Made by a program: the position numbers and the translations under genes. This document shows positions 1 to 64,000 of a stretch of DNA of 64,000 bases, piece after piece. Location: positions 1,656 to 65,655 of IMG/VR virus record IMGVR_UViG_3300030617_000007; one strand, written 5' to 3'. Source of the DNA: a virus. The notes under the pieces were generated by a model that ran no database searches, had not been told where the DNA came from, and was given only the letters and a program-made list of their open reading frames with translations. Each line of letters begins with the position of its first letter. Positions within the stretch are counted from its first letter, which is position 1.

Positions 1-493
1 CGGTGTCCAGATTATTCGCATCCTCCAGCCGAACCGTATCCAGGGCGGTGGGATGGTGTCAACCGATAACGTAGACGGCTCGTCACAGATCGCGAAGGAC
101 TGCGATTGCATGTTGACGCTGCACCGCCCACGTATCGCGAACAACAATACCGCCGACGTCATGCAGTTCGACAGCGGCGCGCCGATGGAAGAAGAGGCGA
201 CGTTCTCTGATCGTATGCTTCTGACCGTAGGCCTGAGCCGCTATAGCTCTGGTGGCCGGTGTGAACTCCACATGAACGGAGCTACCTCGACCGTAAGTGA
301 GATGTCGGAGCATCAGAAGAAAGTCATTCAGGCAATGGCCAACCACAACGTCGGCCACGCTGCACAGATACAAAACCAGAACCTCGCCGGTCTCAAAAAG
401 GCCGTAGAGAAAACCGCACCAGCTTCCGTCGACGCAACTGCATCTGAGACGATAGCTGAGGAACCGAAAGAGACTGAGGAGATCGGCATCTAA
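1..493 (+). CDS. DnaB-like replicative helicase, C-terminal part (gene begins before the window)
   Basis: Frame is open from base 2: GVQIIRILQPNR...DNVDGSSQIAKDCDCMLTLHR, resembling the SF4 helicase motifs (ixxLaQlnR; dlrgSgsIeqDaD). Confidence 0.6.
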   Translation, partial: GVQIIRILQPNRIQGGGMVSTDNVDGSSQIAKDCDCMLTLHRPRIANNNTADVMQFDSGAPMEEEATFSDRMLLTVGLSRYSSGGRCELHMNGATSTVSEMSEHQKKVIQAMANHNVGHAAQIQNQNLAGLKKAVEKTAPASVDATASETIAEEPKETEEIGI

Positions 494-1023
494 TGACTCG
501 TCGTGAAAGCGCCCTCGAAGCAATACGCTATCATCACCCAAAGACGGAGAGGCAACTGATGGTGCAATGTGGATTCAGCCTACGGCCTGTCGGCGGGGGC
601 GCGTACAGAGACGCGTACCAGATCATCGGTACGGACCTGATCATCAAATTACCGAGGTGTGAGGGTCAGTCCATAGAACGTATCGAATACAGTATCGAGC
701 ATAGCTGGCTTGAGGTCGACGCTATCAGAAAGGTCATGAAGTCAAAGGCAAAGAGATGGCAGATGTTCAAGCCCCTTATGCCAGAGATTCTGTACTTCAA
801 TCACACGTACGGTACAATCGTTATGCCGAAATACAAGCGAGTCGGTCACAAGAGGCATTCAGATACTATCAGGAAACTCGAATATCTTGTTAACCGCTAC
901 CATGGTGTCGAAGACTCTGACTTGCATAATGCTGGCAATTGGGCGGAAGACAAAGACGGGAACTTGAAGCTTATTGACATGGGTTGCTTCCTCGAAGGAA
1001 ACACAACTTGTCCATCAAACTAA
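493..1023 (+). CDS. Protein kinase-like fold protein
   Basis: IIKLP (VAIK-like Lys), DLHNAGNW (catalytic-loop-like DLHxxN), KLIDMG (DFG-like). Confidence 0.5.
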   Translation: MTRRESALEAIRYHHPKTERQLMVQCGFSLRPVGGGAYRDAYQIIGTDLIIKLPRCEGQSIERIEYSIEHSWLEVDAIRKVMKSKAKRWQMFKPLMPEILYFNHTYGTIVMPKYKRVGHKRHSDTIRKLEYLVNRYHGVEDSDLHNAGNWAEDKDGNLKLIDMGCFLEGNTTCPSN

Positions 1024-1436
1024 GTAAGTTGACACCGAAGGAACGAGCCAAAGATCTTCGTCTACAACGAGAGTTTCACATTACACTCGCAGACTACCGG
1101 CTAATATTCAAGTCCCAAGATGGTTGCTGTGGTATATGTAAACGTCCAAGATCAGACTTCAAAAATGACTTCGCAGTAGACCACAATCATCTTACAGGTG
1201 AGTTAAGGGGCCTGCTTTGTTTTACTTGCAATCGTGCTCTTGGCAAGTTTCGAGATAACGATGTTTTAGTTATAAACGCAGCCCAATACGTTCAGAACCC
1301 TCCGGCAGCTATTGCTTTAGGGAAAAGGATATTTACAGCCATAGGGCGTATTGGTACGAAGGTTAGGGCTAAGATCTTGGCTGGAATGAAGATAACGAAA
1401 GTAACGAAAGGTAAGAGTGGACTCAAACGTAAGTAG
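984..1436 (+). CDS. Recombination endonuclease VII family (free-standing homing-type endonuclease); likely start is TTG at 1008
   Basis: CGIC...FAVDHNHLTGELRGLLCFTCNRALG signature; SD AAGGAA upstream of 1008. Confidence 0.85.
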   Translation: MLPRRKHNLSIKLSKLTPKERAKDLRLQREFHITLADYRLIFKSQDGCCGICKRPRSDFKNDFAVDHNHLTGELRGLLCFTCNRALGKFRDNDVLVINAAQYVQNPPAAIALGKRIFTAIGRIGTKVRAKILAGMKITKVTKGKSGLKRK

Positions 1437-1902
1437 GGTGCGCCGAGCAGATCGGTTCGCAGAAAACAAGGCAGCTTTCGATGATGTAATTGGAGACCCA
1501 TACGCGTTTCCAGAGCCTATCGATGGCCAGTACGCAAGATATAAACAGCGTAGCTCGATTAGAGTTGCCAACAACGACTTCGATAGTGGTCACGCTACTC
1601 CTAATGTGTTACGTCCTTCACCACTTGACTTCTTCTGTGATGTCGAGCGTGCAGTAGAAGACGCGCTTACCGAAGACGAGAAGACTAAGTTCCTTCAGAC
1701 GTACATCTGGGAAGAGGGCGAGGCATTCACACAACAAGAGCGCATCGACATCGAGCAAAGAGTGGGTCAGGTTTTGCGTGACCGCAAGATCAGTCCTGTT
1801 ACATTGTATTTTCGTGTCACCCGTCAATCGGTAGGCACAACCAACAGAGCTAACAAGATCAAGAGGACTAAAGAAGATGCCAATTACGCAACTCAGCGAT
1901 AA
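1417..1902 (+). CDS. Hypothetical protein
   Basis: 161-aa ORF tiled in the operon. Confidence 0.55.
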   Translation: MDSNVSRVRRADRFAENKAAFDDVIGDPYAFPEPIDGQYARYKQRSSIRVANNDFDSGHATPNVLRPSPLDFFCDVERAVEDALTEDEKTKFLQTYIWEEGEAFTQQERIDIEQRVGQVLRDRKISPVTLYFRVTRQSVGTTNRANKIKRTKEDANYATQR

Positions 1903-2071
1903 CAGCAGGCCAGCCGTAGTAGATCAGCTCAAGCAGGAACTCCCTGAGAACGCAACCATCGACCAGCGCAACATCCTGAACCAGAAGTTCGGCATTGGCG
2001 AAGTAGCCCTAACAGCATCAGAGAAGCTTTTGATCGAGAGAGAGGAACGACGTGGAAATAAACGTAAATGA
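1877..2071 (+). CDS. Hypothetical protein
   Basis: Tiled small ORF. Confidence 0.45.
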   Translation: MPITQLSDNSRPAVVDQLKQELPENATIDQRNILNQKFGIGEVALTASEKLLIEREERRGNKRK

Positions 2072-2501
2072 TACGGCCCGGTTTGGTGAGACGGTTACCT
2101 TCCTGTCGGACGCGCCGTCTCCGCCTATTACTGCACAAGAGATCGTAGAGGGTTTCGGTCTTATAGACGAGGATGCTGGGATAAATCTGAAGACCCGGCT
2201 TATCAAGGTCTATGACAGTTCAGCTAACGGTACGCTGAAATACGTTCAATCTAGCTGTGGACATAAGTTCGTACCTGGAAAAGAACCAAGGCACCGTGGC
2301 TGTCAAGTTTGCTGGTTCACCTACTTCACGACGTATGGCGAATTAACGAGGACTGCCGACGAAGTGTACGTAAACCACGGCGAGGCTGCATTAGTCCAGT
2401 TGAGAGGAAGAACATTCACTACTAACTTCCTAAAATACATGGGTGCAATTGCACAGTGGAAGGCCCTGAGTGAGCAGCAGGCAGTACAAAGAGGTAACTA
2501 A
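2052..2501 (+). CDS. Hypothetical protein (CxH...CxxC)
   Basis: Tiled ORF; its stop abuts the next ATG. Confidence 0.55.
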   Translation: MEINVNDTARFGETVTFLSDAPSPPITAQEIVEGFGLIDEDAGINLKTRLIKVYDSSANGTLKYVQSSCGHKFVPGKEPRHRGCQVCWFTYFTTYGELTRTADEVYVNHGEAALVQLRGRTFTTNFLKYMGAIAQWKALSEQQAVQRGN

Positions 2502-3257
2502 ATGGACTATAGTGTTAGGCGCATAGACAAAAAAACTGCCAACAAGATCGTGAGTGCTAAACATTACTCACATAGGTTGGGAATTTTCTGGGAAGGCTTT
2601 GGACTATACGCGCCTAATTTAATAGGTGTAGTCTGTTATGGACAACCTTCTGCTCCCATACAGAAGCATGCATTTAAAAATAGAGATTTTAGGTTATATG
2701 AGCTTACTAGACTTGTAGTAGATTCTGGTACAAAAAATGGTGCAAGCTACCTAATATCCCATAGTTTACAAATGCTTACACAACAGCCATCTGCTGTAAT
2801 AAGTTATGCAGATTCCGCGCAAGGACATGCTGGAATTGTGTACCAAGCTACTAATTGGAAGTATACCGGGGCTGTAAAGGCTCATGACTCTTTCTATAAG
2901 GTTGGCGAGGAGGTACTCCACCCTATGACAGTTAGAGATCGCTTCGGTATAAATGATCCCTCAAGGTGGGCTAAAGAAAACGGCATTGAGGTTGTTAAAC
3001 CTCAGCCAAAGCATAGATATTTTTACTTTGTTGGTAAAAAACAAGAGCAGAAAAGAATGAGATCATTACTGTCCTATCCAATCATAGATACTTATCCTAA
3101 ACTGGATAAAAAGACTTACGATGATGGGTCTTCTTGTATGAGCTATATGGAGCAATCAGATGAGCGAAGCACTGGCAGCACTGAAGTCAGCAGTGAAGAC
3201 ACCACAAGTCCCTTCGACGGGGAAATCGACGGGCAGTACATCGGCGACTTCAACTAA
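2502..3257 (+). CDS. Mom-like (GNAT-fold) DNA modification protein
   Basis: YELTRLVV, NGASYLIS, VISYAD...GHAGIVYQATNWKYTG and KHRYFY motifs typical of phage Mu Mom-like proteins; visibly AT-rich. Confidence 0.7.
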   Translation: MDYSVRRIDKKTANKIVSAKHYSHRLGIFWEGFGLYAPNLIGVVCYGQPSAPIQKHAFKNRDFRLYELTRLVVDSGTKNGASYLISHSLQMLTQQPSAVISYADSAQGHAGIVYQATNWKYTGAVKAHDSFYKVGEEVLHPMTVRDRFGINDPSRWAKENGIEVVKPQPKHRYFYFVGKKQEQKRMRSLLSYPIIDTYPKLDKKTYDDGSSCMSYMEQSDERSTGSTEVSSEDTTSPFDGEIDGQYIGDFN

Positions 3258-4350
3258 CGTAATAGTCAACACACAGCTCGCCGTTCAGAGCACTACATCC
3301 AAGGCCGACAAGCTGAAGCAGCTCAAGACGGTGGCGGCGGCACTAAACGCGCAGTTCAAAACAACCAACAGTATCGTACGGCTCAAAGACCATGTAGGTC
3401 TGCCTATGCCCTCAATTCCGACTGGCATTGCGACCTTAGACCTTGACGCCATCGGCGTCGGAGGATTCCCTCGCGGTCGCATCATCGAGCTATTCGGTCC
3501 TGAGTCAGGTGGGAAGACTACCTTAGCGTTGGAGACGGTAGCCGAGGAGCAGCGGACTGGAGCTCTGTGCGCCTATGTGGACGCAGAGCACGCGCTGGAC
3601 CCGAACTACATGGAAGCCCTGGGCGTCAACGTCGAGGAGCTGGTTATCAGTCAACCTGATAGCGGCGAGCAGGCCCTTGAGACCGTAGAGGCGCTGGTAG
3701 AATCCGGTACTGTTACCCTCATTGTAGTCGACTCCGTAGCCGCCCTGGTCCCGCAGGCCGAACTAGACGGGGATATGGGCGACTCCCACATGGGCTTGCA
3801 GGCCCGTATGATGTCCCAGGCGATGCGAAAGCTTCGTGGGAAATGCTCTCTGCACGGTGTAACTGTCATATTTATCAACCAGATAAGGGAGAAGATTGGC
3901 GTGATGTACGGTAACCCAGAGACGACGCCGGGCGGTCGCGCACTGAAGTTCTACGCATCGGTACGTATCGACGTTCGTCGTGGTCTCAGCGAGACGACTG
4001 ACGGGGCCAAGAGTCCTCTCATCAAGGTCGGTGATACAATCATCGGACACCGTATGAGGCTCAAGATCGTCAAGAACAAAGTAGGCGCACCCGCTAAAGA
4101 GACCACCGTGGACCTGATCTACGGTAAGGGTATCGACCGGCGTACTGACTTCATTACCTTCGCAAAGGACATCGGCGCAATCGAGCAGGCTGGCGCGTGG
4201 TTCAAGTTCGAGGGTGAGAACATAGGTCAGGGCTTCCTGAAGGCTATCGACGCCGTCAAGGACAACCCTGCACTTGAACAGAAGATCAGGTTCAAGGTAG
4301 CTGAGCTTCTGGCCGCACGTAGGAAGAAGGTTCAAGAGGCACTGAAATAG
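3160..4350 (+). CDS. recA: RecA recombinase
   Basis: GRIIELFGPESGGKTT Walker A, VDSVAALVP, GLQARMMSQAMRKL, FINQIREKIGVMYGNPETTPGGRALKFYASVR. Confidence 0.97.
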   Translation: MSEALAALKSAVKTPQVPSTGKSTGSTSATSTNVIVNTQLAVQSTTSKADKLKQLKTVAAALNAQFKTTNSIVRLKDHVGLPMPSIPTGIATLDLDAIGVGGFPRGRIIELFGPESGGKTTLALETVAEEQRTGALCAYVDAEHALDPNYMEALGVNVEELVISQPDSGEQALETVEALVESGTVTLIVVDSVAALVPQAELDGDMGDSHMGLQARMMSQAMRKLRGKCSLHGVTVIFINQIREKIGVMYGNPETTPGGRALKFYASVRIDVRRGLSETTDGAKSPLIKVGDTIIGHRMRLKIVKNKVGAPAKETTVDLIYGKGIDRRTDFITFAKDIGAIEQAGAWFKFEGENIGQGFLKAIDAVKDNPALEQKIRFKVAELLAARRKKVQEALK

Positions 4351-4373
4351 ATCAAAAAGGCAACAAATAAACC

Positions 4374-4402
4374 TTGACAGCCTACCGGAATAGTGGTAGG
4401 CT
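4374..4402 (+). promoter_or_regulatory. Sigma70-type promoter (leaderless)
   Basis: TTGACA-N17-TAGGCT, with ATG 6 nt downstream at 4409. Confidence 0.7.
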
Positions 4403-4408
4403 GTATTT

Positions 4409-4576
4409 ATGCCAGATGACATTCATTACCCCACAGTACCGCCGCGTAGTGAGTGGCAGGACTATCATAACTTTAGCACCTATAAGATCCGCAACATTCC
4501 TTTCCGATTCCATGGAACGCCCGAACAGGTTCACCGTCAGGCAAAGGAAACCTTATCTAAGGAGAAGAAGGCATGA
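4409..4576 (+). CDS. Small hypothetical protein (55 aa, not in ORF track)
   Basis: MPDDIHYPTVPPRSEW...EKKA*; ATGA overlap with the next gene. Confidence 0.55.
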   Translation: MPDDIHYPTVPPRSEWQDYHNFSTYKIRNIPFRFHGTPEQVHRQAKETLSKEKKA

Positions 4577-4776
4577 GATACGTAGTCGAACCAATAACCC
4601 GATCCGACATGATCGTCTTCCTCGTCCGCGATACGGAGCAGAGATTTGTCCTGAAGGCCGACATGGATCTTCGCACAGCCAACGTCTTAGCCGGTATCAT
4701 GAACACACCTGGACCAGCTATCACTATCCAGGGCGGAAAAGTTATATTCAAAGATAGACTGGAGGCAGGTAAATGA
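4573..4776 (+). CDS. Hypothetical protein
   Basis: SD AAGGAG; ATGA overlaps at both ends. Confidence 0.55.
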   Translation: MRYVVEPITRSDMIVFLVRDTEQRFVLKADMDLRTANVLAGIMNTPGPAITIQGGKVIFKDRLEAGK

Positions 4777-5426
4777 TTGTCGAATTAGTGTATATTTTTA
4801 TCCTTTTTATCCTTATGGCTATTCCAGCCATCATTGCCCTGAACCTTCTCGCCAAAGAGCATGGCCTCGGTATCTTTGAGTTCACGATGACTGAGCTATT
4901 CCCTTACGTCGACATCGAGCGCGACGATGAGCCGGGCGTGATCTATCTGCGCCGGTTCCTTATCTACCCGCGCGACAAGGACTTCGGTAAGAACAAAGGG
5001 AAGGGTCGCATTTACCTTCACAAGTTCTATTTAGGAGATAGCGATCCTCACCTCCACGATCATCCGTGGCGATACACTAGCCTGATCCTTACGCGCGGCT
5101 ATTGGGAAGAAACGCCGTATGATCCAACTATCACCCCAGCTACGGCTTGGACTAAGGGCGATGATCCTTACATGATGTACGACCACGGTGTCGGCGAATT
5201 GCGTATTCGCAAGTTCTATCGCCGCTTAAGCGTCCTACGGCGACCAGCAGTCTGGAGGCACCGCGTCATTCTTAAAGACAAGACGCCCGTCTGGACAATT
5301 GTTCGTACAGGTGTAAAAGAACGGTCATGGGGCTTTTGGCTACTTGACAAATTCTGTCCCTGGCGTCAATATAACAATGGAGTCTGTTATTGCACTCCAG
5401 AAGAGAAAACTACAACGCAACTCTAA
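4773..5426 (+). CDS. Cupin-like phage protein with N-terminal hydrophobic segment
   Basis: IYLHKF...HLHDHPWRYTSLILTRGYWEE motif. Confidence 0.55.
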   Translation: MIVELVYIFILFILMAIPAIIALNLLAKEHGLGIFEFTMTELFPYVDIERDDEPGVIYLRRFLIYPRDKDFGKNKGKGRIYLHKFYLGDSDPHLHDHPWRYTSLILTRGYWEETPYDPTITPATAWTKGDDPYMMYDHGVGELRIRKFYRRLSVLRRPAVWRHRVILKDKTPVWTIVRTGVKERSWGFWLLDKFCPWRQYNNGVCYCTPEEKTTTQL

Positions 5427-5442
5427 CCAGAAAGAAGACTCC

Positions 5443-5712
5443 GTGGCTCAGAGCAAATACAATTCGAAGGCGTCAAAGCGTAGCAACAAACCTGTCCGCA
5501 AGGTCGTAGCACCTGGGAAGCCGGTGTTCAACTACACGAGTGTCTGCTGTGGCGTGGCTGCACTGAAGAAGCCTCTCCTCGTGGACTACGATAAAGAGTT
5601 CAAGGATCGCGAAGGGCACCTTGGCTCATGGCGCTGCTCGAACTGCAAGAAGAAAGCCAAGGTCACTCGGACCAAGGTAAAGGCTGAGGAGCCTGTAGAG
5701 GTGGCTGCGTGA
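5443..5712 (+). CDS. Basic Zn-finger hypothetical protein
   Basis: SVCC...WRCSNC; likely GTG start at 5443. Confidence 0.5.
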   Translation: MAQSKYNSKASKRSNKPVRKVVAPGKPVFNYTSVCCGVAALKKPLLVDYDKEFKDREGHLGSWRCSNCKKKAKVTRTKVKAEEPVEVAA

Positions 5713-5861
5713 ACATGACGATCCCGCCTAAGCTTTGGATGCCTATATTTCTAGTGGCCTCTGATGTAGTGGCGTCAATCGTGTACGGATGCTATCGAGA
5801 CTGGCGGCACTGCATTTACTGGGGTGCCGCAGCAGTCCTTACCTCCGCCGCGAGCTTTTGA
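5709..5861 (+). CDS. Small membrane protein (50 aa), possible holin
   Basis: Two hydrophobic segments; directly upstream of the lysozyme; not in ORF track. Confidence 0.4.
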   Translation: MNMTIPPKLWMPIFLVASDVVASIVYGCYRDWRHCIYWGAAAVLTSAASF

Positions 5862-5893
5862 AGTATTAAATACGTATTAAATAAGGATAATTT

Positions 5894-6337
5894 ATGCCAC
5901 AAAATCCGTGGATGGTCTATAGCGACACAGGACTATCCCTAACAGAACGAGCTGAGGCACTTAGACTCGTAGCCTACCCCGACCAGGGGTATGTCTACAC
6001 GATTGGCTACGGTCACACGCTGGGCGTTTACAAAGGGATGGTTATTACGGCTGAGCAAGCAGTAGACTATCTCCGCATGGACATAGCTCACGCAGTAGCT
6101 ACCGTCAACACGTACGTCAACGTACCGATTACGCAGAACCAGTTCGATTCGCTGGTCGACTTCACCTTCAACGTCGGTGCTCACGCTTTCGTAACGTCGT
6201 CACTACTTGCCGCCGTCAACGCGCGTAATTTTACTATGGCAGAAGAGCAGTTTAGCCGTTGGGTATTCGTCAAGGGAACGGTAAATGCCGGTCTTCAGAA
6301 TCGTCGCAACGCAGAGATCAAAGAGTTCGAGGGATAA
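5894..6337 (+). CDS. GH24 phage lysozyme (endolysin)
   Basis: AEALRLVAYPD...YTIGYGHT (E-x8-D-x5-T), QNQFDSLVDFTFNVG, GLQNRRNAE. Confidence 0.93.
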   Translation: MPQNPWMVYSDTGLSLTERAEALRLVAYPDQGYVYTIGYGHTLGVYKGMVITAEQAVDYLRMDIAHAVATVNTYVNVPITQNQFDSLVDFTFNVGAHAFVTSSLLAAVNARNFTMAEEQFSRWVFVKGTVNAGLQNRRNAEIKEFEG

Positions 6338-6338
6338 C

Positions 6339-6509
6339 ATGCCAGCCATAGAGAGAAGCGTAACAGTACGCTATGACGACGGGCGGGATGAGTTCATCTT
6401 GAACACGCAGTTTCACATCGAAGGCGAGTACGAGATCGAGGCAAGCGGGTCCACGTTGACCGAGGCCTTCGAGACGTTGGCGCAGTACATTGCAGACCGA
6501 GGATTGTAA
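6339..6509 (+). CDS. Hypothetical protein
   Basis: Tiled ORF, ATG at 6339. Confidence 0.5.
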   Translation: MPAIERSVTVRYDDGRDEFILNTQFHIEGEYEIEASGSTLTEAFETLAQYIADRGL

Positions 6510-6851
6510 ATGACACTGAATGAGTATCAGGAACTAGCAGGAGCAACTGCCGACTATCCAGATATGGGTGGTAACCTCTTATATCCAGCCATCGGCTGCG
6601 GAGAGGAAGCTGGAGAAATCTTAGGCAAGGTAAAAAAACTTTGGCGCAATCTCGGCATCACGTCCGGCAGTCTTCTCTCTCAGGATCAGAAAGATGCCAT
6701 CGAGAAAGAGATCGGCGATAATCTTTGGTATTTACAGCAGATGTGTACAGAGCTGGGCATAACACTGGAGCACGCTGCCCAGACGAACATAGACAAACTC
6801 TATGACCGCAAGGCACGCGGTGTCATCAAGAGTGAGGGAGACAATAGATGA
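6510..6851 (+). CDS. MazG-like nucleotide pyrophosphohydrolase
   Basis: MTLNEYQ...GEEAGEI...EIGDNLWY...NIDKLYDRKARGVIKSEGDNR. Confidence 0.88.
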   Translation: MTLNEYQELAGATADYPDMGGNLLYPAIGCGEEAGEILGKVKKLWRNLGITSGSLLSQDQKDAIEKEIGDNLWYLQQMCTELGITLEHAAQTNIDKLYDRKARGVIKSEGDNR

Positions 6852-7009
6852 GCCAATACGTCGTAACGCTGCACGTTGACACCGACTCCCTCATGATGGA
6901 AGAGCACAACGAGGAATCTGTACGCATCCTAATCGAAGAGGCTTTGGAGTACGGCCTGGATGCCGGTACGCGAGTAGACAACGTAAGGAAGCGAAGACCA
7001 AATGACTAG
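6848..7009 (+). CDS. Small hypothetical protein (53 aa)
   Basis: ATGA overlap with the MazG-like gene; not in ORF track. Confidence 0.45.
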   Translation: MSQYVVTLHVDTDSLMMEEHNEESVRILIEEALEYGLDAGTRVDNVRKRRPND

Positions 7010-7709
7010 CCTACGAGTAGTGATGACGAGTGACACCCATGAGAAGCACCGGCAGCTCATCGTACCTGACGGTGACATCTTCATCCACTCGGGAGACTTC
7101 AGCGAGGGCTCTGATAAGAACACCGTCAAGTCTGTGCAGGACTTCAACGCATGGCTAGGCGAGCTGCCACACAAGCACAAGATTATCGTCGCTGGAAATC
7201 ATGACTTCCTATTTCAGAATCTTCCTGTCGAGGCGGAGAGTCTGCTGACCAACGCAACGTACTTAAGAGATATGCCGGTCGTCGTCGAAGGGCTGAAGAT
7301 TTACGGCTCTCCTTGGCAACCTGAGTTCGGAGGCTGGGCGTTCAACCTTCCCAGGGACGGCGACGAGCTGCGTCAGATCTGGAGCGAAATTCCTGACGAC
7401 ACTGACATCTTGGTAACGCACGGTCCTCCGTACGGTATACGGGACTGGGTGGGACGGCTTGGAGGCGGTGTGGAGCGCGTGGGGGATAAGCTTCTCCTTG
7501 AACGCGTCCAGCAGATCAAGCCTTTGATCCATGTATTCGGTCATATCCACGCTGGGGCAGGCTACGAGACGGCCAAGTACGGAACGGTCTTCGTAAACGC
7601 AGCAGCCTGCAATGAACAGTACAGGATCAAGCACGATCCCACAGTGATCCATCTACGGAAGAACGATGGGCCTGGTGGAGACGGTAAGATGTATGGAGCA
7701 TCGGTATAG
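7002..7709 (+). CDS. Calcineurin-like metallophosphoesterase
   Basis: SDTH, HSGDF, AGNHD, VTHGPP, FGHIH motifs. Confidence 0.92.
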   Translation: MTSLRVVMTSDTHEKHRQLIVPDGDIFIHSGDFSEGSDKNTVKSVQDFNAWLGELPHKHKIIVAGNHDFLFQNLPVEAESLLTNATYLRDMPVVVEGLKIYGSPWQPEFGGWAFNLPRDGDELRQIWSEIPDDTDILVTHGPPYGIRDWVGRLGGGVERVGDKLLLERVQQIKPLIHVFGHIHAGAGYETAKYGTVFVNAAACNEQYRIKHDPTVIHLRKNDGPGGDGKMYGASV

Positions 7710-7723
7710 TGACAGTCATAACG

Positions 7724-7754
7724 GGAAGCCATGGGCTCAAACCTCTGGCTTTTT
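7724..7754 (+). terminator. Probable rho-independent terminator
   Basis: AAGCCA...TGGCTT stem followed by a T-run after the 7709 stop. Confidence 0.55.
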
Positions 7755-7782
7755 GTGCATTATAGTTCCCTTTACAAAAGAC

Positions 7783-7811
7783 TTGACAAAATGGTTCCAT
7801 CATGAAATGAT
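7783..7811 (+). promoter_or_regulatory. Sigma70-type promoter (leaderless)
   Basis: TTGACA-N17-AATGAT with TG extension; ATG 6 nt downstream at 7818. Confidence 0.55.
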
Positions 7812-7817
7812 ACTGAC

Positions 7818-8009
7818 ATGACTAAGAAGCTACTACCTCTCGCCGACTTCCTCAAGCTCAACTACATCAAAGGAGAATGGAAAACATCCACCTTCAAAGA
7901 CGTGTACAATGGTGTACTTACTACCGTTCTTTTATGTCCACGTTGCGGGGCGGTAGTAGGTGGTGATCCGGCAGTACACTACAACTGGCACAAGGAGACT
8001 GGCCGATGA
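7818..8009 (+). CDS. Small Zn-ribbon hypothetical protein
   Basis: CPRCG motif. Confidence 0.55.
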   Translation: MTKKLLPLADFLKLNYIKGEWKTSTFKDVYNGVLTTVLLCPRCGAVVGGDPAVHYNWHKETGR

Positions 8010-8176
8010 ATTTCGAGACTTGGTTTATGTCGGCTTTAGGACATACTAAGGGCTTACTAAAGCCTGAAGAGTTCTGGCAGTTCAAGTACGCGTGCCACCT
8101 AGCATGGAACGCCGGTATACGCTCCGCTGAAGTGTCATTATTTACCGACTGTAGGCCAGGGATAGATGGTCAATGA
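8006..8176 (+). CDS. Small hypothetical protein (56 aa)
   Basis: ATGA overlap, SD AAGGAG; not in ORF track. Confidence 0.5.
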   Translation: MNFETWFMSALGHTKGLLKPEEFWQFKYACHLAWNAGIRSAEVSLFTDCRPGIDGQ

Positions 8177-8188
8177 GAGCTAAATAGA

Positions 8189-8235
8189 CAAAAAAATAGC
8201 CCCTCTCGATTATTAGTCGGAGGGGCGTTTGTTTG
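8189..8235. terminator. Bidirectional terminator between convergent blocks
   Basis: A-run, GCCCCTC...GAGGGGC stem, T-rich tail. Confidence 0.75.
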
Positions 8236-8461
8236 CTCTAATTTTCATGACTGCGGACATTGCAGCCTTCATTTCTTCGTAGGTTAAAAAGTCCCTTCTG
8301 AATATGTTGCACCAAGAGCAGCACACTACGCAGTTATCTTTGCTATAACCTTTAGATCCATCTTTGCGATCCAGATAGTATGCTCGCGACACGTATTCTC
8401 CATTGACTGTCCCGTAAGGTTGCCAGTCTATAGGCGTCCATCCGTCTTTCGAGGGATGGAC
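8213..8461 (-). pseudogene. Truncated HNH endonuclease remnant
   Basis: 82-codon open frame with no start upstream of the motif: ...YYLDRKDGSKGYSKDNCVVCCSWCNIFRRDFLTYEEM... Confidence 0.65.
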
Positions 8462-8485
8462 TCACACCTGATCGCATCTTCTAGT

Positions 8486-10126
8486 CTAAGACCCACAGCT
8501 TCCTCCGCCAGTCAGTGAGCAAATGTCCATCTGCTCCATGAATATTTCGTCCTTATGTTTCATAGCTGTCTTGTACGATACCACACTGAATGGTTGACCG
8601 GACCTGCACCCATCTGGATAACAAGTAAATCCTCTTAGCTTGGGAAGATATTTCATAAGCATATCTCCAAAACCTTTAACAAGGCTCTCGTTGTTGTACT
8701 CTGTGCCCCATGCCGGTAAATTTAGTGTAGAGCTAATACCGTGGTCTACCCATCTTTGTAGCCACACCTGGAAAGCCACACGTCGCTCTGGTGTCTGTGC
8801 CAGCGTGTAGGCGTCCTCAATAGAGGCAGGATTAACTCCAGCGTCTATCAGCCTTTTAGCTGTGGGGTCCAAAACGTACTGGTACACCCATTCTCCACCT
8901 TTAAGGTATCTTCGCTTGTAGGCAACACAGAATAGGGGCTCAAGTCCGCCAGTAGTTTCTGCTACAATAGCGATACTTCCTGTAGGGGCAATAGCTCTGG
9001 TCTTAATTGGTCTGGATATTCCAAGAGCATCGGCAGCGACGTTAGCAATGTCAGTAGATGTTTCGTACACATCTAGATAGGTTGCCAGTTCGTCACTAGG
9101 GCCATACGGTAGGCCTTTCTTAAGTAACCACTCGTGCAGGCCCATTAATCCAAGTCCTAGTCGTCTGTTACGAGACCTGACCTCTGCCACCTTAGCGTAA
9201 GGAATATCGCTGTAGACTGTCCCTGCTAGAAGGAACTCTGTTGCATATTTAGTGACATATGCCATTTCTTCTAGGCTTGTAATCTGCGCCATGTTAATTG
9301 AAGCCAAGTTGCAAATATCAGAATCATCGCGGCTGGTAATCTCTGTGCAGGCGTTGCGTAGGTCTTCGCCCTCGTTCTCGCCACAGTCAACAGAGAATCC
9401 AGGCTCGGCAGTCTCTAGCATGTGTCTAACGGTATCCCAGTAGACCCTCTGCGCTACCTCGTGCTTTGGATGATGCGTATTGTTGTACGCAATAAAGAAC
9501 TCTGTATCGAGACCTACTGATATGTTCGTACCGTCCATAGGAGCTGGAAAGTTAAAGTCTTGCGCCTTAAGTGCTTTGACTTCCGGCGACCAATCTTTCA
9601 TCTTGATGAACTTCAGTACATCGGGGTGAGACCATTTGAGTCCGGCCCAGATTGCGGAGCGGCGTGATCCGCCTTGCATAATACCGTTGCCACAACGATT
9701 GGTCATTTCCATAAGGGCCAAAGGTCCGGTAGCAAAGCCTCCTGTGCGTTTAATGATAGAGCCTTCTTCACGGACAAGGCTATACTCGATACCGATACCT
9801 GCTCCGGTCATAAGGGCCATGGCGCACTTCTGAAGGTGATCTGCCCATCCCTCGCGCGAGTCTTCCACGCGCATGAGAAGGCAATTCTGAACCTGATGGA
9901 AGTCTCTACCTGCGGCGTATAAATACCGACCACCTGGAAGGAACTTTCGTTCGTAGATAATTTTGGCTGTAATCTGAATAGTTTCTTCAGATGCTCCCAC
10001 AGCGGAGAGGACATTTCGTGCTACTCGATGGGCTATGTCGTACCATGTTTCTTTGTTGCCGTCTAATTTTATCTGAGCATACTTTTGGAGCATGATCGTT
10101 TCAGCGAATACACTCATTTGTTGCAA
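8486..10126 (-). CDS. nrdJ: Class II (adenosylcobalamin-dependent) ribonucleotide reductase
   Basis: FLPGGRYL, QNC, GGSRRSA, RNACTEI, RRLGLGLMG, AIAPTGS; no small-subunit gene in the window; start near 10126/10117 after AAGGAA. Confidence 0.85.
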   Translation of the reverse strand: MQQMSVFAETIMLQKYAQIKLDGNKETWYDIAHRVARNVLSAVGASEETIQITAKIIYERKFLPGGRYLYAAGRDFHQVQNCLLMRVEDSREGWADHLQKCAMALMTGAGIGIEYSLVREEGSIIKRTGGFATGPLALMEMTNRCGNGIMQGGSRRSAIWAGLKWSHPDVLKFIKMKDWSPEVKALKAQDFNFPAPMDGTNISVGLDTEFFIAYNNTHHPKHEVAQRVYWDTVRHMLETAEPGFSVDCGENEGEDLRNACTEITSRDDSDICNLASINMAQITSLEEMAYVTKYATEFLLAGTVYSDIPYAKVAEVRSRNRRLGLGLMGLHEWLLKKGLPYGPSDELATYLDVYETSTDIANVAADALGISRPIKTRAIAPTGSIAIVAETTGGLEPLFCVAYKRRYLKGGEWVYQYVLDPTAKRLIDAGVNPASIEDAYTLAQTPERRVAFQVWLQRWVDHGISSTLNLPAWGTEYNNESLVKGFGDMLMKYLPKLRGFTCYPDGCRSGQPFSVVSYKTAMKHKDEIFMEQMDICSLTGGGSCGS

Positions 10127-10136
10127 TGTGGTTCCT

Positions 10137-10889
10137 TTACAGTACAGCGTGTAATACAAATACAACAGTTACTCCAGCGCCTACGCCTACGCCATACAAG
10201 AACGCCTTAAACTTGCCTTTTCGCGCCTGGGCCTTCACAGTGGAGATTTCTGCCTTGCATGTCTTTTCAGCTTCGACCTGTTGAGTCTGAAGCCCTGTCA
10301 CCTGGGTATGAAGTCCGGTGATTAGATCGTCTGCCGATGCGATCTCCTTATCCTTATTGTCAGAAGTTTGCTGCAAATCACTGACATTGGCCTGGAGGGT
10401 AGGTATCTGTTCAAGTGCCTGCGTGGTTTGCAAAGCCCCGACAGGTGTAACCGTGATACCGGCAGTTGTCGCAGTGATATCTGTGGGTTTGATGTTAGCC
10501 AGTTGTGCCCAGCGGTTGCCGAGGTCCGGCATGGGGAGGGTCGCGTCCGACTTTACCTGCTGCTGAAGGACAACTGTGCGTGTCTGGATGCTTGCAGCAA
10601 GCTGGGCATTCTGCGCGCCAAGCTGAGCCACGAGCTGTTGGTACTGCTGACCCTGAGCTTGGACCTGGGCAAGGATCGCCGCGTTCTGAGCTTTCGTATC
10701 GTTGAGCTGCTGAACGGCAGCATCCGAGACGGCCTTGTCGTGCGTGGCTTGGTTGTCGAGAATCTTATTACCGACGAAGACAAGCGCGACGATTGCCAGG
10801 ACGACGATGATAAGTCGCTCATGCTGTACAAGCCAACTCTTCGTATTTGTTACATCTGTCTTCACAGAGGTTTCAATTGCTGAGGTCAT
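10137..10889 (-). CDS. Membrane-anchored coiled-coil protein, spanin/Rz-like candidate
   Basis: N-terminal TM segment, long Q/A-rich coiled coil, C-terminal hydrophobic segment. Confidence 0.45.
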   Translation of the reverse strand: MTSAIETSVKTDVTNTKSWLVQHERLIIVVLAIVALVFVGNKILDNQATHDKAVSDAAVQQLNDTKAQNAAILAQVQAQGQQYQQLVAQLGAQNAQLAASIQTRTVVLQQQVKSDATLPMPDLGNRWAQLANIKPTDITATTAGITVTPVGALQTTQALEQIPTLQANVSDLQQTSDNKDKEIASADDLITGLHTQVTGLQTQQVEAEKTCKAEISTVKAQARKGKFKAFLYGVGVGAGVTVVFVLHAVL

Positions 10890-11436
10890 GCCGTCTCTTT
10901 TCTATCTCGGCGACTAGTTCTTCTATCGTGAAGTCTTCTATTCGTGCGAGTTTTCTTTGGTTCAGTCTTTGCTCTTTACGGGTGGACCACTTACAATTAG
11001 TCGGCTCGTAGTTTCCATTCACTTCGATACGGTCGATGGTATGAAGCTTAGTAGGTTTTTGACCCATATCCGCTAGAAAATTATCAAAGACTAACCATCT
11101 TTCACATATTGTGATACCCCTGCCACCGTAGTGATGATAGGCTCGATTTTTAGGATCGAGGCAACGGCCTTTCATCGCGCACCAGCTATTGTACTCGCTG
11201 CTGTGATCTTTGGCTCTTGCATGACCGTGACGTAACTGGTTTGGTTGTTCTCTAAAAAGACACCCGCAGCTTCTCACATCGCCGGAGATCAGATTACTTG
11301 ATGTTACGTTCTTATAGGAACCACAATCGCACAGACATCTTAGGCCACACTTACCGTTAGGCATAGTGGCCTTTTCAATTACGATCAGTCTACTGAACTT
11401 CCTACCTATCAGATCGATAGGTACACCTCTTGGCAT
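10873..11436 (-). CDS. HNH homing endonuclease
   Basis: DLIGRKFSRL, SWCAMKGRC, YGGRGITICERW, TIDRIEVNGNYEPTNCKW. Confidence 0.9.
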   Translation of the reverse strand: MPRGVPIDLIGRKFSRLIVIEKATMPNGKCGLRCLCDCGSYKNVTSSNLISGDVRSCGCLFREQPNQLRHGHARAKDHSSEYNSWCAMKGRCLDPKNRAYHHYGGRGITICERWLVFDNFLADMGQKPTKLHTIDRIEVNGNYEPTNCKWSTRKEQRLNQRKLARIEDFTIEELVAEIEKRRHDLSN

Positions 11437-11464
11437 CTCTTCTCCTGAGACTAGAAAACGCCCC

Positions 11465-11704
11465 TCACGTGTTTAGTGAGGGGAGGTAGGTAGTCGCATT
11501 CATTTGGCCGTACGTCGGTGCAACGGGTGCGGCGGGTGCCTGATAGTAAAACGTGCCCGTATAGTGTCCAGAGACTTCCGTAAGGAACTCCATGTTCCAT
11601 CTATTGTTCGGGTCGTTAGCTAGATCATTTAGGAACAATTCAAGTTCCATAGCTGAACCAAACATCTTGACCTTGACTAGCTGCTGCACGATGGGTCTCC
11701 GCAC
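11465..11704 (-). CDS. Hypothetical protein
   Basis: Tiled ORF. Confidence 0.5.
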   Translation of the reverse strand: MRRPIVQQLVKVKMFGSAMELELFLNDLANDPNNRWNMEFLTEVSGHYTGTFYYQAPAAPVAPTYGQMNATTYLPSLNT

Positions 11705-11994
11705 TGGCAGTTGTACTTGCTAGGCTCTTCGATAGGATTGAAACGGCTCTTCACAGTCTTACCGTCGATCTTTACAGAGCCCTCGGGCTTCTCGTCAAAG
11801 AACTCCTGAAGGACAGACACGTCCGGCTTGTGTGCATAAGCTGCTGCCTTGGGCAGGTTCTTGTCAATTGGTTTGTTCATAGTCCTTCCATGCTGCCCTT
11901 GCAGTCTTACCGACGCCCAGGCATAGTTCCCATTTCTCATCGAGAACGGGTCCATGTGCTTTGCTGTGACGAATGATACCCTGAAACACGCCAT
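11677..11994 (-). CDS. Hypothetical protein (start uncertain)
   Basis: Tiled ORF with Cys-rich end. Confidence 0.4.
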   Translation of the reverse strand: MACFRVSFVTAKHMDPFSMRNGNYAWASVRLQGQHGRTMNKPIDKNLPKAAAYAHKPDVSVLQEFFDEKPEGSVKIDGKTVKSRFNPIEEPSKYNCQCGDPSCSS

Positions 11995-12033
11995 AGCCGC
12001 TCTTATCTTCTAGCTGCCTACAATAGACTGGAT

Positions 12034-12255
12034 TCATAATCTGTTTCTATCCTTCGGGCTTTCTAAGATGAACCCACGCTCATTCAAGAGCAGTGCGGCC
12101 ATCTGCCGGACTTCATGAGACAGCGGCATATCTTTCTCATCATTACTGATGAGGAACTTCACCAGACGCTTGCCTGTTATCTGTTTGCGACGGAGTGCGG
12201 CGTTAGCCTCATCGGTCAACTTTACGAATTGCGGCAGCTTATTCGGTAGTCTCAT
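12034..12255 (-). CDS. Hypothetical protein
   Basis: SD AAGGA, tiled ORF. Confidence 0.5.
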   Translation of the reverse strand: MRLPNKLPQFVKLTDEANAALRRKQITGKRLVKFLISNDEKDMPLSHEVRQMAALLLNERGFILESPKDRNRL

Positions 12256-12267
12256 TTTGATTTCCTT

Positions 12268-12627
12268 TTAGAACGGGACATCATCGTCGTTTATGTCTTG
12301 ACCAATTGCTGCGGCTTCTGGGTTCTTATTATTATTACTTTCAATCTCGATTTGTAAAGCAGCCAGAGCCCTCCAGGCTGCTTTCGTAGAGTGAAGATGG
12401 CCGTCGATATCCACTGTTCCGGCCTCTAGTAGGTGCCTCATGAGGGTATCGTGGTGGTCGCTAGACTTATCACGTGACCAGTGTAAAGGTTGCCCTGGAT
12501 TATGCTGTAAATTACCTTGGTACGAAAGCGATGCTACGGCAGCTAATGCATCTGGAAAATACTTCATCAATCCTGAGTAAAGCGGTATAGCCTTTCGAGC
12601 TGCCGCTTCAGTTGGTAGGTGTGGCAT
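12268..12627 (-). CDS. dATP/dGTP diphosphohydrolase N-terminal domain (DUF5664-like) protein
   Basis: RKAIPLYSG...YFPDALAAVA...QHNPGQPLHW...LMRHL...AAWRALAAL; ends DDDVPF. Confidence 0.7.
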   Translation of the reverse strand: MPHLPTEAAARKAIPLYSGLMKYFPDALAAVASLSYQGNLQHNPGQPLHWSRDKSSDHHDTLMRHLLEAGTVDIDGHLHSTKAAWRALAALQIEIESNNNKNPEAAAIGQDINDDDVPF

Positions 12628-12645
12628 GGACCTCCATCCATTTTG

Positions 12646-12888
12646 CTATCTGACAAGGTGACGTCTCTCTACGAAACCACGATACCCACGGTTTGTCTTG
12701 TCTGCTATCCAGTATCCAAGGCGGTCTAGTAATTCGTACCACCACGTATACCGTACGACATAGCCGCACCAAGGATCGACACCGACGAGGATATGGAGCT
12801 GCCCGTCAATGTCAATCAGTGAGCCTATTTCAATCTCCGCGAACGCTAGTTTGTACTCCTCGTTCGGGAAAAACTTATGAATCCTCAT
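12646..12888 (-). CDS. Hypothetical protein
   Basis: Likely ATG at 12888 (MRIHKF), overlapping the upstream gene end. Confidence 0.5.
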   Translation of the reverse strand: MRIHKFFPNEEYKLAFAEIEIGSLIDIDGQLHILVGVDPWCGYVVRYTWWYELLDRLGYWIADKTNRGYRGFVERRHLVR

Positions 12889-13045
12889 CCGGTCTCCTGA
12901 TGAAACGGTCGTACAGCCTGTCCCACCAGAAGTAACGCTCGACCGCAATGGCCGTACTCGTCATCTTGGTGACCTTATAAGTCTTACCGTCGTGGTTTAC
13001 GATCTGTCCAACGGTAGGTTTTTCTTCTGAGTAAGATAGTCCCAT
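12875..13045 (-). CDS. Small hypothetical protein (56 aa), leaderless
   Basis: MGLSYSEEKPTVGQIVNHDGKTYKV...; not in ORF track. Confidence 0.55.
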   Translation of the reverse strand: MGLSYSEEKPTVGQIVNHDGKTYKVTKMTSTAIAVERYFWWDRLYDRFIRRPDEDS

Positions 13046-13051
13046 GTAACT

Positions 13052-13080
13052 ACTCTACCACATAGGACTATATTTGTCAA
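13052..13080 (-). promoter_or_regulatory. Sigma70-type promoter (leaderless)
   Basis: TTGACA-N17-TAGAGT; ATG 6 nt downstream at 13045. Confidence 0.7.
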
Positions 13081-13340
13081 GCCTCGATTATAGAAACTAC
13101 GTCATTAGCAGTACCGATAATCCAAATCTCATTTGTGTTACCTGAACGACAAGGGATCGTGACTGTGACTCCGGCCCCTAGAAGGAAACCAGTACTGGCC
13201 GTTACTGCCGCTGTTGAGCCTACTGATATAGCAGCCGAGTTACCGGCTTTACCAGCGAGGGTAATAGAATTGAGTACCGGGTTACTGGGAAATTGCTGCG
13301 CCGTACCGGTTGCTGTAAGTTGAAAGGCTACTAATGCCAT
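13077..13340 (-). CDS. Small beta-rich hypothetical protein
   Basis: SD GGAAG, 87 aa. Confidence 0.55.
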   Translation of the reverse strand: MALVAFQLTATGTAQQFPSNPVLNSITLAGKAGNSAAISVGSTAAVTASTGFLLGAGVTVTIPCRSGNTNEIWIIGTANDVVSIIEA

Positions 13341-13352
13341 TTGTTCTTCCTT

Positions 13353-14747
13353 TTAGTCTGCGTTATAGAAGGCCATGTTTATCAGGCCCAGGATGTTGTT
13401 CCATGCATACGACTCAGCCGTCTTGATGTTGCCGACGTAGTTATTCGCAGCATGCCACGCATCGGGTTCGCACAGCGCCGGTAACGTGCGTACTCGTACG
13501 CCATGATATTCCTGTACCATCGTCTGATGGATATGTCCAGTGTGACACTCGCGGAACGTAGTGTCTGCCCACATCTGCTTCTCTTCTTGCGCCATTGTCA
13601 GCGGGTAGTCCGGCTTCTTACCGGTGTTGCCGTGTGTGAACATCAGCATCACTTCGCCCCATTGGAAATACTTTCTTTCCTTTGGTTCGCAGTTGACTTC
13701 GACGTCTTCGTAACCGTGGAAGCGCATCTTGAGAGAATCAGCTAGGTGCCATGCGCTCAGCTTATCGTGGTTGCCTGGGCAAGACATAACGTAGACCGGA
13801 GCGATCTCTCGAAGCTGATTGATTACGTCGATGACCTTATTGCGTAGCTTGACGAAGGTCTTGTAGTACCTGCTATCGTTATCCTGTCGCGTGCCGCCTG
13901 TCGTGTTGCCCTCAAGCGTATCTGCGTTCTGCATATCATTGCCAACAACGAATAGAACCTTGTCGAACTTTATATGAGCGTTACGTGCGATCAATGCATC
14001 TACTGCGTCTTGGAAGACATCGAGAGCGATATTTGTATCGTAGTCCTTGTATCCGGTCTCGCGGTTCCAAGCTAACTTGCCTGCGTGAAGATCCGGGATA
14101 TTAATCTCTAGCAGGTTACCTGTCAGTCCACCGAGGTGCTTTACTGCGCGAACCTTTACAGCGTTTAGATTAGAAAGCGCCGCGTCACGCATTGCTGCGA
14201 TTTCGTTCTTGGCAAACTCCTTCGACTTGTTGCGGACGAGGGTAGCCTTCAACCGGTAGAGCGGGGTGATGATCGGGTCAGTAGTCTCGCGAGACCAGTT
14301 ACCACTCTCACCGACAGCCTTCGGAAAGCCTGCCATCTCCCATTTGGTACATTCCCAACGTTCAACCTCCCAGATATCGTGATCAACCTCACAGAACGCC
14401 AACAGCTCGGGGAGCGTATGGATACGTGTCTTGGGGAAGCTTACGTTGATCTTGTCCTGGCCGACGTGTTCGACTGTCTCGCCGAGCACTGCCTTCTGCT
14501 CCGAAGCTTGTGGCTCAGGTGCATCGGGTCCGACGTATGGTGTCTGCTTGTTATCTGTCGTTGTCTTCTTTGTTCTGAGTCCGGCTACGTAAAGGAACTC
14601 TCTGAAATTTCGGAAGGTCTTGCGCCACTCGCGTTCACTGAAGCTTCCATGCTTGCGGTAGAACTCGCGGCTCAAAAGACCGGGGTGTTTCTGGTCGAGC
14701 TGCTGGACATCTGCGATTAGTTTTGCTCGAAGTGTTTCACCTGCCAT
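13353..14747 (-). CDS. Metallophosphoesterase-fold protein with N-terminal extension
   Basis: PDLHAG, VGND, PGNHD, FTHG, HTGHIH motifs. Confidence 0.8.
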   Translation of the reverse strand: MAGETLRAKLIADVQQLDQKHPGLLSREFYRKHGSFSEREWRKTFRNFREFLYVAGLRTKKTTTDNKQTPYVGPDAPEPQASEQKAVLGETVEHVGQDKINVSFPKTRIHTLPELLAFCEVDHDIWEVERWECTKWEMAGFPKAVGESGNWSRETTDPIITPLYRLKATLVRNKSKEFAKNEIAAMRDAALSNLNAVKVRAVKHLGGLTGNLLEINIPDLHAGKLAWNRETGYKDYDTNIALDVFQDAVDALIARNAHIKFDKVLFVVGNDMQNADTLEGNTTGGTRQDNDSRYYKTFVKLRNKVIDVINQLREIAPVYVMSCPGNHDKLSAWHLADSLKMRFHGYEDVEVNCEPKERKYFQWGEVMLMFTHGNTGKKPDYPLTMAQEEKQMWADTTFRECHTGHIHQTMVQEYHGVRVRTLPALCEPDAWHAANNYVGNIKTAESYAWNNILGLINMAFYNAD

Positions 14748-14786
14748 GCCCCTCCTTTGGGGATTTGCATTTCATGCCGTACTCCA

Positions 14787-14815
14787 ATACTACACCATCA
14801 CAGGCTATTTGTCAA
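14787..14815 (-). promoter_or_regulatory. Sigma70-type promoter
   Basis: TTGACA-N17-TAGTAT. Confidence 0.7.
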
Positions 14816-15161
14816 GTGTCAATTCAACTACTTCAACTACTGTTGACTTGGGCTTGGCCGGTTGCCGTTTACGGGGTGTCTTACGGGGGGCACGCGATCT
14901 TGCAGGTTCCATCACATCGTACTGCGGACGGTATTGCGAGTAGCGTACATCGTTACGGAGTTCTTTGATTTGCTCGACTAACTGCGTGGTCTGCCCTTGC
15001 AGGTCGCCGCGCAAGGATGTGATGCCAACGTGAATCTCTTTGAGGTCTTTCTCTCGGATGTCTTTGACCCAATTGAATCCCTTGAAGATTGCCCACAGGA
15101 ATGATAGGAGTGCCAGCCAGAATTTTGACTGTTCGTATATGACTTCAGGTGAGAGCATCAT
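14805..15161 (-). CDS. Single-TM coiled-coil protein (lysis accessory/holin-like)
   Basis: FWLALLSFLWAIF followed by a coiled coil and basic tail. Confidence 0.45.
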   Translation of the reverse strand: MMLSPEVIYEQSKFWLALLSFLWAIFKGFNWVKDIREKDLKEIHVGITSLRGDLQGQTTQLVEQIKELRNDVRYSQYRPQYDVMEPARSRAPRKTPRKRQPAKPKSTVVEVVELTLDK

Positions 15162-15499
15162 GCTGGCGTATCCCCTATTGGTGATGGACTGACATTCGCT
15201 GTGCCTGTTGAATTGACAGTAATGGCTGATGGAACATTAGGCTTGAGTGCCTTGGCTGCGCTTTTAGCTTGGTTGGCAGCATACGCGCTCTGGCCTGCTA
15301 CAAGAAATGTACCTGGGCCTGTTAAATCTGGCGGCAATGCGTGGCTGTGAATGACAACATATGTAACCCATCCAAACACAAATATAGCAGTCCAGAAACC
15401 TAAGTACCTACTGTAAGAACCAATCCCGTCCTCCGAAAGGATTTCCTTCAGCGGCGGCATTTTCAAATGGCCAAAAGCCGCGCCGATCTGTTTGAACAT
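15158..15499 (-). CDS. Holin-like membrane protein
   Basis: Hydrophobic segments; adjacent to the cell-wall-hydrolase-like gene. Confidence 0.45.
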   Translation of the reverse strand: MFKQIGAAFGHLKMPPLKEILSEDGIGSYSRYLGFWTAIFVFGWVTYVVIHSHALPPDLTGPGTFLVAGQSAYAANQAKSAAKALKPNVPSAITVNSTGTANVSPSPIGDTPA

Positions 15500-15515
15500 A
15501 ACTCCTCCTACTTGG

Positions 15516-15917
15516 TTATTTAAATATCATCAAAGAGTTCATCGACCCTATAGATGGATGTCTTTCTTTATCCGCAAGAATCTTTTCCTTAAAGAAGGGA
15601 GTCTCTATCTTTGTAGTGTCCGCCCAATATAAACCACCTTTGGAGTAGTCTTGGGTTCCATCAAATATACCTTCTACTTCGTGTAAAAGTTTTACGAACT
15701 GAGGTTCCCAAATGGCAGGACTACCCCCTGGCTGCTCAAAGGTTGCAGAGTACTTAGGGATGTTGTCTATACATTCTGACCATGTACCCCAACCTAATCT
15801 AAATCTATTAGCAATGCACGATCCTATCATGCACGAAGCGAGGTGCCCACCGAACGTATTTCCATGCTGCCACATAACTGTGACTAGTTTGCTTTTTTGC
15901 CAGTCATCTTGCCTCAA
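15516..15917 (-). CDS. SleB/Hydrolase_2-like cell wall hydrolase homolog
   Basis: CIANR...DYSKGGLYW pattern; the expected catalytic Glu is not evident. Confidence 0.45.
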   Translation of the reverse strand: MRQDDWQKSKLVTVMWQHGNTFGGHLASCMIGSCIANRFRLGWGTWSECIDNIPKYSATFEQPGGSPAIWEPQFVKLLHEVEGIFDGTQDYSKGGLYWADTTKIETPFFKEKILADKERHPSIGSMNSLMIFK

Positions 15918-15957
15918 AATATGGCTACCCTACTTTCCCTCTTCGATGCCTAAGATA

Positions 15958-15993
15958 CTAGGCAACTCAGACATTTATGTCCAAATTGCCTAG
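15958..15993 (-). terminator. Long hairpin after ejection-protein gene (terminator or processing site)
   Basis: CTAGGCAA/TTGCCTAG stem enclosing GACAT/ATGTC. Confidence 0.4.
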
Positions 15994-16002
15994 CATTGTA
16001 GG

Positions 16003-19000
16003 TTACTTCTTTTTCTTTGCAGCTTCTTTCGGATAGGCACCGGCCACACTTGCATCTGGAGGTCCAGGTGGGCGTGTCGCAGTGTTCAACCGTGTAGCAT
16101 TGGGTGACGTAGGCATCGTGCCGGACAGCGCCGTGCGCGTCATGTCGTTGATCCAAGGTTTGAGGTTCGCGTTCTTCTTAGGGTCTTCGATATACTTCTG
16201 CACGATTGTCGCTTGCTTCTCCCGAGGGAGATCAGTCAAAGTCTTGCCTTGAGCACGAAGCTTATCTGCATCGGAGATGTCGAATGCTGCGGTACCACTA
16301 GCATCATCAGGTATCTTTGCCTGCACCGATGGCGGAAGGTTATTCTGCCATACGTGTGTGAGCTCATGCCCCTGCTGAGGTGCGCCATAGTCCTGCGGCC
16401 TGTTCACTTCGATGGTGTTGTTCCCTGCGCCCTGATCTACGTTCGCAATCGGTACGCCGCCGCCGCGATTGTTTGGATCGTTAATGGCTGCGCCTTTGAC
16501 TGTCTGAACTGGTAGATCATTAGTAGCTGCTTGGACTTCAGGTGGAAGAACTGGAGCGGTCGAGGTGATGTCACTACCATCACCAGTCAGCGCCGTCAGC
16601 TTCTTTGGCTTTCCGCCGAGAGAGGACATCGTGTTCGAGAGCGTGCTCTTCAAGGTCGCTGCCTTCGCCGCCGCCGCTTGTCCTTTCGGAGAAGCCTTGA
16701 CTGCATCCGCTACCTTACCTGCCAACTCTACGCCCTTCCAGGTTGCAGGATGGTTCGCGAGCCATTCGGCTGCTGAGCTTCCTGTCTTGAGAGCCTGAGC
16801 TGCATCGCCCCCACGTAGGAGTCCGCCAATGAGAATACCCCAGGGGCCTGCTACCAATCCGCCAGCCGTACCGAGTGCGAGAGGGATTACTCCATTCTCA
16901 ACAAGCTTCTGAACTGACGCTACATTCTGCGTGTCGTGGATGAGCTTGTCGTAACGGGCCGCTGCTTCTGGTGTAGGTTTGAAGAGTGCGTCTGCTGCTT
17001 CTGGGTGGTTTGCGAACTCTTGGTACCAGTTCATGAACTTCTCAGCGTTGAACGCGCCCTTGACGAGCTGGCCTTGCTTGTTGGTCGCATTACTAAACTC
17101 AGCGACCTTCTGCTGGATAGCCATATCCGTAAGCTGCTCCATTCCATTAGGCCCTACTGCTTCCTGTAGTCCTGTGCGTCGCGCCGGGTCTTTTACCAGT
17201 TCAGTAATATCGCCGTTGCCGATGATATCGCTGATCTGTTTGTTGATATCCGCCGAGCGCCCTGATACAGTCTTTCCTACACCAGCCTTTGCCTGGGCTG
17301 CTGCATCCTGGGCTGCCTGCACTCTACCGCCTGCCTCTTCAGCAAGATCAGCAGATGAGGCTGCACGATTCAAAGCATTCATAATCGAACTACCGCCATC
17401 GCCGTACATGTCTGTACGAACGTCGGCCTTCAGTCGCGCCAGCTTACTAACTGCTCCCTTGTAGTTGATCGAACCGTCTGGGTTAACAGAATCCGCGATC
17501 AAACGTCGAAGCGAGGCAGTCTGAAAGTCAGGCCAGTGCGATCCGAGTGTTTCTTTCATCGCGGCGATATTACCTGGAGACGATTGCTTTCCTGTCAGGT
17601 AGGCGTCAACGTCAGAGAGTTTACCTCCGCGTAGAGCCTTGACCGCTGGATTCTCGAACTTACGAATCTCAGTTCTATAATCTGAGTTCATTTGTTCAGC
17701 AGTATTGATAAGATCAGGATTTCCTGTCTTCTCGGCAATCTGACCTATAGTCTCAATGGCGGCTTTCTTCAAATCACGATAAATACCTTGATCGGCTAGG
17801 TCTTCAGAGGTTACCCAACCCGTCGATCTCTGTCGCTCACCAATTTTCTTATACATCTTCATGACATCAGCCATTGTCACTTGAGTCTTCTGCGCAGGTT
17901 GATCCATCATGTCGGTGCCTTGGATTTCTGTCTCAGGGTCGGTTTCGATACCGTGAGCGGAAAGTTGTTCCTGGTATTGCTCAGGTGTCAACTCATTGCC
18001 TTCTGCGTCTTTGACTACACCCTCCGCGTCCACCTCTTCAGGTCCAATAATTTTAGAGAGGTTATTGAGAGTTTTGTTAGCTCGTGCGGAGCCGGGTAGG
18101 TCGTCTGACACGGCTTTGGTCAATGGCCCTTCACCTTTGACCGTGCCCAACTTGTCTTGAACTACCTTGTGAATCGCTCCATTCTCGTAGTCTACACTGG
18201 CACCCTTTGATTCGTTCAACATCTTGTCTGAAGCTGCCTGATACTTGTCATGCGTTGCTTCATTAGAGTCATCGGCTACCTTCTTAGCAGCAGCGGTAAT
18301 GGATTCATCGCCAGGACTGAGAGCAGCCTCCTTATCGACTTCGCGCTCGGCCTCGATTTGATTGAATTCATGCTGGGCCTGTTCTGCCTGGGCCGTGGCA
18401 ACCTGGGACTGCGCGGTAGCGTCGATGTTCCTATTGGCCGTTTCGTTCAGGGCGTTGTTAGCATCTAGCTGAGGCTGGAAAGCCTGTTGAACCTTACCCT
18501 GTAGTGCGTTTTGAGTCTGTTCCGCTGACGGGGCACTCTGACTGACTTGATTCAACTCCTCGCGCGTCTGAGCTGCACGCGTCAAGCTGGACTGATCCGT
18601 AGGACCGCCGCCGCCTGGACCGCTCGGGCCTTCAGGTGCTACTGCTTCGTCTGGGGCAGGAGGAATGCCTTCTCCCGCGCCGCCACCGCCGCCACCTGGA
18701 ACGTCCGCCGCTTCTCCTGCCTCCGCTGCCTTCCCACCTTTCAAGAAGGGAAGGATGTTGGCGGCGATGGCTTCTGCGTCTCCGCTCACTGCACCCCAGT
18801 CACCCTTGCGAATGTCTTGGTCGATGGTTGGAGCGATGTTCTGGATGGCTCCGCCGACGAGCGGGATGGCCCCTACCGCGTGCGATCCTAGAACAGGACT
18901 GACGACGTCAGCCGCCGCACCCTTGTAGTCACCTTTGCCTATATCATTCGAGGCATTATTGAGGACGTCCTTGCCGCCCTGTATGATATTCGGGATGTTT

Positions 19001-19575
19001 GTCGCAGAGGCGATTCGACCATTACCGGCTGCTCGGTTCTCTTTGTACTGCGCCTCGATCTGCTTGAGGGGCTGCATGATGATGTTCTCAGCCGCCTTGT
19101 AAAGCGGGTGATCTTTATCTGACATGCCCATGTTGACGAGCTTGGAAGCTTCTTCAGCCGCCGTTGCCCAGTCACCAGTCTGCGCCGCCGCTACCGCTTT
19201 GTGGTAGTAGTCGATGGGACGCGTGACTACCGACCCAAGGGTACTAGCTACGCCTTCTACGGCAGGTTTGATAGCACCTTCATTGAGGCGGTTTAGATTG
19301 TGGTTGACAAAGGTAGCTGCCGTACCGAGTGCGGAGCTGCCGAGTAAAGTATTATCCGGCTGAGACGTCGCTGGTGTAGAAGTGTCCGCAGCCTGAGTAG
19401 CTTGTGGAGCTGCTACGATGCTGCTACCGTCAGGAGGAGGGGGAATGGAGCCCGGCTGTGTATCGCCGGGCTGGGTGTCTGCGCTCGGAGCGGTGCTAGG
19501 ATTTGCTGCGGCCACGATATTGCTGCCATCGGGCGGCGGTGGAATTGCACCGTTCATTGCGTTTGGATCAGCCAT
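16003..19575 (-). CDS. Large internal virion (ejection) protein with C-terminal HExxH motif
   Basis: 1190 aa, A/G/Q-rich, in the ejection-protein position after the tail genes; GHELTHVWQ near the C-terminus. Confidence 0.6.
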   Translation of the reverse strand: MADPNAMNGAIPPPPDGSNIVAAANPSTAPSADTQPGDTQPGSIPPPPDGSSIVAAPQATQAADTSTPATSQPDNTLLGSSALGTAATFVNHNLNRLNEGAIKPAVEGVASTLGSVVTRPIDYYHKAVAAAQTGDWATAAEEASKLVNMGMSDKDHPLYKAAENIIMQPLKQIEAQYKENRAAGNGRIASATNIPNIIQGGKDVLNNASNDIGKGDYKGAAADVVSPVLGSHAVGAIPLVGGAIQNIAPTIDQDIRKGDWGAVSGDAEAIAANILPFLKGGKAAEAGEAADVPGGGGGGAGEGIPPAPDEAVAPEGPSGPGGGGPTDQSSLTRAAQTREELNQVSQSAPSAEQTQNALQGKVQQAFQPQLDANNALNETANRNIDATAQSQVATAQAEQAQHEFNQIEAEREVDKEAALSPGDESITAAAKKVADDSNEATHDKYQAASDKMLNESKGASVDYENGAIHKVVQDKLGTVKGEGPLTKAVSDDLPGSARANKTLNNLSKIIGPEEVDAEGVVKDAEGNELTPEQYQEQLSAHGIETDPETEIQGTDMMDQPAQKTQVTMADVMKMYKKIGERQRSTGWVTSEDLADQGIYRDLKKAAIETIGQIAEKTGNPDLINTAEQMNSDYRTEIRKFENPAVKALRGGKLSDVDAYLTGKQSSPGNIAAMKETLGSHWPDFQTASLRRLIADSVNPDGSINYKGAVSKLARLKADVRTDMYGDGGSSIMNALNRAASSADLAEEAGGRVQAAQDAAAQAKAGVGKTVSGRSADINKQISDIIGNGDITELVKDPARRTGLQEAVGPNGMEQLTDMAIQQKVAEFSNATNKQGQLVKGAFNAEKFMNWYQEFANHPEAADALFKPTPEAAARYDKLIHDTQNVASVQKLVENGVIPLALGTAGGLVAGPWGILIGGLLRGGDAAQALKTGSSAAEWLANHPATWKGVELAGKVADAVKASPKGQAAAAKAATLKSTLSNTMSSLGGKPKKLTALTGDGSDITSTAPVLPPEVQAATNDLPVQTVKGAAINDPNNRGGGVPIANVDQGAGNNTIEVNRPQDYGAPQQGHELTHVWQNNLPPSVQAKIPDDASGTAAFDISDADKLRAQGKTLTDLPREKQATIVQKYIEDPKKNANLKPWINDMTRTALSGTMPTSPNATRLNTATRPPGPPDASVAGAYPKEAAKKKK

Positions 19576-19590
19576 TATGTTCCCTTTGCT

Positions 19591-22524
19591 TTATTGCTTT
19601 GGTGGAGCGGGTTGTCCGGTCTTCACGTCGACCCACTGCTTGCCGTCCCAACCGAATGCGCCGCTTGAGCTCATTTGTGTAAAGGTTGGAAGCTTAGGTG
19701 CCGGAGCTGATGCTGTCTGACCGTTGGTCTGACCTGACATCTGCTGATTACCAGCCTGTCCGCCGTTAGTCTGTTTGATGTTGTCGAGCTGACCGCGACC
19801 GTACCATGTACCGTACTTACTGGCATTCTCACGCTGCTGAGCTGCTGCGTCGAAGTCCTGACCATCGTGAGCATCGCGGTATGCCTTGTGGGCTTGCGGT
19901 GTCATTAAGTCTTGGATCGGTGTCTTTGAGGATGGCATCACGTTTGCGAGACGACCGTCGACAGAGCTGTACTTCGCTGTCAGAAGGTCCATAGCCGTCT
20001 TTGCCATCTCCGCCTGCTTGCTCGGAGTAGCTGCGAACCAGCCACCGTTGCCATGACCGAACATCTCCTTCGCATCTTCCTTGTCCTTGTCGGTCAGGGA
20101 AGCTCCACCATTCTTGTACGCTGCTTCAACTTCTGATGCAGAGCGCGTGATGGCTTGGTTGTACAGGTTGACGTTCGCTTTGTGCTCTGGTGTTCCATAG
20201 TTGCTCTCGAAAGAGTTCAACAGAGGATTCGTCGCACGGTAGCCTTCCTTCGTCACAGTGTTGTAGAAATCGCCCAAGTGCTGAATAGCGGTATTGGCCG
20301 CGTCGAGTGGTTTGGTCGACTGTAAACTCTTCTGTGTATCGTAGTAATTGTTCGCGGTCGCCTGATCGTAGTGCGGGAAGGCGGCGCGGACTTCTGCTGC
20401 TAGGTCGATGGTCTGCTGACGTGACAGACCCATTGTCGTGACTTTCTGCGCGCCTTCTGCGATTGCTCGGAGAAGATCGGCGTGAGCTTGACCTTGAGTG
20501 TTTACCACGGATGCGAGATAGTTCTGACGAATGCCGCTACCATCAGGCTGTTCGTTGGCTGATTCGCCGATAAGCTGCTGCTGGTGCGCAGTATCCGCGT
20601 CGGTCTTCGCTTTGATTCGAGCTGCCTCTTGTTTGTATGCCGTGTCTGACTTGATCTGCTCTTCCTGCTGATCCTGAGTAACCTTTTGTGCAGTCTTTGC
20701 CTGGGCCTGCTCTTGGGTCGTTATCAAATCCATCTTGCGAATCTGATTCGTGCCACCATAGAGAGCGAGAATCTTACCGGCTGATGTTGGGTCTTTGGTA
20801 CCAAGGGCACCAACAGCCTTTTCGTAGTTGTCACTCGAAGCATTCAAAAACGGCTGGAACTTTTGCAAAGCATCCAGCAATGTGGGATCGGCCTTTACAG
20901 CCGCCTTCAAGTCCGGTGCCTGTACAGGGTTCTCGGTGGGGATGGGAGCAGTAACTCCAGCAGCCTTACGTGCGTCCGCTGCGTACTGTGTCGCGTCGTT
21001 CTTATCGTACTTCGTGAAGAAGTCTTCAGGCGACATGTTTGGATTGCGCGAATAGTCAAGCTGCAACTGGTTAAGCAGTGCGGCGTGACCCTCATCGGGC
21101 GAATCGTATACGCGGAACCCAGTCTGTCCGGCAGGAAGGTTTACGTTGTCGATCTTACCTGTCCATGACTTGTCTGCTACGAGGTTGCCTGGGTTATTGT
21201 TTCGTGCGTTGCGATCCGTTGGCTTGCTACCTTCGTGCTGGGCGATGAAGTCGGCCAACTTGTCGAAGTTAGGCTTGCCGTCGCTATCCTGTCCGAAGAG
21301 ACTGAACACGGACTTAGGGCTAGCAGTTGTGCCGTCACCATTGTCGCCATGCGCGTCGTGAGTGTTCAGCTTATCGTAGAAGTCATTCAGGTTCGACTGG
21401 CTGAGCTGATACGTTGCAAGCTTGGACTTGATACCGAGACCCATCGACATGTTCATCAAAAGGTCTTGAGGAAGCTTTGTCGGTTTGCCGTCGCCATCGG
21501 AGAAGCCTGCCATACCGAGGTCCGCTGCAAGCTTCTTGTCAGCATCGGTCAAGAGGCCGCTGGACTTGAAGTTCGGATCAACAATCGCGTACTGAATGTC
21601 CCACTGTGGCTTGCCGTTTGAATCCACGGTCTGCTCACCGGCATGAGGTGCGCCGGGCGGATTAACTCGTGCGACGACGCGATACGGAATCGCGCTGTCT
21701 TGGGTGACATGATACTTGGCGAGGTCGCTGCCGTTGACGACACCCTTGATGACCTCTGGGTGGTCCTTCATTAACTGCTCGACTTGTGGGGCAAACTGTC
21801 CGACGTAGTTAGTATTCGTGTTGTAGTCGGCGCGTCCCGCTGCCTGCGCATTATTGTACAGCTTCATGTTGGTTTCGAGAACCTGGGCATGACGCTGGAA
21901 ATCCTGATTGGCCTGCTGATCCTGCTGCTGATTCTTCTGTTGGACTGCCTGGGCCTGCTGCATCCCAAACTGACCGCCAGCCGCAGCCGCGCGCCCAAGG
22001 TTACCTGGGCCGTTCTGTACACCAAAGCCAGCCAATGCTCCGCCAAGTGCTTCGAAGGCAAGCGCAAGACCGAGCTGCTTGGTTGTAACCGGCTGTTTGG
22101 TACGAGTCGCCACGCCAGTATTCGGGTCGATGGTCGTCTTGTACTGAGCTCCACCAGTCAGTGCTTCAGCGAAGGAGCTAAAGCGCGAAGCCTGCTGAAT
22201 CTTTGGATCAACAGGCTGAGACGCTGGGTTACCAGCCGTACCACTTGCATTCTCCACAGACTGCTTGAGGTTGGGTTGACCGGGCTGCTGGCCGTTAGGT
22301 TGCTGGGCCTGATCTTGCTGAGACGGACCTGCTGGCTGCGTCGGACCGTTGCCCTGATCCGGGGTTGTAGCAGAGGCATCGGGCGTGGACGTACCGTTGT
22401 CGGTAGAATTGCCTGACATCGGAGTGGTACCGGTGCTAGAAGTGTCGGCACCGTTTACCTGTGAGTCTGGTGTAACATCCGATCCGATAGGAGCCGCGCT
22501 GCTATTTGAAGTATCTTCTGCCAT
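19591..22524 (-). CDS. Internal virion (ejection) protein with lysozyme-like domain
   Basis: 977 aa; IAQHEG...RNNNPGNL...GFRVYDSPDEGHAAL. Confidence 0.6.
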   Translation of the reverse strand: MAEDTSNSSAAPIGSDVTPDSQVNGADTSSTGTTPMSGNSTDNGTSTPDASATTPDQGNGPTQPAGPSQQDQAQQPNGQQPGQPNLKQSVENASGTAGNPASQPVDPKIQQASRFSSFAEALTGGAQYKTTIDPNTGVATRTKQPVTTKQLGLALAFEALGGALAGFGVQNGPGNLGRAAAAGGQFGMQQAQAVQQKNQQQDQQANQDFQRHAQVLETNMKLYNNAQAAGRADYNTNTNYVGQFAPQVEQLMKDHPEVIKGVVNGSDLAKYHVTQDSAIPYRVVARVNPPGAPHAGEQTVDSNGKPQWDIQYAIVDPNFKSSGLLTDADKKLAADLGMAGFSDGDGKPTKLPQDLLMNMSMGLGIKSKLATYQLSQSNLNDFYDKLNTHDAHGDNGDGTTASPKSVFSLFGQDSDGKPNFDKLADFIAQHEGSKPTDRNARNNNPGNLVADKSWTGKIDNVNLPAGQTGFRVYDSPDEGHAALLNQLQLDYSRNPNMSPEDFFTKYDKNDATQYAADARKAAGVTAPIPTENPVQAPDLKAAVKADPTLLDALQKFQPFLNASSDNYEKAVGALGTKDPTSAGKILALYGGTNQIRKMDLITTQEQAQAKTAQKVTQDQQEEQIKSDTAYKQEAARIKAKTDADTAHQQQLIGESANEQPDGSGIRQNYLASVVNTQGQAHADLLRAIAEGAQKVTTMGLSRQQTIDLAAEVRAAFPHYDQATANNYYDTQKSLQSTKPLDAANTAIQHLGDFYNTVTKEGYRATNPLLNSFESNYGTPEHKANVNLYNQAITRSASEVEAAYKNGGASLTDKDKEDAKEMFGHGNGGWFAATPSKQAEMAKTAMDLLTAKYSSVDGRLANVMPSSKTPIQDLMTPQAHKAYRDAHDGQDFDAAAQQRENASKYGTWYGRGQLDNIKQTNGGQAGNQQMSGQTNGQTASAPAPKLPTFTQMSSSGAFGWDGKQWVDVKTGQPAPPKQ

Positions 22525-22532
22525 GATTTCCT

Positions 22533-23354
22533 TTATCCGATGCCGTTACTAAAGTCCATTGCGGCTGAACTGCTGCCTGTATTCGCACTACTCGCGCCTG
22601 CATTAGGGCTAGAAGCTCCCCCACTACCCGTTAGGGCACTTAGTCCGCCAGATGCAAATGCACCGCCGACCGCGCCTAGCGCACCTGTTACGCCTTGCAC
22701 CCACGAGTTGTTCTGGGTTGCGATCTGATTGGCTGTATTTGCCGAAGCAGTACCGGCATTTGTCTCCGCGTTGTTAGCTGAAGTCGAGGAGTTGAAACTA
22801 TTTGTCGCGTTTAGAAGGCCACTCGTAGCCGCATTGTAGTTTGCGTTCCCTTGCGCGTAATCGTTCGTGTTGATCGTATTGAGTTGGCTGGCCGTATTCT
22901 GAGCCGCGCTATTCGCCACGCTAAGATCGATGCCAGTATTAGTACCACTCTGAAGTGCCGCATTGTTACCACCGCCTTCGGAGGCTTCTGCTTCACCGGC
23001 AGCTTGCTTGGCGTTACGTGCTGCAATGCCTGAATTGGTAATGGCCGCTGAGTCAAGATTGGACTTCTCTGCCGCGCTGTAGCCTTGCTGGGATGGTCCG
23101 GCCTCAATTGTTGGGGCGAACGTCGACATCAGGTCATTGAAGACCTGGTTGTCTGCACCGAATACTTGTCCGGCCTGCTGGTTGACCTGTGTGGCGAAAC
23201 CTGCCTGCTGCGTCTGTGCAGCATTTTGTGCTGAGGTCGCCCCACACGCAAGATCTAGTGGTCCATAGTAACCATCATAGCACAGGGAGTTGTCTTTGTC
23301 AACAACAAAATTAGGGCCGTCGAGTTTGAAGCTAATTCTTGTCCATATTCTCAT
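22533..23354 (-). CDS. Small internal virion/DNA-pilot-like protein
   Basis: N-terminal ...LACG followed by A/N/S-rich body and G-rich hydrophobic C-terminus. Confidence 0.5.
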   Translation of the reverse strand: MRIWTRISFKLDGPNFVVDKDNSLCYDGYYGPLDLACGATSAQNAAQTQQAGFATQVNQQAGQVFGADNQVFNDLMSTFAPTIEAGPSQQGYSAAEKSNLDSAAITNSGIAARNAKQAAGEAEASEGGGNNAALQSGTNTGIDLSVANSAAQNTASQLNTINTNDYAQGNANYNAATSGLLNATNSFNSSTSANNAETNAGTASANTANQIATQNNSWVQGVTGALGAVGGAFASGGLSALTGSGGASSPNAGASSANTGSSSAAMDFSNGIG

Positions 23355-23355
23355 T

Positions 23356-23745
23356 TTATGCGATCATCCGACGAAGTTCATGCCCTGACACTGCTGTAAA
23401 TCCTAAACGCTTCTCACAAAACTTTTTGAGGAAGTCATTCGACGTGACACACACAATCTCAGTGAAGCCAAATGATCTGGCTTTTTCAACTAGCTCTGGA
23501 AATCCTTGTATCATAGCCGCCATGTTGCGTTTGGCATCATGATTTGAAACATATTGGATATCAAGCCGAAGGGCTTTTGAACCCCTAAGAAAGAAGACCG
23601 GGCCACGCTCGTCCTCGTAGACGTTGCAAACCGATCCGATCTCTGTGAAGAACTCGGGTTCCGTTCCTTGATGGTGCTCATCTGCGGCCAGCGAAAGCGC
23701 CAGGGTCGGCATATCGTCCGGCTCTAAAGGTCGGTAAGTAATCAT
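23356..23745 (-). CDS. GNAT-like protein in P22 gp14-like position
   Basis: ITYRPLEPDD...KFCEKRLGFT; lies between the tail and ejection genes. Confidence 0.5.
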   Translation of the reverse strand: MITYRPLEPDDMPTLALSLAADEHHQGTEPEFFTEIGSVCNVYEDERGPVFFLRGSKALRLDIQYVSNHDAKRNMAAMIQGFPELVEKARSFGFTEIVCVTSNDFLKKFCEKRLGFTAVSGHELRRMIA

Positions 23746-23752
23746 GTATTCC

Positions 23753-24541
23753 TTATATAAACTTCACAAACGCTTGGAACACCTCAGTGGACATGGTATT
23801 TGGCCCATTCCATTGGAGTTCTAAAACCAAGGGTGTAGTGGTATCGGAGGTAGTGGATGTATTGACGGCGCTTACAATCTGGCTAACGGCGCTTGCTGTA
23901 TCTACTTGCAAAGGTGTAATTACAAAGGTCTGTGAGTTTGTGACGCCAGGTAAATTGACAATCCTAGCGCCACCGAAAGCTTGTTCAGAGGCACCAACGA
24001 GTCCGTTCCACCCTAGCACGTTCCCGTCAAACACAATCTGCCACGAATTTGTAGTAAATGTCCCGCTCAAACCTATAGCACTAAAATCAAATTCAATGCC
24101 CTTGCCTGGTGGTATAGTGTTTGCAGGTATGGTGTAAGTGATCATGGTCTGAAACGTACTGTTACCTGTCACCGCACCCTGCGGACCCCACGACTGTATG
24201 ATGGTACTCGCGCCAGTTGGTGTCGGCGCATTGATAGTGACGGTACCACCTGATTCAGTCAGGGTTATGTTGGTTCCTTCAGCCAAGTTGAGAAGAGTCT
24301 GGGAAGAGTTATCTGTGCCGTTTGTTTGCAATTCAATTGAGCTGATTACTACCGAGCGATTGACCCAGTTGTTAACTGTTTCATCATACACTAAAAAGTC
24401 GCCGTCGTCAAGTCCCGAAAAAGCGAGGGGGATTCCTTCGAGTCCGGTGACTGAAACGGTAGGACTCCCTGCGACAGACTGAATGTCGCCAGTCAAAGGA
24501 TAAATGCTTGCTCCACCACCACCTACGATCTCTCGATTCAT
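23753..24541 (-). CDS. Tail fibre/appendage-like structural protein
   Basis: LTGDI...LEGIP, GDFLVYD...NWVN repeats typical of fibres; S/T/G-rich. Confidence 0.5.
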   Translation of the reverse strand: MNREIVGGGGASIYPLTGDIQSVAGSPTVSVTGLEGIPLAFSGLDDGDFLVYDETVNNWVNRSVVISSIELQTNGTDNSSQTLLNLAEGTNITLTESGGTVTINAPTPTGASTIIQSWGPQGAVTGNSTFQTMITYTIPANTIPPGKGIEFDFSAIGLSGTFTTNSWQIVFDGNVLGWNGLVGASEQAFGGARIVNLPGVTNSQTFVITPLQVDTASAVSQIVSAVNTSTTSDTTTPLVLELQWNGPNTMSTEVFQAFVKFI

Positions 24542-24545
24542 TATT

Positions 24546-25265
24546 CTAGCTCGTTTCTAAGGGTACATACTGCAACGTCACAGTAATCGCCGCGACCGCA
24601 CCGGACAAGTTCGTGACCGTCACGTACGCCATAGGCTTCTGTGGGTTGTCGCCATTCGCACCAATACGGTTCTGAAAGTTCCATGCATAAGGTACGGTAT
24701 CCATGGCAACGTCGGTGATAATGTTTTGCGTCGAGCCTGCCGGAGGGGGAACGTCAATCGCACGACTGAGGTCTGCCGTCTGCGAGAACGCTGTCCCGTA
24801 AATCTCCACGCGCGCTTGTGTGCTTGCCGTCAGACTGAGAAGCTGGAAGCTCTCAGTAGTCACAGCAAACGCACCGGTAAAGGTTGCGCCGGGTCCGAGT
24901 GGGGTTGTGGTGACCGATACCTGCTTAGCGGCGAGTTGCACCGGGGCCGGGTTCGATCCGCTGCTCTGGGTTATTACGCTGGATACGACCGCGTTACCGC
25001 CGCCTCCACCTCCATTTATACCAGAAGTCACGGCAGAAAGCAAGCGCGTTTGTGGCACAGATGAAGAATAAAATTGACGGAGAGAATCTGGGGTCGCTTG
25101 GAAGATTGGCGGGAGAGGACAGCGAATCGCCGAGTTGTACCCCGGCTGCATGTCGTTGGTCTGAGATGCAGGCGGGGTATAACGTTGCGGTACGGCTGCG
25201 GTTCCTGCTTGTATAGGAGAGTATCCACTGAGATCGACGTTACTGGCTTCTGATAGGGTTGGCAC
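24546..25265 (-). CDS. Structural protein (tail-associated)
   Basis: Position in the tail cluster; S/T/P-rich. Confidence 0.45.
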   Translation of the reverse strand: MPTLSEASNVDLSGYSPIQAGTAAVPQRYTPPASQTNDMQPGYNSAIRCPLPPIFQATPDSLRQFYSSSVPQTRLLSAVTSGINGGGGGGNAVVSSVITQSSGSNPAPVQLAAKQVSVTTTPLGPGATFTGAFAVTTESFQLLSLTASTQARVEIYGTAFSQTADLSRAIDVPPPAGSTQNIITDVAMDTVPYAWNFQNRIGANGDNPQKPMAYVTVTNLSGAVAAITVTLQYVPLETS

Positions 25266-25698
25266 GTCTTAGGTACTCCGATGCTCGGTCGACTATCACA
25301 GGATCATCTTTCAGGTTACCAATAGCTGAGTTGCATCCTTTGCAAAGGAGGCCGCGTACCTTACCGGTAAGATGGTCGTGATCGACATGCGGTACGCCAA
25401 AGGGCTCTAGGCATATCGCGCACTTATTGTCTTGCTCCGTAAGCATTGCATCATGACGTTCAATAGTCAGATCGTAACGCAGCTTCAGGTGCGATTTTTT
25501 CTTTGATACAGGATTTTGTGGCTTACGTTTATGACTACGAGCCCAATCTCTGCGTTGTTTGTTATACAACTCTCGGTTTTCTTTTGCCCACTTCTGAAGT
25601 CTGAGCTTTGCGCAAGCCCTACACACCCTACCCCCGTTCTTTCGGAGTAGGGTGTTTTCAGGAGAGAACTCATGTCCACGACTGCAATGGGTTATCAT
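25240..25698 (-). CDS. Endonuclease VII-family homing endonuclease
   Basis: THCSRGHEFSPENT...CRAC; CAIC...HVDHDHLTGKVRGLLCKGCNSAIG. Confidence 0.88.
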   Translation of the reverse strand: MITHCSRGHEFSPENTLLRKNGGRVCRACAKLRLQKWAKENRELYNKQRRDWARSHKRKPQNPVSKKKSHLKLRYDLTIERHDAMLTEQDNKCAICLEPFGVPHVDHDHLTGKVRGLLCKGCNSAIGNLKDDPVIVDRASEYLRRANPIRSQ

Positions 25699-25706
25699 TG
25701 GGTTTT

Positions 25707-25715
25707 ATTATATCA
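25707..25715 (-). promoter_or_regulatory. Extended -10 promoter for the EndoVII gene
   Basis: TGATATAAT, where TGA is the stop of the upstream tail gene; ATG 8 nt downstream. Confidence 0.55.
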
Positions 25716-28700
25716 ATTTTCTTGATAAAAAGCACCAAAAACCGTCAGCGTAAGCAACTCATTTTGAGCTGCCTCGGTCGCCCAAATTACCTTCATTTGC
25801 ATGTGACGGCAAACTGCACCCGAGTCGATGTCTGCCAGATAGAATCGCTGGCTAGGTATCGAGCGGGATCGTCCCAGGGTCGGTGGGTCAGGGACATTCT
25901 CTTTCAAGATGTCGAACGTTCCGGTGTAGTATGGAAGGGCTTCATCCATAAGTACACCGAGTGTCAGCGGCGTTCCGAACGGTGCACTGTCGGTGACGAT
26001 ATAGCTGACAACCGCGACTTGGCCGGGCTGCGCTAAGACGGCTGAACCGATCACAGCGTTAGCCGGATAGCTCACCCCATTGTCCTGCGAGGCGTTCAAA
26101 TCTCGATTCAAGATCGGGCCGGTACCGGTGGGACCAAGCAAGAGTCGGTGGACTCCAGGGGTCACTTCGATACTCGTCACTGCCTTGCATCCGCCTTGGA
26201 TCGTTGCGAACGGTGACCACGTGTAGCCGGACTCCGGTGAAGGAGTGGCCATCAAGCGGAACCAACCGTTGACACCATCTGAGACGTACCAAGCTTTATC
26301 TTCACCTTGGACATGCCATGTGACGTAGACATTAGCCGGGTTCCAGTTCTGACCAATGTTGCCACTAGTCTGACGGAGTTGATCGCCAATCGGGAAGCCT
26401 GCATCTGTGACACCCGCCGCTGGGTCGATGATGATGAACTCGTTGTCAGTGCTGAAGAAGCCAATGATCGAGCCATTGATATCGAGCGCGTCGTAGTTCA
26501 ACAGACCAATGCCTGTCATGATTGGGATCGCCGACTGGATCGGGCTCTGAGACGTTCCTGATCCTTGGATCAAGTATACGTCCGAAACGGTGAAGACCAT
26601 CAAGCCCGAGGTCGTCGGAACCATTCTCTTCACGAGTGAAGGAAAGGTATCGAAGTCGAGCGGAGACGTACCGTTTACGCCGTTGCCGATTGGTGTATCC
26701 GGTCCTGATGTCCAGTATACCGTATTTCCTATCGAGTAGAAGATACGGTTGAGATGGAAGGTCAGGTTGATCGCGCCGTTGGCCGGTGGGGTATTCTCTC
26801 CGCCGATAGGAGCTTCAATCAAGTTATTTAGGCCGGTGTCAGGTGTCGTGTCAGTATATCCGCTCGTGATGTACGTCGACAGCGGAATCGTGTAGACCGT
26901 GTTCGTGCCGGGGATGAGGAATGGTGTTGCTTCTCCATCAGTGGTACGAAAGATCGCCACGTAGTCTGCTTGTGGGTCGATGTCAGCGAGGTTACCCAGA
27001 CCGGAGGCCGGAGGGATCGTGACACTAGCAAAGCCGACATGATTTCCGGTCGCTATCGAGAGCTGGGTCGCGTTGCTTACTGTGTTGTCAAGCGTATTCA
27101 CGAGCGCGATTGCATATTGCCAACCGCCGTTGAACGTGCTCAAACTTCCAGCAGGAGGTTGCGTTGCAGCGCCCTGATTGATCCAGATCAGATTAGGATT
27201 GTCGAGCGTCAGGCCATTCAACGCCGTGGTGAATGTAGGGGCAGTCGTGCCGGTTGCGCCGGTACGGAATGGTCCCTCCGTGTAGCCGTTGGGGTCGATG
27301 ATGACGTTATTCGGAAGCGTGTAGTTAACGTTTGGAAGGAACGTGAAGTCCGTTACCGGACCCAGGTTGCTCCAAACGTATTGACCAGCCGACTCTGATA
27401 CTGTAGCGTAGTTCGGAGCGTTTGATGTAGTGAACGCTGGCCATACGGGTTCTGCTGTGCCAGTAGTCGCTGTGCCGAATGGGATTGTCTGTCCGTTAGC
27501 TGATAGGTTAAGTTGCTGGCCGGAATGGAACCAGTAAGCGTAGTCAATCTCGTAATGGTAAGTGCCAGCGGTCGGAAAGTTCAGGACGAATGAGTTCGTG
27601 GAGATACCACCAGCTTCGAAGCGATTGTTGTTACCACCGAATACTGGGTATCCCTGCACTGCCGTCTGCGTTGGATTCGTGCCGCCACCCGAGGGAGGGA
27701 TGTTTGGTCCAGAGACATACTGCGCGCCGTCGCCGATGCCCCACAGTACCGCATCGTGACTGACGAGGGTGAAGGCATATTGCCCGGCAACTGGGATATC
27801 AAAGCTGCCGAGAACGACCATCTGATAGTCATGGTCTGCACCTGTTGGGAAGGGTGTCGTGGTTCCTGTGACAACTCCTGCACCGTTTAGGTTATTCCAT
27901 GACTGAGTCGCACCGCTTCCTGTTGGGGTACCTGTCATCTGCAAGCTTGAAAGCGTTGTATAGCTTTCTGTAGCACTGCCAAGACTGGTGGGATACGTTA
28001 GGTAAACTACACCTGGGACCGATCCTTGAGGATAGATATAAGCGGCAATGTTCGAGTTGAACGCGAGTGATGATCCTGATGCAAGCTGAAAGAGACAGTT
28101 GGTACCGGTAGCCGTACCTATTACGAAGTGTCCGTTCGGATACGAGGTGTTTGGTTGCCATACCATTGACGACGCAAGCTGGATCAGCGTGAATACTGCG
28201 GTGCCAGAAGTCGTCGTAGCTCCTACAGTTGTCTGCCATGTCGGTGTTGAACCTGCTGTGAGTCCTGCTGTCGTTACTTGCTGGAGATTCCCGTTTGAGT
28301 CGATGAGGACGCCTGGGAGCGAGTAGTACGTGGAAGCCTGCCACGATACGCGCGACGAGCCAACGACCGGAGTAACGACTCCGGTAGGAGCAGCAATTCC
28401 CCAATTCTCCATAGGGTTGCCGCGATTAGTCCAAACAGAAGTACCATCGGTCGTGGTTCCTCCCTGAAAGTTATTGCCTACAGAAGGAACGGTTTCGTTC
28501 CAAGTTGGTTCAGTGCCGCCAGAAATACCTGCGGTAGTTAGCTGCTGAATGTTTCCTGCGGGATCAATCAAGAACGTGGTGAAGGTGGGCGTGCTGTTGT
28601 TAGTCCAGTTGAAACCAGCCTGCCATGTAGTGAGCGTCTGTACCCACTTCTTATTGTCGATACCGTTGCCGAAGTAAAGCGAGTTTCCTACCGACTGCAT

Positions 28701-29108
28701 GAAGGTCGAACCTGCGCCAGCGGTCTTCGTAAATATTTGCGTTTGTATACCGTCGAACAAAGAGAACAACGCTGCGGCCTGGTCGATCATGACATAAATC
28801 TCTTCAGTCGTGAGATTGAAAAGGCGGAAGTCATAGAAGCGGTCGACGCTGTTCCATGTGTTGCTGTCATATACCGAGTTGCCAGGGCGACGACCGAGCG
28901 TTAGACGATTAGTGATCTCGACGTTGGAACCAGCGATGAGAGCATCACCGCTGGCACCATAAAACTTTTCCGTCAAGCGCGTCGTGTTTGCATCTCGCAG
29001 AGGACTACGATTCGTCCAGATACCACTAGACCAGCGACCTGTGTAAATAGGTGCAAAGCGAGTTTGTTTCTGAGCTTGGCCACCGGCCAAACCTATGAGA
29101 TTCGGCAT
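25713..29108 (-). CDS. Large tail protein (nozzle/tail tubular B-like) with PA14-like insert and repeats
   Basis: 1131 aa; beta-propeller-like C-terminal part (RIFYSIGNTVYW, VKRMVPT, GLMVFT); GSFDIPVAGQYAF...AGTYHYEIDY PA14-like segment. Confidence 0.6.
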   Translation of the reverse strand: MPNLIGLAGGQAQKQTRFAPIYTGRWSSGIWTNRSPLRDANTTRLTEKFYGASGDALIAGSNVEITNRLTLGRRPGNSVYDSNTWNSVDRFYDFRLFNLTTEEIYVMIDQAAALFSLFDGIQTQIFTKTAGAGSTFMQSVGNSLYFGNGIDNKKWVQTLTTWQAGFNWTNNSTPTFTTFLIDPAGNIQQLTTAGISGGTEPTWNETVPSVGNNFQGGTTTDGTSVWTNRGNPMENWGIAAPTGVVTPVVGSSRVSWQASTYYSLPGVLIDSNGNLQQVTTAGLTAGSTPTWQTTVGATTTSGTAVFTLIQLASSMVWQPNTSYPNGHFVIGTATGTNCLFQLASGSSLAFNSNIAAYIYPQGSVPGVVYLTYPTSLGSATESYTTLSSLQMTGTPTGSGATQSWNNLNGAGVVTGTTTPFPTGADHDYQMVVLGSFDIPVAGQYAFTLVSHDAVLWGIGDGAQYVSGPNIPPSGGGTNPTQTAVQGYPVFGGNNNRFEAGGISTNSFVLNFPTAGTYHYEIDYAYWFHSGQQLNLSANGQTIPFGTATTGTAEPVWPAFTTSNAPNYATVSESAGQYVWSNLGPVTDFTFLPNVNYTLPNNVIIDPNGYTEGPFRTGATGTTAPTFTTALNGLTLDNPNLIWINQGAATQPPAGSLSTFNGGWQYAIALVNTLDNTVSNATQLSIATGNHVGFASVTIPPASGLGNLADIDPQADYVAIFRTTDGEATPFLIPGTNTVYTIPLSTYITSGYTDTTPDTGLNNLIEAPIGGENTPPANGAINLTFHLNRIFYSIGNTVYWTSGPDTPIGNGVNGTSPLDFDTFPSLVKRMVPTTSGLMVFTVSDVYLIQGSGTSQSPIQSAIPIMTGIGLLNYDALDINGSIIGFFSTDNEFIIIDPAAGVTDAGFPIGDQLRQTSGNIGQNWNPANVYVTWHVQGEDKAWYVSDGVNGWFRLMATPSPESGYTWSPFATIQGGCKAVTSIEVTPGVHRLLLGPTGTGPILNRDLNASQDNGVSYPANAVIGSAVLAQPGQVAVVSYIVTDSAPFGTPLTLGVLMDEALPYYTGTFDILKENVPDPPTLGRSRSIPSQRFYLADIDSGAVCRHMQMKVIWATEAAQNELLTLTVFGAFYQEN

Positions 29109-29123
29109 ATTGCTCCTTCTTTG

Positions 29124-31307
29124 TTACACGATGCTTGTAATGATTCCGCCGACAACTGTTACAGTCTTGCTATCCTCACTGACGAAAGAACCGGTAGCTC
29201 CGGCCAGCGGCGCTCCGGTTTGGTTTGTGACGAAGGTATTGGCTAGTAAGTTGCCACTGAAACTCCACCATCCGTTTGTCGGACTGTATATGAAGTTGCC
29301 ACTTTCGTTATAGTTAAACTGAATAACGAATACGTCGGCTTGAGTTACACCATCAAAAGGACTACCCACTTTTATTAGTGGGTATTGCGCATCAGTACCG
29401 GACTGCGGAGCGTTGCCGAAGAACAAACCAGTGCTGTAGGGGCCTGTGAACGTCAATGCTCCCGGCGCTACCAGTGTATTGTTTGCATTTCCTCCACCAC
29501 CATAATAAGTTACCGGGTTATAGTTATTGGCCTGAATGTGATTAGTGTTGCCACCACCCCACCCTGTCCCACCAATATCCAATAGAAACCCTGAACTACC
29601 GTGACGAGGATTAGCAGGGGTTATTTGTGATTTGATAATCCACATTCCCGTACCGCCGTAAACAGGGTAATGGGGATTTTCTACTACGTCTCCCGCAGTC
29701 CATGGTACGTTATTCTGTTCGATATGGCCTGCTGGATTGTTATAGTCTGGATTGGATACGATCTCTGCGCCGGGGTATATTGTAAACTCTGAGTTTGCTG
29801 TTCCGTCAGATGTCCATTGTTCACTACCTGCCTGCGGTAGTAAGTTAGTTGTTCCTCCACCTACATTAAGTCCGTATATTAGATTAGTACCGTCGAGAGA
29901 CCCGAAGGCATAGTAGCTAGAACGCATTCCAGAGAAAGCTAGGTTAGCCGCAGAGCTAATATATCCGCCAGCTACTCCACCCTTGAATATAATTACTTGA
30001 GAGTTAGGGTTGCGCAGTAAGCAAGTCACACGCTGCGTCGTACCTGTAGTAGTTACCGCTGTGATGACGGACTGTTCTGGATAGCTCGTGCCTGCAACAG
30101 ATATATGATCTCCTACACTGAAACCATTAGTGCTGTCGTTGAAGGTGACAAGTTGTATCGTAAAAGTACACGATACGGGGGAGTCAGCAGTGCAACTTTG
30201 ATTAGGTATCTGCTCAAAGCTTGTTCCTTGATTCTGCCATGACCCTGATGTTGCAGGATTTTGATTTAGGTTTCCAGCAACAGTAGACTGGTAGTAGTTT
30301 CCATCCGTGTAGAGTACAACCTCTCGGTCGGTATATGTTACAGAAGAGTCCCAATTAGGAATTATCCCGTAACCTATAGCAGTTGAAATAGGGATGCTAC
30401 TTGCTGTGCAGCCGAACGAGTACAGATATGTGTCAGTCTCCGTACCATTCAAGTCTAACTGTACAAAAGTTGTGCCTGAGCTTGGAGTAGGTACTGTAAC
30501 TCTACTAGACACTATAGGTCTGCTGATATTCAGCATAAAAGCACCGTCAGTTGTCCAGTTGTTACCAGAGGTTGCAGAACTCCAAACGGGCGAACGGTCG
30601 TTAACTCCGCTGGAAGATACTACTGTTCCGTGATAATATCCTACATTTTCGCTCTGTTCACATTGCAGACCAGTGACACCCTCGTCAGACTGAGCAGACA
30701 CTCCGCCATCAGTGAAGACGTAGCCGTAGATACCTGCCGTGTCTCCGGCTGAATGTTTGTTGATAATGAAGGAAGTATTTTGATGAATACCACGTACTCC
30801 GGTATTGAGCACAGAGGACATCCCATGACCTACAGTCCATAGACCGGCGTTGCCTAGAGAGAAGCCTGACCCTTCAATTGTGAAGTTAGTGTCTAATCCT
30901 ACGTAGTTAGAAAAGTACCCATAATTAGATATGCTATTGTAGTCAGTAGTGGATGGGAGCAAGACGGGTATTGGGTTCTGTGATCCTAAACTCAAAGTAC
31001 CAGGCCAAGACATATCCCATTGGTTACTTTGATTTAAGTTGCTTAGACTAGCGCCTGTACCTTGTACTTCTAATCCATTCTCAGTGTAAGCTGGAAGAAT
31101 TGTGGTAGCACTGGGGACTACACCACCTCCGCCCCCCGGCTCGACGTATGCCGATATATTACCATCGCTATCAGTCTGCCAGTTGATATTCGCCATACCC
31201 TCTGGTGGGGCAGGCGTGTTGTCGCTGAGACAAACCACGCCGTATTCACGGAGATAGCGGTTGAGGTTCTTGGTAGGCTGGAACTGAAAGCCGTTAGGGT
31301 GCGTCAT
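29124..31307 (-). CDS. Tail fibre/spike (receptor-binding candidate)
   Basis: 727 aa, S/T/G/N-rich, AT-richer DNA; N-terminal module shared with 31329..31979. Confidence 0.55.
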   Translation of the reverse strand: MTHPNGFQFQPTKNLNRYLREYGVVCLSDNTPAPPEGMANINWQTDSDGNISAYVEPGGGGGVVPSATTILPAYTENGLEVQGTGASLSNLNQSNQWDMSWPGTLSLGSQNPIPVLLPSTTDYNSISNYGYFSNYVGLDTNFTIEGSGFSLGNAGLWTVGHGMSSVLNTGVRGIHQNTSFIINKHSAGDTAGIYGYVFTDGGVSAQSDEGVTGLQCEQSENVGYYHGTVVSSSGVNDRSPVWSSATSGNNWTTDGAFMLNISRPIVSSRVTVPTPSSGTTFVQLDLNGTETDTYLYSFGCTASSIPISTAIGYGIIPNWDSSVTYTDREVVLYTDGNYYQSTVAGNLNQNPATSGSWQNQGTSFEQIPNQSCTADSPVSCTFTIQLVTFNDSTNGFSVGDHISVAGTSYPEQSVITAVTTTGTTQRVTCLLRNPNSQVIIFKGGVAGGYISSAANLAFSGMRSSYYAFGSLDGTNLIYGLNVGGGTTNLLPQAGSEQWTSDGTANSEFTIYPGAEIVSNPDYNNPAGHIEQNNVPWTAGDVVENPHYPVYGGTGMWIIKSQITPANPRHGSSGFLLDIGGTGWGGGNTNHIQANNYNPVTYYGGGGNANNTLVAPGALTFTGPYSTGLFFGNAPQSGTDAQYPLIKVGSPFDGVTQADVFVIQFNYNESGNFIYSPTNGWWSFSGNLLANTFVTNQTGAPLAGATGSFVSEDSKTVTVVGGIITSIV

Positions 31308-31328
31308 GTATATCTCCGAGTGTTACGA

Positions 31329-31979
31329 TTAGACTAACGTGACGGTCTTACGAGTTCCGCCTACAGTGAAATAGAGATTCGTGCCGTCATACTCGAAGGC
31401 ACCGTTTACAGGAGTGTCCACCAGTGTTCCTGCTGTCAAAAGAATAGGGACAACGCTAGAAGCATTGATAGCGAGACTGGCATTCAAAGAAAAAGTCTGC
31501 CCGAAACCTATTGAAATACCTTGGTCAGTGTTAGGTATCGCTAATCCATTGACGTTGAATTGGTTGTAAGTAAATCCAGCAGAACGAAACTGATAAGCTC
31601 CACCGCTTAGTGTATCGAAGTAAAAAGTAGGGTCTGACGGAGACGCTACGAAACCCTGACGAAGATCGTTATCGTTACTACCACCTAACGTTAGGCTACA
31701 ATAAGTACTAGACGGTAGTTGCTCGGCAAGTAGGTTTGGTACGGATGTAAAGTTACCATCCCCATCGGTCGTCTGAATAGAGGCTACCGGACCTGACGCA
31801 GTACTGCCGCCCCCTCCTGATACATATCCTGATACGTTACCGAACACGTCGAACTGCCATGTGATGTTAGTCGCGCCATCTGGGGCTGCGGGAAGAGTGT
31901 CGTTGAGCGTAACCGCGTCAAAGGTGCGCAGAGCTACGTTCAGATTATTGGTAAACATTTGAACTGACATTTGTATCAA
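31329..31979 (-). CDS. Tail fibre-like protein
   Basis: NDTLPAAPDGATNITWQ module; NGAFEYDGTNLYFTVGGTRK C-terminus. Confidence 0.55.
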   Translation of the reverse strand: MIQMSVQMFTNNLNVALRTFDAVTLNDTLPAAPDGATNITWQFDVFGNVSGYVSGGGGSTASGPVASIQTTDGDGNFTSVPNLLAEQLPSSTYCSLTLGGSNDNDLRQGFVASPSDPTFYFDTLSGGAYQFRSAGFTYNQFNVNGLAIPNTDQGISIGFGQTFSLNASLAINASSVVPILLTAGTLVDTPVNGAFEYDGTNLYFTVGGTRKTVTLV

Positions 31980-31985
31980 TCTCCG

Positions 31986-32486
31986 TTACAAGTTGTAATA
32001 AGGCATCTTGAAGTTTGTGCCGTTGATGCTGATGGTCACATAGCCTGCTGGTGGTGAGGGGAGGGCTGATGCTGAACCGGATGTTGCGCTGGTGTAGGTC
32101 GTAGCTTGTGATACGGAGAGCTGACCTTGCAGTCCGCCAGATACGTTCACACTGCCTGGAACCCATGCTCCAATGCTGAACGGTGATGGCGTACTCAATA
32201 CCTGCTGTGCGTTCGGCCCCCATACAAGCTGACCGTTTTCGCTATATGCAGATACGATATAAAACGTGTTCGCTGGGGCAATAACATCGTTAGGCCAAAT
32301 ACTAGGTGTACCTAACACGTTACCGCTACCGTCGAGCGGTATGTTTAGTTTAGAGCCTGCCGTGATCTCGGTCGTACCGTTGACCTGTGCATCTTGGCTT
32401 AGCTGAAATATGAGATAACCAGATGCTAATGGGTTTCCTTCGGCGTCTTGAAAGCCCCCACCTGCGATGACCACTTTGCTTGCCAT
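31986..32486 (-). CDS. Tail-associated structural protein (paralog of 33631..33972)
   Basis: FQDAEGNPLASG...LDGSGNV...WPN...PANTFY. Confidence 0.55.
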   Translation of the reverse strand: MASKVVIAGGGFQDAEGNPLASGYLIFQLSQDAQVNGTTEITAGSKLNIPLDGSGNVLGTPSIWPNDVIAPANTFYIVSAYSENGQLVWGPNAQQVLSTPSPFSIGAWVPGSVNVSGGLQGQLSVSQATTYTSATSGSASALPSPPAGYVTISINGTNFKMPYYNL

Positions 32487-32494
32487 GATGCTCC

Positions 32495-33622
32495 TTATAC
32501 CGAGTAGTACGGAATCTTCACAGTCGTACCGTTGATGACTGTCTCCCAGAACCCTAGTGGGTTTGCAGGAAGAGTTTCGCTACCGGCTGTCGCTGTCGTG
32601 GCGACTGTCGCAGAGCTAATAGTTAGTGAGCCAGTTTCAACGCTGCCCTGTACACTAATGTTAGGTACTTGGAACTGAAAGTCTGATCCTGATCCGCTGG
32701 TGTGTGATAGCACGAGAGTAGACACTGGATTTGAACCAGAAGAGAGCACTACACCTAGTTCCCAACTTTCTGAGACACTTGCTGACCCATTCCAATAGTT
32801 GCTAGAAAATACTAATGGTGGGGCGGCAGAGTTGGTGACGTTAGTCGCCGCCGAGGTGCTATACACTAGAACCTCACCGGCAAAGTTTGCCTCTAGTCCA
32901 TTAACAATGCCGCTAAAGTCTGCATTTACACCGTTGAAATTTTCAGCAAAAACATCGGAATTGAACTGTAAAAGATGAGTACCGCTTGATCCGGAAAATA
33001 CAAGAGCAAGCGTTACAGTGGGATTTGTTCCCGAACCGGGCTGCACTTGCCACGACCATGTGTCGGTCTGGGATGTACTGCCGTCCCAATAGTTACCAAC
33101 TAGTTCAAAAATAGGAGAATTCTGATTGGCTGAGTTAGTGGCTGGTGCTGTCGCAAGTACACTTACATTTGAGTCCGATACCCATCCTTCTTCAAAAGTT
33201 TGAGCTGCCGTCCAGTTATTATTTATATTGGTCTGTGGTACGTTTACTAGAAGGTTCTGCCACCCGGTATTCGTAAAGACTAAGAGCTGCTGAGCGCCGA
33301 CGCTCCACACTTGCCAACCGTTGTTTGGAGTGTAGTAAACCCATGCTGGTACCTTTGTATTAGTGCCGGGCGTGGTGACCTCTGTCGACCATACTGCCAA
33401 TGCGCTTCCGTGGCCTGCCCACGTCCCTGTAGGGCTCGTGCCTACGATGTATGCGTCTCCGTTCGCTGGAGAACTTGGAGCCGTATTGCCGCCTGCACTA
33501 ATGACCGTGGCCTGCACCAGACTATCGAAGCCGATGAGGAAAGGTCGGAACGCATCATAGTAGACTTCATTGATATCAGCGTTGATAAAAAGATTTAGTT
33601 TTGGGCCGAAATCTATTGCCAT
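32495..33622 (-). CDS. DUF2793-like tail fibre protein
   Basis: GDAYIVGTSPTGTWAGH...AVW...TPNNGWQVW; internal duplication (NYWDGS/NYWNGS). Confidence 0.6.
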   Translation of the reverse strand: MAIDFGPKLNLFINADINEVYYDAFRPFLIGFDSLVQATVISAGGNTAPSSPANGDAYIVGTSPTGTWAGHGSALAVWSTEVTTPGTNTKVPAWVYYTPNNGWQVWSVGAQQLLVFTNTGWQNLLVNVPQTNINNNWTAAQTFEEGWVSDSNVSVLATAPATNSANQNSPIFELVGNYWDGSTSQTDTWSWQVQPGSGTNPTVTLALVFSGSSGTHLLQFNSDVFAENFNGVNADFSGIVNGLEANFAGEVLVYSTSAATNVTNSAAPPLVFSSNYWNGSASVSESWELGVVLSSGSNPVSTLVLSHTSGSGSDFQFQVPNISVQGSVETGSLTISSATVATTATAGSETLPANPLGFWETVINGTTVKIPYYSV

Positions 33623-33630
33623 GATGCTCC

Positions 33631-33972
33631 TTATGAAGAGAATGACGCGCCGAATGCCGCGCCGAAGCCAGTAGGGTTGGACGGAGTAACGGTCACTACA
33701 ATGGGAGTGACGGTTACAAGCTGTCCCTCTTCCGTGTAGGCGCGTAGTAAATAAACTGTATTTGCCGGTAGTAAGCTGACATTAGGCCAGAACAACGGCG
33801 TACCTGATACGTTGCCGCTGCCGTCGAGCTGGACGCGCACTTTACTGTACGCGCCAAGCTGACCGTTTGGTGTCTGACTGTCGGTGCTGATGTTGACAAG
33901 GAGAAAGCCGTTGGCCAGCTCATTCCCCTCAGCGTCAGTAAACTGTGTGACGGGGAGACCGTTCTGTGCCAT
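33631..33972 (-). CDS. Tail-associated structural protein
   Basis: ATG at 33972 with SD GGAG; paralogous to 31986..32486. Confidence 0.55.
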   Translation of the reverse strand: MAQNGLPVTQFTDAEGNELANGFLLVNISTDSQTPNGQLGAYSKVRVQLDGSGNVSGTPLFWPNVSLLPANTVYLLRAYTEEGQLVTVTPIVVTVTPSNPTGFGAAFGASFSS

Positions 33973-33980
33973 GCTACTCC

Positions 33981-34883
33981 TTATGTCTGTCGCGCCTGGA
34001 AGCCTTGATTCTGTCTCTGCCCGTTGGCAGATGGCGCACCGGTAATTGAGTACCACGTGTTGAGGAAGATGTTCTTTTCCGTCTCCGTGAGACCTTCTGC
34101 TGTACCGAGTAAGCCTGCCATGAACTTTTGATTGGCCGTAGCGAAGCGTGGGTCATCGGCGAACAGCCACATCATCGCGAGGAAACCCCAATTGTAGATG
34201 TGGGAATACTCGTCAGGGATTGGTGCCCAAGTCTGCGATAGCTTACTGAAGATCGGGGGTTTCTGCTGGATAGTGATAGCAATAGGATACGCCTTGTCCG
34301 GTGTACTCATCAGACGGAAGGTGACGTTACCGAGGCCATCGTCAGTCTGCGCCGCGATGAAAGCCGGACGTCCCTGAGTCGAATCGAGGCCGAGAGAAAT
34401 CTTTGCACCAAGTTCTACCCATCCTTTTGTCGGATCGTTGACTGACTGCGTCTCCATCCATGCAAAGGTGTAAGAGCCTACTGCTGTCGGGAGCACTGGA
34501 CCTCTGTTTGTCCAGGTCACTGACCCGTCCGTAGTTGTGCCTGCGAGCGTGTGGTTCCATGTTGGGCCGGTGCCGGTGGTACCTGCTGTCGTACAGACTT
34601 GGGAGTTACCTGCATCATCTATGGTGAACCAACCTAGTGTGACGGCTGTTGAGGCAGTGTAATTGAATACGGTGTAGTCCTGCTGGCCTATGACAGTAAC
34701 AAAGCCAATGATGCGACGGTTCCACCGCCATGCAAAGGGCGCGCCCATGATCGTCTGGACCACAGTATTGGCTGAGGTGAGGGCTGGTTCGAGGAAGTCG
34801 TTGTTGGCATTCGTTCGACCAAAATTAAATTTCTTTGCCCATTCCGAGGTCCGAAGGAGGGTTATTGTACTAGATGCTGCCAT
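33981..34883 (-). CDS. Head-tail adaptor/tail tubular A-like protein
   Basis: ANTVVQTIMG-P.-W.WNR...PDKAYPI...PIPDEY; paralog of 35007..36128. Confidence 0.55.
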   Translation of the reverse strand: MAASSTITLLRTSEWAKKFNFGRTNANNDFLEPALTSANTVVQTIMGAPFAWRWNRRIIGFVTVIGQQDYTVFNYTASTAVTLGWFTIDDAGNSQVCTTAGTTGTGPTWNHTLAGTTTDGSVTWTNRGPVLPTAVGSYTFAWMETQSVNDPTKGWVELGAKISLGLDSTQGRPAFIAAQTDDGLGNVTFRLMSTPDKAYPIAITIQQKPPIFSKLSQTWAPIPDEYSHIYNWGFLAMMWLFADDPRFATANQKFMAGLLGTAEGLTETEKNIFLNTWYSITGAPSANGQRQNQGFQARQT

Positions 34884-34962
34884 TTGATCTCTCCAAATAA
34901 CCAATGAGGTTTCTCATATGGTCAGTATCATCTTTCAATATCCCGAGGATCAGGTTGCTCAT
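34870..34962 (-). pseudogene. C-terminal remnant of an endonuclease VII gene
   Basis: SNLILGILKDDTDHMRNLIGYLERSN aligns with CNSAIGNLKDDPVIVDRASEYLRRAN of 25240..25698. Confidence 0.55.
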
Positions 34963-35006
34963 GCCCGTTTTTACAATGTGTTTTAAGCAATTAAATACCT
35001 TATTTA

Positions 35007-36128
35007 TCAACGACTTGACCAGGGTCCATAGGGGTAACTAGCCGAAATTTGGGCTGTGCCCCAACCGTTGTCCATGATACTTTGGCCTGGATAAAATCCA
35101 TAGTCGTCCTGCTCGCGGTCGGCTTGGCGTACTGCCTTGTCGAGGGCTTCGAGGAAGAGCTGACGCTCCAGTTGATATTTAGATCGAATCTTCGGATCAG
35201 GATTGCGCCGATAGCATTCGGCAAAGAAGCCTTGCTTGAATGCCCATGCATAATCATCAGGGATAGGCTCAAGTGTCTGAGAGGTGCTCTTAAAGCGCGG
35301 AGCGCGCATCTGAGCTTCGACTACGATCTGCCATGCCACACCGTTCTGAGGCGGAATGGGATTCAGGCGGAAGCCCTGGCCCTTCGGGTTGATCGCGGTC
35401 CATATGCAAGATCCGTCTGCTACTGTGGTAGCCACGGTGGTGGGAGCAGGGATCGTCGGATAGACCGGGTTCGTTGGCCAAGTCGGTTGCGTGTTGCCGC
35501 ACGTACCGAAGGTCGTGAGGTTCCACAGGTTCCCGTTAGGGTCAGTGATGCAAGTCGTCGCGTTCGTAGGCTGATTCAGGATGCCGATAGGATTAGTATA
35601 GATTACGTTTGGACCGGGGTTCTGCAAGCCGCCGAGATTCGGGCCGATGTTGATCGTGTCGCCCTGAAGTTGAGTGGCGGTAGGGCCGAGGGGGTTCGCA
35701 CCCCATGTGCCGGTCTGTAGCAGATCGTTCGGGAGCCAGCAAATCTTTCCTGGGTCAGAATTCTGCTCATACGTTACGTCAAGGTCTTTCTTGACTTCGA
35801 GCTGCTGCTTCTGCTTCGGTATGGATGTCTGGTTGATCTGGGATGCCCATGCATGCTCAAGCCACGCGACGTTTACGACGCCGGGCACGAAGTAGTCCTG
35901 CTGGTACGAGATGGTCGTAAAGGTAGGAACGTTGGTGCGGTTCCACTTCCAGTTATACGGCTGACCGATAGGTCCGCCATTGATGATGTCCTGCATGACA
36001 TCGTTCGCGATGGAGATGGCCGGGGCGTTCGAGAACCCGCCAGTAGCGAGTGCCGGTGATACATCTCCAAGAGATGCGGCGTCATCGATTATTTCTTGGA
36101 GCTCCACATTCGAGTTCTGTCCTGGCAT
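35007..36128 (-). CDS. Head-tail adaptor/tail tubular A-like protein
   Basis: ANDVMQDII...PYNWKWNR...FRLNPIP...PIPDDY; ATG at 36128. Confidence 0.55.
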   Translation of the reverse strand: MPGQNSNVELQEIIDDAASLGDVSPALATGGFSNAPAISIANDVMQDIINGGPIGQPYNWKWNRTNVPTFTTISYQQDYFVPGVVNVAWLEHAWASQINQTSIPKQKQQLEVKKDLDVTYEQNSDPGKICWLPNDLLQTGTWGANPLGPTATQLQGDTINIGPNLGGLQNPGPNVIYTNPIGILNQPTNATTCITDPNGNLWNLTTFGTCGNTQPTWPTNPVYPTIPAPTTVATTVADGSCIWTAINPKGQGFRLNPIPPQNGVAWQIVVEAQMRAPRFKSTSQTLEPIPDDYAWAFKQGFFAECYRRNPDPKIRSKYQLERQLFLEALDKAVRQADREQDDYGFYPGQSIMDNGWGTAQISASYPYGPWSSR

Positions 36129-36143
36129 TATGTCTCCATACAA

Positions 36144-36178
36144 CAAAAGAGCCCTCGCACATAAAGTGTACGAGGGCT
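36144..36178 (-). terminator. Rho-independent terminator
   Basis: GCCCTCG/CGAGGGC stem followed by T-run on the minus strand. Confidence 0.6.
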
Positions 36179-36206
36179 GGTTGTTTCTTGATTCGTATTT
36201 CTACCA

Positions 36207-36887
36207 TCATCTCATGGTAGTGTGTCTTGTCTGTTCCCTGTAGAACGCACCGTTGTCTGAGTAACCAAACAACACGGAGCTCGACCCAGTATTACGGGTC
36301 GGGAAGTTGCAAGCCGTCTTATAGTCGGCATACGCGTCGAGATAGGCCTCGCGGTCGTCGCCGTAATCAGCAGCGATGGGCGGCTTCCATGTCTTGCCAC
36401 AACGCATACAGCGGACGTTGATGTCACCGTTACAGAACGTGTGCTTCATGACTGCGTACTGCGAATCATCACCCTGTCCGCCAACATAACCGGCCTGGCC
36501 GTTTCCACCTTTGCGGTGGTTGCACTTCTCTTCGCTCTTTTTCTGGGTGCGGTTCTTGTCTGCGATGGCCGCGCCATTGATACGCGCCTTAGCGCCATGA
36601 TCGTTGGACTTGAGGGCACGGTCGTCGAGACGAGCTTGGATGTCCTGCGAGTTGAGCTTGCGCTCTGCGATGGCGAGCTGGGTTTCTTCCTGCTGGAGAC
36701 GAAGGGACTCAAGCTGAGCCTTTGCGATCTCGATCTGAATCTTTTCCAGCTCGGTCGGCTCTGCGTTGAACTTGGGCTGTTCTTTCTCTTTAGGCTTCTC
36801 TTGCTGCTTCGGTGCTTCGATTGTCTGCTGTGCTTGTGCGGTAGTCGTGTTGATTCCCGCGATCTGTTCTAAACTCTTATCTGCCAT
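36207..36887 (-). CDS. Hypothetical virion-cluster protein (coiled coil plus CxH/CxxC)
   Basis: 226-aa ORF with SD. Confidence 0.55.
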   Translation of the reverse strand: MADKSLEQIAGINTTTAQAQQTIEAPKQQEKPKEKEQPKFNAEPTELEKIQIEIAKAQLESLRLQQEETQLAIAERKLNSQDIQARLDDRALKSNDHGAKARINGAAIADKNRTQKKSEEKCNHRKGGNGQAGYVGGQGDDSQYAVMKHTFCNGDINVRCMRCGKTWKPPIAADYGDDREAYLDAYADYKTACNFPTRNTGSSSVLFGYSDNGAFYREQTRHTTMR

Positions 36888-36908
36888 TCATCCCTCCTCT
36901 GGGATTTG

Positions 36909-37556
36909 TTACATCGCGCCGACGCTGTTGCGATAAGCCGTGACCAGCGCGTTATATTTGTGGAACTGCTCTGTCTCTTTAGGTCTCCCGAAGAACTTGA
37001 TTGCTTTCGCCTCGGAGATGATGCCTTTCAGGATGAGCTGTAGGAGCGGAGTGCGCCAACCGCGCCGACGCTCGGCCAATGGTGCACCGTGGTCGTCAAA
37101 GTTCATGATGGATAGTTCAGGCATCTGCCCTATCTGCACCCAGCACTCGACTGTGGGTTCGGAGAAGCCATCTTTACCGATCAGCAAGTTTGCTTTGTCA
37201 GCATGTAAATGCTGTTGGTAATACGCGTGTACGCCAGCCTTACGCAAGAGAGTGATGAACTCTGTGTGCGCCATGACTCGCCCGATACGAGCGCCAATGT
37301 CAGCGTACTCTTCAGGGGTCAACCACTGGTACTGCTTTGCAATACCGTCGCTAAACTCTTTCTGCTCGGCGGCGGCTTCTTTGTTCTGGTTGCTGATCTT
37401 GCTCTCGTCGATGTATGACCGTTTAGAGTATTCAGCGACGGCGGCTTCCAGGTCAGGGGCGAGACGCTGCTCCATCTCGTACGCGTACGACTCCCAAGGA
37501 GCCTTCTCACTCAGACGTGTACCCTGTCCGGTGTATACTGCTTCTTTCTGATCCAA
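36909..37556 (-). CDS. Hypothetical virion-cluster protein
   Basis: Likely TTG start at 37556 after AAGAGGAG. Confidence 0.55.
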   Translation of the reverse strand: MDQKEAVYTGQGTRLSEKAPWESYAYEMEQRLAPDLEAAVAEYSKRSYIDESKISNQNKEAAAEQKEFSDGIAKQYQWLTPEEYADIGARIGRVMAHTEFITLLRKAGVHAYYQQHLHADKANLLIGKDGFSEPTVECWVQIGQMPELSIMNFDDHGAPLAERRRGWRTPLLQLILKGIISEAKAIKFFGRPKETEQFHKYNALVTAYRNSVGAM

Positions 37557-37742
37557 AGTCTCTCCTCTTTGGTGAATAAACAAATAACGTGTCTGCCAAA
37601 CGATGACGTTCGCGCGATGAACATTACACACCGTCGGCAGTACCTCCATACAGACTGGCCGGTCATATAGGAGATAAAAGTTCTCTGTCAGAGATAGCAC
37701 CAGCAGATAATCCATCCCTGGGTATGTAACAGAAAACGAAAC

Positions 37743-38060
37743 TTAGTCGGCAATGCGCTCAGCTACCGGGCTCGTGTGGCTCTCGTGCTCTCGCTGAAAC
37801 TTCAGTGCAGCGATGCTACGCTCGATTATGATTGTATAATCCTCTGGGCCGATGGGTGGTTGAAACCCGCCACGCTCCCAGAGTTCCCTCAGTGCTTCTT
37901 GCGCTTGCACATCTACTTCGCAAAGGGCGGTAAACAACTCGTCAGCTTTCGCTCCGAGACGTTCCGACTTTCTGCGTAAACTTTTATTGACGGTTCGCAG
38001 GACTCTGTTATGGTGCCGGGTCGCAGTGCGAAGGTCTTCTGAACAATTTTCACATGCCAT
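37743..38060 (-). CDS. Hypothetical protein
   Basis: SD GAGGAG. Confidence 0.5.
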   Translation of the reverse strand: MACENCSEDLRTATRHHNRVLRTVNKSLRRKSERLGAKADELFTALCEVDVQAQEALRELWERGGFQPPIGPEDYTIIIERSIAALKFQREHESHTSPVAERIAD

Positions 38061-38114
38061 AGTTGGCGGCTCCTCTTCCGCCTTTCTGGTTTGTCTTGTT
38101 GCTTACTTACTTAC

Positions 38115-39065
38115 TTACTTGACCACCGTGACGTTTACTTCTGCATAGACCTTATTGACCGGCAAGCCGTTCATAGGGTTTCCAGAAGAAACAATCGCAG
38201 GGATCGCGTTGTTGGCAAACGGATACGATACTTCAACCACACTTCCGCCAGTCACACCATTGGTAGTGATAAGGCCGGATGCGGATACGTTCAGTACCTT
38301 TACGCCGGTAGCGCCTACGGCAACGGGACTGGTCCCGCCGACATAAGACTGCGTACCGTCCACGAAGTAGGTAAGAGCATTGGTGCCACTCTCTTCTACA
38401 GTCGCAGTCGCCGCATGAGTCTCTGCTACAGCCGCCGAGTTGTCGACAGTAATCGTAGTCGCACCAGAGTTGGCTACGATCAGGAAGCTGCCGTTGTTCA
38501 CGGTGTTAGTAACAAAGCCTGCAATCTCGACAGTCAGTCCGACGAGCGAACCTGTGGTGGCACTTGTGAAGGTACCGGTGTAGACTGCAACGTTAGGGGT
38601 ACTGGTAGCGGTTCCCGCGTGTGTGTCAGCGACACCCAACGCATTGCTAAGCGTAATGGTGGTCGTGGTGTTGGCAGTGCATTCAAACGTGCCGTTGTTC
38701 GGCGCAAGGTCGAAGCCGGTGACGATGAATGTCTGTCCGACAAGACTACCAGCAGCCGGAGCGCTAGAGGTCGTGTAGACAGTGGAACCACCAGAAGCGG
38801 CAGCGGCGGCAGACAGGGTCTCGGTGAACTGAGCGGCTGCACTGGCGACGGAGGTCACAACGTATGCGGTACCTGGGGTGATGACGTTCCCGCCTGCATC
38901 CTCAAGGACTGGATCAAGCTGGAATGATTCTGGGAAGCCGGTGCCCGACAGGGACAACGTTACATCGTTGTACCCAGGGGTAGTGCTCAGAGGGGTTTCA
39001 TTTCCCTGAACCTTGATCGCTGCGGCTACGCCAAGACCAGTAGTAGGGGCTGGATAAAGAGCCAT
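38115..39065 (-). CDS. Capsid decoration/Ig-like structural protein
   Basis: Directly after the MCP; T/A/G-rich with an internal repeat (NNGTF/NNGSF...ADTHAGTAT/AETHAATAT). Confidence 0.55.
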   Translation of the reverse strand: MALYPAPTTGLGVAAAIKVQGNETPLSTTPGYNDVTLSLSGTGFPESFQLDPVLEDAGGNVITPGTAYVVTSVASAAAQFTETLSAAAAASGGSTVYTTSSAPAAGSLVGQTFIVTGFDLAPNNGTFECTANTTTTITLSNALGVADTHAGTATSTPNVAVYTGTFTSATTGSLVGLTVEIAGFVTNTVNNGSFLIVANSGATTITVDNSAAVAETHAATATVEESGTNALTYFVDGTQSYVGGTSPVAVGATGVKVLNVSASGLITTNGVTGGSVVEVSYPFANNAIPAIVSSGNPMNGLPVNKVYAEVNVTVVK

Positions 39066-39103
39066 ATTTCTTATTCCTTTCGAGGTCTTACAGTAAAAGA
39101 ATC

Positions 39104-39128
39104 GGCCCTCTGTTTTTACGAGAGGGCC
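39104..39128 (-). terminator. Terminator after major capsid gene
   Basis: GGCCCTCT/AGAGGGCC stem followed by TTCTTTT on the minus strand. Confidence 0.65.
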
Positions 39129-39143
39129 AGAGTCTTAGCTGAT

Positions 39144-40175
39144 TTACGAAATCGCCGATGCAGCATCTATTTCGCGGATGCGGATCGTGGTGTCGGGACC
39201 GAGGCTGGTAGTGAAGTGAACCTTGTAACTGGTCCATCCAGGGATCAAACCTTCGGGGTCGGCAACGCTGTTAGGCGCATTCTGCGTGATGTTCGGCTTG
39301 ATGTTGTTCCACTCGCCGTCACCGTACTCCGTGTCGCCCTGTGCTCCGAGCTTGATGGAGTAGATACCGTCACGACCGAAGATGTAAGTGCGAAGGGCGG
39401 TGAGGCCGGTGATCGCCTTATAGTTCGGAGTGGCAGTAACCTGATTCGACTGGAAGAAGCGGACGCCCGAGGACGGCAGCTCGATCATTTCGGTCAGGTC
39501 GGTGCTGATGAGGTCTTCCATGCGCATGAGGCCGACCGGAGTGTGCTTCAGGATGTCGATGGGGCTGTTGTTGCTGACATCAGAGAGCACGTCGCCGAGA
39601 GCGAACGGATGGATGACTCCACAGAAGCTCTTGGAAGCTTCGTCAAACGGACGGACGGAGCGACCTGCGAGGCCCTGCACGGCGTTACGAATCTGGTTCA
39701 AGCTGAGAGTCGTAAAGCTGGTGGTGCTGGTCGCGGCAAGCTGCACAAGGACGCTAGAATCAACTGCGGTAGCGCCGTCTGCGGTTGCGCGAACGAGACC
39801 AGAGAGGGATTCGCCGAGGCGATATGCCATCTCACGAGCAACGTTCTCAATCGTGTTGTCAATCGCGGTGGCGAGAGACAGCGAGGAGAAGTTGGCGAAG
39901 TCGGCGTACTCGCCGATGGTCGCGGTGGTATTCAGTACGGAAACAGTGATCGAGTTGCCGACAGTACCTTCCGTGGTCTGCGCAGTGTTCGCAGCCAGGG
40001 GCACGTACATAAACATCTCGTATTGATTACCACTTTTGGTGGGTAGGTCGAGTCGTTCGGAGCAAGCTACGAAAGGCGTCTGAGCCTTAAGATTTTCTCG
40101 GAACTTTTTATCATAGAACTTTACAGTGGACTGAGGCAGATTACTCTGGCCATTTGCTGCTGGGTTATAAGCCAT
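39144..40175 (-). CDS. Major capsid protein (N4-gp56-like family)
   Basis: 343 aa; FYDKKFRENLK, TTATIGEYADF, GVIHPF, GVRFFQS, DPEGLIPGWTSYKV; follows the scaffold gene. Confidence 0.85.
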   Translation of the reverse strand: MAYNPAANGQSNLPQSTVKFYDKKFRENLKAQTPFVACSERLDLPTKSGNQYEMFMYVPLAANTAQTTEGTVGNSITVSVLNTTATIGEYADFANFSSLSLATAIDNTIENVAREMAYRLGESLSGLVRATADGATAVDSSVLVQLAATSTTSFTTLSLNQIRNAVQGLAGRSVRPFDEASKSFCGVIHPFALGDVLSDVSNNSPIDILKHTPVGLMRMEDLISTDLTEMIELPSSGVRFFQSNQVTATPNYKAITGLTALRTYIFGRDGIYSIKLGAQGDTEYGDGEWNNIKPNITQNAPNSVADPEGLIPGWTSYKVHFTTSLGPDTTIRIREIDAASAIS

Positions 40176-40465
40176 TATTGATACCTTTGAAACAACAACA
40201 ATCTTGTCTTTTCATCTCCTCCCAGAGATAAAGCTGCTCGATTGTCGCCCAATGTGTTGTCATCTCATAGCTGTGTAATCCGACACAGTGTCAGCGATGG
40301 CCGTCCCAGGACTCGGGACCGCATTTGCCTCAGCACATAACTTTGGGAATGTGGAATCGTAATCCGACGACCCATTCATTCAAAACTTTCAAATATTGCA
40401 AAATTCAGGGGCCAACTTCTACGGTGCGGCCCACTACCGCTCGGGGCATTTATTCCCGAGGAGTC
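40176..40465 (-). promoter_or_regulatory. Structured 290-nt capsid-gene leader
   Basis: Multiple hairpins, two with the identical CGGATT loop. Confidence 0.55.
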
Positions 40466-41506
40466 TTACTGACCGTTACGTGCGGCGCGGCGTGCGGTGG
40501 CTTCGGCCTCAAGCTTCTCCAATTTCTTGTTGAAGGCTGGATCTTTAGCGCGGCGACGGAGTTCGTCTGACGGCATCATCTCAACGGCCTTTGTACCGGT
40601 GTAGATGGTTTTCTTTCCTGCTGCATCCACGACTTCGTAAACGATGTCGCTGCCCGGCGCGTTGCTGCGCGGGGCTTCTGCGGAACTGTTGCGGCTGTTC
40701 AGTCCTGTTGGGATGTGCGCCGGAGCGTACACTACAGGGGTTTCCTCTTTAGCTTCAAGAGGCGGCGTTGGTGGGTCAAGCACAACTTGTCCAGGCTCTA
40801 CTTCAGAGCTAGGAGTGGTCACGGACGGCGTACTGTATACGTCGTTCGATTCTACAAGAACTCCTGCGGCTTTCAATGTATCGAAGGCCTTGCGGAAGTT
40901 ATCTCTGACCGGTGCGAGGTCATATCGTACCATCCAGTTTGTCAGTGCCTCGAAGTTCTCGGGACACTTCACGTAGTCAGGAGTATCGGCTACGAAGGCC
41001 TCTGCTTCCCTCTGCGCCTTCATCTGAACGTTATCGGCCTGCAAACCCTGGATAGTGCTGACGAGCACGCTCGGCTTGACGCCAAACGTTGACTCCATCA
41101 AGAGGTCTCGCGCCTCTTCAAACTTTTCAGGGTCTTGCAAGTTACGGCTAATCTTAAAACGATCCTCATTAGAGAGCGTCCGAGGGGCAAATTCGAGTGG
41201 CGCAGCGTACCGTGTACCCTCTATGGGGGTCTCGTCGGTAATGCCGAGTCGATTCTTCTTCGTCTCCTGGCGGAGCTTTCTCAAGAGCAACGTTTGAGAT
41301 TCTGCAAACTTGGCGGGTAGCTCATCAGGTGTGGTATATTTGATGACCTGTACTCCGCCCATGGGACGGCCTTGTTCGTCCGTGGGCTGATATTCGTAAC
41401 GCAGCTCAGGGAGAACTACTGGCTCCGGTGTTACCGGTGTCTCGACAACCGGGGCGTTCTCACCGGGAGTCTCAATGTTTTCTACTGGGTCGAGTATTTC
41501 ACTCAT
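40466..41506 (-). CDS. Scaffolding protein (probable)
   Basis: Between portal and MCP; acidic/Pro-rich with basic C-terminal helix (ARRAARNGQ). Confidence 0.6.
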   Translation of the reverse strand: MSEILDPVENIETPGENAPVVETPVTPEPVVLPELRYEYQPTDEQGRPMGGVQVIKYTTPDELPAKFAESQTLLLRKLRQETKKNRLGITDETPIEGTRYAAPLEFAPRTLSNEDRFKISRNLQDPEKFEEARDLLMESTFGVKPSVLVSTIQGLQADNVQMKAQREAEAFVADTPDYVKCPENFEALTNWMVRYDLAPVRDNFRKAFDTLKAAGVLVESNDVYSTPSVTTPSSEVEPGQVVLDPPTPPLEAKEETPVVYAPAHIPTGLNSRNSSAEAPRSNAPGSDIVYEVVDAAGKKTIYTGTKAVEMMPSDELRRRAKDPAFNKKLEKLEAEATARRAARNGQ

Positions 41507-41926
41507 TTAGAATGGGCTCTCCTCGAAGCCAAATTCATGGTCGTTCTGAACATCGTCTTGCGTACTGGCCGGTGCGCCCATGTCTATCAGGTGCTCGGTC
41601 ATATCTACAGGCGTCGGGTCAGTTGCTGTGGACGCGTAGATTGAAATCTCATGATTCATTCGGTTTATCACGCCGTCGTAGAAGAGAGCTCCGGCCTTTA
41701 CCAACTTGTGTTTGTTCAGGACCATTGCGTCACTGTCACCAGGCTCATTGACGAAACTCATGATAAGTTTGTCGACTTCGCCGCGCATGATGCGGTTCAG
41801 GACTTTGAAACCTTCCGACGCGCTCAGGAGTACGAGCGCAGCTTGTTCTTGTGGGCTTATGATAACTTCTGGATCAAACTGATTATTGAACTCTTGCACT
41901 ATTCCCTCCCAGGACAGTGACGTCAA
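41507..41926 (-). CDS. Hypothetical protein between portal and scaffold
   Basis: Tiled ORF; likely GTG start after GGGAGGG. Confidence 0.55.
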   Translation of the reverse strand: MTSLSWEGIVQEFNNQFDPEVIISPQEQAALVLLSASEGFKVLNRIMRGEVDKLIMSFVNEPGDSDAMVLNKHKLVKAGALFYDGVINRMNHEISIYASTATDPTPVDMTEHLIDMGAPASTQDDVQNDHEFGFEESPF

Positions 41927-42153
41927 AGCGAGTGCCGTAAGTCTTTACGGTCTTTATAAGGGACTCCAACCCTAACTCTTCTCTGCGCTCTCATACTTGG
42001 ATCAGGGGGTCGTGTAGGGCGCATCGCCCTTCTCACCTTGCCGTATGCAAGGATGCTTTCCCTGATCGTCTTGAGCACAACTAAAAAACTATGGCCCAAA
42101 CCCAATCACCGAGGGTTTGACTTAGCCCTACTCGATGTAGGGAACCTAGTGTT

Positions 42154-44491
42154 TTACTGCACCTCTGGAGTCGAACCTTCAATACCCAAAGGGTTGGCTT
42201 GTCCTGAGACTGCCTCACTCTGGCCGTTGTCCTTGAATGCCTCGCGCACGATGTCGCGCTTGATACGTCCTTGGGTGGCTTGATCTTCGAGTTGCTGTTT
42301 CTGTTGAAACTTCTGTGTATTGCTCTGTTGTGTAACAGCGGCTTTCGATGCATTCTGAGCGGCGGCTGACTGAGCCTGACGACGTTGCTGCATCTCTGGT
42401 GTGAGAGGCTTGATGATGTCGTTGGAGTTCTTCCACTCCGAGGCTTCGAGCCACATTTCGACAATCGGCTTGAAGTCAATGTACTCTCCGTTGATATCGG
42501 CCAGTGAAGACTGAATCTGCGGATTCTCAAGGATCTGAGTGATGAGTGTAAGCGACTGTGCCATCGTGCGCTTCGCGGCCAATGATGACCCGGCGAGGAC
42601 TTCGTACGAAATACGGGCATCGTGGAACGCCTGCATGTCGACTGAAATTTCCTTACCAACCTCATCGCCGAGAATCGCCGTGATCTCAGAATCCGATAGG
42701 AAGTTGAGAATCAAGTCGTCCAAGATGTAGAGAAATGGTTTGAAGACTTGCTCGATGAAGTTGTCAAGAGGACCATCTAAGCGTGTCGCGCTAGCACCCG
42801 CGAGGGTAGCTGCGCCGCCTGCCGTACGGCCCATTGAACTACGAGGGCCTGCGGAAGAACCTTGCACGAGTGCTTGGTCTGCGCCGGATGTGCTCTCTGT
42901 TGCCGTGTTGCTCTCCGACAATGCCGTCCAAATATCTGCGGGAACCTTGGGGGTTTCCATCAGCTTGTAGGCTTTGTCGATATCCGTGTCGACGGTCAGG
43001 ATCTTACCCAGGCCGGTGCGGATCATCTGCGTCGGCGAGTTAGTGTCGCGCTTGCGCAGGTAAATAGGATTAACGCCAAAAGACAAAATCTTGAGTATGG
43101 CGTTGATTGTTCCTTGGTCGACGCGCTGATTCTGTCCTACTAGCAAACCGAGGCCCATACCATAGAAAGCCTTTGGGCGATTCATCCAGTTTGACGATAG
43201 GAACGGAATTTTCTTGAAACGATTAGCGCCAGCAAAGATCACATGCTTACGGTCAATGACCATAATCTTTCGGCCTTTGTCCCAGTACTCCAAGACTTCC
43301 ATCTTCTTGAACAACAGGTCGGGGGTTACCTCGATGTTGATCTCTTCCGAGTGGTGAACGATACCCTTCGCGTACTGCGCGGTATCACTCTCAATCGGGG
43401 CGGCTACGTTAGTGCTATAACCTTGCATCCACCAACTCTTGAGTTCTTCCTCGCTTAGAGGTAGTTCCCAACCGACGAGCTCGGGGTGGCCTTTCGGCAG
43501 CTCCGATAGAGCTTGACGGATGTTGTTGAGTGCGTAAAAGTCCATGTAGCGAACGTCGATCACGTAGTCAGCGGTGCGGATGTCTCCGACGCTCGTCTTA
43601 GGGTCGACCAGCACCGTGTTCAGCGGACGGCTCTCGAAGAACGGTCGCGGCACAGTGCGTACTTCTTTGGTTATGACTGGTAGTGTGTCCAGAGGGATCG
43701 TGATCTTCTCTGAGGTACTTGGATCGCTTCCGCTCGTGATGGTCGCGCTCGTAGCGGTACGCTTAGAGCTGACGATCTCCTTAAAGTCGATACCCCATTT
43801 CCATATGCCGGTGCCAAGCAGGGTCATCTGCTCTAAACCCCATTTGGTCTGGGTCTTGAACCCACACTCGTCAAGCAAGTAAGAGAACAGAGCAGTCTTT
43901 GCGTCTACGGTTTCTTGCGTGGTGCCTGGGCGCGGACGGAGGAGCATGGGCGGATCTTGGTAGAACAGACCCTTGTACAACTGAGGTACGATTGCGGAAC
44001 AAACTTTAGCTACGGTGAAGCGCTGCACGTTCGGTTCTAACACATCAATATGTTATCGGCTTGCGCCGAGATAGGGCATTTCTGCCTACCTCTGCATGTT
44101 TTTATTCCATGCAGGTCGGACTATCGCTTCACCCTAAAGGGTGTCGTCTCACTTAGTCTCTCACGCTGCTGAAGTTATCAGCTTGCGCCCTGTTAGCCAT
44201 TTCAGCTTCCAAGTCAATCAGAGTCGATTCGCACTCTCGAATTTCGGCGAGGTGCCCCATGTATGTCTAGGTATTTTCGTACACACTCATCGGTCGCGGC
44301 GACTGGAACAGAAGGTCGGCATCACGCCAGAGCAAATTCCATTGCTTATCATTCACGAACTGAATAGATCTTGTTGCAGCTCCGACGACTAAGTTCAACT
44401 CCGCATTGGAGGTCTTTAGGTCCGAACCTTTACCATAATCGCTAGGGTTTAGTGTCCCTGTGACTGGCCCTTCTGATGTTATCTCACCCAC
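42154..44491 (-). CDS. Portal protein, split by a group I intron (exon 1 44491-44269, exon 2 44045-42154; ~704 aa spliced)
   Basis: Position after terminase; spliced junction reads ...MSVYENT-Y-VLEPNVQRF...; portal-like motifs GTGIWKWG, FYGMGLG. Confidence 0.85.
44046..44268 (-). mobile_element. Group I intron, 223 nt, no ORF
   Basis: 5' exon ends in U (ACCT), intron ends in G; P7 elements GAGAGACTA and GCGATAGTCC; IGS TACATGGG can pair with CCT|ATGTG. Confidence 0.88.
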
Positions 44492-44541
44492 TCATAGCCT
44501 CCTGCCTTTTCTTGTAAGAGTTCAATTCACCCGCGTGCCTT

Positions 44542-44654
44542 CTGCACCACGTCTGGGCGTAGGAAAATGACGTGCCCGTCATGCCGCCATGAATTGCGGC
44601 GTCCGCTGGTTTGAACTCGAACTAACCAGTTTTTCCGCGAGTGAGTCAGTGCAG
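44542..44654 (-). promoter_or_regulatory. Multibranch structured element upstream of portal
   Basis: CTGCAC/GTGCAG and GGAAAA/TTTTCC stems enclosing three hairpins. Confidence 0.45.
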
Positions 44655-44655
44655 C

Positions 44656-44769
44656 TTATTTCTTTTTCTTGACATCTTTCTTCAAAACTTGTTTGAGAAG
44701 TTTGGCGTCGTTTTTGCCATCCTGTTTTGCGAAATCTTTCACTACCTTCTTAGCTAATGCCTTTGACAT
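44656..44769 (-). CDS. Small Lys-rich protein (37 aa)
   Basis: MSKALAKKVVKDFAKQDGKNDAKLLKQVLKKDVKKKK*; SD GGGAAG; not in ORF track. Confidence 0.5.
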   Translation of the reverse strand: MSKALAKKVVKDFAKQDGKNDAKLLKQVLKKDVKKKK

Positions 44770-44781
44770 ACTCTTCCCTTT

Positions 44782-46830
44782 TTAGCCGAATAGACCGGCG
44801 TCGGACAGTGGGTCTTTATCGCCACCGTCGTCGTCTCTGAACAACCGATTGTTCTGCACTTGGTAGGCAGTGGACGGGTTGTCGTCGTTTTGAATTGCGT
44901 TGGCATTCAGATGAGCGTACTTGCCAACTCCATAGATCATGTCGTGCATCGCTTTCGACTTAGCGTCGGCGGCAAAGCTCATGTCTGTGTTGTCGACGCG
45001 TTTTCCCATCTCTGCCCAACCCTCGAATACATCTACGAGGATGGAGAATGCAGATACGATGTCGTCGTGCTTATCTTCTGAGGTGCCGGTGAACTGTGTG
45101 AGCTCGTTCAGAATCTCATCGTATCCTTCGCAGGAGTTGAGGAGTTTCAAACGGTCGTCACCGAGCAGGCGGATGAAAGGCTTGGCCTTCATCTTCTTCG
45201 AGTTGGCTTTGCTTCCTAGTCCCAGGGAAACATATTCCACAGGAATGCTTATCTGAAGCTTGTCCATCTCGCGCTTGAGTTCGCGGCCCATCCACTTCAC
45301 GCCGACCGACTCCTCGATAGCGATTCGCTTAGGTTTCCACTTGGCAGCGGTGGCGGCGAGTACGGCAGGAAGCTCCACGTCGTTGAATCGTCCGCGTACC
45401 ATGTTCAGCACGTAGAAGCGTCCGCCATAGATCAGAGCGGTAACGGCAACCGTGTAGTCTGCCCAACTCTTCGTAGAGTACGCGGTGTCGACGGCCATCA
45501 CGACTACTCCCTGATGAGGGAGGTCATTGTGCTTGATCGTCGCGCCTACTAGTAGCTCACGAGGAATCTTTACCTTGTTGATCTTGCGCGGATTGTTGAG
45601 ATACTTGATTGCGAAGTTGCCTTTACCTGCGTCCTGCTTCTCATACTTCTTGAGAAGTTCATACGGTAGGCGTGAGGGGAACCAAAGCTCCAGGTCATCT
45701 TTCTTCGCGATGTCATCAGTCTTACCGGCCTTGATCGCCTCGGGCGTTAGCCACCAGCATGCACGCAGGTAAGTCTTTACCATGACGGCGCTCTCAAACC
45801 GGCCACTCTCGACAGAACCGTGAATGTTCCCTTGAAGGCCCATCTCTTCCGCGAAAGTTTCTTCCTGTTTGATAGTTATGCCGTAGAAGTCATACTCGTC
45901 GTACCACGTACCGATTACGTCAAAGAAACCGTAAGGGTGCATCATAGCTTTGTTGATGCTGATTTGGTCGTTGATCTTCGAGAGACGTTCTGGTGTCTGA
46001 CTGTTTTCGTTTGTTACCACGTCGTCAAGCTTCAGGATTCCGAAGTGCTGACCGACGAGGGACTGCTCGATAGACGCGGCTTCTACGGTCGACTCTTTGT
46101 CGTTACCGCCAGCAGGCGTCTGAAATTTGAATTGGCTCCCGTCGTTAGGCTGAATGCAGTGCTCTGGGAAGAGCGTCTGAAACAAACTGGGTGTCCACTC
46201 ATTAGTTTCTGCGTTAAGCATCATGCGAGGGACGAAGCCAGCTTTACCTGCTTTGCCGGGGGCGTTCACATCCTCTTCGAGAGTGAAGTGCTGCTTCAAC
46301 TCACCTACAAAGTCTCCGGCCAGTTTGTACACACCGGTTAGGATTAGGATGGTAACAGCGGGGAAACATATTACCCATTGCACACAATCTGCGATGTCGA
46401 TACTTGACTTGAATCCGCCGCGTGGTACGAGCAGCAATCGTTCCTTCAAATCAGTGTACTGGTTAGCAAACATCTCGAAAGTAGCAAAGGTCGGATTCTT
46501 CTGCGTGAAGAATTTGTTGCAAATGTCTTCGTGCGTTTTGATCGTGACTTGGTTGTATTTTTCCAAGACATGACAAAGGAAGTAAAGATTGGTTTGGCAA
46601 AGAAAACGGAGTTTTAAAAACTCAGTCTGATTCTCGGGGGTTACCGGCTCACCATTCTTCTCAAGCAAGTTCGTCCACGATTGCATTGCCTTCACCTGTT
46701 GTGCAGGAGGCAAACGCAGAAACGAGACCTGGGCCATTGCCAGAATCTCGTCTTGTGTTTTATCGCGGAATTGGTAGTTCGGATCTAGGTAAGACGACGC
46801 AGCAAGATCTCTGAGTTTAGCGAGATGCAT
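44782..46830 (-). CDS. terL: Terminase large subunit
   Basis: LLLVPRGGFKSS (Walker A), LKLDDVV (Walker B), IGTWY, AVDTAYS, HDDIVSA nuclease motifs. Confidence 0.9.
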   Translation of the reverse strand: MHLAKLRDLAASSYLDPNYQFRDKTQDEILAMAQVSFLRLPPAQQVKAMQSWTNLLEKNGEPVTPENQTEFLKLRFLCQTNLYFLCHVLEKYNQVTIKTHEDICNKFFTQKNPTFATFEMFANQYTDLKERLLLVPRGGFKSSIDIADCVQWVICFPAVTILILTGVYKLAGDFVGELKQHFTLEEDVNAPGKAGKAGFVPRMMLNAETNEWTPSLFQTLFPEHCIQPNDGSQFKFQTPAGGNDKESTVEAASIEQSLVGQHFGILKLDDVVTNENSQTPERLSKINDQISINKAMMHPYGFFDVIGTWYDEYDFYGITIKQEETFAEEMGLQGNIHGSVESGRFESAVMVKTYLRACWWLTPEAIKAGKTDDIAKKDDLELWFPSRLPYELLKKYEKQDAGKGNFAIKYLNNPRKINKVKIPRELLVGATIKHNDLPHQGVVVMAVDTAYSTKSWADYTVAVTALIYGGRFYVLNMVRGRFNDVELPAVLAATAAKWKPKRIAIEESVGVKWMGRELKREMDKLQISIPVEYVSLGLGSKANSKKMKAKPFIRLLGDDRLKLLNSCEGYDEILNELTQFTGTSEDKHDDIVSAFSILVDVFEGWAEMGKRVDNTDMSFAADAKSKAMHDMIYGVGKYAHLNANAIQNDDNPSTAYQVQNNRLFRDDDGGDKDPLSDAGLFG

Positions 46831-46850
46831 GCGGTCGGCCCTCCCAAGCC

Positions 46851-47048
46851 TTAGTGTTTCCAGCCTTCCATCGTAGAGGCAAACTCGGCCATCTTTTTAA
46901 GGTGGGGGTTGCTACTGTTTTTGGCTTTGGCTAACTTGTCGGCGGGAATTTTCTCGCCCTCTTTAACACCGAGCGCACGATGCAATCCACCTTTATTTAG
47001 GTGGATCAACGCGCGATGGTGACTTAAATGAATCGTATCTTCTGCCAT
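46851..47048 (-). CDS. Small hypothetical protein
   Basis: KGGLHRALGVKEGEKIP motif, SD GGGAGG. Confidence 0.55.
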   Translation of the reverse strand: MAEDTIHLSHHRALIHLNKGGLHRALGVKEGEKIPADKLAKAKNSSNPHLKKMAEFASTMEGWKH

Positions 47049-47050
47049 GA

Positions 47051-47389
47051 TTACATTCCAGGTGCGCCGGTCGGCGTCGGGCCAGAAGGCGCGGCGGCGG
47101 GTGCGGGGCTAGGGCTTGCGGTCATAGGTGCCGCTCCCTGCATTGTCGGATCAGCAGCTTCGCCAGGATTCGGCGTGCCTGCGTTTGCAGCCATGTGCGC
47201 CAGCATCTCATCATCGCCCTTGGTCGTATGCGTCTCGTCTGGGTGAGCTGAGTTGTGGTGGACATGTGTATGAATATGGCCGCCATTAGCGGACTTGCTG
47301 GTGATGATGTGCTTGATTTCTTTCTTCGGACCTTTATCGGAACCGCCCATTGACTTAGCGGCTGCGTCTGTCCACTTCTTATCTGCCAT
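47051..47389 (-). CDS. His/Pro-rich hypothetical protein
   Basis: Tiled ORF. Confidence 0.5.
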   Translation of the reverse strand: MADKKWTDAAAKSMGGSDKGPKKEIKHIITSKSANGGHIHTHVHHNSAHPDETHTTKGDDEMLAHMAANAGTPNPGEAADPTMQGAAPMTASPSPAPAAAPSGPTPTGAPGM

Positions 47390-47892
47390 TATGATGCCTT
47401 TCGTAGGTACTGATCGAACTCGCTCCAGTGGCTAGATGCGAAAGTTCGCATACCGATGCCAGGATCATACTGAGGGTAGAGCGTCTTGAATACGCGCTCT
47501 GAGTGATGAAAGTTACCTGCCAGTTCACCGATGCTTCGTAAGTAGAGCATGGCGGTCGTAGGACCGCGACTGTGGCCTTTATTGCACGCGATTAAGACCT
47601 TATCGCCTGCCGCCAACCTCGCGTCGATGTAATCGAGACCTTGTTTGACCATCTCTACAGGAATGAAGTGTGGGTCATGCGGATCAATAAAGTTCAACGC
47701 ACGCCGGTTCAACTGGTCGACCGACAAGTAACTCGGTCCTTTCGGAGCACCTTGAGTTTCGTACCCAAGAGTCTCACGATGTCCACCCGGCCCTTCCTTC
47801 GCGCACCTAAGCACGCTCCAGTCAGGTTTATCTTTTACTTTTTCGTAATCATGATCGTCACCCACCCAAAGGCGCGGTATGATGTTTTCCAT
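47389..47892 (-). CDS. Dual-specificity/Tyr protein phosphatase
   Basis: IIPRLWVGD, VLIACNKGHSRGPT (CX5R). Confidence 0.85.
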   Translation of the reverse strand: MENIIPRLWVGDDHDYEKVKDKPDWSVLRCAKEGPGGHRETLGYETQGAPKGPSYLSVDQLNRRALNFIDPHDPHFIPVEMVKQGLDYIDARLAAGDKVLIACNKGHSRGPTTAMLYLRSIGELAGNFHHSERVFKTLYPQYDPGIGMRTFASSHWSEFDQYLRKAS

Positions 47893-48556
47893 AATACTCC
47901 CGCATCTGCTCAGGTGTTAGCGCATGAAGTATTGTGTACCTATGGTCGCTGTATAAAAGGCCATCTTCAATGTACTGAAGTCGGGTAGATTCAGGTGCTC
48001 TTTGGTAATAGTAGCTCGGATCGAACTGAAGCTTTACATTCTGCCTAGCTAAAGCAAGCCCGGCCCATCGGTCCTCTGCCCAATCTTGCGATCCTGTTGG
48101 AGTTGAGGCTAGTATTTCCATCGCCGACTTATCGAGCCAGTAGCAGCCGCCAAAGGCGTATGCTTCTTGAGGAGAGTACCCACCACCCACGTATGAGCCG
48201 GTGGTAAATCCCTTGCTGGCCGTCATGCGATCCCAATGAACGAAGATATCATCATCTATTTTTAGGATACGGTCGTAGCCGTTTTCCAAAGCCCAGCGAA
48301 CTAATGCTTTAGTTTTTTGGTTAGAAGTGTAGTATCCATCAGGACATTTCAGGAAGACTTCATCAGGTAAAGGTTCTTTGCTTATACCTTTAGGTAAATC
48401 ACCGTAGAAGAACTTATAATCTACGGTTACATCTTTGATCCATGTGTCGCGTATAGCTGGCACCCGGTCGACTACCGGGTGCTTCAGCCAGTTCTGCATC
48501 ATGTCGTGTTGGTAGTCGTATTTATGACATGTATAGATTGCGACGAGCGTTTTCAT
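47858..48556 (-). CDS. Glycosyltransferase family 31 (galactosyltransferase/Fringe-like)
   Basis: IRDTW, YDRILKIDDDIFV (DxD), GGCYWLDKSAM, AEDRWAG, HAL. Confidence 0.8.
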   Translation of the reverse strand: MKTLVAIYTCHKYDYQHDMMQNWLKHPVVDRVPAIRDTWIKDVTVDYKFFYGDLPKGISKEPLPDEVFLKCPDGYYTSNQKTKALVRWALENGYDRILKIDDDIFVHWDRMTASKGFTTGSYVGGGYSPQEAYAFGGCYWLDKSAMEILASTPTGSQDWAEDRWAGLALARQNVKLQFDPSYYYQRAPESTRLQYIEDGLLYSDHRYTILHALTPEQMREYYGKHHTAPLGG

Positions 48557-48557
48557 C

Positions 48558-48932
48558 TCAGAAGGTCAAGATGCCGACTGCCGGAAAGACGCCGGTAAAG
48601 CCGATTGCAGGAGTGACCGTAATATCATAGCCCGATACAGCAACACTGGAAAAGTTACCTCCGCTACCTGGAGTACCTGTGGCTAATGCGAATGTAGGTG
48701 AGCCGCTTGTAGCGGTGAACTCACCGAGAAAGGCTCCTGTTGGCGGTGTCTTCACGATATCGAATCTAGGCGATACTGCCTGACTGAGCGGGTTGGAGCC
48801 TGTGGAGCTAGGGGTCAATGGGTCTACTGAAAACAAGTATATCGGGTCTGTAAGCAAGCTTACGGTGACTGGATCGGTGGTGCCGTCACCCACTACAAAG
48901 AATGAAAAACCGACTGCAATGCTTCCTGCCAT
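48558..48932 (-). CDS. Hypothetical beta-rich protein
   Basis: SD GGAG, tiled ORF. Confidence 0.5.
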   Translation of the reverse strand: MAGSIAVGFSFFVVGDGTTDPVTVSLLTDPIYLFSVDPLTPSSTGSNPLSQAVSPRFDIVKTPPTGAFLGEFTATSGSPTFALATGTPGSGGNFSSVAVSGYDITVTPAIGFTGVFPAVGILTF

Positions 48933-48969
48933 TTATTTCTCCTTGGTATTACTTTTTACTTTCAGTCTA

Positions 48970-49046
48970 TGGTCTGGGTGGTTCGATTTGAACGAACGGC
49001 CTTCCGATTCCAGATCGGAAGCTCTACCAGACTGAGCTACACCCAT
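48970..49046 (-). tRNA. tRNA-Pro(UGG)
   Basis: Cloverleaf, anticodon loop TCTGGAA, T-loop TTCAAAT, G72/A73, encoded CCA; A1-G72 mismatch. Confidence 0.9.
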
Positions 49047-49051
49047 GCGGG

Positions 49052-49408
49052 TTAGCTCGGGGTAACTGTGACGAAGTTGAACTCAAGGCCGACAGTGCGC
49101 GCGCCGGAAGGTGCGACAGTGATAGTGAGGGTGGCCACGGCGGTGAAGCTACCGGTGGTGCCATCGGGATCGACCACAGTAGCGGTGACGGTCAAGGTGT
49201 CGGTAAAGGTACCAACAGTTGTAATGGTCGGCGTAAACACTGCCGAACCATCGCTGGCGGTAGCTAGACTACCAAGAGTCTCGTCGGAAAGCGTGTAAAC
49301 GATATTCGATACCGTCGCGCCTTCGGTAATTGCTCCCGAAGCCTGGACCGGATCAATCGTAATGTCTAGCTGCTGAAGATTGGTAAGGCTTACTGTCTGA
49401 TTTGCCAT
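49052..49408 (-). CDS. Ig-like beta-rich hypothetical protein
   Basis: T/V-rich strands; SD AGGA. Confidence 0.5.
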   Translation of the reverse strand: MANQTVSLTNLQQLDITIDPVQASGAITEGATVSNIVYTLSDETLGSLATASDGSAVFTPTITTVGTFTDTLTVTATVVDPDGTTGSFTAVATLTITVAPSGARTVGLEFNFVTVTPS

Positions 49409-49520
49409 TTGATTTTATCCTAAAGCGTATCTCAATACGCGCGGTGCGCTGTGTCTTGTAGCTGTAAAGAGCTATGCCCAAGATCACTAGTAGCGCGATA
49501 ATTACAGCGGTGATGAACAT
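49353..49520 (-). CDS. Small membrane protein (55 aa)
   Basis: MFITAVIIALLVILGIALY...; TAATG overlap; not in ORF track. Confidence 0.4.
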   Translation of the reverse strand: MFITAVIIALLVILGIALYSYKTQRTARIEIRFRIKSNGKSDSKPYQSSAARHYD

Positions 49521-49669
49521 TACTCAGCCTGCGGTTGCGCTGCGTCCAACTCGTCTTTACCGTATTTCTCTTCGAACTCTTTCGCACTGAGAAATGCACG
49601 GTCCCATGTTTTCTGATCGGTATGATTACCGGCAGATGGGCAAGTGAAAGTGCGGTATTGATAAAGCAT
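49520..49669 (-). CDS. Small hypothetical protein
   Basis: ATG at 49669 after GGAGGAG. Confidence 0.5.
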   Translation of the reverse strand: MLYQYRTFTCPSAGNHTDQKTWDRAFLSAKEFEEKYGKDELDAAQPQAE

Positions 49670-49680
49670 GATCGCTCCTC

Positions 49681-49908
49681 CTACAGAGTGACTAGCGGCT
49701 GGACAGCGAGTTCGGCCTCTTTGGCTTTCGCCTGGGCACGCTCGTTGCAAAGATTGATGAAGTTGTTTAGGACCACATTGGCGAAGTCAGTCGCAAATTG
49801 TAAACTGGTATCGTTGAGAAACACAGCGAGTCCATTCTGCGTATAGACTTTCGAAAAGCCAATTGTATCCTTAAAGGTTACACTAAGCGGGATTTGCGGC
49901 TGCGACAT
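49681..49908 (-). CDS. Hypothetical protein
   Basis: ATG at 49908 after GAGGA. Confidence 0.5.
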   Translation of the reverse strand: MSQPQIPLSVTFKDTIGFSKVYTQNGLAVFLNDTSLQFATDFANVVLNNFINLCNERAQAKAKEAELAVQPLVTL

Positions 49909-50227
49909 TCTCGTTCCTCTTGGCCCGTAGCGTATCGAGGAAGCTGTTGATAGCTGCCTGCGCCTCCAGGTCCACATCGTTAGGTCGGGCTACACCGTCG
50001 TCACCGCTTGCGGTGTCTGTCCAGCGTATTCCTTTGCCATCGATAAAAGAGAGGATGATCTTTGTAAGAAGGTCCGTCTCGGCTTCGGTCTCCGCATCAA
50101 GCAGTTGGGAGGCGAATGAGCCGAGCAGCGCACGATTCGGAGAAAGTTTTTCGTTATTCAGAATCTTCGTCAGAATCCGCTGGTGTTCCTTTTTTCTTTT
50201 CATAGATAATTTCGTAAGGTAATGCAC
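49883..50227 (-). CDS. Hypothetical protein
   Basis: Tiled ORF. Confidence 0.45.
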   Translation of the reverse strand: MHYLTKLSMKRKKEHQRILTKILNNEKLSPNRALLGSFASQLLDAETEAETDLLTKIILSFIDGKGIRWTDTASGDDGVARPNDVDLEAQAAINSFLDTLRAKRNENVAAANPA

Positions 50228-50612
50228 TATCCATCGACCAAAACCGCGCCCGAGTCTTGCGCCCTTGCGTGGAAACTATCCCACAGATGCGGTGCATATC
50301 TCGAATGCAAATATTGTAATCGGTGCCTGAAAGCACGGCGTCCCATTCGGGATGGCTGTGAATAAAGCCGATAATGCTCAACCCACGCTCCTCTGCGTCT
50401 AGTCGAACTTTTTCAAAATCAATTGTGTACCACTGAACGTGGCTTGGTGATTGGTCTGCGTATCGCGGTGGATAAGCGAAACTGTCGATCCGTACTGAAT
50501 GCGGACCAAGTACTTCGCCCACCAGGAATGCTTGAATCTCGTTTTTTGAATCACGAGAAAGCCGTCTGAAATGGTCGAGTTGGCCCTTCTTGAGCCGAAC
50601 CTTATTTCGCAT
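50154..50612 (-). CDS. JAB/MPN+ metalloprotease domain protein
   Basis: NEIQAFLVG (catalytic Glu) and GFIHSHPEWDAVLSGTD (HxH-x7-S-x2-D). Confidence 0.8.
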   Translation of the reverse strand: MRNKVRLKKGQLDHFRRLSRDSKNEIQAFLVGEVLGPHSVRIDSFAYPPRYADQSPSHVQWYTIDFEKVRLDAEERGLSIIGFIHSHPEWDAVLSGTDYNICIRDMHRICGIVSTQGRKTRARFWSMDSALPYEIIYEKKKGTPADSDEDSE

Positions 50613-50713
50613 GGGGTTGGGTCTCTCGTTATTAGGGGCCGGATATTGCCGGGTATTTCCGGCATGTCTGCTACGGTTAGGTGTTGAAATCAACACGGCA
50701 GAGCATTTGTAAA

Positions 50714-50798
50714 AGGTGGTCTACGTCGGATTTTCACCAGTAACCTCCTCGGTCCTGTGAAGGATATCGGGGCGCTCTCGTAGTTGAGCTACTAGACC
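50714..50798 (-). ncRNA. tRNA-like element with expanded (16-nt) anticodon loop and degenerate T-arm
   Basis: GGTCTAG-TA-GCTC D-arm, CCCCG/CGAGG stem, AGGTT variable loop, GG-TGAAAAT-CC, TAGACC-A-CCT end. Confidence 0.55.
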
Positions 50799-50957
50799 AT
50801 AAATATAAAGTTTGCGGAGGTCTGTTCTTCACCCGGCTAAGTTTGGTAGCCCGACCTTCCGACTTGGGTGTTGTCTGTGCTTTGTGACAGCGCAAATAGA
50901 GTCGTGTTGCTCGGGTTCTGGGTTGCGTCCCTCCCCTACCTTGTCACAAACTTGATG

Positions 50958-51032
50958 TGGCTGGCTCGCTAGGTCTCGAACCTAGAACCGTTCGGTTAAC
51001 AGCCGAATGCTCTGCCGTTGAGCTACAAGCCA
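50958..51032 (-). tRNA. tRNA-Asn(GUU)
   Basis: Cloverleaf, anticodon loop CTGTTAA, U1-A72, G73, encoded CCA. Confidence 0.93.
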
Positions 51033-51069
51033 GTAAATGTCTGAGGGATAACGCGCCCCCTACGCGATC

Positions 51070-51615
51070 TTAGATCTTCTGTCCTGAACGTTTGTTGAAG
51101 TCCTCAAGACGCGCTTCGACAGCGGCGATACGGGCTTCAATAGCAGCTACGTCACCGGTCTTAGCGGTAGCGTTGAGGTCTACTTCTACGGCCTTTACGG
51201 GAGATGCTACGGCTGTCTCGACCTTAGTCACGTCCGCTTTGGCGTCGGTCTCAACGGTAGTGGCGTCGGCCTTAGCTGCTGTTGCGGTGTGATGGAAGGC
51301 GTTCTCTACGGCCTGAATGCCTTTGTGGGCCTCATTCTCGACGAAGTGAGCGGCTTTAGCTGCCAAGGACTCGTGAGTGTTACCAGCAGAGGGGGCAGCG
51401 GAACTTGGGACGGTGGCCGAGGCTACAGTAGAGGCTGTCTTTGCAACAGATGCGGCGGTTGCAGCAGGGATTGTGTGGGCGGACGCGGCGCGCTGTCTAG
51501 CTGCTATCAGACTTGCGTGAGCTGTAGGATCTACAGCATGGGCTACGAACGGCTTGGTGGCTGCGTGCTCGGCGTGCCCAACGGCAGGCGTATTAGTTAC
51601 GGGGGTATCGCTCAT
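51070..51615 (-). CDS. Ala-rich low-complexity coiled-coil protein
   Basis: 181 aa; SD GAGGA. Confidence 0.55.
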   Translation of the reverse strand: MSDTPVTNTPAVGHAEHAATKPFVAHAVDPTAHASLIAARQRAASAHTIPAATAASVAKTASTVASATVPSSAAPSAGNTHESLAAKAAHFVENEAHKGIQAVENAFHHTATAAKADATTVETDAKADVTKVETAVASPVKAVEVDLNATAKTGDVAAIEARIAAVEARLEDFNKRSGQKI

Positions 51616-51787
51616 GATGTCCTCTATAATCCTCTATATCCTCTCGAATGTTACCTTTGGGGGCGGGGCTATGGGGGAAACTATGCACCCAGCCTCACCG
51701 CCCCCTGCGTAATAACGACTGGCAGGTAGTGCCTTGCGGCTACTAGGAGGAGGCCTGCTCAGTCTATCTCGTTCGATCTCTATACCT

Positions 51788-51816
51788 AGTATAGCATGAT
51801 TCTGGCCATTTGTCAA
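51788..51816 (-). promoter_or_regulatory. Sigma70-type promoter for the tRNA-containing transcript
   Basis: TTGACA-N17-TATACT. Confidence 0.75.
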
Positions 51817-51871
51817 GTGTTTGGCAATCAAAATGCTACAAAACCAGCGTAAACATTGTGTATATTTATTT

Positions 51872-52300
51872 TCATGCCATACATTCAATAGGTTTGGCGG
51901 GAGGTATATATACGAATCCTACAACCGGCGTTCTAAAAGCAGTAGGTAGTTCCTTCTTTTTCTCTCTGTTCATGCGCACCGGATCGAATCGGTGAACCTT
52001 CTTATGACAGCTAAGGCATAGTGGAACTAAGTTCTGAGGGCAGTCGTGGCCTCCTCGCGATAAATAAACGATGTGGTGCCACTGATCGTACCCTTTCTTA
52101 TCACAGCAATAGCATTTGATATAAGGGTTAGTGGCCGGTAGATGCTTGCGCTTGTAGTCCGCGTATCGTCCGCGCCGGAACTGTAAGGCCTGACCGGTCC
52201 ACTCTCTGGGCGTACCTGCGCTTCCGTGTTTGCGCAGCCAGTCCAGTCGATCTTTGAGCTTTACTGAACTGTACTTCTTTTTGGGAAAACTTATCGCCAT
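51872..52300 (-). CDS. HNH endonuclease
   Basis: CYCC...WHHIVYLSRGGHDCPQNLVPLCLSCHKKVH. Confidence 0.85.
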   Translation of the reverse strand: MAISFPKKKYSSVKLKDRLDWLRKHGSAGTPREWTGQALQFRRGRYADYKRKHLPATNPYIKCYCCDKKGYDQWHHIVYLSRGGHDCPQNLVPLCLSCHKKVHRFDPVRMNREKKKELPTAFRTPVVGFVYIPPAKPIECMA

Positions 52301-52731
52301 TAGTCTATTCCTGCCCTAGGTACACAAGGGGCTTTCCTTCTGTGGTCTTCAGTATCCTGTTTCCTACCACCATCTTTGGTCATTGATTGACCGTGTGAAG
52401 GGGATAAGACATTGAACTGGCTTGTGCTATTGCTTGGCTCTGACGGAGGGTGACCTTCTGTTGCCCACTACGAAAGCTAGGGCACTGTATTTCACTCTGC
52501 TGGTATTAGGCTTTACTGATAACCGTTCCCAAACCCCTGTATTACACGATGTTTTTATACAATACCATTTGTTGACCTGGACGTTTGCCCCTCGAAGCGA
52601 ATGCAAGTTACTGCAAACATGAGAACATCTCACACCGGAGCCAGGAAAAACTGCTTTACGCAGAACATCGTTTTACATTGTCATACCGTACTGCTGTAGC
52701 TTTATCGAACAGACTGAAAGCTTGAGTTCTT

Positions 52732-52761
52732 AGCTTATCACACCAGTACGGGTTTTGTCAA
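52732..52761 (-). promoter_or_regulatory. Sigma70-type promoter
   Basis: TTGACA-N18-TAAGCT with TG extension. Confidence 0.6.
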
Positions 52762-52789
52762 CACCTTTTTTGAATTATTTTCACTTTAT

Positions 52790-53221
52790 TTAGCGATGCT
52801 CTTTACTCAGGTCGTCGCACTCTTGGTTCATCTCTCGGTATACATGGTCGAAATGTACCGTAACCCCTTTAGCACGAATATTTATTAGCAACTCATTGGC
52901 TAGAACGTAACCCTCGTAGTAGAGCTTATCTGAGGACGCACGCCACTTCCGGTTCATCACTTGGATGACGAGTTTGCTGTCCCCACGCACCTGAAGGAAG
53001 TCACCGCGATTGGCGACAGTCTCATACGCGATCAATCCTTTCGCCAGAGCGACGAACTCGGCCAGGTTATTAGACATACCCGGTCCGGTTCCTATAACCC
53101 CATTACCTGTAGTGGGAGAGGCCGGATTAGAGATATCGCGCAAGACGAATCCGTACGCCGCCGTACCGCCTGGGTTCTTGGGACCGCAGCTCCCGTCGAA
53201 GTTGAGTGTGTAGTTTGCCAT
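52790..53221 (-). CDS. Ribonuclease HI-like protein
   Basis: FDGSC.PKNPG, NNLAEFVAL, GDSKLVI, HVYREMNQECDDL. Confidence 0.9.
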   Translation of the reverse strand: MANYTLNFDGSCGPKNPGGTAAYGFVLRDISNPASPTTGNGVIGTGPGMSNNLAEFVALAKGLIAYETVANRGDFLQVRGDSKLVIQVMNRKWRASSDKLYYEGYVLANELLINIRAKGVTVHFDHVYREMNQECDDLSKEHR

Positions 53222-53227
53222 TGAGAA

Positions 53228-53255
53228 ATACTAGCATACTTTTTCTAAATGGCAA
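53228..53255 (-). promoter_or_regulatory. Sigma70-type promoter (leaderless)
   Basis: TTGCCA-N16-TAGTAT with TG extension; ATG 6 nt downstream at 53221. Confidence 0.6.
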
Positions 53256-53461
53256 CAAAAAAATAGTTGCGATTGTGTCCTGTATTGCACATCTTTATTT
53301 TTGAGCAACGTGTCTACTCATTTCAAAGAGGTGTCATCGTGCTGAAAAAAACCATACTATACACAGCAATGCTGCTATGTCAGTCAATTATTCCCATCAC
53401 TCGTGTACGCTTTAACCACATTGCCGATGAGAGGTACTGCATAAGGCCTCCTAAAAACATC

Positions 53462-53490
53462 TTGACATGATTACTAACCTGTGGTAATCT
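53462..53490 (+). promoter_or_regulatory. Sigma70-type promoter for DNA polymerase
   Basis: TTGACA-N17-TAATCT. Confidence 0.72.
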
Positions 53491-53557
53491 ATTCTTAGTC
53501 TCCCGAGACCGGGGCCGGTACAGTGGCGTCGTAGGAGATTTGAAGTGAAGGGTATTC

Positions 53558-56248
53558 TTGAACGAAGTACAAGCTCTCACACCTGTAAACCTTGCAACAT
53601 TGAATCCACCGTTGAAGATTACCCGTGTCACTAATGAGGCCGGTCTTTCACTACTTCAGGACTTTTTCAATAGGGTGAGAAAAGAACAAGGTGGCGTTAT
53701 TGGGTTCGATATTGAAACGACTCCGATGCGGGACTTTATCTTGCGAAAAATGCGTACGCTTCAGTTCGGTAATTCTTTCGAACAATACGTCGTTGACCTT
53801 CGTGCTTTCTGTGACGCAGAAGGTACACACACTGCTGGGGATGTGCTAGCTGACGAGCAAGGTAAGTACGGCGTTAACCTTGGTCCGGGACTACAGAAGG
53901 TCCGCGACGTAATCGCTCCTATACTATGCAGTAATGACTTCCTCAAGGTCGGCGTCATGCTGTCGTTCGAATATATGAATATGTACTGGCAGCTAGGCCT
54001 GCGTTCATATCACTTCTACGACTGCTCGATGGTAGAGAAAGTTATCTACGCAGGCGCGCTCTCACTAAAGCAGTACGGCAACTTCTCGATGGAATCGATG
54101 ATGGAGCGGTACTTCCGCGTACAGATCGACAAGCAGTATCAGGAATCCTTCACGATGGACGCCGATCTGGATGATGATCAGATCATGTACGCTGCACTCG
54201 ATACGCGTTTCCCTTTCTCTATCATGCGCGCACAGACTCTTATCCTGAAGGGTAAGACGTACGCACAAATGATTGCCAATGGCGAACCCGCTGCGGCCCT
54301 GAAGCACATCGACCCTCTAGTGACCGGAGACAACCTCCAGTGGATCGCGCAGATTGAGAACGACGCCATCGGTGCCTTCCAAGATATGCACGTCCACGGC
54401 GAGCGCCTTGATCAACCGCGCTGGCTCGCACGCGTACAGAAGTCTAAAGATAAACTCACTGAGCTTATCAAGTACACGCTCGATCCGATCTTCATTCCGT
54501 ACGTCGGTGTGAAGACTGACATCATCACTGAAGAGCAGATTCTCGAAGCCACGAACAAGTGGAAGAAGTTCAACGAGCTGTCCGATGAAGAACTCGCACT
54601 GAAGGCAGAAGCGCGCACAGCGAAGAAGGCCGGAAACATTGGCCTGTACAACCAACTCGTCGGTGAGATGAACGGTCTCGAATTAGCGCGCAAGACTGAA
54701 AAAGAAGTATGGAAGACCAAAGCTTCGGAGATGGGTAAGAAGCGCACGAAGATCAAGAACCTTGCAGCGCAATGCGAAGGCGACGCGCTGATCAACTACG
54801 GCAGCGACGCCCAACTCATGAAGATCATCACTGGGATGAAGGGCCTTGGTACCGTCAAGGATTTGAAGGACGACACTCTAGAAAAGTTTTCACACAAAGC
54901 CGTGATGAAGGCTATTCAGGAATACCACGGTCTTCAGAAAGAAATTGGAACGTACGGCGACCAGTGGGCTCAGCGTTGGGTCACGAAGCCTTGCAAAGAG
55001 GAAGGCTGGCTGCACCCGCTCGACGGGCGGCTGCACTGCGTCTTCAACCAGTACGATGCAGAGACAGGCCGGTCCAGCTCAGAGAAGCCGAACGGTCAGA
55101 ACCTTCCCCAGGACAAAGAAGTCCGCGAATGCTTCATCGCTGACGATCCTGACGAATCGGTACGCATATCTGACTGCTGCAACGCTGACACTACGGACGA
55201 GGGTGGTCATTGCTTCGGTCCAACGGATCAGTATAAAGTCTGGTGTACGAAATGCCAGAACGGATGCACGACTCACGCCGAAGACTACGTCATTGTCACG
55301 GCTGACATGTCCGGCGCAGAACTCCGCATCATCGCGGAGCTGTCCGGCGACCAAGTCTGGATCGACGCCTTCAACGCCAACGAGGACGTTCACTCGGTCT
55401 GCACGCACTTCCTGTACGGTAAAATTTGGGAAGACGAAGCATTACCAGATTGCAAATACTTCAAGCTCGGCCCGAACGGTCTACCCCTGCATGAGAAGTG
55501 CAAATGCCCGAAGCACAACGAGCGCCGTAACGCGACCAAGGCCGTCAACTTCCTTCTAGCATACGGAGGCGGACCATCCACACTCGCGAAGCGTCTAGGC
55601 TGCTCTCAGGACGAAGCTGCTGACATCATGTTCCGTCACAGCCAAGCATTTGCTGCTGTGTGGGCATACCTGGAGAAGTCCGGCAAGGACGCGGCTGTGT
55701 TGAGCAAGTCATTCGACATGTTCGGTCGGCGCAGGTTGTTCCCTAAGCCTACGAATGCGCGCGCAATCGCCTATGCCAAGCAGGACATCGAAGAGAAGCT
55801 TAGACTCGATCCGGCTGTCGCTGAGAAGAATGTAGAGACTTACTTCTTCATGCACGGTGTCAAACCAAGCGGGGATGACCTGTGGAACCTCACGCACAGG
55901 CAACCGAACAGCGGCGAAGTCGCCCGAGCGTATAAAGGCCTGTCCGGTTCCATTCAGCGTCAGGGAAAGAATCACGCAATTCAAGGAACCAACGCAACTA
56001 TCGCGAAGCTCGCAATGGGTTGCGGATTCGACAAGGATGGGGTACCTTACCTCTGGCACACACTGCCGAAGTACAAAGCGAAGATCATCAAGTTCGTCCA
56101 CGACGAGTTGGTGTTCCAATGCCCGGCGCGGTACAAGGAAGAAGTCAAGGCTCTCGTCAAAGACGCATTCAAGCGTGCGGCGGCGGCGGTCATGACATTG
56201 GTAGTTATGGAGAGTGAAGCGAATGCCGAGACTTACTGGAGCAAGTAA
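53558..56248 (+). CDS. polA: DNA polymerase family A with 3'-5' exonuclease
   Basis: GFDIETT (ExoI), YAALDT (ExoIII), TGRSSS.PNGQNLP, ADMSGAELR (motif A), RNATKAVNFLLAYG (motif B), NHAIQG, VHDELV (motif C). Confidence 0.93.
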   Translation: MNEVQALTPVNLATLNPPLKITRVTNEAGLSLLQDFFNRVRKEQGGVIGFDIETTPMRDFILRKMRTLQFGNSFEQYVVDLRAFCDAEGTHTAGDVLADEQGKYGVNLGPGLQKVRDVIAPILCSNDFLKVGVMLSFEYMNMYWQLGLRSYHFYDCSMVEKVIYAGALSLKQYGNFSMESMMERYFRVQIDKQYQESFTMDADLDDDQIMYAALDTRFPFSIMRAQTLILKGKTYAQMIANGEPAAALKHIDPLVTGDNLQWIAQIENDAIGAFQDMHVHGERLDQPRWLARVQKSKDKLTELIKYTLDPIFIPYVGVKTDIITEEQILEATNKWKKFNELSDEELALKAEARTAKKAGNIGLYNQLVGEMNGLELARKTEKEVWKTKASEMGKKRTKIKNLAAQCEGDALINYGSDAQLMKIITGMKGLGTVKDLKDDTLEKFSHKAVMKAIQEYHGLQKEIGTYGDQWAQRWVTKPCKEEGWLHPLDGRLHCVFNQYDAETGRSSSEKPNGQNLPQDKEVRECFIADDPDESVRISDCCNADTTDEGGHCFGPTDQYKVWCTKCQNGCTTHAEDYVIVTADMSGAELRIIAELSGDQVWIDAFNANEDVHSVCTHFLYGKIWEDEALPDCKYFKLGPNGLPLHEKCKCPKHNERRNATKAVNFLLAYGGGPSTLAKRLGCSQDEAADIMFRHSQAFAAVWAYLEKSGKDAAVLSKSFDMFGRRRLFPKPTNARAIAYAKQDIEEKLRLDPAVAEKNVETYFFMHGVKPSGDDLWNLTHRQPNSGEVARAYKGLSGSIQRQGKNHAIQGTNATIAKLAMGCGFDKDGVPYLWHTLPKYKAKIIKFVHDELVFQCPARYKEEVKALVKDAFKRAAAAVMTLVVMESEANAETYWSK

Positions 56249-56693
56249 ACCTGACGCACCCGAGTTTAGGGACTACCCAGGTCACCGTGTAGCACTGTTA
56301 GAAATTGAACCCTATGGTGGAAGCATCGTACTCCACCTGTGTGAAGACATACGCGCGGCATTCGAAGAATCCGGCCTGAAGGGAGACTTAGCCTCCGTGG
56401 CCGAAGCCTTCACTTGGATGAGCTCTGCGCGTATGGACGTACACGTATTCTATCCTGAGGGACCCACGGTCGGCACCATAGCGCACGAATCGCTGCATGC
56501 CGTTACCGAGGTGCTTACTAAAGCTGGCATCGAGTTTTGTGACCACACAGAGGAGGTATGGGCCTACCATCTGCAAAATGTCTGTGACCACACTATAGAT
56601 TTCGCGATGGAAGTAAAAAATATTGTGAAAAATAAGGCCTTGACAAAAAATAAACCTGCGCGTAGAGTCAAGACATCAGCAACACAGGCATAA
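56214..56693 (+). CDS. HExxH zincin-like hypothetical protein
   Basis: IAHESLHAV...EEVWAY. Confidence 0.5.
   Translation: MKRMPRLTGASKPDAPEFRDYPGHRVALLEIEPYGGSIVLHLCEDIRAAFEESGLKGDLASVAEAFTWMSSARMDVHVFYPEGPTVGTIAHESLHAVTEVLTKAGIEFCDHTEEVWAYHLQNVCDHTIDFAMEVKNIVKNKALTKNKPARRVKTSATQA
56640..56668 (+). promoter_or_regulatory. Sigma70-type promoter
   Basis: TTGACA-N17-TAGAGT. Confidence 0.65.
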
Positions 56694-56716
56694 CCCAAAC
56701 AACCAACAGGAGAAAC

Positions 56717-56869
56717 ATGGAAGACTACTTCGACGCGCCAATCGTCCCTCTCGCACAAGCACTCGAAAACAGCCGGATCATGGGTGACTATTACCGAGAC
56801 CTCGCCAACAACTACGACGATTACACGACAGGTAAAAGGGCGTGGCCGTATCAGCCCAGCCTGAATTAG
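56717..56869 (+). CDS. Small hypothetical protein (50 aa)
   Basis: SD AGGAG; not in ORF track. Confidence 0.55.
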   Translation: MEDYFDAPIVPLAQALENSRIMGDYYRDLANNYDDYTTGKRAWPYQPSLN

Positions 56870-56870
56870 C

Positions 56871-56899
56871 TTGACAAAGGAAAGTAACTTAGGTATGAT
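56871..56899 (+). promoter_or_regulatory. Sigma70-type promoter
   Basis: TTGACA-N17-TATGAT. Confidence 0.7.
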
Positions 56900-56909
56900 T
56901 GAGAAATCA

Positions 56910-57221
56910 ATGGCATTCGAGAAAGTAGACAGGACGTTTTGGCAGGGAACACTATTCAACTACCAAGACTTAGGACCGGCAATCAAAGGCGGGAAGACCC
57001 ACAAATTTAGGGTTATATCCCGCAAGCGCAGAGATGTGGGTACCCATGTTGGTTATATTCGATGGGCCAACCCTTCAAACTGCATGTCCTTCTACCCGCT
57101 CGTGCCTATGCTTTCACCGACCGATATGGAAGAGCTAGCAGCATTCTCAAAAGAGCGTACCGATACGCATCTGGCAACCACGGACTACGGGGCGGGAAGA
57201 CCGCCAGGGAGAAAGAAGTAA
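56910..57221 (+). CDS. Hypothetical protein
   Basis: ATG at 56910 downstream of the promoter. Confidence 0.5.
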   Translation: MAFEKVDRTFWQGTLFNYQDLGPAIKGGKTHKFRVISRKRRDVGTHVGYIRWANPSNCMSFYPLVPMLSPTDMEELAAFSKERTDTHLATTDYGAGRPPGRKK

Positions 57222-57284
57222 TGGGAATAGGATTGATCCTGCTCTTTGGTCTTGCACTGTATTTAAAAAAGCGCAAGAAAGACC

Positions 57285-57314
57285 TTGACACACCAACCAG
57301 ACTTGAAGTAAGGT
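57285..57314 (+). promoter_or_regulatory. Probable promoter of the tmRNA gene
   Basis: TTGACA-N18-TAAGGT immediately upstream of the acceptor piece. Confidence 0.55.
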
Positions 57315-57319
57315 ATACA

Positions 57320-57690
57320 GAAGACATCTCGGACAAAACACTCGTCCGGTAACACACGTAGAAGGTTGCTTGTTATTGTCGGCGGACGCGAGGGCAGAAC
57401 TCGCCACCTCCACCATAAATTGATCTTGATTCGATTATGGGGGTGACTCAGTTTCGACGGCGGCTGATAGTGGGTACAACTTGCGTGTCGGGAATTTGTT
57501 AGCTTCGCCCGTAAAAAGAAACTCGCAAAAAGAAATGTCACGAACAATGACGAAATGGCTTCGATCCGCAACATGGTGATGTTCCCCTCGGCTTCGGCTG
57601 GGCACGACATCGACACCAAGGTGCGAGTAGCCGATCTGGTTGCAGCCTAAGCTGCTAAGGTAGTCCCTGCCTCACAGGGACACACATTGA
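57320..57690 (+). ncRNA. ssrA: Circularly permuted (two-piece) tmRNA: acceptor piece ~57320-57415, 23-nt intervening segment, coding piece from 57439 (3' end uncertain, possibly up to 57894)
   Basis: GGACGCGAG-GGCAGAA-CTCGC-CACCTCC-A-CCA precedes GGGGGTGACTCAGTTTCGAC; 7-bp acceptor stem with G3-U70; tag frame ends VAA*. Confidence 0.88.
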
Positions 57691-57929
57691 AGTCTAGACC
57701 CGCCTCCTAAAAAGAGCAATCTCCGGTGCCATCGTGCTCGGAAGTAATGGCGCACTCCATCCCTAAGCTGAGACCCAGTAAGGGCGCTGAGAAGGTGTGC
57801 GGCGGTAGTCGGGCATTTGCAGCAATGGGAACGGCTGGCCAGTTAGTTCGGGGCACCCAAGGGGCGGGTTCAGGCGGGTTTCGCCGCTCCACCAAATTGA
57901 AACAAATACGTAACAAGAATCGAGAAACT

Positions 57930-58550
57930 ATGACACCGAACATTCATTTCACCAGCGACGAACATTTCGGACATCGAAACGTAATGCTCGGCTTTCTAGA
58001 TCACAAGACCGGTCTACCAACCTCAAAGCCTCGTCCCTGGGGGACTCTCGAAGAGATGACTGAGGGAATGATCGACCGGCACAATTATGTCGTCAAGTCC
58101 GGTGACCTCGTGTACCATTTGGGAGACGCTTTTTGGAGAACTTTTGGCGTCGACAATGCAATTGAAGTCATGCAACGTCTAAACGGGAACCACTACTACA
58201 TCTTCGGCAACCATGAAGAGTTGTTTGAAGAGGCTGGGCGTTCGGTGACTCTCAAGCATCAGTTTGTGTGGTTGAAGGATCGTGCGAAGCTAAAGGTTCA
58301 GCTCGATCCTACGAAGTCCAAGAAGCAGATGATCGTGCTCGATCACTTTGCCGGGCGTGTGTGGGATAAGTCTCATAGCGGATCGTGGCAGTTATATGGC
58401 CACAGTCACGGCGCTCTACCTGAGCAGGACGACCTCCTGTCGTTCGACGTAGGAGTCGATGCAAACAACTGGTATCCGGTATCCATCGAAGAGGTGGCGC
58501 AGCGGATGTCTCTCAAGGGAAAGCCGAATCGTTTCGGCCAACACGGATAA
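57930..58550 (+). CDS. Calcineurin-like metallophosphoesterase
   Basis: FTSDEHFGH, YHLGD, GNHE, LYGHSHG, FDVGVD; real start is ATG 57930. Confidence 0.9.
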   Translation: MTPNIHFTSDEHFGHRNVMLGFLDHKTGLPTSKPRPWGTLEEMTEGMIDRHNYVVKSGDLVYHLGDAFWRTFGVDNAIEVMQRLNGNHYYIFGNHEELFEEAGRSVTLKHQFVWLKDRAKLKVQLDPTKSKKQMIVLDHFAGRVWDKSHSGSWQLYGHSHGALPEQDDLLSFDVGVDANNWYPVSIEEVAQRMSLKGKPNRFGQHG

Positions 58551-58559
58551 GGATCAGGC

Positions 58560-59243
58560 GTGGCTTATAAAGGTATAGGAGAATCGGTAGCGGCTTTGAA
58601 GAAGGTCACAGGTACCGACTTAGATCACCTAAAAGCCACGCCTATTTCTCTCGAAGAGTTCAAAGCTAAACAGGCCGCTAACCAGCATCTTGTAACTCCG
58701 GTGTTCAAGCCTAAGTCACCACAATGGATACAACCGGGGTCGTACAAATCCAGCAAGCCACAAATGTTCATTCTTCCGAAAAAGGAAGCTCCACCAAAAG
58801 AACATATCGGAGATTGGGAAAGAGCAATGCCACCTGAAGGAACCGCAGTAGACTACATCCTCGACGGCATCACGACAAAGCTAGGGGTATCTACGCCGCC
58901 CAAGCTCGTGCATGAGTGCCATCCCGGTCTGATGGATCGTGTATCGATGGCGACGAACGATAACGTTCAACTTCAGAATCGTTCCATGCACTATGGCTCT
59001 TCGTTCGACTACCGACTATACTGCGACCGCTGCAAGCAAACTCAGGTTCTTCTCACGACGCAAGTCAATCACGTCGAAGACCCCGACGACGCTATAGTAG
59101 CCTTCTGCATGGCTCACCAGCACAACGGAAAAGCAAATAACGCGTTGAAGGTGCTGTCGGCCTTTGCAAACGTATCGTATTCGGAGGCGGGTTCGTTGGA
59201 GCCAAAAGCTACGCGTAAATTCCGCGATGATGGAGATGAATGA
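58560..59243 (+). CDS. Hypothetical protein (Zn motif) ending RKFRDDGDE
   Basis: CDRC...FCMAHQH; SD AGG. Confidence 0.55.
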   Translation: MAYKGIGESVAALKKVTGTDLDHLKATPISLEEFKAKQAANQHLVTPVFKPKSPQWIQPGSYKSSKPQMFILPKKEAPPKEHIGDWERAMPPEGTAVDYILDGITTKLGVSTPPKLVHECHPGLMDRVSMATNDNVQLQNRSMHYGSSFDYRLYCDRCKQTQVLLTTQVNHVEDPDDAIVAFCMAHQHNGKANNALKVLSAFANVSYSEAGSLEPKATRKFRDDGDE

Positions 59244-59508
59244 TATCCTCTCTTATGAGCCTCTTGAACCAGGGTTTCTCACCGTTGCCGAACGAGCCAA
59301 AAGAGCCCGAGTCAGTGAAGCAAACGCTAGGGCCAAGTTCGTTGGAGAAGCTAGAACCTACCTCAGTCTCCAAACTAGCATCTACGACTTGCCCATCCAT
59401 GGGCTTGTACGTCCCGTTGGATATAAATTCAGACCCTTTATGGAAGCCGTGGCCGAGCAGTCCAATAAATCCAAACTACGTTTTAGACTATTCCGAGATG
59501 AAGACTAA
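59230..59508 (+). CDS. Probable hypothetical protein in alternative frame, ending RLFRDED
   Basis: Frame is open 59164-59508 and ends in the same motif as both neighbours. Confidence 0.5.
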   Translation: MEMNDILSYEPLEPGFLTVAERAKRARVSEANARAKFVGEARTYLSLQTSIYDLPIHGLVRPVGYKFRPFMEAVAEQSNKSKLRFRLFRDED

Positions 59509-60202
59509 ACAAGAGCCTAAGAACTTAAATACCGATCCTACTACACCGCCGATCACCTTCGAGTACCGATGGAGTCTATGGGGAGGAGGGCCGTGTCTCA
59601 TTCAGGAAGACCTATGCTACGTATTCCCAGAAGCCACTACAGTAGAGGATTTGGTATCAAAACACTTGGCATATCTTCCACCTGGTAGGACACTCAAGGA
59701 CATGGCGTACGTCTCCGCAGTCATGCCGTACAAAAAGCAGTCAGAAGTCCCGAAGCTCCCGCCCGACGACACGCTCGTGGTTCCGGCCAAAACTTATAAG
59801 GGTGTTCTTTCCACCCCGAAATTTTCAGACCCTTCTCAGCAGATAGCTTCGGCGGCCAGCTACTACGAGCAGAAGATGGGGGGTAGCTATGCAAACCAGC
59901 AGGCCAATGCTAATGCGCTCTTTGGTCTTGGGTATGGACAATCAGGACTATCCAGTATCGGGGGTATTCCAGACAGCGTCATTCAGGCCGGACTAGAAGC
60001 TCAGGCTTATAAGAAATCCGTACCATCCATGCTCACGTACTCACCAAAGAAGATCACTCCTTTGGCGTCGCTAACTCCCGAGCAGATCAAAGCAATAAAG
60101 GACGGAGCGATGGATCATTTGCTTGACAAAGAGGATCAGGCTCCTGTAGAATTGGAAGTAGTAACAGTCCCAACGGGTAGAAAGTTTAGAGACGAGGACT
60201 AA
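59498..60202 (+). CDS. Hypothetical protein ending GRKFRDED (ORF track starts it at 59240)
   Basis: ATG 59498 overlaps the end of the preceding alternative-frame ORF. Confidence 0.55.
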   Translation: MKTKQEPKNLNTDPTTPPITFEYRWSLWGGGPCLIQEDLCYVFPEATTVEDLVSKHLAYLPPGRTLKDMAYVSAVMPYKKQSEVPKLPPDDTLVVPAKTYKGVLSTPKFSDPSQQIASAASYYEQKMGGSYANQQANANALFGLGYGQSGLSSIGGIPDSVIQAGLEAQAYKKSVPSMLTYSPKKITPLASLTPEQIKAIKDGAMDHLLDKEDQAPVELEVVTVPTGRKFRDED

Positions 60203-60384
60203 TGATGATTTTCGCATTCCTAGTGTATCTCCTGATCGGGGCTATTTGGATCGGTATTATAATGACCGAGGCCATACAGCAAGGCGAGTTTGAAAGCAAT
60301 AAGCCTATTTTGGTATTCATGGCTATGGTCACGGCTATTCTGTTCTGGCCGGTTATCTTTGTGATGATTGCGATGGAGGACTGA
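60202..60384 (+). CDS. Small two-TM membrane protein
   Basis: Two hydrophobic helices. Confidence 0.55.
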   Translation: MMIFAFLVYLLIGAIWIGIIMTEAIQQGEFESNKPILVFMAMVTAILFWPVIFVMIAMED

Positions 60385-60539
60385 TGAACTCAGGCGGTGG
60401 CGCTAGGACTTGTACAGTGAAGTGTGCAAAATGTTTGAAACCTGTTGTCTGGAATATAGACATAGGTCAATGGGAGCACGTCGACAACGCGTCGAAGTGC
60501 AGATACAAAGGCGTGCCAATAGCAGGAGAGGCAAGATAA
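60384..60539 (+). CDS. Small Zn-ribbon-like protein (51 aa)
   Basis: CAKC; TGATG overlap, SD GGAGGA; not in ORF track. Confidence 0.5.
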   Translation: MNSGGGARTCTVKCAKCLKPVVWNIDIGQWEHVDNASKCRYKGVPIAGEAR

Positions 60540-60541
60540 GC

Positions 60542-61594
60542 ATGAGCGAGAGCGTAGTAGTCAAGATCAAATTTGGCAGTCACCTTTACGGCACGAGCAC
60601 ACCCTGGTCCGATACCGATTACAAGTCTGTGTACCTGCCATCTGCCTCCGACATCCTGCTTGGCCGGGTGAAGAAGACCATGCGTGAGGGACGTCGCGAT
60701 AAGGCCGAGGGTGAGAAGAACCTGCCTACCGACATCGACAACGAAGCCTATAGCCTAGACTACTTTTTCGAGCTGCTTGCTTCCGGTCAGACTGTGGCTA
60801 TCGACATGCTCTTCGCACCGGAACCCGAGATCACCTCGCCTACCTGGAAGATGATCCAGCGGAATCGTGACAAACTTATCACGAAGAAGGCTAGCGTGTT
60901 CCTGGGCTACTGCCGTCAGCAGGCGAACAAGTATGGGATTAAAGGGAGCCGAGTTGCGGCGGCTCGTGCGGCGGCATCGTTCTTCAAGCAGGCCTATGAG
61001 ACGTGTGGGGCAACCTTCAAAGTTGAAGGTATGTCAGATTATATCCCAGGCTTAGTCAGAATCCATCCAGATCACATGGCGATCACTCATTACGACGATC
61101 CGAAAGGCGTGCGACCGAGCGAGGTGTACTTCGAGTGCTGCAATCGGAAAGTCCCGTTCAAAGCTTCGGTCAAGTTGGCTGCTGAAATCTTCACCAAGAT
61201 ATTCGAGAACTACGGAGCGCGTGCTCTCCAGGCTGAGTCGAATGAAGGTGTAGACTGGAAGGCTCTGTCCCACGCCGTCCGCGTCGGTCACGAAGCCCTC
61301 GAACTCATGTCCACCGGCAAGGTCACGTTCCCGCTGCACAACGCGGCGCACGTCCTAGAGATCAAGCAGGGAAAACTTCCCTACGAACAGGTCTCGAAAG
61401 AGATCGAGGACTTGCTCGACACGGTGGAGGCTGCGGAAAAGATTTCTGTGCTCCGCGATGAGCCGGACTACGAATGGATTGACAGATTCGTGAAACGAGA
61501 GCATAGTTACATCGTGCGACATGCATCCTACGCCGAAATAGAGGGCAGCAACAAAGGGAAGACTGACGTAGTATTCTCTGGCCCGATCTGCTAA
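60542..61594 (+). CDS. Pol-beta superfamily nucleotidyltransferase (RlaP/Nuc-transf-like)
   Basis: FGSHLYGTSTPWSDTDY (GS-x-DxD), LGYCRQQANKY, DWKALSHAVR. Confidence 0.8.
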   Translation: MSESVVVKIKFGSHLYGTSTPWSDTDYKSVYLPSASDILLGRVKKTMREGRRDKAEGEKNLPTDIDNEAYSLDYFFELLASGQTVAIDMLFAPEPEITSPTWKMIQRNRDKLITKKASVFLGYCRQQANKYGIKGSRVAAARAAASFFKQAYETCGATFKVEGMSDYIPGLVRIHPDHMAITHYDDPKGVRPSEVYFECCNRKVPFKASVKLAAEIFTKIFENYGARALQAESNEGVDWKALSHAVRVGHEALELMSTGKVTFPLHNAAHVLEIKQGKLPYEQVSKEIEDLLDTVEAAEKISVLRDEPDYEWIDRFVKREHSYIVRHASYAEIEGSNKGKTDVVFSGPIC

Positions 61595-61597
61595 CCA

Positions 61598-62692
61598 ATG
61601 GCAACTCAAACCGGAGTGAACATAGAAATGGCGTATCCACAGAAGGCCGAACTGAAAGCCGCATCTGAAGCTAACGACGAGCAAATCGGCTTTGAGATTT
61701 TGAAGCTGATGAAGATGGTCTTTGGCGACGGGCGCGGCTTTGCGCATCAGCTACCTTTGCAGACCATAGATCCAAACCACCGTGTTCAGTTTGGATGGCA
61801 TGATCCTGTAGACGGCTCTCGGCAGATTTGGCACGGAAGCTCTTGGACCGATGCCTGGGAAAGCTACCTCAAGACTTCGGTACCCGAGACAGGTCCGTGG
61901 GTGAACTGTGACGGTAGACCTTTCACCGATGCGTTTCACTTCCAAGCCACTCCATTACCCTCCGCCATGGCGACGCTGGGCGCGGCGTTGCAGTCGGAGC
62001 CTGATCCAGATATCTACGAGGTAAAGAACTCGAAGAACTTCAAGTCCTTCGAGTCCAAAGGCTTCGACGCGGCGGTAGGTTACAACATCAAATTCAATAG
62101 CAGTCCCAGCCCGTATAGTAACACCAAGATCATAAATGGTAGTGGTATGGTTCTCCCTGTGCAGAGCGTCTACGTCAACCTACCGGCTCCGCTTGATCCA
62201 CCGGCACCGAAGTACGTCGAGAAGACAGACTACGTTGAAGACCCTTCGACCGGCGCATACAAATACTACACCTACAAGGTACCGGCTCCGCAGGTTACCC
62301 AGAAATCTTATCCTGATCCGATCCAGCCTCCGTCTTGGGGCACAAACCTAAACCTAAAGACGGCAGTTCCGATGAAGTCTCCGGCCAATCTCAAAGACAA
62401 GCCCTTCATCTTCGAGATCGTGTCCGAAGGCCGACAGCAGAACTACATCCAAGCGCGCATCGACGTGCTCAACGGACTAGCGCTTCTGGCACCGAAGGAC
62501 AAGATGCAATACTTGAGCCAGAAGCAGGACAGTATGCGGAACGACATCGAGTCCAGACTGCACACCCACGGTGTCGGCAAGGTGGAGATCATGGAACTCT
62601 TGAATACGCTTGACGTTCGGGCGATTCAGCAGTACCATAAGCAAGCTGGAGTCATTCCCAGCACTGACACTGGAGGTGACAATATGACCTAA
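61598..62692 (+). CDS. Hypothetical Pro-rich protein
   Basis: 364-aa ORF. Confidence 0.55.
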   Translation: MATQTGVNIEMAYPQKAELKAASEANDEQIGFEILKLMKMVFGDGRGFAHQLPLQTIDPNHRVQFGWHDPVDGSRQIWHGSSWTDAWESYLKTSVPETGPWVNCDGRPFTDAFHFQATPLPSAMATLGAALQSEPDPDIYEVKNSKNFKSFESKGFDAAVGYNIKFNSSPSPYSNTKIINGSGMVLPVQSVYVNLPAPLDPPAPKYVEKTDYVEDPSTGAYKYYTYKVPAPQVTQKSYPDPIQPPSWGTNLNLKTAVPMKSPANLKDKPFIFEIVSEGRQQNYIQARIDVLNGLALLAPKDKMQYLSQKQDSMRNDIESRLHTHGVGKVEIMELLNTLDVRAIQQYHKQAGVIPSTDTGGDNMT

Positions 62693-62708
62693 CACGATGG
62701 CGACGGCC

Positions 62709-62737
62709 TTACGATAGATGAAACCTATAGATAAAAT
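62709..62737 (+). promoter_or_regulatory. Candidate promoter for the large ncRNA
   Basis: TTACGA-N17-TAAAAT. Confidence 0.4.
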
Positions 62738-62754
62738 AAAAAGTATATAAGAAC

Positions 62755-63425
62755 ATTCGGATAGGCATAGAGTATCCTACTCCGGCGCAGCACCCCTTGT
62801 ACGTAGGAAAAGTTATCTGACATGTCGCTCTCGGCAGAGTGAGACCCGGCTGACCCCGGCAGTCATCCACCGAGTTCACGTCAGACGGACAGCCTTTGAT
62901 CGTAAAGGACCATACCCACGAGAACCGGCCAGAAGCGAGACGGCATAGTGCCTATCTCGTGTTGTAACCGGCATAGCCCCTAGACCCAAGGAACCCGAGC
63001 GCGTGTGCGTCGAAGGTCCGAACCCAACACCTGAAATCCCCCGAACTCGGTCACCCTGTCACATTCCAATATGCCACCGTGATAAAGTATGGTTCACGGA
63101 ACTAAAGGGACACAGGCTAAAAGGCGAGAGCGAAATTGGAACAGGTTAGGGTAAGGAAACCACGAGGAAGCGTTCTCGACTGACTTGGCTAGGGGCTTCT
63201 CCATTCTCCACCCATACCCATACCCATAAGAGACCGGACACCTTTCTGGAGCAGCGAGAGCCGATCCCTGATCGGGTCGAGCGCACAGCCCATGCTATTC
63301 TCCTCGCTGCATAGACGAGGTGAAAAAGCGTGAGCGAGTTGGCGAGTGTGAGGGCTTCCGAAGGAAGGCCGATCCGAGCAGAACGAGAGAACGGTTTATC
63401 GCCGAGTGCTTCCTGTAGTAGTCTC
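62755..63425 (+). ncRNA. Candidate large structured ncRNA (~670 nt)
   Basis: No credible ORF; nested long-range stems, e.g. 62975-62983/63189-63197, 63064-63070/63135-63141, 63251-63258/63303-63310; G-U pairs favour the + strand. Confidence 0.55.
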
Positions 63426-63446
63426 TGGGAACCTCCGGCCCATACA

Positions 63447-64000
63447 GCCCTCAAGAGCCCTCAAGAGCACCTTACCCCAGATAACCTGCCCTCAAGAGCA
63501 CCATGGGCCTCATGGCTTCAGCATACCCCCTTCCAAGACACCCCCACCACCCTATCTGGAATCACCTACCCCTCATCTCCCCTACCAAGTACCATCCTAT
63601 CCCTCAAGAAACTAGGAAAACTTCTCCCATAAGTACCCCTTCGGTACTGACCCCCTATAAGGCCACTATATATGGTACCTATGGTGTACATATCCCTATA
63701 TATGCCTATCATATACGGTCCCTTTACGGTCCCTTTAGGGTCCCTTGCTATCATATATGGGACCCTATCCCTATTAGTTCCGTATACGTACGTGTCCCTC
63801 CTGTACCACCACGCTGGCCGCGACAGCTCAGGCTGAGCGAGTGGGTGTGGGGGAATCCCCCGACCCGGCCTTGTCGCGATACTTCTTAGAGACTCCCTAT
63901 TGCTGATTCTAAAGGACTTGCTCCTCCTGCTGCTCTATTCCCTAATCGTTTTTCGTACCCCTGACTCACGTACCCCTATACGCGTCAAAGACTTGTAACG
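63447..64000. repeat. C-rich short direct-repeat region (possible pac/terminal/origin region)
   Basis: CCCTCAAGAG at 63448, 63458, 63489 (and 9/10 at 63601); GGTCCCTT at 63717, 63728, 63739. Confidence 0.55.

What the first reader, a model, noticed from the sequence alone, without database searches (positions are those of the whole stretch)
57320..57690. Phage-encoded circularly permuted (two-piece) tmRNA
Seen: the tmRNA 3' half (helix-2 strand ACACGTAGAAGG, T-arm GCGAG-GGCAGAA-CTCGC, CACCTCC-A-CCA ending 57415) lies upstream of the 5' half (GGGGGTGACTCAGTTTCGAC from 57439). They are separated by 23 nt and preceded by a TTGACA promoter. The halves form a perfect 7-bp Ala acceptor stem with G3-U70, and GCGTGT(57483)/ACACGT(57354) helix 2. 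Established: permuted tmRNAs are known mainly from Alphaproteobacteria, some cyanobacteria and some betaproteobacteria, and the alphaproteobacterial form has a GGCRGUA-type T-loop like the GGCAGAA here. Inference: a phage-borne permuted ssrA, either captured or an independent permutation, that may redirect host trans-translation.
Basis: partly seen in the sequence, partly recalled or inferred. Interest (0 to 1): 0.85.

Follow-up and report, generated by a model that had tools for sequence, protein, structure and literature searches.

The report
Two-piece tmRNA gene in soil phage
This peat-soil phage carries a genuine back-to-front ("two-piece") copy of tmRNA, the RNA that rescues stalled ribosomes; such genes are already known in phages, but this one belongs to an undescribed lineage shared with a cultured Acidobacteria phage and encodes an unusually long, conserved peptide tag.

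Summary
The exception is the promoter: only the TTGACA hexamer is there.

The window comes from an 86-kb IMG/VR phage record found in peat. Its nearest cultured relative is Tunturiibacter phage Tunturi_3, which infects Acidobacteriota. That phylum uses one-piece tmRNA.

I found homologous permuted tmRNAs in Tunturi_3, where the gene is unannotated and absent from its paper, and in eight uncultured relatives. Compensatory changes support the acceptor stem, T stem, the helix joining the two pieces, pseudoknot 1 and the 3' hairpin. The 36-41-codon tag (most likely 37) ends in LVAA. Synonymous changes and an in-frame indel show it is conserved as a peptide.

The lineage falls below the cut-offs of the beta and cyano models. 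The alpha model matches only this phage's tRNA-like domain, and no relative shares that alpha-type T arm. It looks like a swapped-in module.

Phage two-piece tmRNAs are already published (Melnitz, 2022), and this scan has noted them 421 times. This is therefore a new member of a known kind, of moderate interest. No experiment bears on processing or function.

The parts
57285..57290 (+). It is not supported as one.
   Evidence: The hexamer is present. The consensus scan lists no promoter here. The -10 candidate TAAGGT (57309-57314) matches 3 of 6. The site lies inside ORF 57221-57352 and is not conserved upstream of the homologues.
57354..57415 (+). Acceptor piece, the 3' half of the tmRNA. It holds the 5' strand of the closing helix ACACGT (57354-57359), GGAC (57384-57387), the T arm (57388-57404), the 3' acceptor strand (57405-57411), discriminator A57412 and an encoded CCA (57413-57415).
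   Evidence: RF04321 alignment. Covariation table of acceptor and T stems in 5 homologues. The closing helix starts 33-34 nt before the T arm in 7 homologues, with compensatory changes.
57416..57438 (+). Intervening sequence of 23 nt that would be removed on processing. It can form a 6-bp hairpin, AATTGA (57418-57423) with TCGATT (57431-57436).
   Evidence: (MFE fold). In homologues the spacer is 23-130 nt and unrelated in sequence (26% identity to L243).
57439..57488 (+). 5' end of the coding piece: 5' acceptor strand GGGGGTG (57439-57445), D-loop analogue ACTCAGTTTCGAC (57446-57458), 3' strands of helix 2 including CAACTT and GCGTGT (57477-57488).
   Evidence: CAACTTGCGTGT is identical in Tunturi_3, and the shorter AACTTGCGTGT is shared with L243 and L244.
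57489..57523 (+). Pseudoknot 1. Stem 1 is CGGG (57489-57492) with CCCG (57508-57511). Stem 2 is AGCTTC (57501-57506) with GAAACT (57518-57523), with one C-A mismatch.
   Evidence: Read from the alignment. Stem 1 is CGAGT/ACTCG in L243, CGTGG/CCACG in L244 and TGTG/TACA in Tunturi_3. Stem 2 is GGCTCT/AGGAAC(C) in L243 and AGCTCT/AGAACT in L244. Changes are compensatory at three pairs and the mismatch sits at the same place.
57537..57650 (+). Tag reading frame. The likely resume codon is GTC at 57537 (alternatives in the same frame are ACG at 57540 and GCA at 57525). It runs 37 codons, VTNNDEMASIRNMVMFPSASAGHDIDTKVRVADLVAA, to the stop TAA at 57648-57650.
   Evidence: L243 has the same length, with its first 21 codons differing at 1 of 63 nt. 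Against L244 there are 8 synonymous and 15 replacement codons plus one in-frame codon indel. The GTC context AGAAAT|GTC matches Tunturi_3's AGAATC|GTC, and the spacing after pseudoknot 1 is 13 versus 12 nt.
57663..57681 (+). 3'-terminal hairpin of the coding piece: GTCCCTG, loop CCTCA, CAGGGAC.
   Evidence: Recovered in the MFE folds. It is GCCCCTC/GAGGGGC in L243 and GCCCCTG/CAGGGGC in L244, two compensatory pairs. A peat RNA-library contig matches only from 57691 onward, with unlike sequence upstream. That fits a module boundary near 57690.

Best explanation
This is a functional, phage-encoded two-piece tmRNA gene.

**Shown.** The gene order is: 3' tRNA-like half, 23-nt spacer, 5' tRNA-like half, helix 2, pseudoknot 1, tag frame, terminal hairpin. 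Each paired element is kept by compensatory change across a clade of Tunturi_3-like phages. The tag is conserved as a peptide.

**Inferred from how known two-piece tmRNAs work.**
- The gene is transcribed as one precursor, probably together with the upstream genes.
- Host RNase P cuts before G57439 and host 3' trimming stops at CCA57415, so the spacer is lost.
- The two RNAs stay joined by the 7-bp acceptor stem and helix 2.
- Host alanyl-tRNA synthetase charges the RNA through G3-U70 and A73.
- Host SmpB and EF-Tu deliver it to ribosomes stalled on broken mRNAs. The phage encodes no SmpB.
- Translation resumes at about GTC 57537 and adds roughly 38 residues ending in LVAA, a ClpXP-type degradation signal.

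**Likely benefit to the phage (inferred).** It keeps ribosomes free while host or defence nucleases cut mRNAs during infection. The gene sits among tRNA genes and RNA-repair-type genes.

**A further inference.** The alpha-type T arm of this phage was probably acquired by recombination onto a backbone that is not alpha-type.
For: - Rfam RF04321 scores 67.4 bits.
- Homologues pass the same model: Tunturi_3 63.3; L216 73.2, L229 65.1, L221 56.0; L241 92.8 and L242 83.4.
- Covariation: acceptor pairs 4 and 5 and T-stem pairs 1-4, with G3-U70, A73 and CCA invariant; the closing helix; pseudoknot 1 and the 3' hairpin.
- The tag is selected as a peptide.
- A soil RNA-library contig covers 57355-57504 and carries the compensatory T-stem pair change A57391G plus T57401C.
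- No SmpB or RF-1 domain is found in the phage record.
- The context is a phage: terminase, DNA polymerase A, metallophosphoesterase and an RlaP-type nucleotidyltransferase.
- For the mosaic: over 52 fixed positions this tRNA-like domain is 83-90% identical to alpha-type domains but 58-73% identical to clade relatives. The T arm is 41% identical to L243 while the spacer and the first 21 tag codons are 98-100% identical. The alpha model scores 57.9 bits here and at most 20 bits in relatives.
Against: - There is no experimental evidence for processing, charging or tagging.
- The one RNA-library contig spans both pieces, so it shows a precursor or contaminating DNA, not mature ends.
- The whole-gene fold is no more stable than shuffled sequence (z = -0.75). 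Unconstrained co-folding recovers the acceptor stem, T arm and 3' hairpin but not helix 2.
- T loops vary widely in the clade: UUCGAxx, UAUCGUAU, CUGCGAUG and GGCAGAA. That could mean relaxed constraint on the elbow that SmpB contacts, and it weakens the argument that the alpha-like loop must be imported.
- The host is inferred only from a relative with about 50% protein identity and from the peat habitat.
- One complete relative (G008) lacks the gene.
Confidence: 0.78

Rival explanations
1. Decoy rather than rescuer. The RNA mainly soaks up host SmpB or AlaRS, or blocks host trans-translation. A tRNA-like-domain-only tmRNA resembling that of mycobacteriophage DS6A does this when expressed in E. 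coli. On this reading the tag frame is not used.
For: The phage has no SmpB. T loops are non-canonical and variable. Published precedent is quoted in PMC4131195 and PMC11915505.
Against: Pseudoknot 1, the resume context, the stop codon and the hydrophobic, alanine-rich C-terminus are kept across the clade. The tag shows synonymous changes and an in-frame indel. That is not expected if the frame were never translated.
Confidence: 0.1
2. It works as a tmRNA, but the long conserved tag does something other than mark proteins for breakdown. The conserved interior TNNDxxAxIRNMxMFP could recruit a phage or host factor, or redirect tagged proteins.
For: The tag is 36-41 codons against the usual 10 (PMC11915505). 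The interior is conserved more strongly than the segment before the C-terminus. A KVRVA motif is shared with Tunturi_3.
Against: The C-terminus LVAA / MLAA / GVAA is the classical degradation-signal type. Tags of 30-33 residues occur in ordinary alphaproteobacterial tmRNAs. Other clade members have tags of 11-14 residues.
Confidence: 0.2
3. One-piece tmRNA. The 5' half at 57439 pairs with the downstream ...CCGCTCC-ACCA end at 57884-57894, and the upstream half is a leftover.
For: A second ACCA end lies 244 nt after the tag stop, inside a 279-nt non-coding stretch. The phosphoesterase gene really starts at ATG 57930.
Against: The standard tmRNA model finds nothing on 57436-57960. Only 5 of 7 acceptor pairs would form with GGGGGTG, and there is no T arm before that end. 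That end pairs perfectly with its own nearby GGGGCGG. In relatives the coding piece ends at the hairpin just after the stop; in L229 a T-run follows and in L221 the next gene follows.
Confidence: 0.02
4. The region is a host-derived ssrA fragment or an attachment site left by integration into a host tmRNA gene, not a working phage gene.
For: The phage record encodes a tyrosine integrase, outside the window. Many IMG/VR hits to alpha-type tmRNA 3' ends sit at contig ends, as prophage borders would.
Against: Both halves are complete and lie inside the genome, in the same place relative to the DNA polymerase and phosphoesterase genes as in Tunturi_3, L216, L221 and L229. Covariation and tag conservation show selection. 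The presumed host phylum has one-piece tmRNA: 1589 standard and 0 alpha-permuted in 2144 Acidobacteriota genomes.
Confidence: 0.02

Closest known systems
Two-piece ssrA of marine phage Melnitz and pelagimyophages (Buchholz et al. 2022, PMC9004378)
   Same: A phage-encoded, circularly permuted tmRNA with a complete tRNA-like domain and tag frame. The phage encodes no SmpB. The tmRNA type differs from that of the host or presumed host.
   Different: Melnitz's gene is a regular alpha-type tmRNA from a T4-like marine myophage, found by ARAGORN and preceded by a glutamine riboswitch. This gene comes from a peat-soil phage related to a podovirus. ARAGORN misses it, it fits the alpha model only in the tRNA-like domain, and it has a tag of about 37 codons.
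Alphaproteobacterial two-piece tmRNA (Rfam RF01849; Keiler, Shapiro and Williams 2000, as cited in PMC9004378)
   Same: Same gene order, a GGCRGNA-type T loop, a GGGGGYG acceptor stem, an encoded CCA and a short spacer. The tRNA-like domain is 83-87% identical to those of alphaproteobacterial genomes.
   Different: The match covers only model positions 87-168 of 355. The helix 2 sequences, pseudoknot 1 and resume region are unlike alpha. The 3' hairpin lacks the ACCNGGCAACAGAA loop, which four clade relatives do have.
Betaproteobacterial two-piece tmRNA (Rfam RF01850; Sharkady and Williams 2004, as cited in PMC9004378) and standard one-piece tmRNA (RF00023)
   Same: Clade relatives align full-length to the beta model (35-46 bits). 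L216 aligns in two halves to the standard model (43.8 and 31.8 bits). The GCAYGTAG-like motif of the helix 2 strand and the ...GTAAAAAG...CGCAAAAAGAAAT resume context resemble standard tmRNAs (the E. coli comparison is from my own memory).
   Different: All scores are below cut-off (84 for beta, 47 for standard). The window itself scores 25.5 on beta and nothing on the standard model. There are no pseudoknots 2-4.
Unannotated homologue in Tunturiibacter phage Tunturi_3 (PP885686; host Tunturiibacter psychrotolerans, Acidobacteriota; PMC11924767)
   Same: It occupies the same genomic position, after the DNA polymerase and before the phosphoesterase. It shares the identical 5' strand AACACACGTAGAAGGTTG and 3' strand CAACTTGCGTGT, the GTC resume context and a KVRVA...LAA tag motif. 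RF04321 scores 63.3 bits.
   Different: It has a canonical T loop (UUCGACC), a different acceptor stem (GGGCTTG/CAAGTCC), a 29-codon tag, an alpha-style AACAGAA loop in the 3' hairpin, and tRNA genes directly after it. It is not annotated in the record and its paper does not mention tmRNA.
Mycobacteriophage tmRNAs (Bxz1 group) and the DS6A tRNA-like-domain-only form (PMC4131195)
   Same: Phage-borne tmRNA genes without a phage SmpB.
   Different: Those are one-piece genes, or in DS6A lack a tag frame. This one is permuted and keeps a long tag frame.

Membership tests
Permuted (two-piece) tmRNA, Rfam RF04321 | Covariance-model score at or above the curated cut-off | tested here: met
   67.4 bits against a cut-off of 47, full model 1-213, at 57354-57650.
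Permuted (two-piece) tmRNA, Rfam RF04321 | The 3' tRNA-like half lies upstream of the 5' half, separated by a short removable spacer | tested here: met
   CCA ends at 57415, G1 is at 57439 and the spacer is 23 nt.
Permuted (two-piece) tmRNA, Rfam RF04321 | Alanine identity: a 7-bp acceptor stem with G3-U70 and discriminator A73 | tested here: met
   GGGGGTG with CACCTCC, then A, then CCA. G3-U70 and A73 are invariant, and pairs 4 and 5 covary in 5 homologues.
Permuted (two-piece) tmRNA, Rfam RF04321 | Helix 2 joins the two pieces | tested here: met
   The 6-bp closing helix sits at a fixed distance in 7 homologues, with compensatory changes at positions 1, 2, 3 and 6. The inner part of helix 2 is less clear, and thermodynamic co-folding does not recover it.
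Permuted (two-piece) tmRNA, Rfam RF04321 | Pseudoknot 1 upstream of a tag reading frame that ends in a hydrophobic, alanine-rich C-terminus and a stop codon | tested here: met
   Both pseudoknot stems covary among the window, L243 and L244. The tag ends LVAA then TAA. The frame is conserved as a peptide.
Permuted (two-piece) tmRNA, Rfam RF04321 | The precursor is cut into two RNAs that act with SmpB in trans-translation | not testable with these tools
   Only assembled contigs from RNA libraries were available. One spans 57355-57504, across both pieces, and cannot show mature ends. The phage has no SmpB.
Alphaproteobacterial tmRNA, Rfam RF01849 | Full-length match including the alpha-specific helix 2 region, the mRNA-like region and the 3' hairpin | tested here: not met
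   Only model positions 87-168 of 355 match (57.9 bits). The 3' hairpin loop is CCTCA, not ACCNGGCAACAGAA.
Alphaproteobacterial tmRNA, Rfam RF01849 | GGCRGNA-type T loop | tested here: met
   GGCAGAA. The combined signature searched in one genome per species (this T loop, a CNCCTCCACCA 3' end, then GGGGGNGA 10-40 nt downstream) matched 25 stretches. 24 are alphaproteobacterial tmRNA genes and one is a chance match in GC-rich coding DNA. No other member of this phage clade has this loop.
Betaproteobacterial (RF01850) and cyanobacterial (RF01851) two-piece tmRNA | Covariance-model score at or above the cut-off | tested here: not met
   Beta scores 25.5 bits against 84. Cyano gives no match at E <= 1.
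Standard one-piece tmRNA, Rfam RF00023 | The 5' half, tag, pseudoknots and 3' tRNA-like half lie in that order on one RNA | tested here: not met
   No RF00023 match on 57436-57960 at E <= 10. The downstream ACCA end has no T arm and pairs with GGGGGTG at only 5 of 7 positions.

The most novel reading that the evidence does not exclude
In a permuted tmRNA gene the whole tRNA-like domain is one contiguous stretch of about 100 nt. This phage may show that stretch being exchanged as a cassette between unrelated tmRNA lineages: an alpha-type T arm on a backbone typical of Acidobacteria phages. The mRNA-like half, meanwhile, carries a 37-residue tag whose conserved interior gives rescued proteins a phage-specific fate beyond simple degradation. 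Because the cultured phage Tunturi_3 has the homologous gene, both ideas could be tested at the bench.
Probability: 0.4. Interest if true: 0.55.

Novelty: new member of a known kind. Interest (0 to 1): 0.4.

Why it matters
Phage tmRNAs are known, but no function has been shown for any two-piece one.

This work links an uncultured peat phage to a cultured phage-host pair, Tunturi_3 on Tunturiibacter psychrotolerans. In that phage the same gene sits unannotated, and the host phylum uses a one-piece tmRNA. That gives a tractable system for three questions:
- Is a phage two-piece tmRNA processed and charged in the host?
- Does it work with a host SmpB that evolved alongside a different tmRNA form?
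- What does a long, conserved tag do?

The work also shows that ARAGORN misses this lineage, so soil-phage annotations that rely on it under-report tmRNA. Finally, the tRNA-like and mRNA-like halves of the gene have different histories.

Tried and rejected
- **ARAGORN** on the window and on Tunturi_3 found no tmRNA.
- **blastn of the region against cultured phages** gave no match.
- **Peptide-pattern search with the window's DNA polymerase alone** found no relatives. An alignment with the Tunturi polymerases was needed.
- **Three DNA-pattern scans** returned only alpha-type tmRNAs unrelated outside the tRNA-like domain. They show that alpha-type permuted tmRNAs are common in viral contigs, with at least 119 hits.
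- **The 16-mer CACACGTAGAAGGTTG** hit two viral contigs that carry no tmRNA, so these are chance matches.
- **One-piece reading using the downstream ACCA end:** rejected.
- **Promoter at TTGACA:** not supported.
- **Resume codon GCA at 57525 (41-codon tag):** unlikely. It lies 1 nt after stem 2 of pseudoknot 1, whereas Tunturi_3 has 12 nt between that stem and its GTC.
- **CTCCACCA repeated at 57408 and 57887:** not significant alone, because the 8-mer occurs 10 times in the window against 2 expected.
- **Relatives of a virus record** cannot be drawn by the genome search. I therefore could not fetch an Acidobacteriota tmRNA to test descent from the host's one-piece gene.
- **Thermodynamic folding** neither supports nor refutes helix 2.

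Full report
**What is there.** The window is part of an 85,920-bp IMG/VR virus record, estimated about 90% complete. It encodes a large terminase, a family A DNA polymerase with a 3'-5' exonuclease domain, a metallophosphoesterase and an RlaP-type nucleotidyltransferase.

Rfam's general permuted-tmRNA model (RF04321) matches 57354-57650 on the + strand at 67.4 bits, against a cut-off of 47. The alpha-lineage model (RF01849) reaches 57.9 bits, but only over 57383-57459, which is the tRNA-like domain. ARAGORN reports only two tRNA genes and no tmRNA.

Reading the sequence gives these parts:
- T arm GCGAG/GGCAGAA/CTCGC at 57388-57404.
- 3' acceptor strand CACCTCC, then A, then CCA, ending at 57415.
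- A 23-nt spacer that can form a small hairpin.
- 5' strand GGGGGTG from 57439, giving seven pairs with G3-U70.
- ACACGT (57354) pairing with GCGTGT (57483).

The exception is the promoter. TTGACA is present at 57285, but it has a poor -10, it lies inside a 43-codon ORF, the scan tool does not call it, and it is not conserved upstream of the homologues.

**Relatives.** No close DNA relative exists among cultured phages. By protein, however, the nearest cultured phage is Tunturiibacter phage Tunturi_3: terminase 55% identical, DNA polymerase 49-53%. Tunturi_3 is a 97.6-kb podovirus of an Acidobacteriota host from tundra soil (PMC11924767).

In Tunturi_3, between the DNA polymerase and the phosphoesterase genes, RF04321 finds a permuted tmRNA at 63.3 bits. 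It is not annotated in the record, and its paper never mentions tmRNA. It shares the window's 5' strand AACACACGTAGAAGGTTG and the 3' strand CAACTTGCGTGT exactly.

An alignment of the three polymerases retrieved 26 uncultured relatives. A structure-descriptor script found permuted tRNA-like domains at the same genomic position in L216 (L218 is identical to it), L221 and L229. All were confirmed by RF04321 at 73.2, 56.0 and 65.1 bits. Two further complete relatives carry the gene elsewhere in the genome (L241 at 92.8 bits, L242 at 83.4). One complete relative lacks it.

Two closer relatives came from contigs encoding the neighbouring phosphoesterase: L243 (77% identical) and L244 (74%).

The window's DNA is held by 23 peat metagenome runs. 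Peat fits an Acidobacteriota host but does not prove one.

**Evidence that the RNA is functional.**
- Across five homologues, acceptor pairs 4 and 5 and T-stem pairs 1-4 change in a compensatory way. G3-U70, A73 and the encoded CCA never change.
- The closing helix of helix 2 starts 33-34 nt before the T arm in seven homologues. It keeps six pairs through changes at positions 1, 2, 3 and 6.
- Among the window, L243 and L244, both stems of pseudoknot 1 and the 3' hairpin covary.
- The tag frame ends at TAA 57648-57650. L243 has a tag of the same length. Its first 21 codons differ from the window's at one synonymous base. L244 differs by 8 synonymous and 15 replacement codons and one in-frame codon deletion. 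This is the pattern of a translated, selected peptide.

The resume codon is most likely GTC at 57537. This rests on the shared AGAAAT|GTC context with Tunturi_3 and on the 12-13-nt spacing after pseudoknot 1. ACG (57540) and GCA (57525) lie in the same frame, so the tag is 36-41 codons long. Its sequence from GTC is VTNNDEMASIRNMVMFPSASAGHDIDTKVRVADLVAA.

Other clade members have tags of about 11 to 37 codons. Alphaproteobacterial genomes in my sample reach 30-33. The length is therefore at the upper end but not unique.

The coding piece appears to stop at the hairpin 57663-57681, and there are no pseudoknots 2-4. In relatives the same hairpin is followed by a T-run (L229) or by the next gene (L221). 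A peat RNA-library contig matches the window only from 57691 onward.

**RNA evidence.** This is thin. A soil metatranscriptome contig covers 57355-57504. It carries A57391G together with T57401C, a compensatory change in the T stem. Because it spans both pieces, it shows at most a precursor, or contaminating DNA, from a close variant.

**Which lineage?** The scores, in bits, are:

| Sequence | alpha (RF01849) | beta (RF01850) | cyano (RF01851) |
|---|---|---|---|
| Window | 57.9, tRNA-like domain only | 25.5 | no match |
| Relatives | at most 20, or no match | 35-46, some full-length | 28-35 |
| Model cut-off | 50 | 84 | 70 |

L216 also aligns in two halves to the standard one-piece model, below its cut-off. 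Four relatives have the alpha-style ACCNGNAACAGAA loop in the 3' hairpin, whereas the window, L243, L244 and L241 do not. The lineage therefore fits none of the three described permuted groups cleanly.

Acidobacteriota genomes carry 1589 standard, 0 alpha-permuted and 5 beta-labelled permuted tmRNAs (Table S2 of PMC11915505). Those five could be phage contigs of this kind binned into bacterial genome bins. I could not check that. Whether the lineage was captured from a beta- or alpha-type gene, or arose by its own permutation of a one-piece gene, stays open.

**The alpha-like T arm.** T loops in the clade are:
- UUCGAxx in five distinct members;
- UAUCGUAU in L243 and L244;
- CUGCGAUG in L242;
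- GGCAGAA in the window only.

Over 52 fixed positions, the window's tRNA-like domain is 83-90% identical to alpha-type domains from phage contigs and alphaproteobacterial genomes. It is 58-73% identical to its own clade. One alpha-type viral contig (L095) matches 30 of the 32 bases from GGAC to CCA, including the T stem.

Against L243, identity by segment is:
- T arm: 41%.
- Spacer between the two pieces (the intervening sequence): 26%.
- D-loop analogue and inner helix 2: 35%.
- Both acceptor strands: 100%.
- Spacer before the tag: 100%.
- First 21 tag codons: 98%.

The gene is clearly a mosaic. I rate import of the T arm from an alpha-type tmRNA at about 60-65%. The alternative is free drift of a poorly constrained loop. 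Members with a canonical T loop keep GG in the D-loop analogue. The window and L242, which have odd loops, have AG there. L243 and L244 break the pattern: they have an odd 8-nt loop but keep GG. So the link between loop type and D-loop analogue is only partial.

**Mechanism.** The mechanism is inferred from established two-piece tmRNA biology, as summarised in PMC9004378 and PMC11915505.
1. The gene is transcribed as one precursor.
2. RNase P cuts at G57439, and 3' trimming stops at CCA57415.
3. The two RNAs are held together by the acceptor stem and helix 2.
4. Host AlaRS charges the RNA.
5. Host SmpB delivers it to stalled ribosomes. The phage record has no SmpB and no RF-1-domain rescue factor.
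6. Translation resumes and adds a tag ending in LVAA.

The plausible benefit to the phage is keeping ribosomes available while mRNAs are being cut. The gene sits between tRNA genes, a metallophosphoesterase and an RNA-repair-type nucleotidyltransferase.

**Novelty.** Two-piece tmRNAs in phages are published. Buchholz et al. 2022 found 53 two-piece structures among 18,146 phage genomes, mostly marine. The 2025 tmRNA database lists 79 phage sequences. This scan has 421 earlier notes on the theme, including separate phage families in Bacteroidota.

This is therefore a new member of a known kind. What is worth noting:
- It belongs to a soil-phage lineage that has not been described, as far as I found.
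- A cultured member exists.
- ARAGORN misses it.
- The T arm is mosaic.
- The long tag is conserved.

Noticed in passing
window 57861-57894 (also L244:445-478 and L243:3066-3093, approximate): A second alanine-type acceptor hairpin: GGGGCGG pairs with CCGCTCC (G3-U70), followed by ACCA and the same AAATTGA trailer that follows the tmRNA's own CCA. It is conserved in L244 with an identical stem and a different loop, and in L243 as GGGCGG/CCGTCC. It has no T arm, and Rfam and ARAGORN find no tRNA there. It lies in a 279-nt non-coding stretch before the phosphoesterase gene, whose real start is ATG 57930.
   Followed up: partly
window 57691-57774: A 156-nt contig from a peat metatranscriptome matches these 84 bases exactly, but its preceding 67 bases are unlike the window. 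The stretch after the tmRNA therefore occurs in another sequence context elsewhere.
   Followed up: no
L094, L004, L018, L081 (IMG/VR contigs): Alpha-type permuted tmRNAs with a GGCAGAA T loop and an intervening sequence of about 200 nt between the CCA and the 5' half. Other viral contigs have spacers of 127-264 nt. These are long enough to hold a small gene.
   Followed up: no
L211 (Tunturi_3) 9558-9615, 9785-9859 and 14802-15140: After its tmRNA, Tunturi_3 has a partial tRNA-like match (34.8 bits) and a tRNA that ARAGORN reads with a 4-base anticodon (gaaa). About 5 kb further on is a gene annotated as an RF-1-domain release factor, which could be an ArfB-like ribosome rescue factor. The window's phage has no RF-1 domain.
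   Followed up: no
window 57221-57352: A 43-codon ORF overlaps the stop of the upstream gene (TAATG) and encodes a hydrophobic helix followed by KKRKK. It ends 2 nt before the tmRNA. A 5-bp hairpin (57330-57334 with 57344-57348) precedes the tmRNA's 5' end, and hairpins sit at the same place in Tunturi_3 and L243.
   Followed up: no
G000:C1:2733-3209 (outside the window): The phage record encodes a tyrosine integrase (66.6 bits), so the phage may be temperate.
   Followed up: no
window, whole: The 8-mer CTCCACCA occurs 10 times against 2 expected from shuffles. Most copies lie in structural genes far from the tmRNA.
   Followed up: no
L204 (Spirochaetia genome bin): This is the only non-alphaproteobacterial hit to the GGCAGAA...CCACCA...GGGGG pattern. 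It lies in GC-rich coding-looking DNA and is a chance match, not a tmRNA.
   Followed up: partly

Follow-up and report, generated by a model that had tools for sequence, protein, structure and literature searches.

What is a short hairpin with the acceptor end of an alanine tRNA doing beside a phage tmRNA gene? The question is raised by a stretch of 64,000 nt (below, the window), whose source is a single-contig virus record of 85.9 kb, about 90% complete, from a soil phage. The first-pass annotation placed a G3-U70 stem followed by ACCA about 200 nt downstream of the tmRNA tag and offered three readings of it, namely, a 3' end left as a fossil by the tandem duplication from which the permutation arose, a processing signal for the tmRNA coding piece, or a separate aminoacylatable small RNA. 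The comparative data presented here favour the last of these, with aminoacylation as a prediction.

The Permuted tmRNA Locus

According to the Rfam search, the two-piece permuted tmRNA (RF04321) covers positions 57354–57650 of the window with a score of 67.4 bits. The acceptor piece, which contains the T-arm, the 3' strand of the acceptor stem, and ACCA, occupies 57354–57415 on the plus strand (end position from sequence comparison of acceptor stems). The coding piece, delimited by the RF04321 match, the tag frame, and a conserved 3' hairpin, occupies 57439–57681 on the same strand. The tag frame extends over about 57537–57650, has a putative resume codon, and encodes ~37 aa ending in LVAA. 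Such a tag is unusually long; similar long tags were found in the related loci L140, L141, L146, and L153. The hairpin located 3' of the tag stop codon (57663–57681, plus strand) is kept in seven phages, with or without the element described below, and distant relatives have an analogous hairpin, which suggests that it is likely the 3' end of the coding piece. No smpB gene was found in the phage genome; its tmRNA therefore depends on host SmpB.

ARAGORN and Rfam gave no match across 57652–57894, and the Rfam 15 covariance models detected nothing at E ≤ 1 either there or at the homologous sites of relatives. The next gene (57930–58550, plus strand) encodes a calcineurin-like phosphoesterase, whose homologues begin at the methionine at 57930. 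An in-frame upstream extension (57726–57929) passes through the RNA module and the hairpin described below, and databases call a 267-aa protein (P0057); real coding from 57726 was rejected, since the extension is not conserved among homologues.

Genes for an RlaP-type nucleotidyltransferase, RNA ligase, and further phosphoesterases, located at 60410–61594 of the window and in the first 1–22 kb of the genome, suggest an RNA-repair kit. The same genome also encodes RecA, B12-dependent ribonucleotide reductase, a tyrosine integrase-family protein, and a PEP-CTERM protein. Among the Pfam matches listed for the 90 scanned ORFs of at least 90 aa, there was no aminoacyl-transferase, synthetase, or reverse transcriptase, the RVT_3 match being RNase HI according to NCBIfam.

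Structure of the Alanine-Type Hairpin

The hairpin, delineated by pattern scan and by its seven distinct variants, occupies positions 57861–57894 on the plus strand. Positions 57861–57867 pair with 57884–57890 to form a 7-bp stem (G1-C72, G2-C71, G3·U70, G4-C69, C5-G68, G6-C67, and G7-C66) that closes a 16-nt loop and is directly followed by ACCA at 57891–57894, i.e., by A73 and an encoded CCA. The pairing and coordinates originally given for it were exact; the term "minihelix" was not. A minihelix has a 12-bp coaxial helix with a 7-nt T-loop, whereas this 34-nt element has 7 bp and lacks a T-arm, with a distal hairpin of irregular shape in some variants only. It is therefore called a microhelix below.

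The isolated 34-mer folds into the stem with a minimum free energy (MFE) of −12.9 kcal/mol (P about 0.65), a stability that is ordinary for its composition (z −0.56). It is the single hairpin of such form in the 86-kb genome, for which a matched random model expects 0.083; the chance expectation per 2.4-kb tmRNA neighbourhood is at most 0.0015. When 11 more upstream bases are included, a 45-nt three-way fold (57850–57894, −17.6 kcal/mol) with an identical G3·U70/ACCA end is favoured. It uses an alternative 5' strand, GGGGC at 57850–57854 (within 57850–57860, plus strand), found by folding. With 150–220 upstream bases, the predicted hairpin fold is disrupted; the G/C-rich upstream sequence often has this effect in the precursor context (the window, L153, and L001).

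Conservation in Related Phages

Related loci were gathered via neighbouring proteins, the hairpin sequence not being used, and ~730 kb was scanned without bias. Six further distinct forms of the microhelix were found, in L153, L140, L141, L146, L143, and L001, which makes seven with the window; the three remaining matches of a relaxed scan were unrelated. G1-C72, G2-C71, G3·U70, A73, and CCA are present in every variant, and none has a broken stem pair. A6-U67 of L143 is one double-sided change, a G-C pair of L001 has become G·U (G7·U66), and one pair of L140 is missing from both strands. The stem strands are 84% and 87% identical among variants, against 29–35% for the flanks, and the U/G-rich loop ranges from 10 to 17 nt. 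Covariation is weak and not significant versus shuffles (88/500; seven sequences), so the case rests on conservation of the stem against divergent flanks. Since positions 1–5 are nearly constant, conservation of G3·U70 is inseparable from that of the entire stem sequence. The initial annotation had tied its idea to conservation of the G-U/ACCA hairpin, and on this check the seven variants did not refute it; the hairpin is very probably a selected RNA element.

The carriers span 100 to 46% identity of the phosphoesterase protein. In the phosphoesterase tree, five carriers formed one clade (99/98), whereas L001/L187 stood apart (AU p 0.002), which indicates transfer or repeated loss. The phosphoesterase of L153 is identical to that of the window over the 114 residues compared. 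Despite this, the L153 region 255–1100 differs from the window in its tmRNA allele, which is like that of L140 and L141, and in its upstream module, and contains an additional gene for a membrane protein; RNA cassettes are thus exchanged among close relatives. The microhelix was not found in five complete genomes with permuted tmRNA, nor in the tmRNA/tRNA clusters of L150 and L225. Judged by this distribution, it is an accessory, dispensable element of the phage family.

As for more distant sequences, cultured phages gave no match to the microhelix, and a query with the DNA polymerase found no relatives. The pattern scan of bacterial genomes gave four chance-like matches, none of microhelix form; hits in viral contigs and bacteria were mostly chance, coding, or ordinary alpha-type tmRNA 3' ends. 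These data also bear on the suggestion that the hairpin is a DNA-level feature, namely, an attP core or an excision scar that corresponds to the 3'-terminal part of a tRNA-Ala or tmRNA gene of the host. The integrase-family protein encoded in the genome would fit this. However, its gene is at 2.7–3.2 kb of the genome and the hairpin at 79.7 kb, the hairpin contains no T-loop sequence, its 5' strand changes along with the 3' strand, and no bacterial match of such form exists among the four hits; an attachment site is extremely improbable.

Two unrelated viral contigs contain alanine-type hairpins in intergenic positions that immediately precede a ribosome-binding site (L249, 657–688; L283, 5247–5280). 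They may be of the same kind as the microhelix or may be due to chance, and were left out of the seven variants.

Relation of the Microhelix to the tmRNA

The microhelix was always located within the tmRNA/tRNA cluster, ~1.1 kb or less from the permuted tmRNA. Measured from the tmRNA acceptor end, its position varies from 312 nt upstream (L001) to 1122 nt downstream (L143), and in some relatives it lies 0.6–1 kb downstream of the tmRNA, behind tRNAs or ORFs. A piece of RF04321 would hold a fixed position, whereas genes intervene in L143 (two tRNA genes and an ORF), L146 (a 71-aa ORF), and L001. In addition, the microhelix 3' strand has 2–3 mismatches with the 5' strand of the phage's own tmRNA in all seven cases, and its stem remains tRNA-Ala-like while the tmRNA acceptor stems vary. 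On these comparisons, the microhelix lies outside both pieces of the permuted tmRNA and is an independent unit.

Consequently, the two other readings of the first-pass annotation fared poorly. A functionless remnant of the permuting duplication, or a processing end of the coding piece, would account for the similarity of the 3' end to the tmRNA acceptor end; moreover, 3' ends detached from alpha-type tmRNAs can form a similar G·U hairpin by folding back on themselves, which makes such an origin conceivable. However, the microhelix has its own 5' strand in addition to the mismatches described above, is conserved amid divergent flanks, is missing from many relatives that share the permuted gene, and lies upstream of the tmRNA in L001. 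The coding piece, for its part, ends in its own hairpin, which is present in relatives without the microhelix, and in L143 and L146 tRNAs or ORFs separate the two. As a description of the present-day element, a fossil or a processing end appears largely refuted and is very improbable, although in the remote past the element may have arisen from a tmRNA end or from a tRNA-Ala that lost its central part.

Sequences Surrounding the Microhelix

The stretch 57690–57860 had been described as structured. The sub-hairpins named in it (57726–57732/57747–57753 and 57774–57784) can be formed, but its stability is not unusual (z +0.67 for 57682–57860 and −0.45 for 57690–57818), and it is counted as structured because of homology to a module in two other phages only. 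Positions 57690–57823 align end to end with 4980–5108 of L150 (score 72.6 versus 39.7 ± 5.2 for shuffled sequences), and a further homologue is located in L225 (about 4310–4437). The module itself (57690–57816, plus strand) is non-coding, ~127 nt long, and has its own closing stem (57692–57704 with 57801–57814) and no Rfam match. In L150 and L225, it is situated between tRNA genes without the microhelix; it is known in three copies and moves around the tRNA cluster. Other carriers have different sequences upstream of the microhelix. By homology, the region 57690–57894 is two things, a mobile ~127-nt module and the microhelix.

A 6S-like RNA or a switch was considered, given the 180-nt rod in the MFE structure of the window, in which 57692–57708 pairs with the hairpin 5' strand. 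This was rejected, since by homology the module closes with a stem of its own and relatives lack the pairing. Likewise, neither inspection by eye nor Rfam supported an HDV-like or theta ribozyme, twister, SRP, RNase P, or YrlA RNA for the module.

Between the module and the microhelix, variant alignment delimits a leader (57817–57860, plus strand) with a weakly conserved GGGAA and a G-tract. GGGAA ends 28–29 nt before G1 in five of the seven variants, and the G-tract ends 7–9 nt before it, so G1 is a putative 5' end. The alanine end could accordingly be the 3' tag of a longer RNA, of 45 nt from 57850 or ~68 nt from GGGAA at 57827, with the alanine or the CCA end addressing this RNA to a partner. 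Besides the GGGAA motif, the greater stability of the 45-nt fold in the window speaks for this, as does a distal hairpin that covaries by eye in the window, L146, L141, L143, and L001 and would yield an irregular 9–12-bp helix (in folds within about 1.5 kcal/mol of the MFE). On the other hand, the leader has no common structure, upstream identity is 35%, and the alternative 5' strand, possible in the window and (by eye) in L146, is missing in the other five variants. Pairing of the loop with upstream sequence is significant in the window only (p 0.01 versus 0.3–0.7 in the others), for which reason a conserved loop-upstream pseudoknot was also rejected. A longer RNA is, on balance, quite improbable.

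The trailer (57895–57929, plus strand) is A/U-rich, leads into the ribosome-binding site of the next gene, and is 58% identical among variants over its first 10 nt; it resembles the sequence after tRNA and tmRNA CCA ends in the phage family. In L150, a full tRNA-Phe occupies the slot held by the hairpin in L140, L141, L146, and L153, before the same membrane-protein gene. This gene for a small hydrophobic protein (L153, 846–1079; L140, 3232–3462; L141, 521–751; L146, 4400–4687; L150, 4651–4896; and L225, 4001–4231) directly follows the microhelix or tRNA in most relatives and is missing in the window.

Such an arrangement might reflect tRNA-style punctuation, in which the hairpin serves as a signal for RNase P cleavage and 3' trimming between an upstream non-coding RNA module and an mRNA, with alanine identity inherited and charging incidental. 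In all seven variants, the microhelix is located between a structured module and a ribosome-binding site, a tRNA fills its slot in L150, and RNase P cuts short hairpin substrates ending in RCCA. RNase P is, however, largely indifferent to stem sequence, whereas here the stem remains tRNA-Ala-like and the weak G·U pair is kept seven times out of seven. The upstream modules and downstream genes also vary by phage, and the window's module is found elsewhere without the hairpin. Punctuation as the function is unlikely.

Comparison with Known RNAs

The tRNA family (RF00005) is defined by D, anticodon, and T arms, and the microhelix, 28–35 nt long across variants, gives no ARAGORN or Rfam match to it; standard annotators miss such a gene entirely. 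The closest counterparts are the synthetic microhelix-Ala substrates of AlaRS (Francklyn et al. 1992, as cited in PMC11392972), which likewise consist of a loop-closed 7-bp acceptor stem with G1-C72, G2-C71, G3·U70, A73, and CCA. The first five pairs of the phage microhelix are those of the tRNA-Ala stem in PMC2175331. The synthetic molecules are laboratory constructs with a 6-nt loop, whereas the phage microhelix is genome-encoded and conserved and has a 10–17-nt U/G-rich loop. No natural acceptor-stem-only gene was described in the literature searched.

A second comparison concerns the TLD-only tmRNAs, which lack the coding sequence and are known from mycobacteriophage DS6A, Mallomonadaceae plastids (about 65 bp), and mitochondria (PMC4131195, PMC11915505). 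These RNAs, with lengths from about 65 nt upwards (PMC11915505), are likewise phage-borne or reduced, with an alanine-type end and without an anticodon or tag frame. The microhelix also has the alanine acceptor stem without a tag frame; unlike these RNAs, which keep the T-arm, the D-loop, and a short SmpB-bound helix 2, it consists of the acceptor stem only, is half as large, and is accompanied by an intact two-piece tmRNA. The T-arm, connector, and D-loop UUCGA of TLD-only tmRNA were not found: a T-arm is lacking, the loop is variable in its 3' part, and no tmRNA model matched at the site.

In analogy with the TLD-only tmRNA of DS6A, a molecule like which inhibits tmRNA (PMC4131195), the microhelix could modulate ribosome rescue, either by titrating SmpB or by entering stalled ribosomes as an alanyl acceptor that releases untagged chains. 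Its constant proximity to the permuted tmRNA (about 1.1 kb at most), the loose resemblance of its loop to the D-loop of the family's tmRNA, and the reliance of the phage tmRNA on host SmpB agree with this. Nevertheless, the T-arm and connector are absent, and proximity to tmRNA may merely reflect the RNA-gene cluster. SmpB needs the C and A of the D-loop, and these are not conserved in the microhelix loop. Inhibition of SmpB would also harm the phage's own tmRNA. The DS6A precedent therefore fits less well, since the SmpB-binding parts are missing and the phage tmRNA needs SmpB; a rescue modulator has a low probability.

Finally, the microhelix adjoins the RF04321 gene and has the same acceptor-end identity elements. 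Unlike the RF04321 pieces, it is self-paired, is outside both, and is unable to pair fully with the coding piece. Taken on paper, the element fails as a tRNA, minihelix, TLD-only tmRNA, or permuted-tmRNA piece, and would work like a microhelix.

Proposed Role

The best explanation of these data, held somewhat short of even confidence, is a natural alanine microhelix, i.e., a stand-alone tRNA-like unit that would be charged by host AlaRS and act as an acceptor-end decoy or ligand. The AlaRS identity set (G3·U70, G1-C72, G2-C71, A73, and encoded CCA) is complete in all seven variants. In tRNA-Ala, the main determinant of alanine identity is G3·U70, and prokaryotes conserve the first three pairs together with A73 (PMC9976931). 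Synthetic microhelices with G3:U70 are charged by AlaRS (PMC11392972), and a 24-nt microhelix worked with both AlaRS and FemX (PMC2175331).

The microhelix would be co-transcribed with the RNA cluster; RNase P would then generate its 5' end, and trimming back to CCA its 3' end, as for its tRNA neighbours. Such tRNA-type processing is suggested by the A/U-rich trailer, as found after neighbouring CCA ends, and by the tRNA in the same slot of L150. Given the full identity elements, the product could then be charged with alanine by host AlaRS; release and alanylation are, all in all, probable. Having no anticodon, D-arm, or T-loop, the molecule would not decode and would form no tRNA elbow. Its partner is probably a host protein, as no phage-encoded consumer of Ala-tRNA was found among the family matches listed.

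The alanine microhelix may thus be a cheap decoy or ligand, without a nuclease-sensitive loop, for host proteins whose recognition is confined to the CCA end and the first acceptor pairs. Candidate targets are defence toxins that modify tRNA ends, and a decoy for these would protect host tRNA-Ala and the phage's alanine-charged tmRNA during infection. In structural models, toxSAS toxins touch CCA and the first five acceptor pairs (PMC11559606). The corresponding part of the microhelix (five pairs and ACCA) is invariant in six of the seven variants. The toxSAS studied in PMC11559606 is selective for Gly and Thr tRNAs, and further classes of tRNA-modifying toxins are listed in the same work; no toxin with tRNA-Ala specificity was identified. 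The coincidence of the invariant part with the toxSAS-contacted part, together with the existence of other toxin classes, gives the decoy or ligand role modest odds, and a decoy as the specific role is rather doubtful.

Microhelices have so far been laboratory constructs and models of primordial tRNA. To our knowledge, an aminoacyl-microhelix of 28–35 nt, serving as a decoy or a non-decoding carrier of alanine, would be the smallest genome-encoded RNA charged by a synthetase, a proposal that we advance tentatively. If true, a conserved natural gene would demonstrate that living systems exploit the recognition of a bare acceptor stem by a synthetase, and the microhelix would be a natural equivalent of the synthetic ones on which the "operational RNA code" idea is based. 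Selection may act on the acceptor tip by itself, with neither T-arm nor elbow; the possible partners would then be limited to proteins that recognise CCA and the first base pairs. With 34 nt and one G·U switch, it is a very simple test molecule.

Other RNA Elements of the Clusters

A conserved intergenic motif of the form hairpin-UGGUGGAGG-hairpin, with variable stems, was noted in 14 relatives, on the strand of the permuted tmRNA and 140–900 nt upstream of it (L143, 2213; L187, 3184; L189, 3561; L004, 537; L191, 1868; L184, 1574; L192, 2279; L185, 2435; L186, 379; L190, 1965; L157, 1481; L163, 3786; L179, 2054; and L160, 124). Its UGGUGGA segment is exactly complementary to the alanine acceptor end and is reminiscent of the T-box antiterminator bulge. 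The motif has no Rfam match, is absent from the tmRNA region of the window, and does not correlate with the microhelix.

In addition, L146 (4219–4268) and L153 (664–710) share a second module of ~50 nt upstream of the microhelix, with a covarying outer stem and a possible pseudoknot. A stem-loop with an A-rich tail, which may pair with the loop in an H-type pseudoknot-like manner, was found in L143 (about 3704–3758), L150 (5291–5346), L185 (3573–3617), and L173 (3254–3304), with no Rfam match. The clusters also contain tRNA-like genes with abnormal anticodon loops, marked "???" by ARAGORN, in L143 (3157–3231), L150 (3934–4010), L163 (4690–4768), L184 (5372–5443), and L185 (3198–3267).

Follow-up and report, generated by a model that had tools for sequence, protein, structure and literature searches.

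The locus lies in an 85,920-bp phage genome assembled as a single contig (G000), of which the window, the 64,000-nucleotide stretch of DNA that was analysed, covers positions 21794-85793. The minus strand of the window carries the large terminase, the portal and the head and tail genes, and the plus strand a long replication and nucleotide-metabolism block encoding a family A DNA polymerase, a phosphoesterase, a nucleotidyltransferase, an exonuclease, RNA ligases, a helicase, a gp4-like primase-helicase and a recombinase. The closest cultured relative is the Tunturiibacter phage Tunturi_3 (terminase identity 55%), a tundra-soil podovirus that infects Acidobacteriota and has a genome of 97.6 kb (PMC11924767). 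The uncultured relatives used for comparison, G001-G004, were taken from IMG/VR, and the related peat and tundra phages are probably Acidobacteriota phages. Within the plus-strand block three genes, here called A, B and C, end in the same short peptide tag, with B located in another reading frame within the 5′ part of C, and one more copy of the tag is found near the end of the large terminase. The features are, in window coordinates:

58560..59243, plus strand: gene A, open reading frame of 227 aa, function unassigned
59214..59231, plus strand: tag of A in the sequence, R-K-F-R-D-D, then G-D-E-stop
59227..59243, plus strand: triple overlap of the A end, the B starts and the C start, read from the sequence
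59230..59508, plus strand: gene B, 90-93 aa depending on the start used, in the -1 frame within the 5′ part of C; homologue P0009
59485..59502, plus strand: tag of B in the sequence, R-L-F-R-D-E, then D-stop
59240..60202, plus strand: gene C, open reading frame of 320 aa, function unassigned, aligning from residue 1 with P0002
60179..60196, plus strand: tag of C in the sequence, R-K-F-R-D-E, then D-stop
44782..46830, minus strand: large terminase subunit, 682 aa (PHROG 38, E 1e-44, residues 42-612)
44830..44847, minus strand: terminase tag, R-L-F-R-D-D, then D, located by six-frame scan and tail alignment

The boundaries of A, B and C are tightly interlocked. The stop codon of A (59241-59243, frame 0), the candidate ATG codons of B (59227, 59230 and 59236, frame 1) and the ATG of C (59240, frame 2) all fall within the triple overlap, where the C start forms an ATGA overlap with the A stop and a GGAG is present at 59232-59235. 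From this arrangement A, B and C would probably be translated by coupling at the 17-base ATG cluster at the A stop, and such coupling would lead to all three tagged products being made together. The neighbourhood of the phosphoesterase, A and small tagged ORFs is syntenic among the relatives.

The A protein has a folded Cys/His domain (CxxC...CxxHxH) at residues ~120-202, followed by a disordered tail that ends in the tag. In the AF2 model the domain has a pLDDT of ~80 while residues 205-227 fall below 50, and the predicted fold is a small α/β Cys/His domain with a disordered, tag-bearing tail. Among five homologues with 26-54% identity only 17 columns are invariant, and these include Arg219, Phe221 and Arg222 of the tag together with five Cys and His residues of a putative zinc site. 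No match to A was found in Pfam and PHROG, and the structure search, with a best fold match at Z 4.0, gave no convincing structural neighbour.

The long form of C, judging by the ATGA overlap on the A stop and the alignment from residue 1 with P0002 (331 aa, 41-43% identity), is evidently the real one. Its first ~86 codons, which overlap B, are of low complexity, whereas the last ten residues, including the tag, are identical in the homologues P0002 and P0003 (68% identity); the AF2 model of C was uninformative (pLDDT 35). Within the N-terminal extension the only strongly conserved island is D-Y-x-E-M-K, which in C reads D-Y-S-E-M-K and is encoded by the same bases as the tag of B. The sequence-only reading had taken the ATG at 59498 as a restart of C inside the B tag; the codon does lie within the tag codons, however, since Met87 of C is conserved because of those codons, it need not be a start.

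The C-termini described in that reading proved exact, being R-K-F-R-D-D-G-D-E-stop in A, R-L-F-R-D-E-D-stop at 59508 in the frame-1 ORF and R-K-F-R-D-E-D-stop at 60202 in C, and its judgement that the tag exceeds chance is borne out by the whole genome. Over all six frames of the 85,920 bp, the pattern R-[KLF]-F-R-D-[DE] is present in 7 copies against 0.021 expected from composition, and each of the 7 falls within the final 21 codons of an open stretch 90 or more codons long, with a chance probability of ~3.5e-11. The shorter pattern F-[RK]-D-[DE] also has 7 six-frame copies in the genome, all near the ends of long ORFs, and the four of them in the window correspond to A, B, C and the site near the terminase end. 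The proposed search for the tag across this and related proteomes thus added four carriers here, including the large terminase, and found 5-8 in each relative. The carriers in this genome are A, B, C, the large terminase and three more small replication-module proteins, which were located by the six-frame scan outside the window, in genome coordinates:

3694-3975: extra tag carrier, 93 aa
13586-14071: extra tag carrier, 161 aa
19569-20150: extra tag carrier, 193 aa

Six of the seven carriers are early replication-block proteins, encoded on the other strand from the virion genes. The carriers share no domains, and the set of carriers differs from genome to genome. Profile searches assigned no Pfam or PHROG family to the small carriers of the A, B and C type, save a marginal DUF3150 for one G002 carrier, a weak match for which no literature was found, and an ESM Atlas search for carrier identity was uninformative. 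In this uncultured soil phage and in its relatives, ~5% of the genes are marked by the tag. No description of an R-x-F-R tag or of the nested gene was found in the literature.

In the large terminase the tag is located 19-21 residues before the stop, beyond the part of the protein matched by the fold and just upstream of a family-wide terminal D-P-L-x-D-A-G-L-F. A tag is found at the same place in the terminases of L004, L005, G001, G003 (R-K-F-R-D-D-D) and G004 (R-M-F-R-D-E). The G002/L003 and L006 terminases have unrelated residues at this place, while the extreme C-terminus, D-P-x-x-D-x-x-L/F, is conserved in every one, these included.

The objection that homologues might lack the tag does not hold, as it is present in every A, B and C homologue found, at identities of 26-68%. 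Six carriers are found in G003 and five in G004, where a Cas4-like exonuclease also has the tag at an internal position. G002 has seven or eight, three of which are small paralogues encoded in tandem upstream of the phosphoesterase. For the tagged proteins encoded upstream of the primase-helicase, no clear orthology between genomes is evident. The consensus of ~30 tags is G-R-[KRL]-F-R-[DE]-[DE], with the Gly before the first Arg present in about half of them. An IMG/VR-wide scan for G-R-K-F-R-[DE]-[DE] gave 80 matches, of which those near the termini of long ORFs occur only in the present clade, the others being internal or off-frame.

The tails of the Tunturi_3 proteome contain no canonical tag. 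Variants are present instead: the terminase has R-H-F-R-V-D at the place homologous to the tag, the A homologue gp131 has R-K-I-R-L-D, and the HNH endonuclease gp96 has R-K-F-H-L-E. The pattern R-x-[FI]-[RH]-[VL]-[DE], which was derived from the same three matches that are counted, occurs three times in the Tunturi_3 proteome, each time in a tail, and is absent from the tails of the other genomes. A lineage variant of this kind would be expected if the tag co-evolved with one reader, although the sequences are only suggestive in this respect.

To the reading that best accommodates these observations we give an even chance: the tag would be a clade-specific docking motif on flexible tails with one partner, B a genuine overprinted gene, and A, B and C coupled. 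The R-x-F-R-[DE]-[DE] sequence, often preceded by Gly, would then act as a short linear motif on flexible C-terminal tails, by which one partner, of phage or host origin, would recognise otherwise unrelated phage proteins, namely six small early replication and nucleotide-metabolism proteins and the large terminase. The context of the tag is disordered both in A, where the tail has a pLDDT below 50, and in the terminase, where the tag lies past the fold match, while the internal copies in the terminase and in the G004 exonuclease indicate that the tag is not always at a free end. A docking or addressing signal would fit the disordered tails, the unrelated carriers, the selection on the peptide and the lineage variant, and from these we infer docking to a single partner.

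As for the partner, a comparison of gene content gave no convincing candidate for a phage gene present in the tag users and absent from Tunturi_3, and among the annotated proteins none resembled a clamp or an unfoldase. Candidates are a core phage protein such as the JAB/MPN protein, the portal, the small terminase or a host protein. Since the terminase and the replication-block proteins share the tag, a DNA-associated hub linking replication to packaging is favoured, which is a guess. A wider proposal is put forward tentatively and may well be wrong in its full extent: in a clade of large Acidobacteriota podoviruses the R-x-F-R-acidic peptide would be a private address that directs a changing set of early proteins and the terminase to one hub, co-evolves with it between lineages, matters enough for a new gene to have been overprinted on another with the address on both products, and is orthogonal to the T7-like tails of the same phage. 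The identity of the partner would at once place many tagged proteins without a function in one process, and could show a physical link of replication-module proteins to DNA packaging; one relative of the tag clade, Tunturi_3, is in culture.

The predominance of early proteins among the carriers, together with the Gly found immediately before the first Arg in roughly one tag out of two, may also point to a processing or turnover signal, where a protease cleaves or degrades the tagged proteins and so sets the lifetime of the early proteins. A suitable enzyme might be the Prok-JAB (JAB/MPN) protein encoded at 50154..50696 on the minus strand of the window and conserved in all five genomes, as enzymes of the JAB fold act on C-terminal tails and this one would cut after the frequent Gly, the other candidate being a host AAA+ protease. 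The Gly at position -1 is not invariant, however, and a cut at the terminase tag would lose the conserved terminal tail, which is the part by which podovirus terminases generally bind the portal. Moreover, known C-terminal degrons are apolar, and the tmRNA tag of the phage itself (ORF 57555..57650) has a classical apolar end, whereas the present tags, unlike an ssrA-like degron, end in Asp or Glu or continue for a few polar residues, and in two proteins the copy is internal. We regard such a signal as unlikely.

The gene callers did not call B in this genome. When 1.84 billion representative sequences were searched exhaustively with HMMER, a homologue of B was retrieved, P0009, a protein of 96 aa (E 2e-18) that is 56% identical to B over the full length and ends in R-L-F-R-D-E-T-stop; the M-x-M-N-D start of B is conserved. 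From its residue 5 to the stop, P0009 is codon-compatible in the -1 register with residues 1-94 of the C homologue P0002 over 93 consecutive codons, while wrong offsets give runs of at most 5 and the B/C pair of the window behaves like P0009/P0002, so that the nested arrangement is conserved. The first residues of P0009 are in turn codon-compatible with the acidic end of the A homologue P0007, and P0007 and P0002 come from the same 17.4-kb contig; the mutual codon-compatibility of the ends of P0007, P0009 and P0002 therefore suggests a relative with the same layout of A followed by B within C. Metagenome scans for the DNA of this relative returned nothing relevant, L028 being an unrelated bacterial contig. 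In G003, a stand-alone tagged ORF of 90 aa directly follows the A homologue.

The open frame is also hard to obtain from C by chance. When the C protein was kept fixed and its codons redrawn from the phage usage, a -1 frame open over 88 or more codons arose in 0.17% of trials and a tag at that place in 2.5%, with a joint probability of 8.5e-5. Calibration on 305 real windows, of which ~1% of the comparable ones were open, indicated that the open-frame null is ~2.6-fold too optimistic, and the recalibrated joint probability of the open frame and the tag given the C protein is ~3e-4. The composition of B is protein-like, its GC1 and GC2 matching those of the genes in the genome. In the codon model frame 1, that of B, is best at 59160-59340 and frame 2, that of C, from ~59400, and the resulting ambiguity at 59240-59500 is expected under dual coding. 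The suggestion of the sequence-only reading that 59230..59508 is a gene has thus gained a homologue, a codon-compatible nested counterpart and an open frame with a tag that is improbable given C, and by all these sequence comparisons B is, in our assessment, a real and conserved gene.

The same reading had allowed for either dual coding or a frameshift, and here the two alternatives part. Compared with P0009/P0002, B is 56% identical in the overlap and the C frame 41% (33/81). When P0009 was recoded synonymously, 18.1±3.2 C-frame residues were identical, a null that assumes saturated synonymous sites, as presumed from the 41-53% protein identity, and none of 20,000 trials reached the 33 seen in the real pair; the C frame given the B protein was open in 3.4% and 5.9% of recodings. 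The C frame is accordingly more conserved than the B protein alone explains, which argues for dual coding, and both frames of the overlap look selected. A programmed -1 frameshift into B is not supported. The heptamer G-GGT-TTC at 59272-59278 fits the slippery pattern X-XXY-YYZ, for which the estimated chance expectation over 87 codons is ~30%, but the predicted downstream fold is not significant as a stimulatory structure (z -0.9), and a frameshift is not needed, as B and P0009 each have their own conserved M-x-M start.

It might still be argued that B is unexpressed and its off-frame tag what is left of the end of an ancestral gene, fixed there by selection on C, in keeping with the absence of B from the gene calls, the preference of the codon model for the C frame from ~59400 on and a relic-like orphan tag found in G004. 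This is quite unlikely, since a relative with A at 53% and C at 41% identity has the B frame open and, from end to end, 56% identical, and B is better conserved than the C frame that overlaps it; the protein-like composition and the probability of ~1e-4 to 3e-4 for an open frame with a tag given C likewise speak against a relic. With B retained as a gene, the A/B/C locus represents comparatively supported dual coding with three reading frames on one start/stop cluster, and should be of use in testing gene callers.

Capsid loading, which the sequence-only reading had offered as one use of a common C-terminal signal, received no specific support. Here the tag would dock proteins on the portal or inside the procapsid, either for packaging or in competition with the terminase for the portal; the terminase tag does adjoin the terminal tail of that protein, and the Tunturi_3 HNH endonuclease that carries the variant is of a type known to cooperate with the packaging machinery. 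Nevertheless, the terminase is neither packaged nor a virion component, all the other carriers are the early-block proteins encoded opposite to the virion genes, and the G002/L003 and L006 terminases are without the tag, yet other G002 proteins are tagged. Loading of this kind is therefore very unlikely.

The codons of the tag are free to vary, Arg being encoded by CGT, CGC, CGA, CGG, AGA or AGG and Phe by TTT or TTC. The mixture of the CGN and AGR families implies selection on the peptide, and taken in its entirety the tag is conserved as a signal at the peptide level. The acidic half is a partial exception. In several cases the acidic codons double as signals of the next gene, GAG GAN supplying a GAGGA and GAT GAN an ATG; in C, the GAGGA within the acidic tag codons is the likely Shine-Dalgarno sequence of the next gene (ATG at 60202). 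This half is thus not purely a peptide signal and may serve two purposes. That the recurring codons are essentially translation-initiation cassettes, with a Shine-Dalgarno sequence and a start for packed downstream genes and the peptide incidental, is extremely improbable: four of the six terminal tags in G000 do overlap or abut the next start, with GAT GAN or GAG GAN supplying the ATG or GAGGA, and the orphan copy in G004, in a non-ORF context, coincides exactly with the Shine-Dalgarno sequence and start codon (ATG) of a gene for a small secreted protein. By contrast, R-x-F-R, the half that is invariant, is reached via many different codons, the terminase copies are internal with no start downstream, many tags in G002, G003 and G004 have neither an ATG nor a nearby start, and for two of the G000 tags the distance to the next gene is 24 and 42 nt. 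A DNA-level repeat or initiation cassette as the main cause of the tag was accordingly rejected.

Among known systems, the nested arrangement is best compared with Rz/Rz1 of phage lambda, a pair of phage genes nested in different frames and both conserved. Similarly, B (59230/59236..59508) lies wholly within C (59240..60202) in another frame except for its first codons, both genes are conserved, and both presumably act in the same process. In contrast to Rz/Rz1, B covers only the low-complexity 5′ extension of C, A, B and C all end in one tag, and three frames share one ATG cluster.

For the tag itself, the closest parallels are the replisomes of T4 and T7, which are organised by short docking peptides of a kind worked out in only a few model phages. 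Clients of the T4 and RB69 sliding clamp gp45 dock through terminal peptides that resemble the PIP box (PMC3012046). The likeness to the present phage is that several functionally different phage proteins use a short terminal peptide to reach one hub, although here the hub is proposed. In T4 the clamp hub also links replication to late functions. The peptide differs, being R-x-F-R followed by acidic residues and not Q-x-x-[LIM]-x-x-aromatic-aromatic, and none of the ~30 tags follows a clamp-binding consensus (Q-x-x-[LIM]-x-x-[FY]-[FY] or Q-L-[SD]-L-F), all being without the Gln or the hydrophobic pair. Also unlike T4 and RB69, the terminase is tagged, the carriers are mostly of unassigned function and the annotated proteins include no clamp or clamp loader; a sliding clamp family was found neither among the ~45 proteins scanned nor in the Tunturi_3 annotation.

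In T7, the single-stranded DNA-binding protein gp2.5 has an acidic C-terminal tail that docks on the DNA polymerase. The acidic C-terminal tail of the gp4 helicase-primase docks on basic patches of the same polymerase (PMC8472574). The present phage resembles T7 in being a podovirus with a family A polymerase, a gp4-like primase-helicase and C-terminal tails on replication proteins. The T7 tails, however, are purely acidic with an aromatic tip, whereas the tag has two invariant Arg residues and usually an acidic last residue, and it also differs from the D-D-D-I-P-F tip of single-stranded DNA-binding proteins. Separately, a protein encoded at 12268..12627 on the minus strand ends in an acidic run of the SSB type and I/V-P-F. 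A tail class of its own is found in the primase-helicase and the Cas4-like exonuclease, which both end in E-E-I-x-I-stop, with the tail changing in step in G002 and G003, and this class fits the T7 model. As a separate T7-like class is present, the phage probably has in the R-x-F-R tag a second address distinct from the first, which argues against simply taking the DNA polymerase as the partner of the tag. T4 and T7 already provide the precedent of a hub that reads terminal peptides, and the R-x-F-R peptide differs from the peptides of both.

A second C-terminal tail, E-T-E-E-I-[GA]-I-stop, is common to two proteins of the phage (genome G000):

genome 20193-22286, +, primase-helicase (its end is window 2..493)
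L001:7798-8709 (phage genome numbering), +, Cas4-like exonuclease

In the relative G002 both proteins terminate in G-E-I-[ST]-I, and in G001 and G003 both end in E-I-[TP]-V, and the primase-helicase and exonuclease tails co-vary between genomes. A fourth relative, G004, carries the R-x-F-R-[DE]-[DE] tag inside its exonuclease:

L120:4181-5695, +, Cas4-like exonuclease of 504 aa with internal tag

The tag lies 77 residues before the C-terminal end and is followed by a Cys/Trp-rich extension, whereas the orthologue in G000 ends in the acidic E-E-I-A-I tail instead, so one kind of tail appears to have been exchanged for the other.

Further instances of the tag, and a terminase in two pieces, are found in the relatives:

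L120:1238-1424 (G004 about 21238-21424), +, orphan G-R-K-F-R-D-E-D with an in-frame stop 11 codons upstream
L017:7601-8424 (+, G002), L012:6547-6972 and L017:9953-10321, tandem tagged small proteins and RlpA-like protein
G002 86586-88608 (L008, L021), -, large terminase as two ORFs (377 and 293 aa)

The orphan tag looks like the remnant of a former gene end; its bases also provide a small gene with its GGGAGG SD and ATG, and the M-K-I-I-L-L-L start of this gene resembles a signal peptide. Three tandem paralogue-like proteins of 87-107 aa, each ending in a degenerate tag, lie directly upstream of the phosphoesterase in G002, and the tag cluster of G002 and G003 also holds an RlpA-like double-psi beta-barrel protein, assigned by sequence pattern only. 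A gap of 7 nt separates the G002 terminase ORFs, and the split may be real or may come from a frameshift or a sequencing error.

Three other proteins of the phage deserve mention:

window 50154..50696, -, Prok-JAB/MPN-domain protein (PF14464, E 8e-10)
window 12268..12627, -, 119-aa protein with dATP/dGTP diphosphohydrolase N-terminal domain (PF18909, E 3.5e-8)
L001:17-784 (genome 17-784, outside the window), +, 255-aa protein with hydrophobic C-terminal stretch

The gene for the first lies close to the tRNA genes, on the upstream side of the packaging operon, and is kept in all five genomes; its homologue in the cultured Tunturiibacter phage Tunturi_3 is annotated as a minor tail protein. The 255-aa protein, for which a homologue was looked for in the relatives and none found, has a Gly/Ala/Leu-rich hydrophobic stretch near its end followed by R-R-R-F, a C-terminus resembling the sorting tail of the PEP-CTERM/exosortase system. 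The PF18909 protein terminates in D-D-D-V-P-F, the canonical tail tip of bacterial SSBs, yet is not itself an SSB, and may mimic the SSB docking tip. Finally, the E-E-I-x-I-type tail, with its hydrophobic tip, resembles the acidic tail of T7.

Follow-up and report, generated by a model that had tools for sequence, protein, structure and literature searches.

Large, intricately folded RNAs of bacteria and phages are rare, and each one that has been solved (OLE, ROOL and GOLLD) showed an unexpected RNA-only architecture (PMC12286853). The RNA-only higher-order assembly of ROOL and GOLLD came as an unexpected discovery, and both are often, albeit not obligatorily, located beside tRNA islands in phages or prophages; ROOL env-120, for example, comprises 659 nt (PMC12286853). 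The phage virome of Acidobacteriota-rich peat soils has barely been explored (PMC11924767).

In this study, we describe a locus of a ~96 kb phage from peat soil, where the + strand of positions 62791-63430 would, with a probability of about 0.6, encode a discrete structured non-coding RNA of ~640 nt from an uncatalogued family. Unless another sequence is named, all positions refer to the window, i.e., the whole stretch of 64,000 nt that was analysed (bases 21794-85793 of an IMG/VR virus record of 85,920 nt). Public data hold only two distinct sequences of the candidate RNA, namely that of the window phage and that of a single diverged relative (L004), a JGI contig of 17.4 kb which was found by protein searches with the adjacent orphan gene. 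A preliminary description had proposed an undescribed large structured RNA at this place, and this is still the best-supported reading, although it builds on two sequences only, four of the proposed helices fail and the boundaries shift. If true, an unrelated class of 640 nt would add a new habitat and a new host lineage to the small set of large RNAs, and the candidate, which combines a rod of fixed length with invariant domains and exchangeable tips, would represent a compact object for structural work.

Genomic setting and distribution

Located behind the final gene of a + strand block, the candidate RNA opens an intergenic region of 2.57 kb, in which it is followed by two repeat tracts, the first C-rich and the second AT-rich, and by a good TTTACA-N16-TATAAT promoter ahead of the next + strand genes. 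The gene block upstream encodes an RNase H (52790-53221, minus strand), a family-A DNA polymerase with a 3'-5' exonuclease domain, a permuted (two-piece) tmRNA (57354-57650), a phosphoesterase, an RlaP-type nucleotidyltransferase and an orphan protein of 364 aa. The tmRNA gene belongs to the + strand block, is situated 5 kb upstream of the candidate and has counterparts in L004 (2799-3095) and in phage Tunturi_3 (L002 9213-9437); the nearest tRNA genes (48973-49046 and 50961-51032) are ~12 kb away. Tunturi_3 and Tunturi_4, both Tunturiibacter phages, are the nearest cultured relatives, the former being the closest, with DNA polymerases sharing 49 and 40% protein identity, respectively, with that of the window phage. 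Both are phages of Acidobacteriota (PMC11924767).

Only 127 nt of the IMG/VR record remain beyond the window. The record end is not the end of the genome, since the JGI peat contig Ga0302220_10000069 (96,004 nt) is identical to the record and then extends 10 kb further. Breaks 82 or 127 nt beyond the window end also occur in several Logan assemblies. The 10-kb extension (window 64000 onward; L013 12501-21065) carries phage-like genes, including those of a DUF7178 protein and a 515-aa AAA-like protein, and some of the same genes (the DUF7178 protein and the 515-aa protein) are found downstream in L004. At the other end of the virus record, outside the window, bases 1-47 (G000) consist of tandem GGTCT(C/G/T)GG-like units, and similar GGTCTC-containing repeats are present in the intergenic region of Tunturi_3. 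The latter phage additionally features 756 nt without annotated genes (L002 10711-11467), flanked by lipoprotein and phosphoesterase genes and without an Rfam match at the gathering score. In Tunturi_4 (PP885687.1), a type-P5 twister ribozyme (RF02684; L003 24894-24951) scored 62.2 bits (gathering score 37.6); it sits between two annotated genes and carries no annotation in the record.

The 364-aa protein encoded directly upstream was considered as a possible partner of the RNA, and gave no Pfam or PHROG match and no informative Atlas neighbour; the mean pLDDT of its AlphaFold model is 38. Within the C-terminal coding part of this gene, the window and L004 share a perfect run of 50 nt (62504-62553), which exceeds every exact run in the DNA polymerase gene and may reflect either a very constrained peptide (YLSQKQDSMRNDIES) or an overlapping signal at the nucleotide level.

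The phage is abundant in public data, with at least 24 DNA runs of peat metagenomes containing the full stretch, which makes the candidate RNA ecologically present. Over the stretch, 100% identity was found in contigs from four of these runs and in eight assembled contigs from other samples; regarding population variation, no letter differed in the four metagenome runs. Among the runs listed as containing the stretch, there was no RNA run. Homologue searches had a similarly narrow yield: a blastn search of the stretch against 50,697 phage records, five conserved-block patterns against viral contigs and two such patterns against species genomes gave no match, and the four matches of one 18-mer in JGI metagenome contigs were all due to chance. 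Scans anchored on the proteins of three neighbouring genes revealed no relatives, protein searches with the two nearest upstream genes led to L004 only, and the contigs carrying relatives of a 227-aa protein end short of the locus. All members of the upstream-protein cluster represent the same phage, with 0 differences over 1308 nt of the intergenic region. Within the phage itself, neither a second copy nor a long antisense target of the candidate RNA was found.

In Tunturi_3, no counterpart of the candidate RNA was detectable, and the repeat tract starts directly after the preceding gene. Since this phage has the downstream repeat region without a detectable RNA, the candidate is dispensable in relatives. 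It is most likely an accessory gene of a narrow lineage, comprising one ~96-kb peat-soil phage and one related phage.

Conservation pattern and predicted fold

From the stop codon of the upstream gene (62690-62692) to the record end, stops of mixed type occur in all six frames, which bears out the earlier claim of an ORF-free stretch, and no frame is opened by reassigning any single stop codon. The variable blocks differ in length from those of L004 by 23, 10, 2 and 3 nt, i.e., mostly not by multiples of three, and two separate 1-nt indels fall into the nearly invariant 3' part. The minus-strand ORFs of the window and L004 have only 15 residues in common in frame, even though the DNA beneath is nearly identical. 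The minus-strand ORF of the window (102 aa) was rejected as a gene, having no relatives among 5.8 billion proteins and no Pfam match, and a Pfam search of the three ORFs of at least 100 aa in the stretch gave 0 matches. With no frame conserved between the homologues and mixed stops everywhere, a protein-coding gene, including one with recoded stops, is ruled out. Very likely, we are dealing with a real, conserved and non-coding element.

Its conserved unit spans 62791-63430 on the + strand and corresponds to positions 8229-8845 of L004 (nhmmer E 1e-98). The interval originally proposed, 62755-63425, thus largely coincides with this unit, except that its first 36 nt are not conserved. From the end of the orphan gene through the intergenic region, the DNA of the two phages is 69% identical, and the orphan proteins are only 39% identical. 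The comparison of 62791-63430 with L004 yields a mosaic, in which six exact-match runs of 32-46 nt alternate with unalignable blocks, the latter being exchanged for other hairpins or for different arms that are again complementary to each other and add up to the same length. In the 7.7 kb upstream, six runs of at least 30 nt are shared with L004, one of which is the tmRNA gene; its 54 nt form the longest exact match in the region compared. In its long exact-match runs, the candidate shows the same type of conservation as the tmRNA, the only proven structural RNA of this region.

Folded alone, L004 gives the architecture of the window sequence. In both cases, a helix joins the ends; two hairpins come next, of which the first (TCTGAC/GTC(A/G)GA) has an exchangeable tip and the second is itself replaceable, and these are followed by a long rod with AGCCCCU.. 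/ ..AGGGGCU as its closing pair of strands, a small hairpin and a compact 3' domain. In the closing helix, the 5' strand (62793-62809) forms 13 predicted pairs with 63410-63429, all of which are invariant; the two substitutions in the 3' strand both affect unpaired positions, and the MFE fold of L004 independently recovers the same helix. The following hairpin domain (62812-62890) has a stem at 62812-62824 / 62877-62890, including TCTGAC/GTCAGA, with a single change from U-A to U.G, and a variable tip (62830-62874) whose 45 nt are replaced by an unrelated 22-nt hairpin in L004. Short invariant helices (62892-62929) lead to a variable hairpin at 62929-62966 (GCGAGAC..GGCA/UGCC..), for which L004 carries GUGG-loop-CCAC.

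The rod domain (62970-63202) is based on the helix AGCCCCUAG/CUAGGGGCU (62975-62983 / 63189-63197), which shows one change from A-U to G-C relative to L004. Its variable arms (62982-63046 and 63134-63190) enclose an invariant distal core (63047-63133) with the apical hairpin CCGUGA/UCACGG at 63077-63099. A C-rich linker, predicted to be unpaired (63203-63233), and a small hairpin with the invariant stem CCGGA/UCUGG (63234-63249), the variable loop of which has 6 nt here and 19 nt in L004, separate the rod from the nearly invariant 3' domain (63254-63409), which harbours helices H17-H22 and exact-match runs of 24, 46 and 37 nt. The differences of the 3' domain from L004, including the two 1-nt indels, are mostly located at positions unpaired in the consensus fold, which is weak support because the consensus-fold method itself favours that outcome. 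A search for pseudoknots found no complementarity of 5 nt or more between the invariant unpaired segments of the candidate.

All helices listed in the preliminary description are present where it had placed them, and most are recovered by the single-sequence MFE fold; about half of the set is kept in L004, and four of roughly ten fail. Retained are TCTGAC/GTCAGA (U-A to U.G), AGCCCCTAG/CTAGGGGCT with one double change from A-U to G-C, CCGTGA/TCACGG, the loop of which varies on an unchanged stem, and the CGAGA-GGCA hairpin, which was counted as kept since a different hairpin occupies the same site in L004. TTGGCGA/TCGCCGA persists in its inner 5 bp, and GCAGCGAG/CTCGCTGC loses one pair. Conversely, CCTTTG/TAAAGG is broken at two pairs by a change of TT to AA, and CCGAG/CTCGG, TTCCAAT/ATTGGAA and the two CGGCA-loop hairpins, which are located in the variable tip, are not kept. 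The motif GGCATAG does recur three times, as described (62764, 62942 and 62970), yet only one of these copies is conserved in L004, and the whole 86-kb genome contains 10 copies on both strands.

Statistically, the single-sequence fold of the window is only modestly better than shuffled sequences, and one sequence alone is weak evidence: MFE z-scores against dinucleotide shuffles are -2.0 (+ strand) and -1.2 (- strand) for the window and -1.7 (+) and -0.2 (-) for L004. A clearer signal comes from the pair of sequences, the + strand consensus fold of which reaches -144.6 kcal/mol compared to -122.0 +/- 6.4 kcal/mol in column-shuffled alignments (z -3.5, 0/50); the z-score on the - strand is -0.7. 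Four control regions, one of them the non-coding DNA downstream and three of them coding (the terminal 3' part of the upstream gene and two stretches located farther upstream), ranged from z +0.6 to -0.9 on both strands. Moreover, the rod arms (65+57 nt in the window, 63+60 nt in L004) have no alignable sequence and in both phages fold to a rod of the same length, and they pair with each other better than with shuffled partners (z -3.15, 1/300, in the window; z -3.14, 0/300, in L004); a cross-genome control of the arms is less clear-cut, as the two phages share a bias towards C in the 5' arm and towards G in the 3' arm. The variable hairpin V2 (62929-62966) likewise folds better than its shuffles in each genome (z -2.7 and -2.9).

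As for covariation, which had been suggested as a check, RNAalifold reported 13 double changes, a number within the shuffled range (mean 6.9, maximum 14) and not significant alone, as two sequences give such changes by chance. A column-wise compensation test on the single-sequence MFE structures was not significant; the MAFFT alignment of the variable blocks is unreliable. Support for the fold consequently rests on the shared architecture, the complementarity of replaced segments and the consensus energy, and not on pair-by-pair covariation statistics.

Putative transcription signals and alternative explanations

Several observations favour the + strand, including the single-sequence z-scores in both genomes, the consensus z-scores (-3.5 vs. 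-0.7) and the orientation of all neighbouring genes; in addition, one-sided changes in otherwise invariant helices yield G.U pairs on this strand. The consensus-fold statistic alone is unsafe for strand assignment, since this test placed the signal of the known tmRNA on its opposite, wrong strand. Directly after the upstream stop codon, a conserved block (62693-62737, +) contains TTACGA (62709-62714), a 17-nt spacer and TAAAAT (62732-62737). Its first 26 nt are almost identical in L004, where an A/T hexamer (TATAAA/ATAAAT) follows 16-17 nt past the same TTACGA. The promoter proposed in the preliminary description is therefore present as a sequence pair, but was not called in the sigma-70 scan because its -35 hexamer matches the consensus at 3/6 positions; judged from the sequence, TTACGA-N17-TAAAAT may act as a weak sigma-70-like promoter. 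The TTACGATAGA block occurs once in the genome and was rejected as a genome-wide promoter motif for this reason. On the minus strand, no sigma-70-like promoter was called within 62400-64000, although an antisense transcript of this DNA may still exist. The promoter/terminator scan found no intrinsic terminator after 63430.

The region downstream of the folded unit (63431-64000, +) is C-rich, G-poor and repetitive, with a GC skew down to -0.44. It comprises three copies of GCCCTCAAGAGC (63447-63502), three ATATATGGTACC-like copies (63668-63764) and, around 63817-63896, a conserved block that is palindromic and GC-rich; the short motifs GTACTGACCCCCTAT and GGGAATCCCCC...CCCGGCC of the C-rich tract are common to Tunturi_3. 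This repeat region gave no consensus-fold signal (z -0.5 and -0.2), and a second conserved fold in the GC-rich block 63817-63896 was unsupported across three phages. Further on, the AT-rich tract (part of L013 12500-13632) shows short tandem repeats, followed by the TTTACA-N16-TATAAT promoter before the next gene. Altogether, the remaining intergenic DNA (63431-64000 and L013 12500-13632) looks like an origin or early-promoter zone.

Based on these features, the candidate could be transcribed rightward, either from the weak sigma-70-like element or by read-through from the upstream + block, and the C-rich, G-poor tract after 63430 could serve as a zone of Rho-type termination. In the fold supported by the two-sequence comparison, a long-range helix would join the 5' and 3' ends, two 5' hairpins would bear freely replaceable tips, and a rod of ~230 nt, the arms of which change in sequence and keep their complementarity and total length, would carry the invariant distal core, followed by the C-rich linker and the almost invariant 3' domain. 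The distal core (63047-63133) and the 3' domain (63254-63409) may then represent the working surfaces, to which a protein, additional copies of the RNA or an RNA machine of the host would bind, and the variable helices may be spacers of conserved length. Such an RNA would presumably act as a folded scaffold or decoy in the manner of ROOL and GOLLD and not as an antisense regulator.

An alternative to an RNA gene would be a strand-specific DNA-level element of the replication origin or of the packaging region, for example a single-strand initiation or primosome-assembly signal folded in single-stranded DNA, or else several protein-binding sites separated by variable spacers. The same 2.6-kb intergenic region contains iteron-like direct repeats, a skewed C-rich tract and AT-rich repeats, and parts of it are common to Tunturi_3; a mosaic of conserved blocks and variable spacers would also suit protein-binding sites, and folded single-stranded DNA would give identical hairpin conservation. 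However, the direct repeats and the motifs shared with Tunturi_3 are all located outside 62791-63430, the sole local repeat within the unit, GGCATAG, is not conserved, and the consensus-fold signal appears in the candidate and not in the repeat region. RNA better accounts for the wobble-type changes and for the difference in fold statistics between the strands, and a closed multi-domain fold of 640 nt with a fixed-length rod far outsizes the single-strand initiation signals known; we consider an action on the DNA level unlikely. A role in replication could also be fulfilled by the transcript itself, as a structured pre-primer or origin-activating RNA similar to ColE1 RNA II which runs on into the repeats downstream, is processed by RNase H and extended by the family-A polymerase. 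The genes for both enzymes are present, the RNA is oriented towards the repeat- and AT-rich region, and its length is near that of RNA II. Against this stands the predicted closing helix, which makes the candidate a self-contained unit ending before the repeats, as well as Tunturi_3, which possesses the repeat region without the RNA, and no antisense partner or target was found in the phage. A C-rich non-template strand disfavours a stable RNA-DNA hybrid, and as the downstream non-template strand is C-rich and not G-rich, this applies to the rightward transcript here. Overall, a primer function seems quite unlikely, although it and the DNA-level element are both rivals to be taken seriously.

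Even less is to be expected of a functionless gene remnant or a recently exchanged mosaic segment, in which conservation would result from recombination and not from selection. Phage genomes are mosaic, only two lineages have the element, and unusual conservation is likewise seen at the end of the upstream gene (3' part), where the exact 50-nt run (62504-62553) is located. Yet recombination would hardly produce six separate perfect blocks with unalignable sequence in between over 640 nt, the variable segments retain complementarity and length, and no remaining frame or protein similarity points to a former gene, which renders a remnant very unlikely. Returning to the structured RNA, which we prefer, a more far-reaching and improbable version would make it the first representative of a new class of large, ornate RNAs in phages of acidic peat and tundra soils, with the rod and the 3' domain possibly building an RNA-only assembly or a catalytic or ribosome-directed machine.

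Comparison with known RNA systems

A cmscan search of the whole window at the Rfam gathering score gave no match in the candidate stretch and detected the tmRNA elsewhere (57354-57650); at E<=10, no Rfam family was found in 62500-64000, L004 8100-10300 or L013 11000-13700. The families covered include ROOL, GOLLD, OLE, HEARO, introns, RNase P and ribozymes. The Rfam search recommended earlier thus returned no known family for either homologue at either threshold, and the statement that motifs of RNase P, group I or group II are missing agrees with this result. With group I and group II introns and RNase P RNA, the candidate has a comparable size and multi-domain folding in common. Both intron types were rejected, as there was no Rfam intron match at E<=10, no interrupted gene and no intron-encoded protein; the stretch is placed after the stop codon of a complete gene and before non-coding repeats. 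RNase P RNA, 6S, SRP, tmRNA and other universal RNAs were dismissed in the absence of a covariance-model match in the stretch.

ColE1 RNA II, which has a length of ~555 nt, resembles the candidate as a structured RNA of a few hundred nt which lies upstream of, and points at, a putative origin region, in a genome encoding RNase H and a Pol I-type polymerase. In contrast to RNA II, the candidate, which has no sequence relation to it, is predicted to close its fold before the repeats, no partner of the antisense RNA I type was found, and the composition of the downstream strand is unfavourable for a hybrid. The phage's own tmRNA is likewise a structural RNA of the same + strand block with long exact-match runs between the two phages; it is unrelated in sequence and, unlike the candidate, present in Tunturi_3.

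ROOL (RF03087) and GOLLD (RF01998) share several general traits with the candidate, all being phage-encoded, several hundred nt long, rich in helices and without an evident protein partner. In comparison with these two, the candidate matches neither covariance model, even at E<=10, and is located away from tRNA islands, with the nearest tRNAs at ~12 kb; membership in either family was rejected on the covariance-model and tRNA-island tests. It further differs in lineage and habitat, belonging to a peat relative of Acidobacteriota phages. With GOLLD, the candidate also shares a better conserved 3' region, a looser 5' region and a predicted unstructured linker (PMC12286853).
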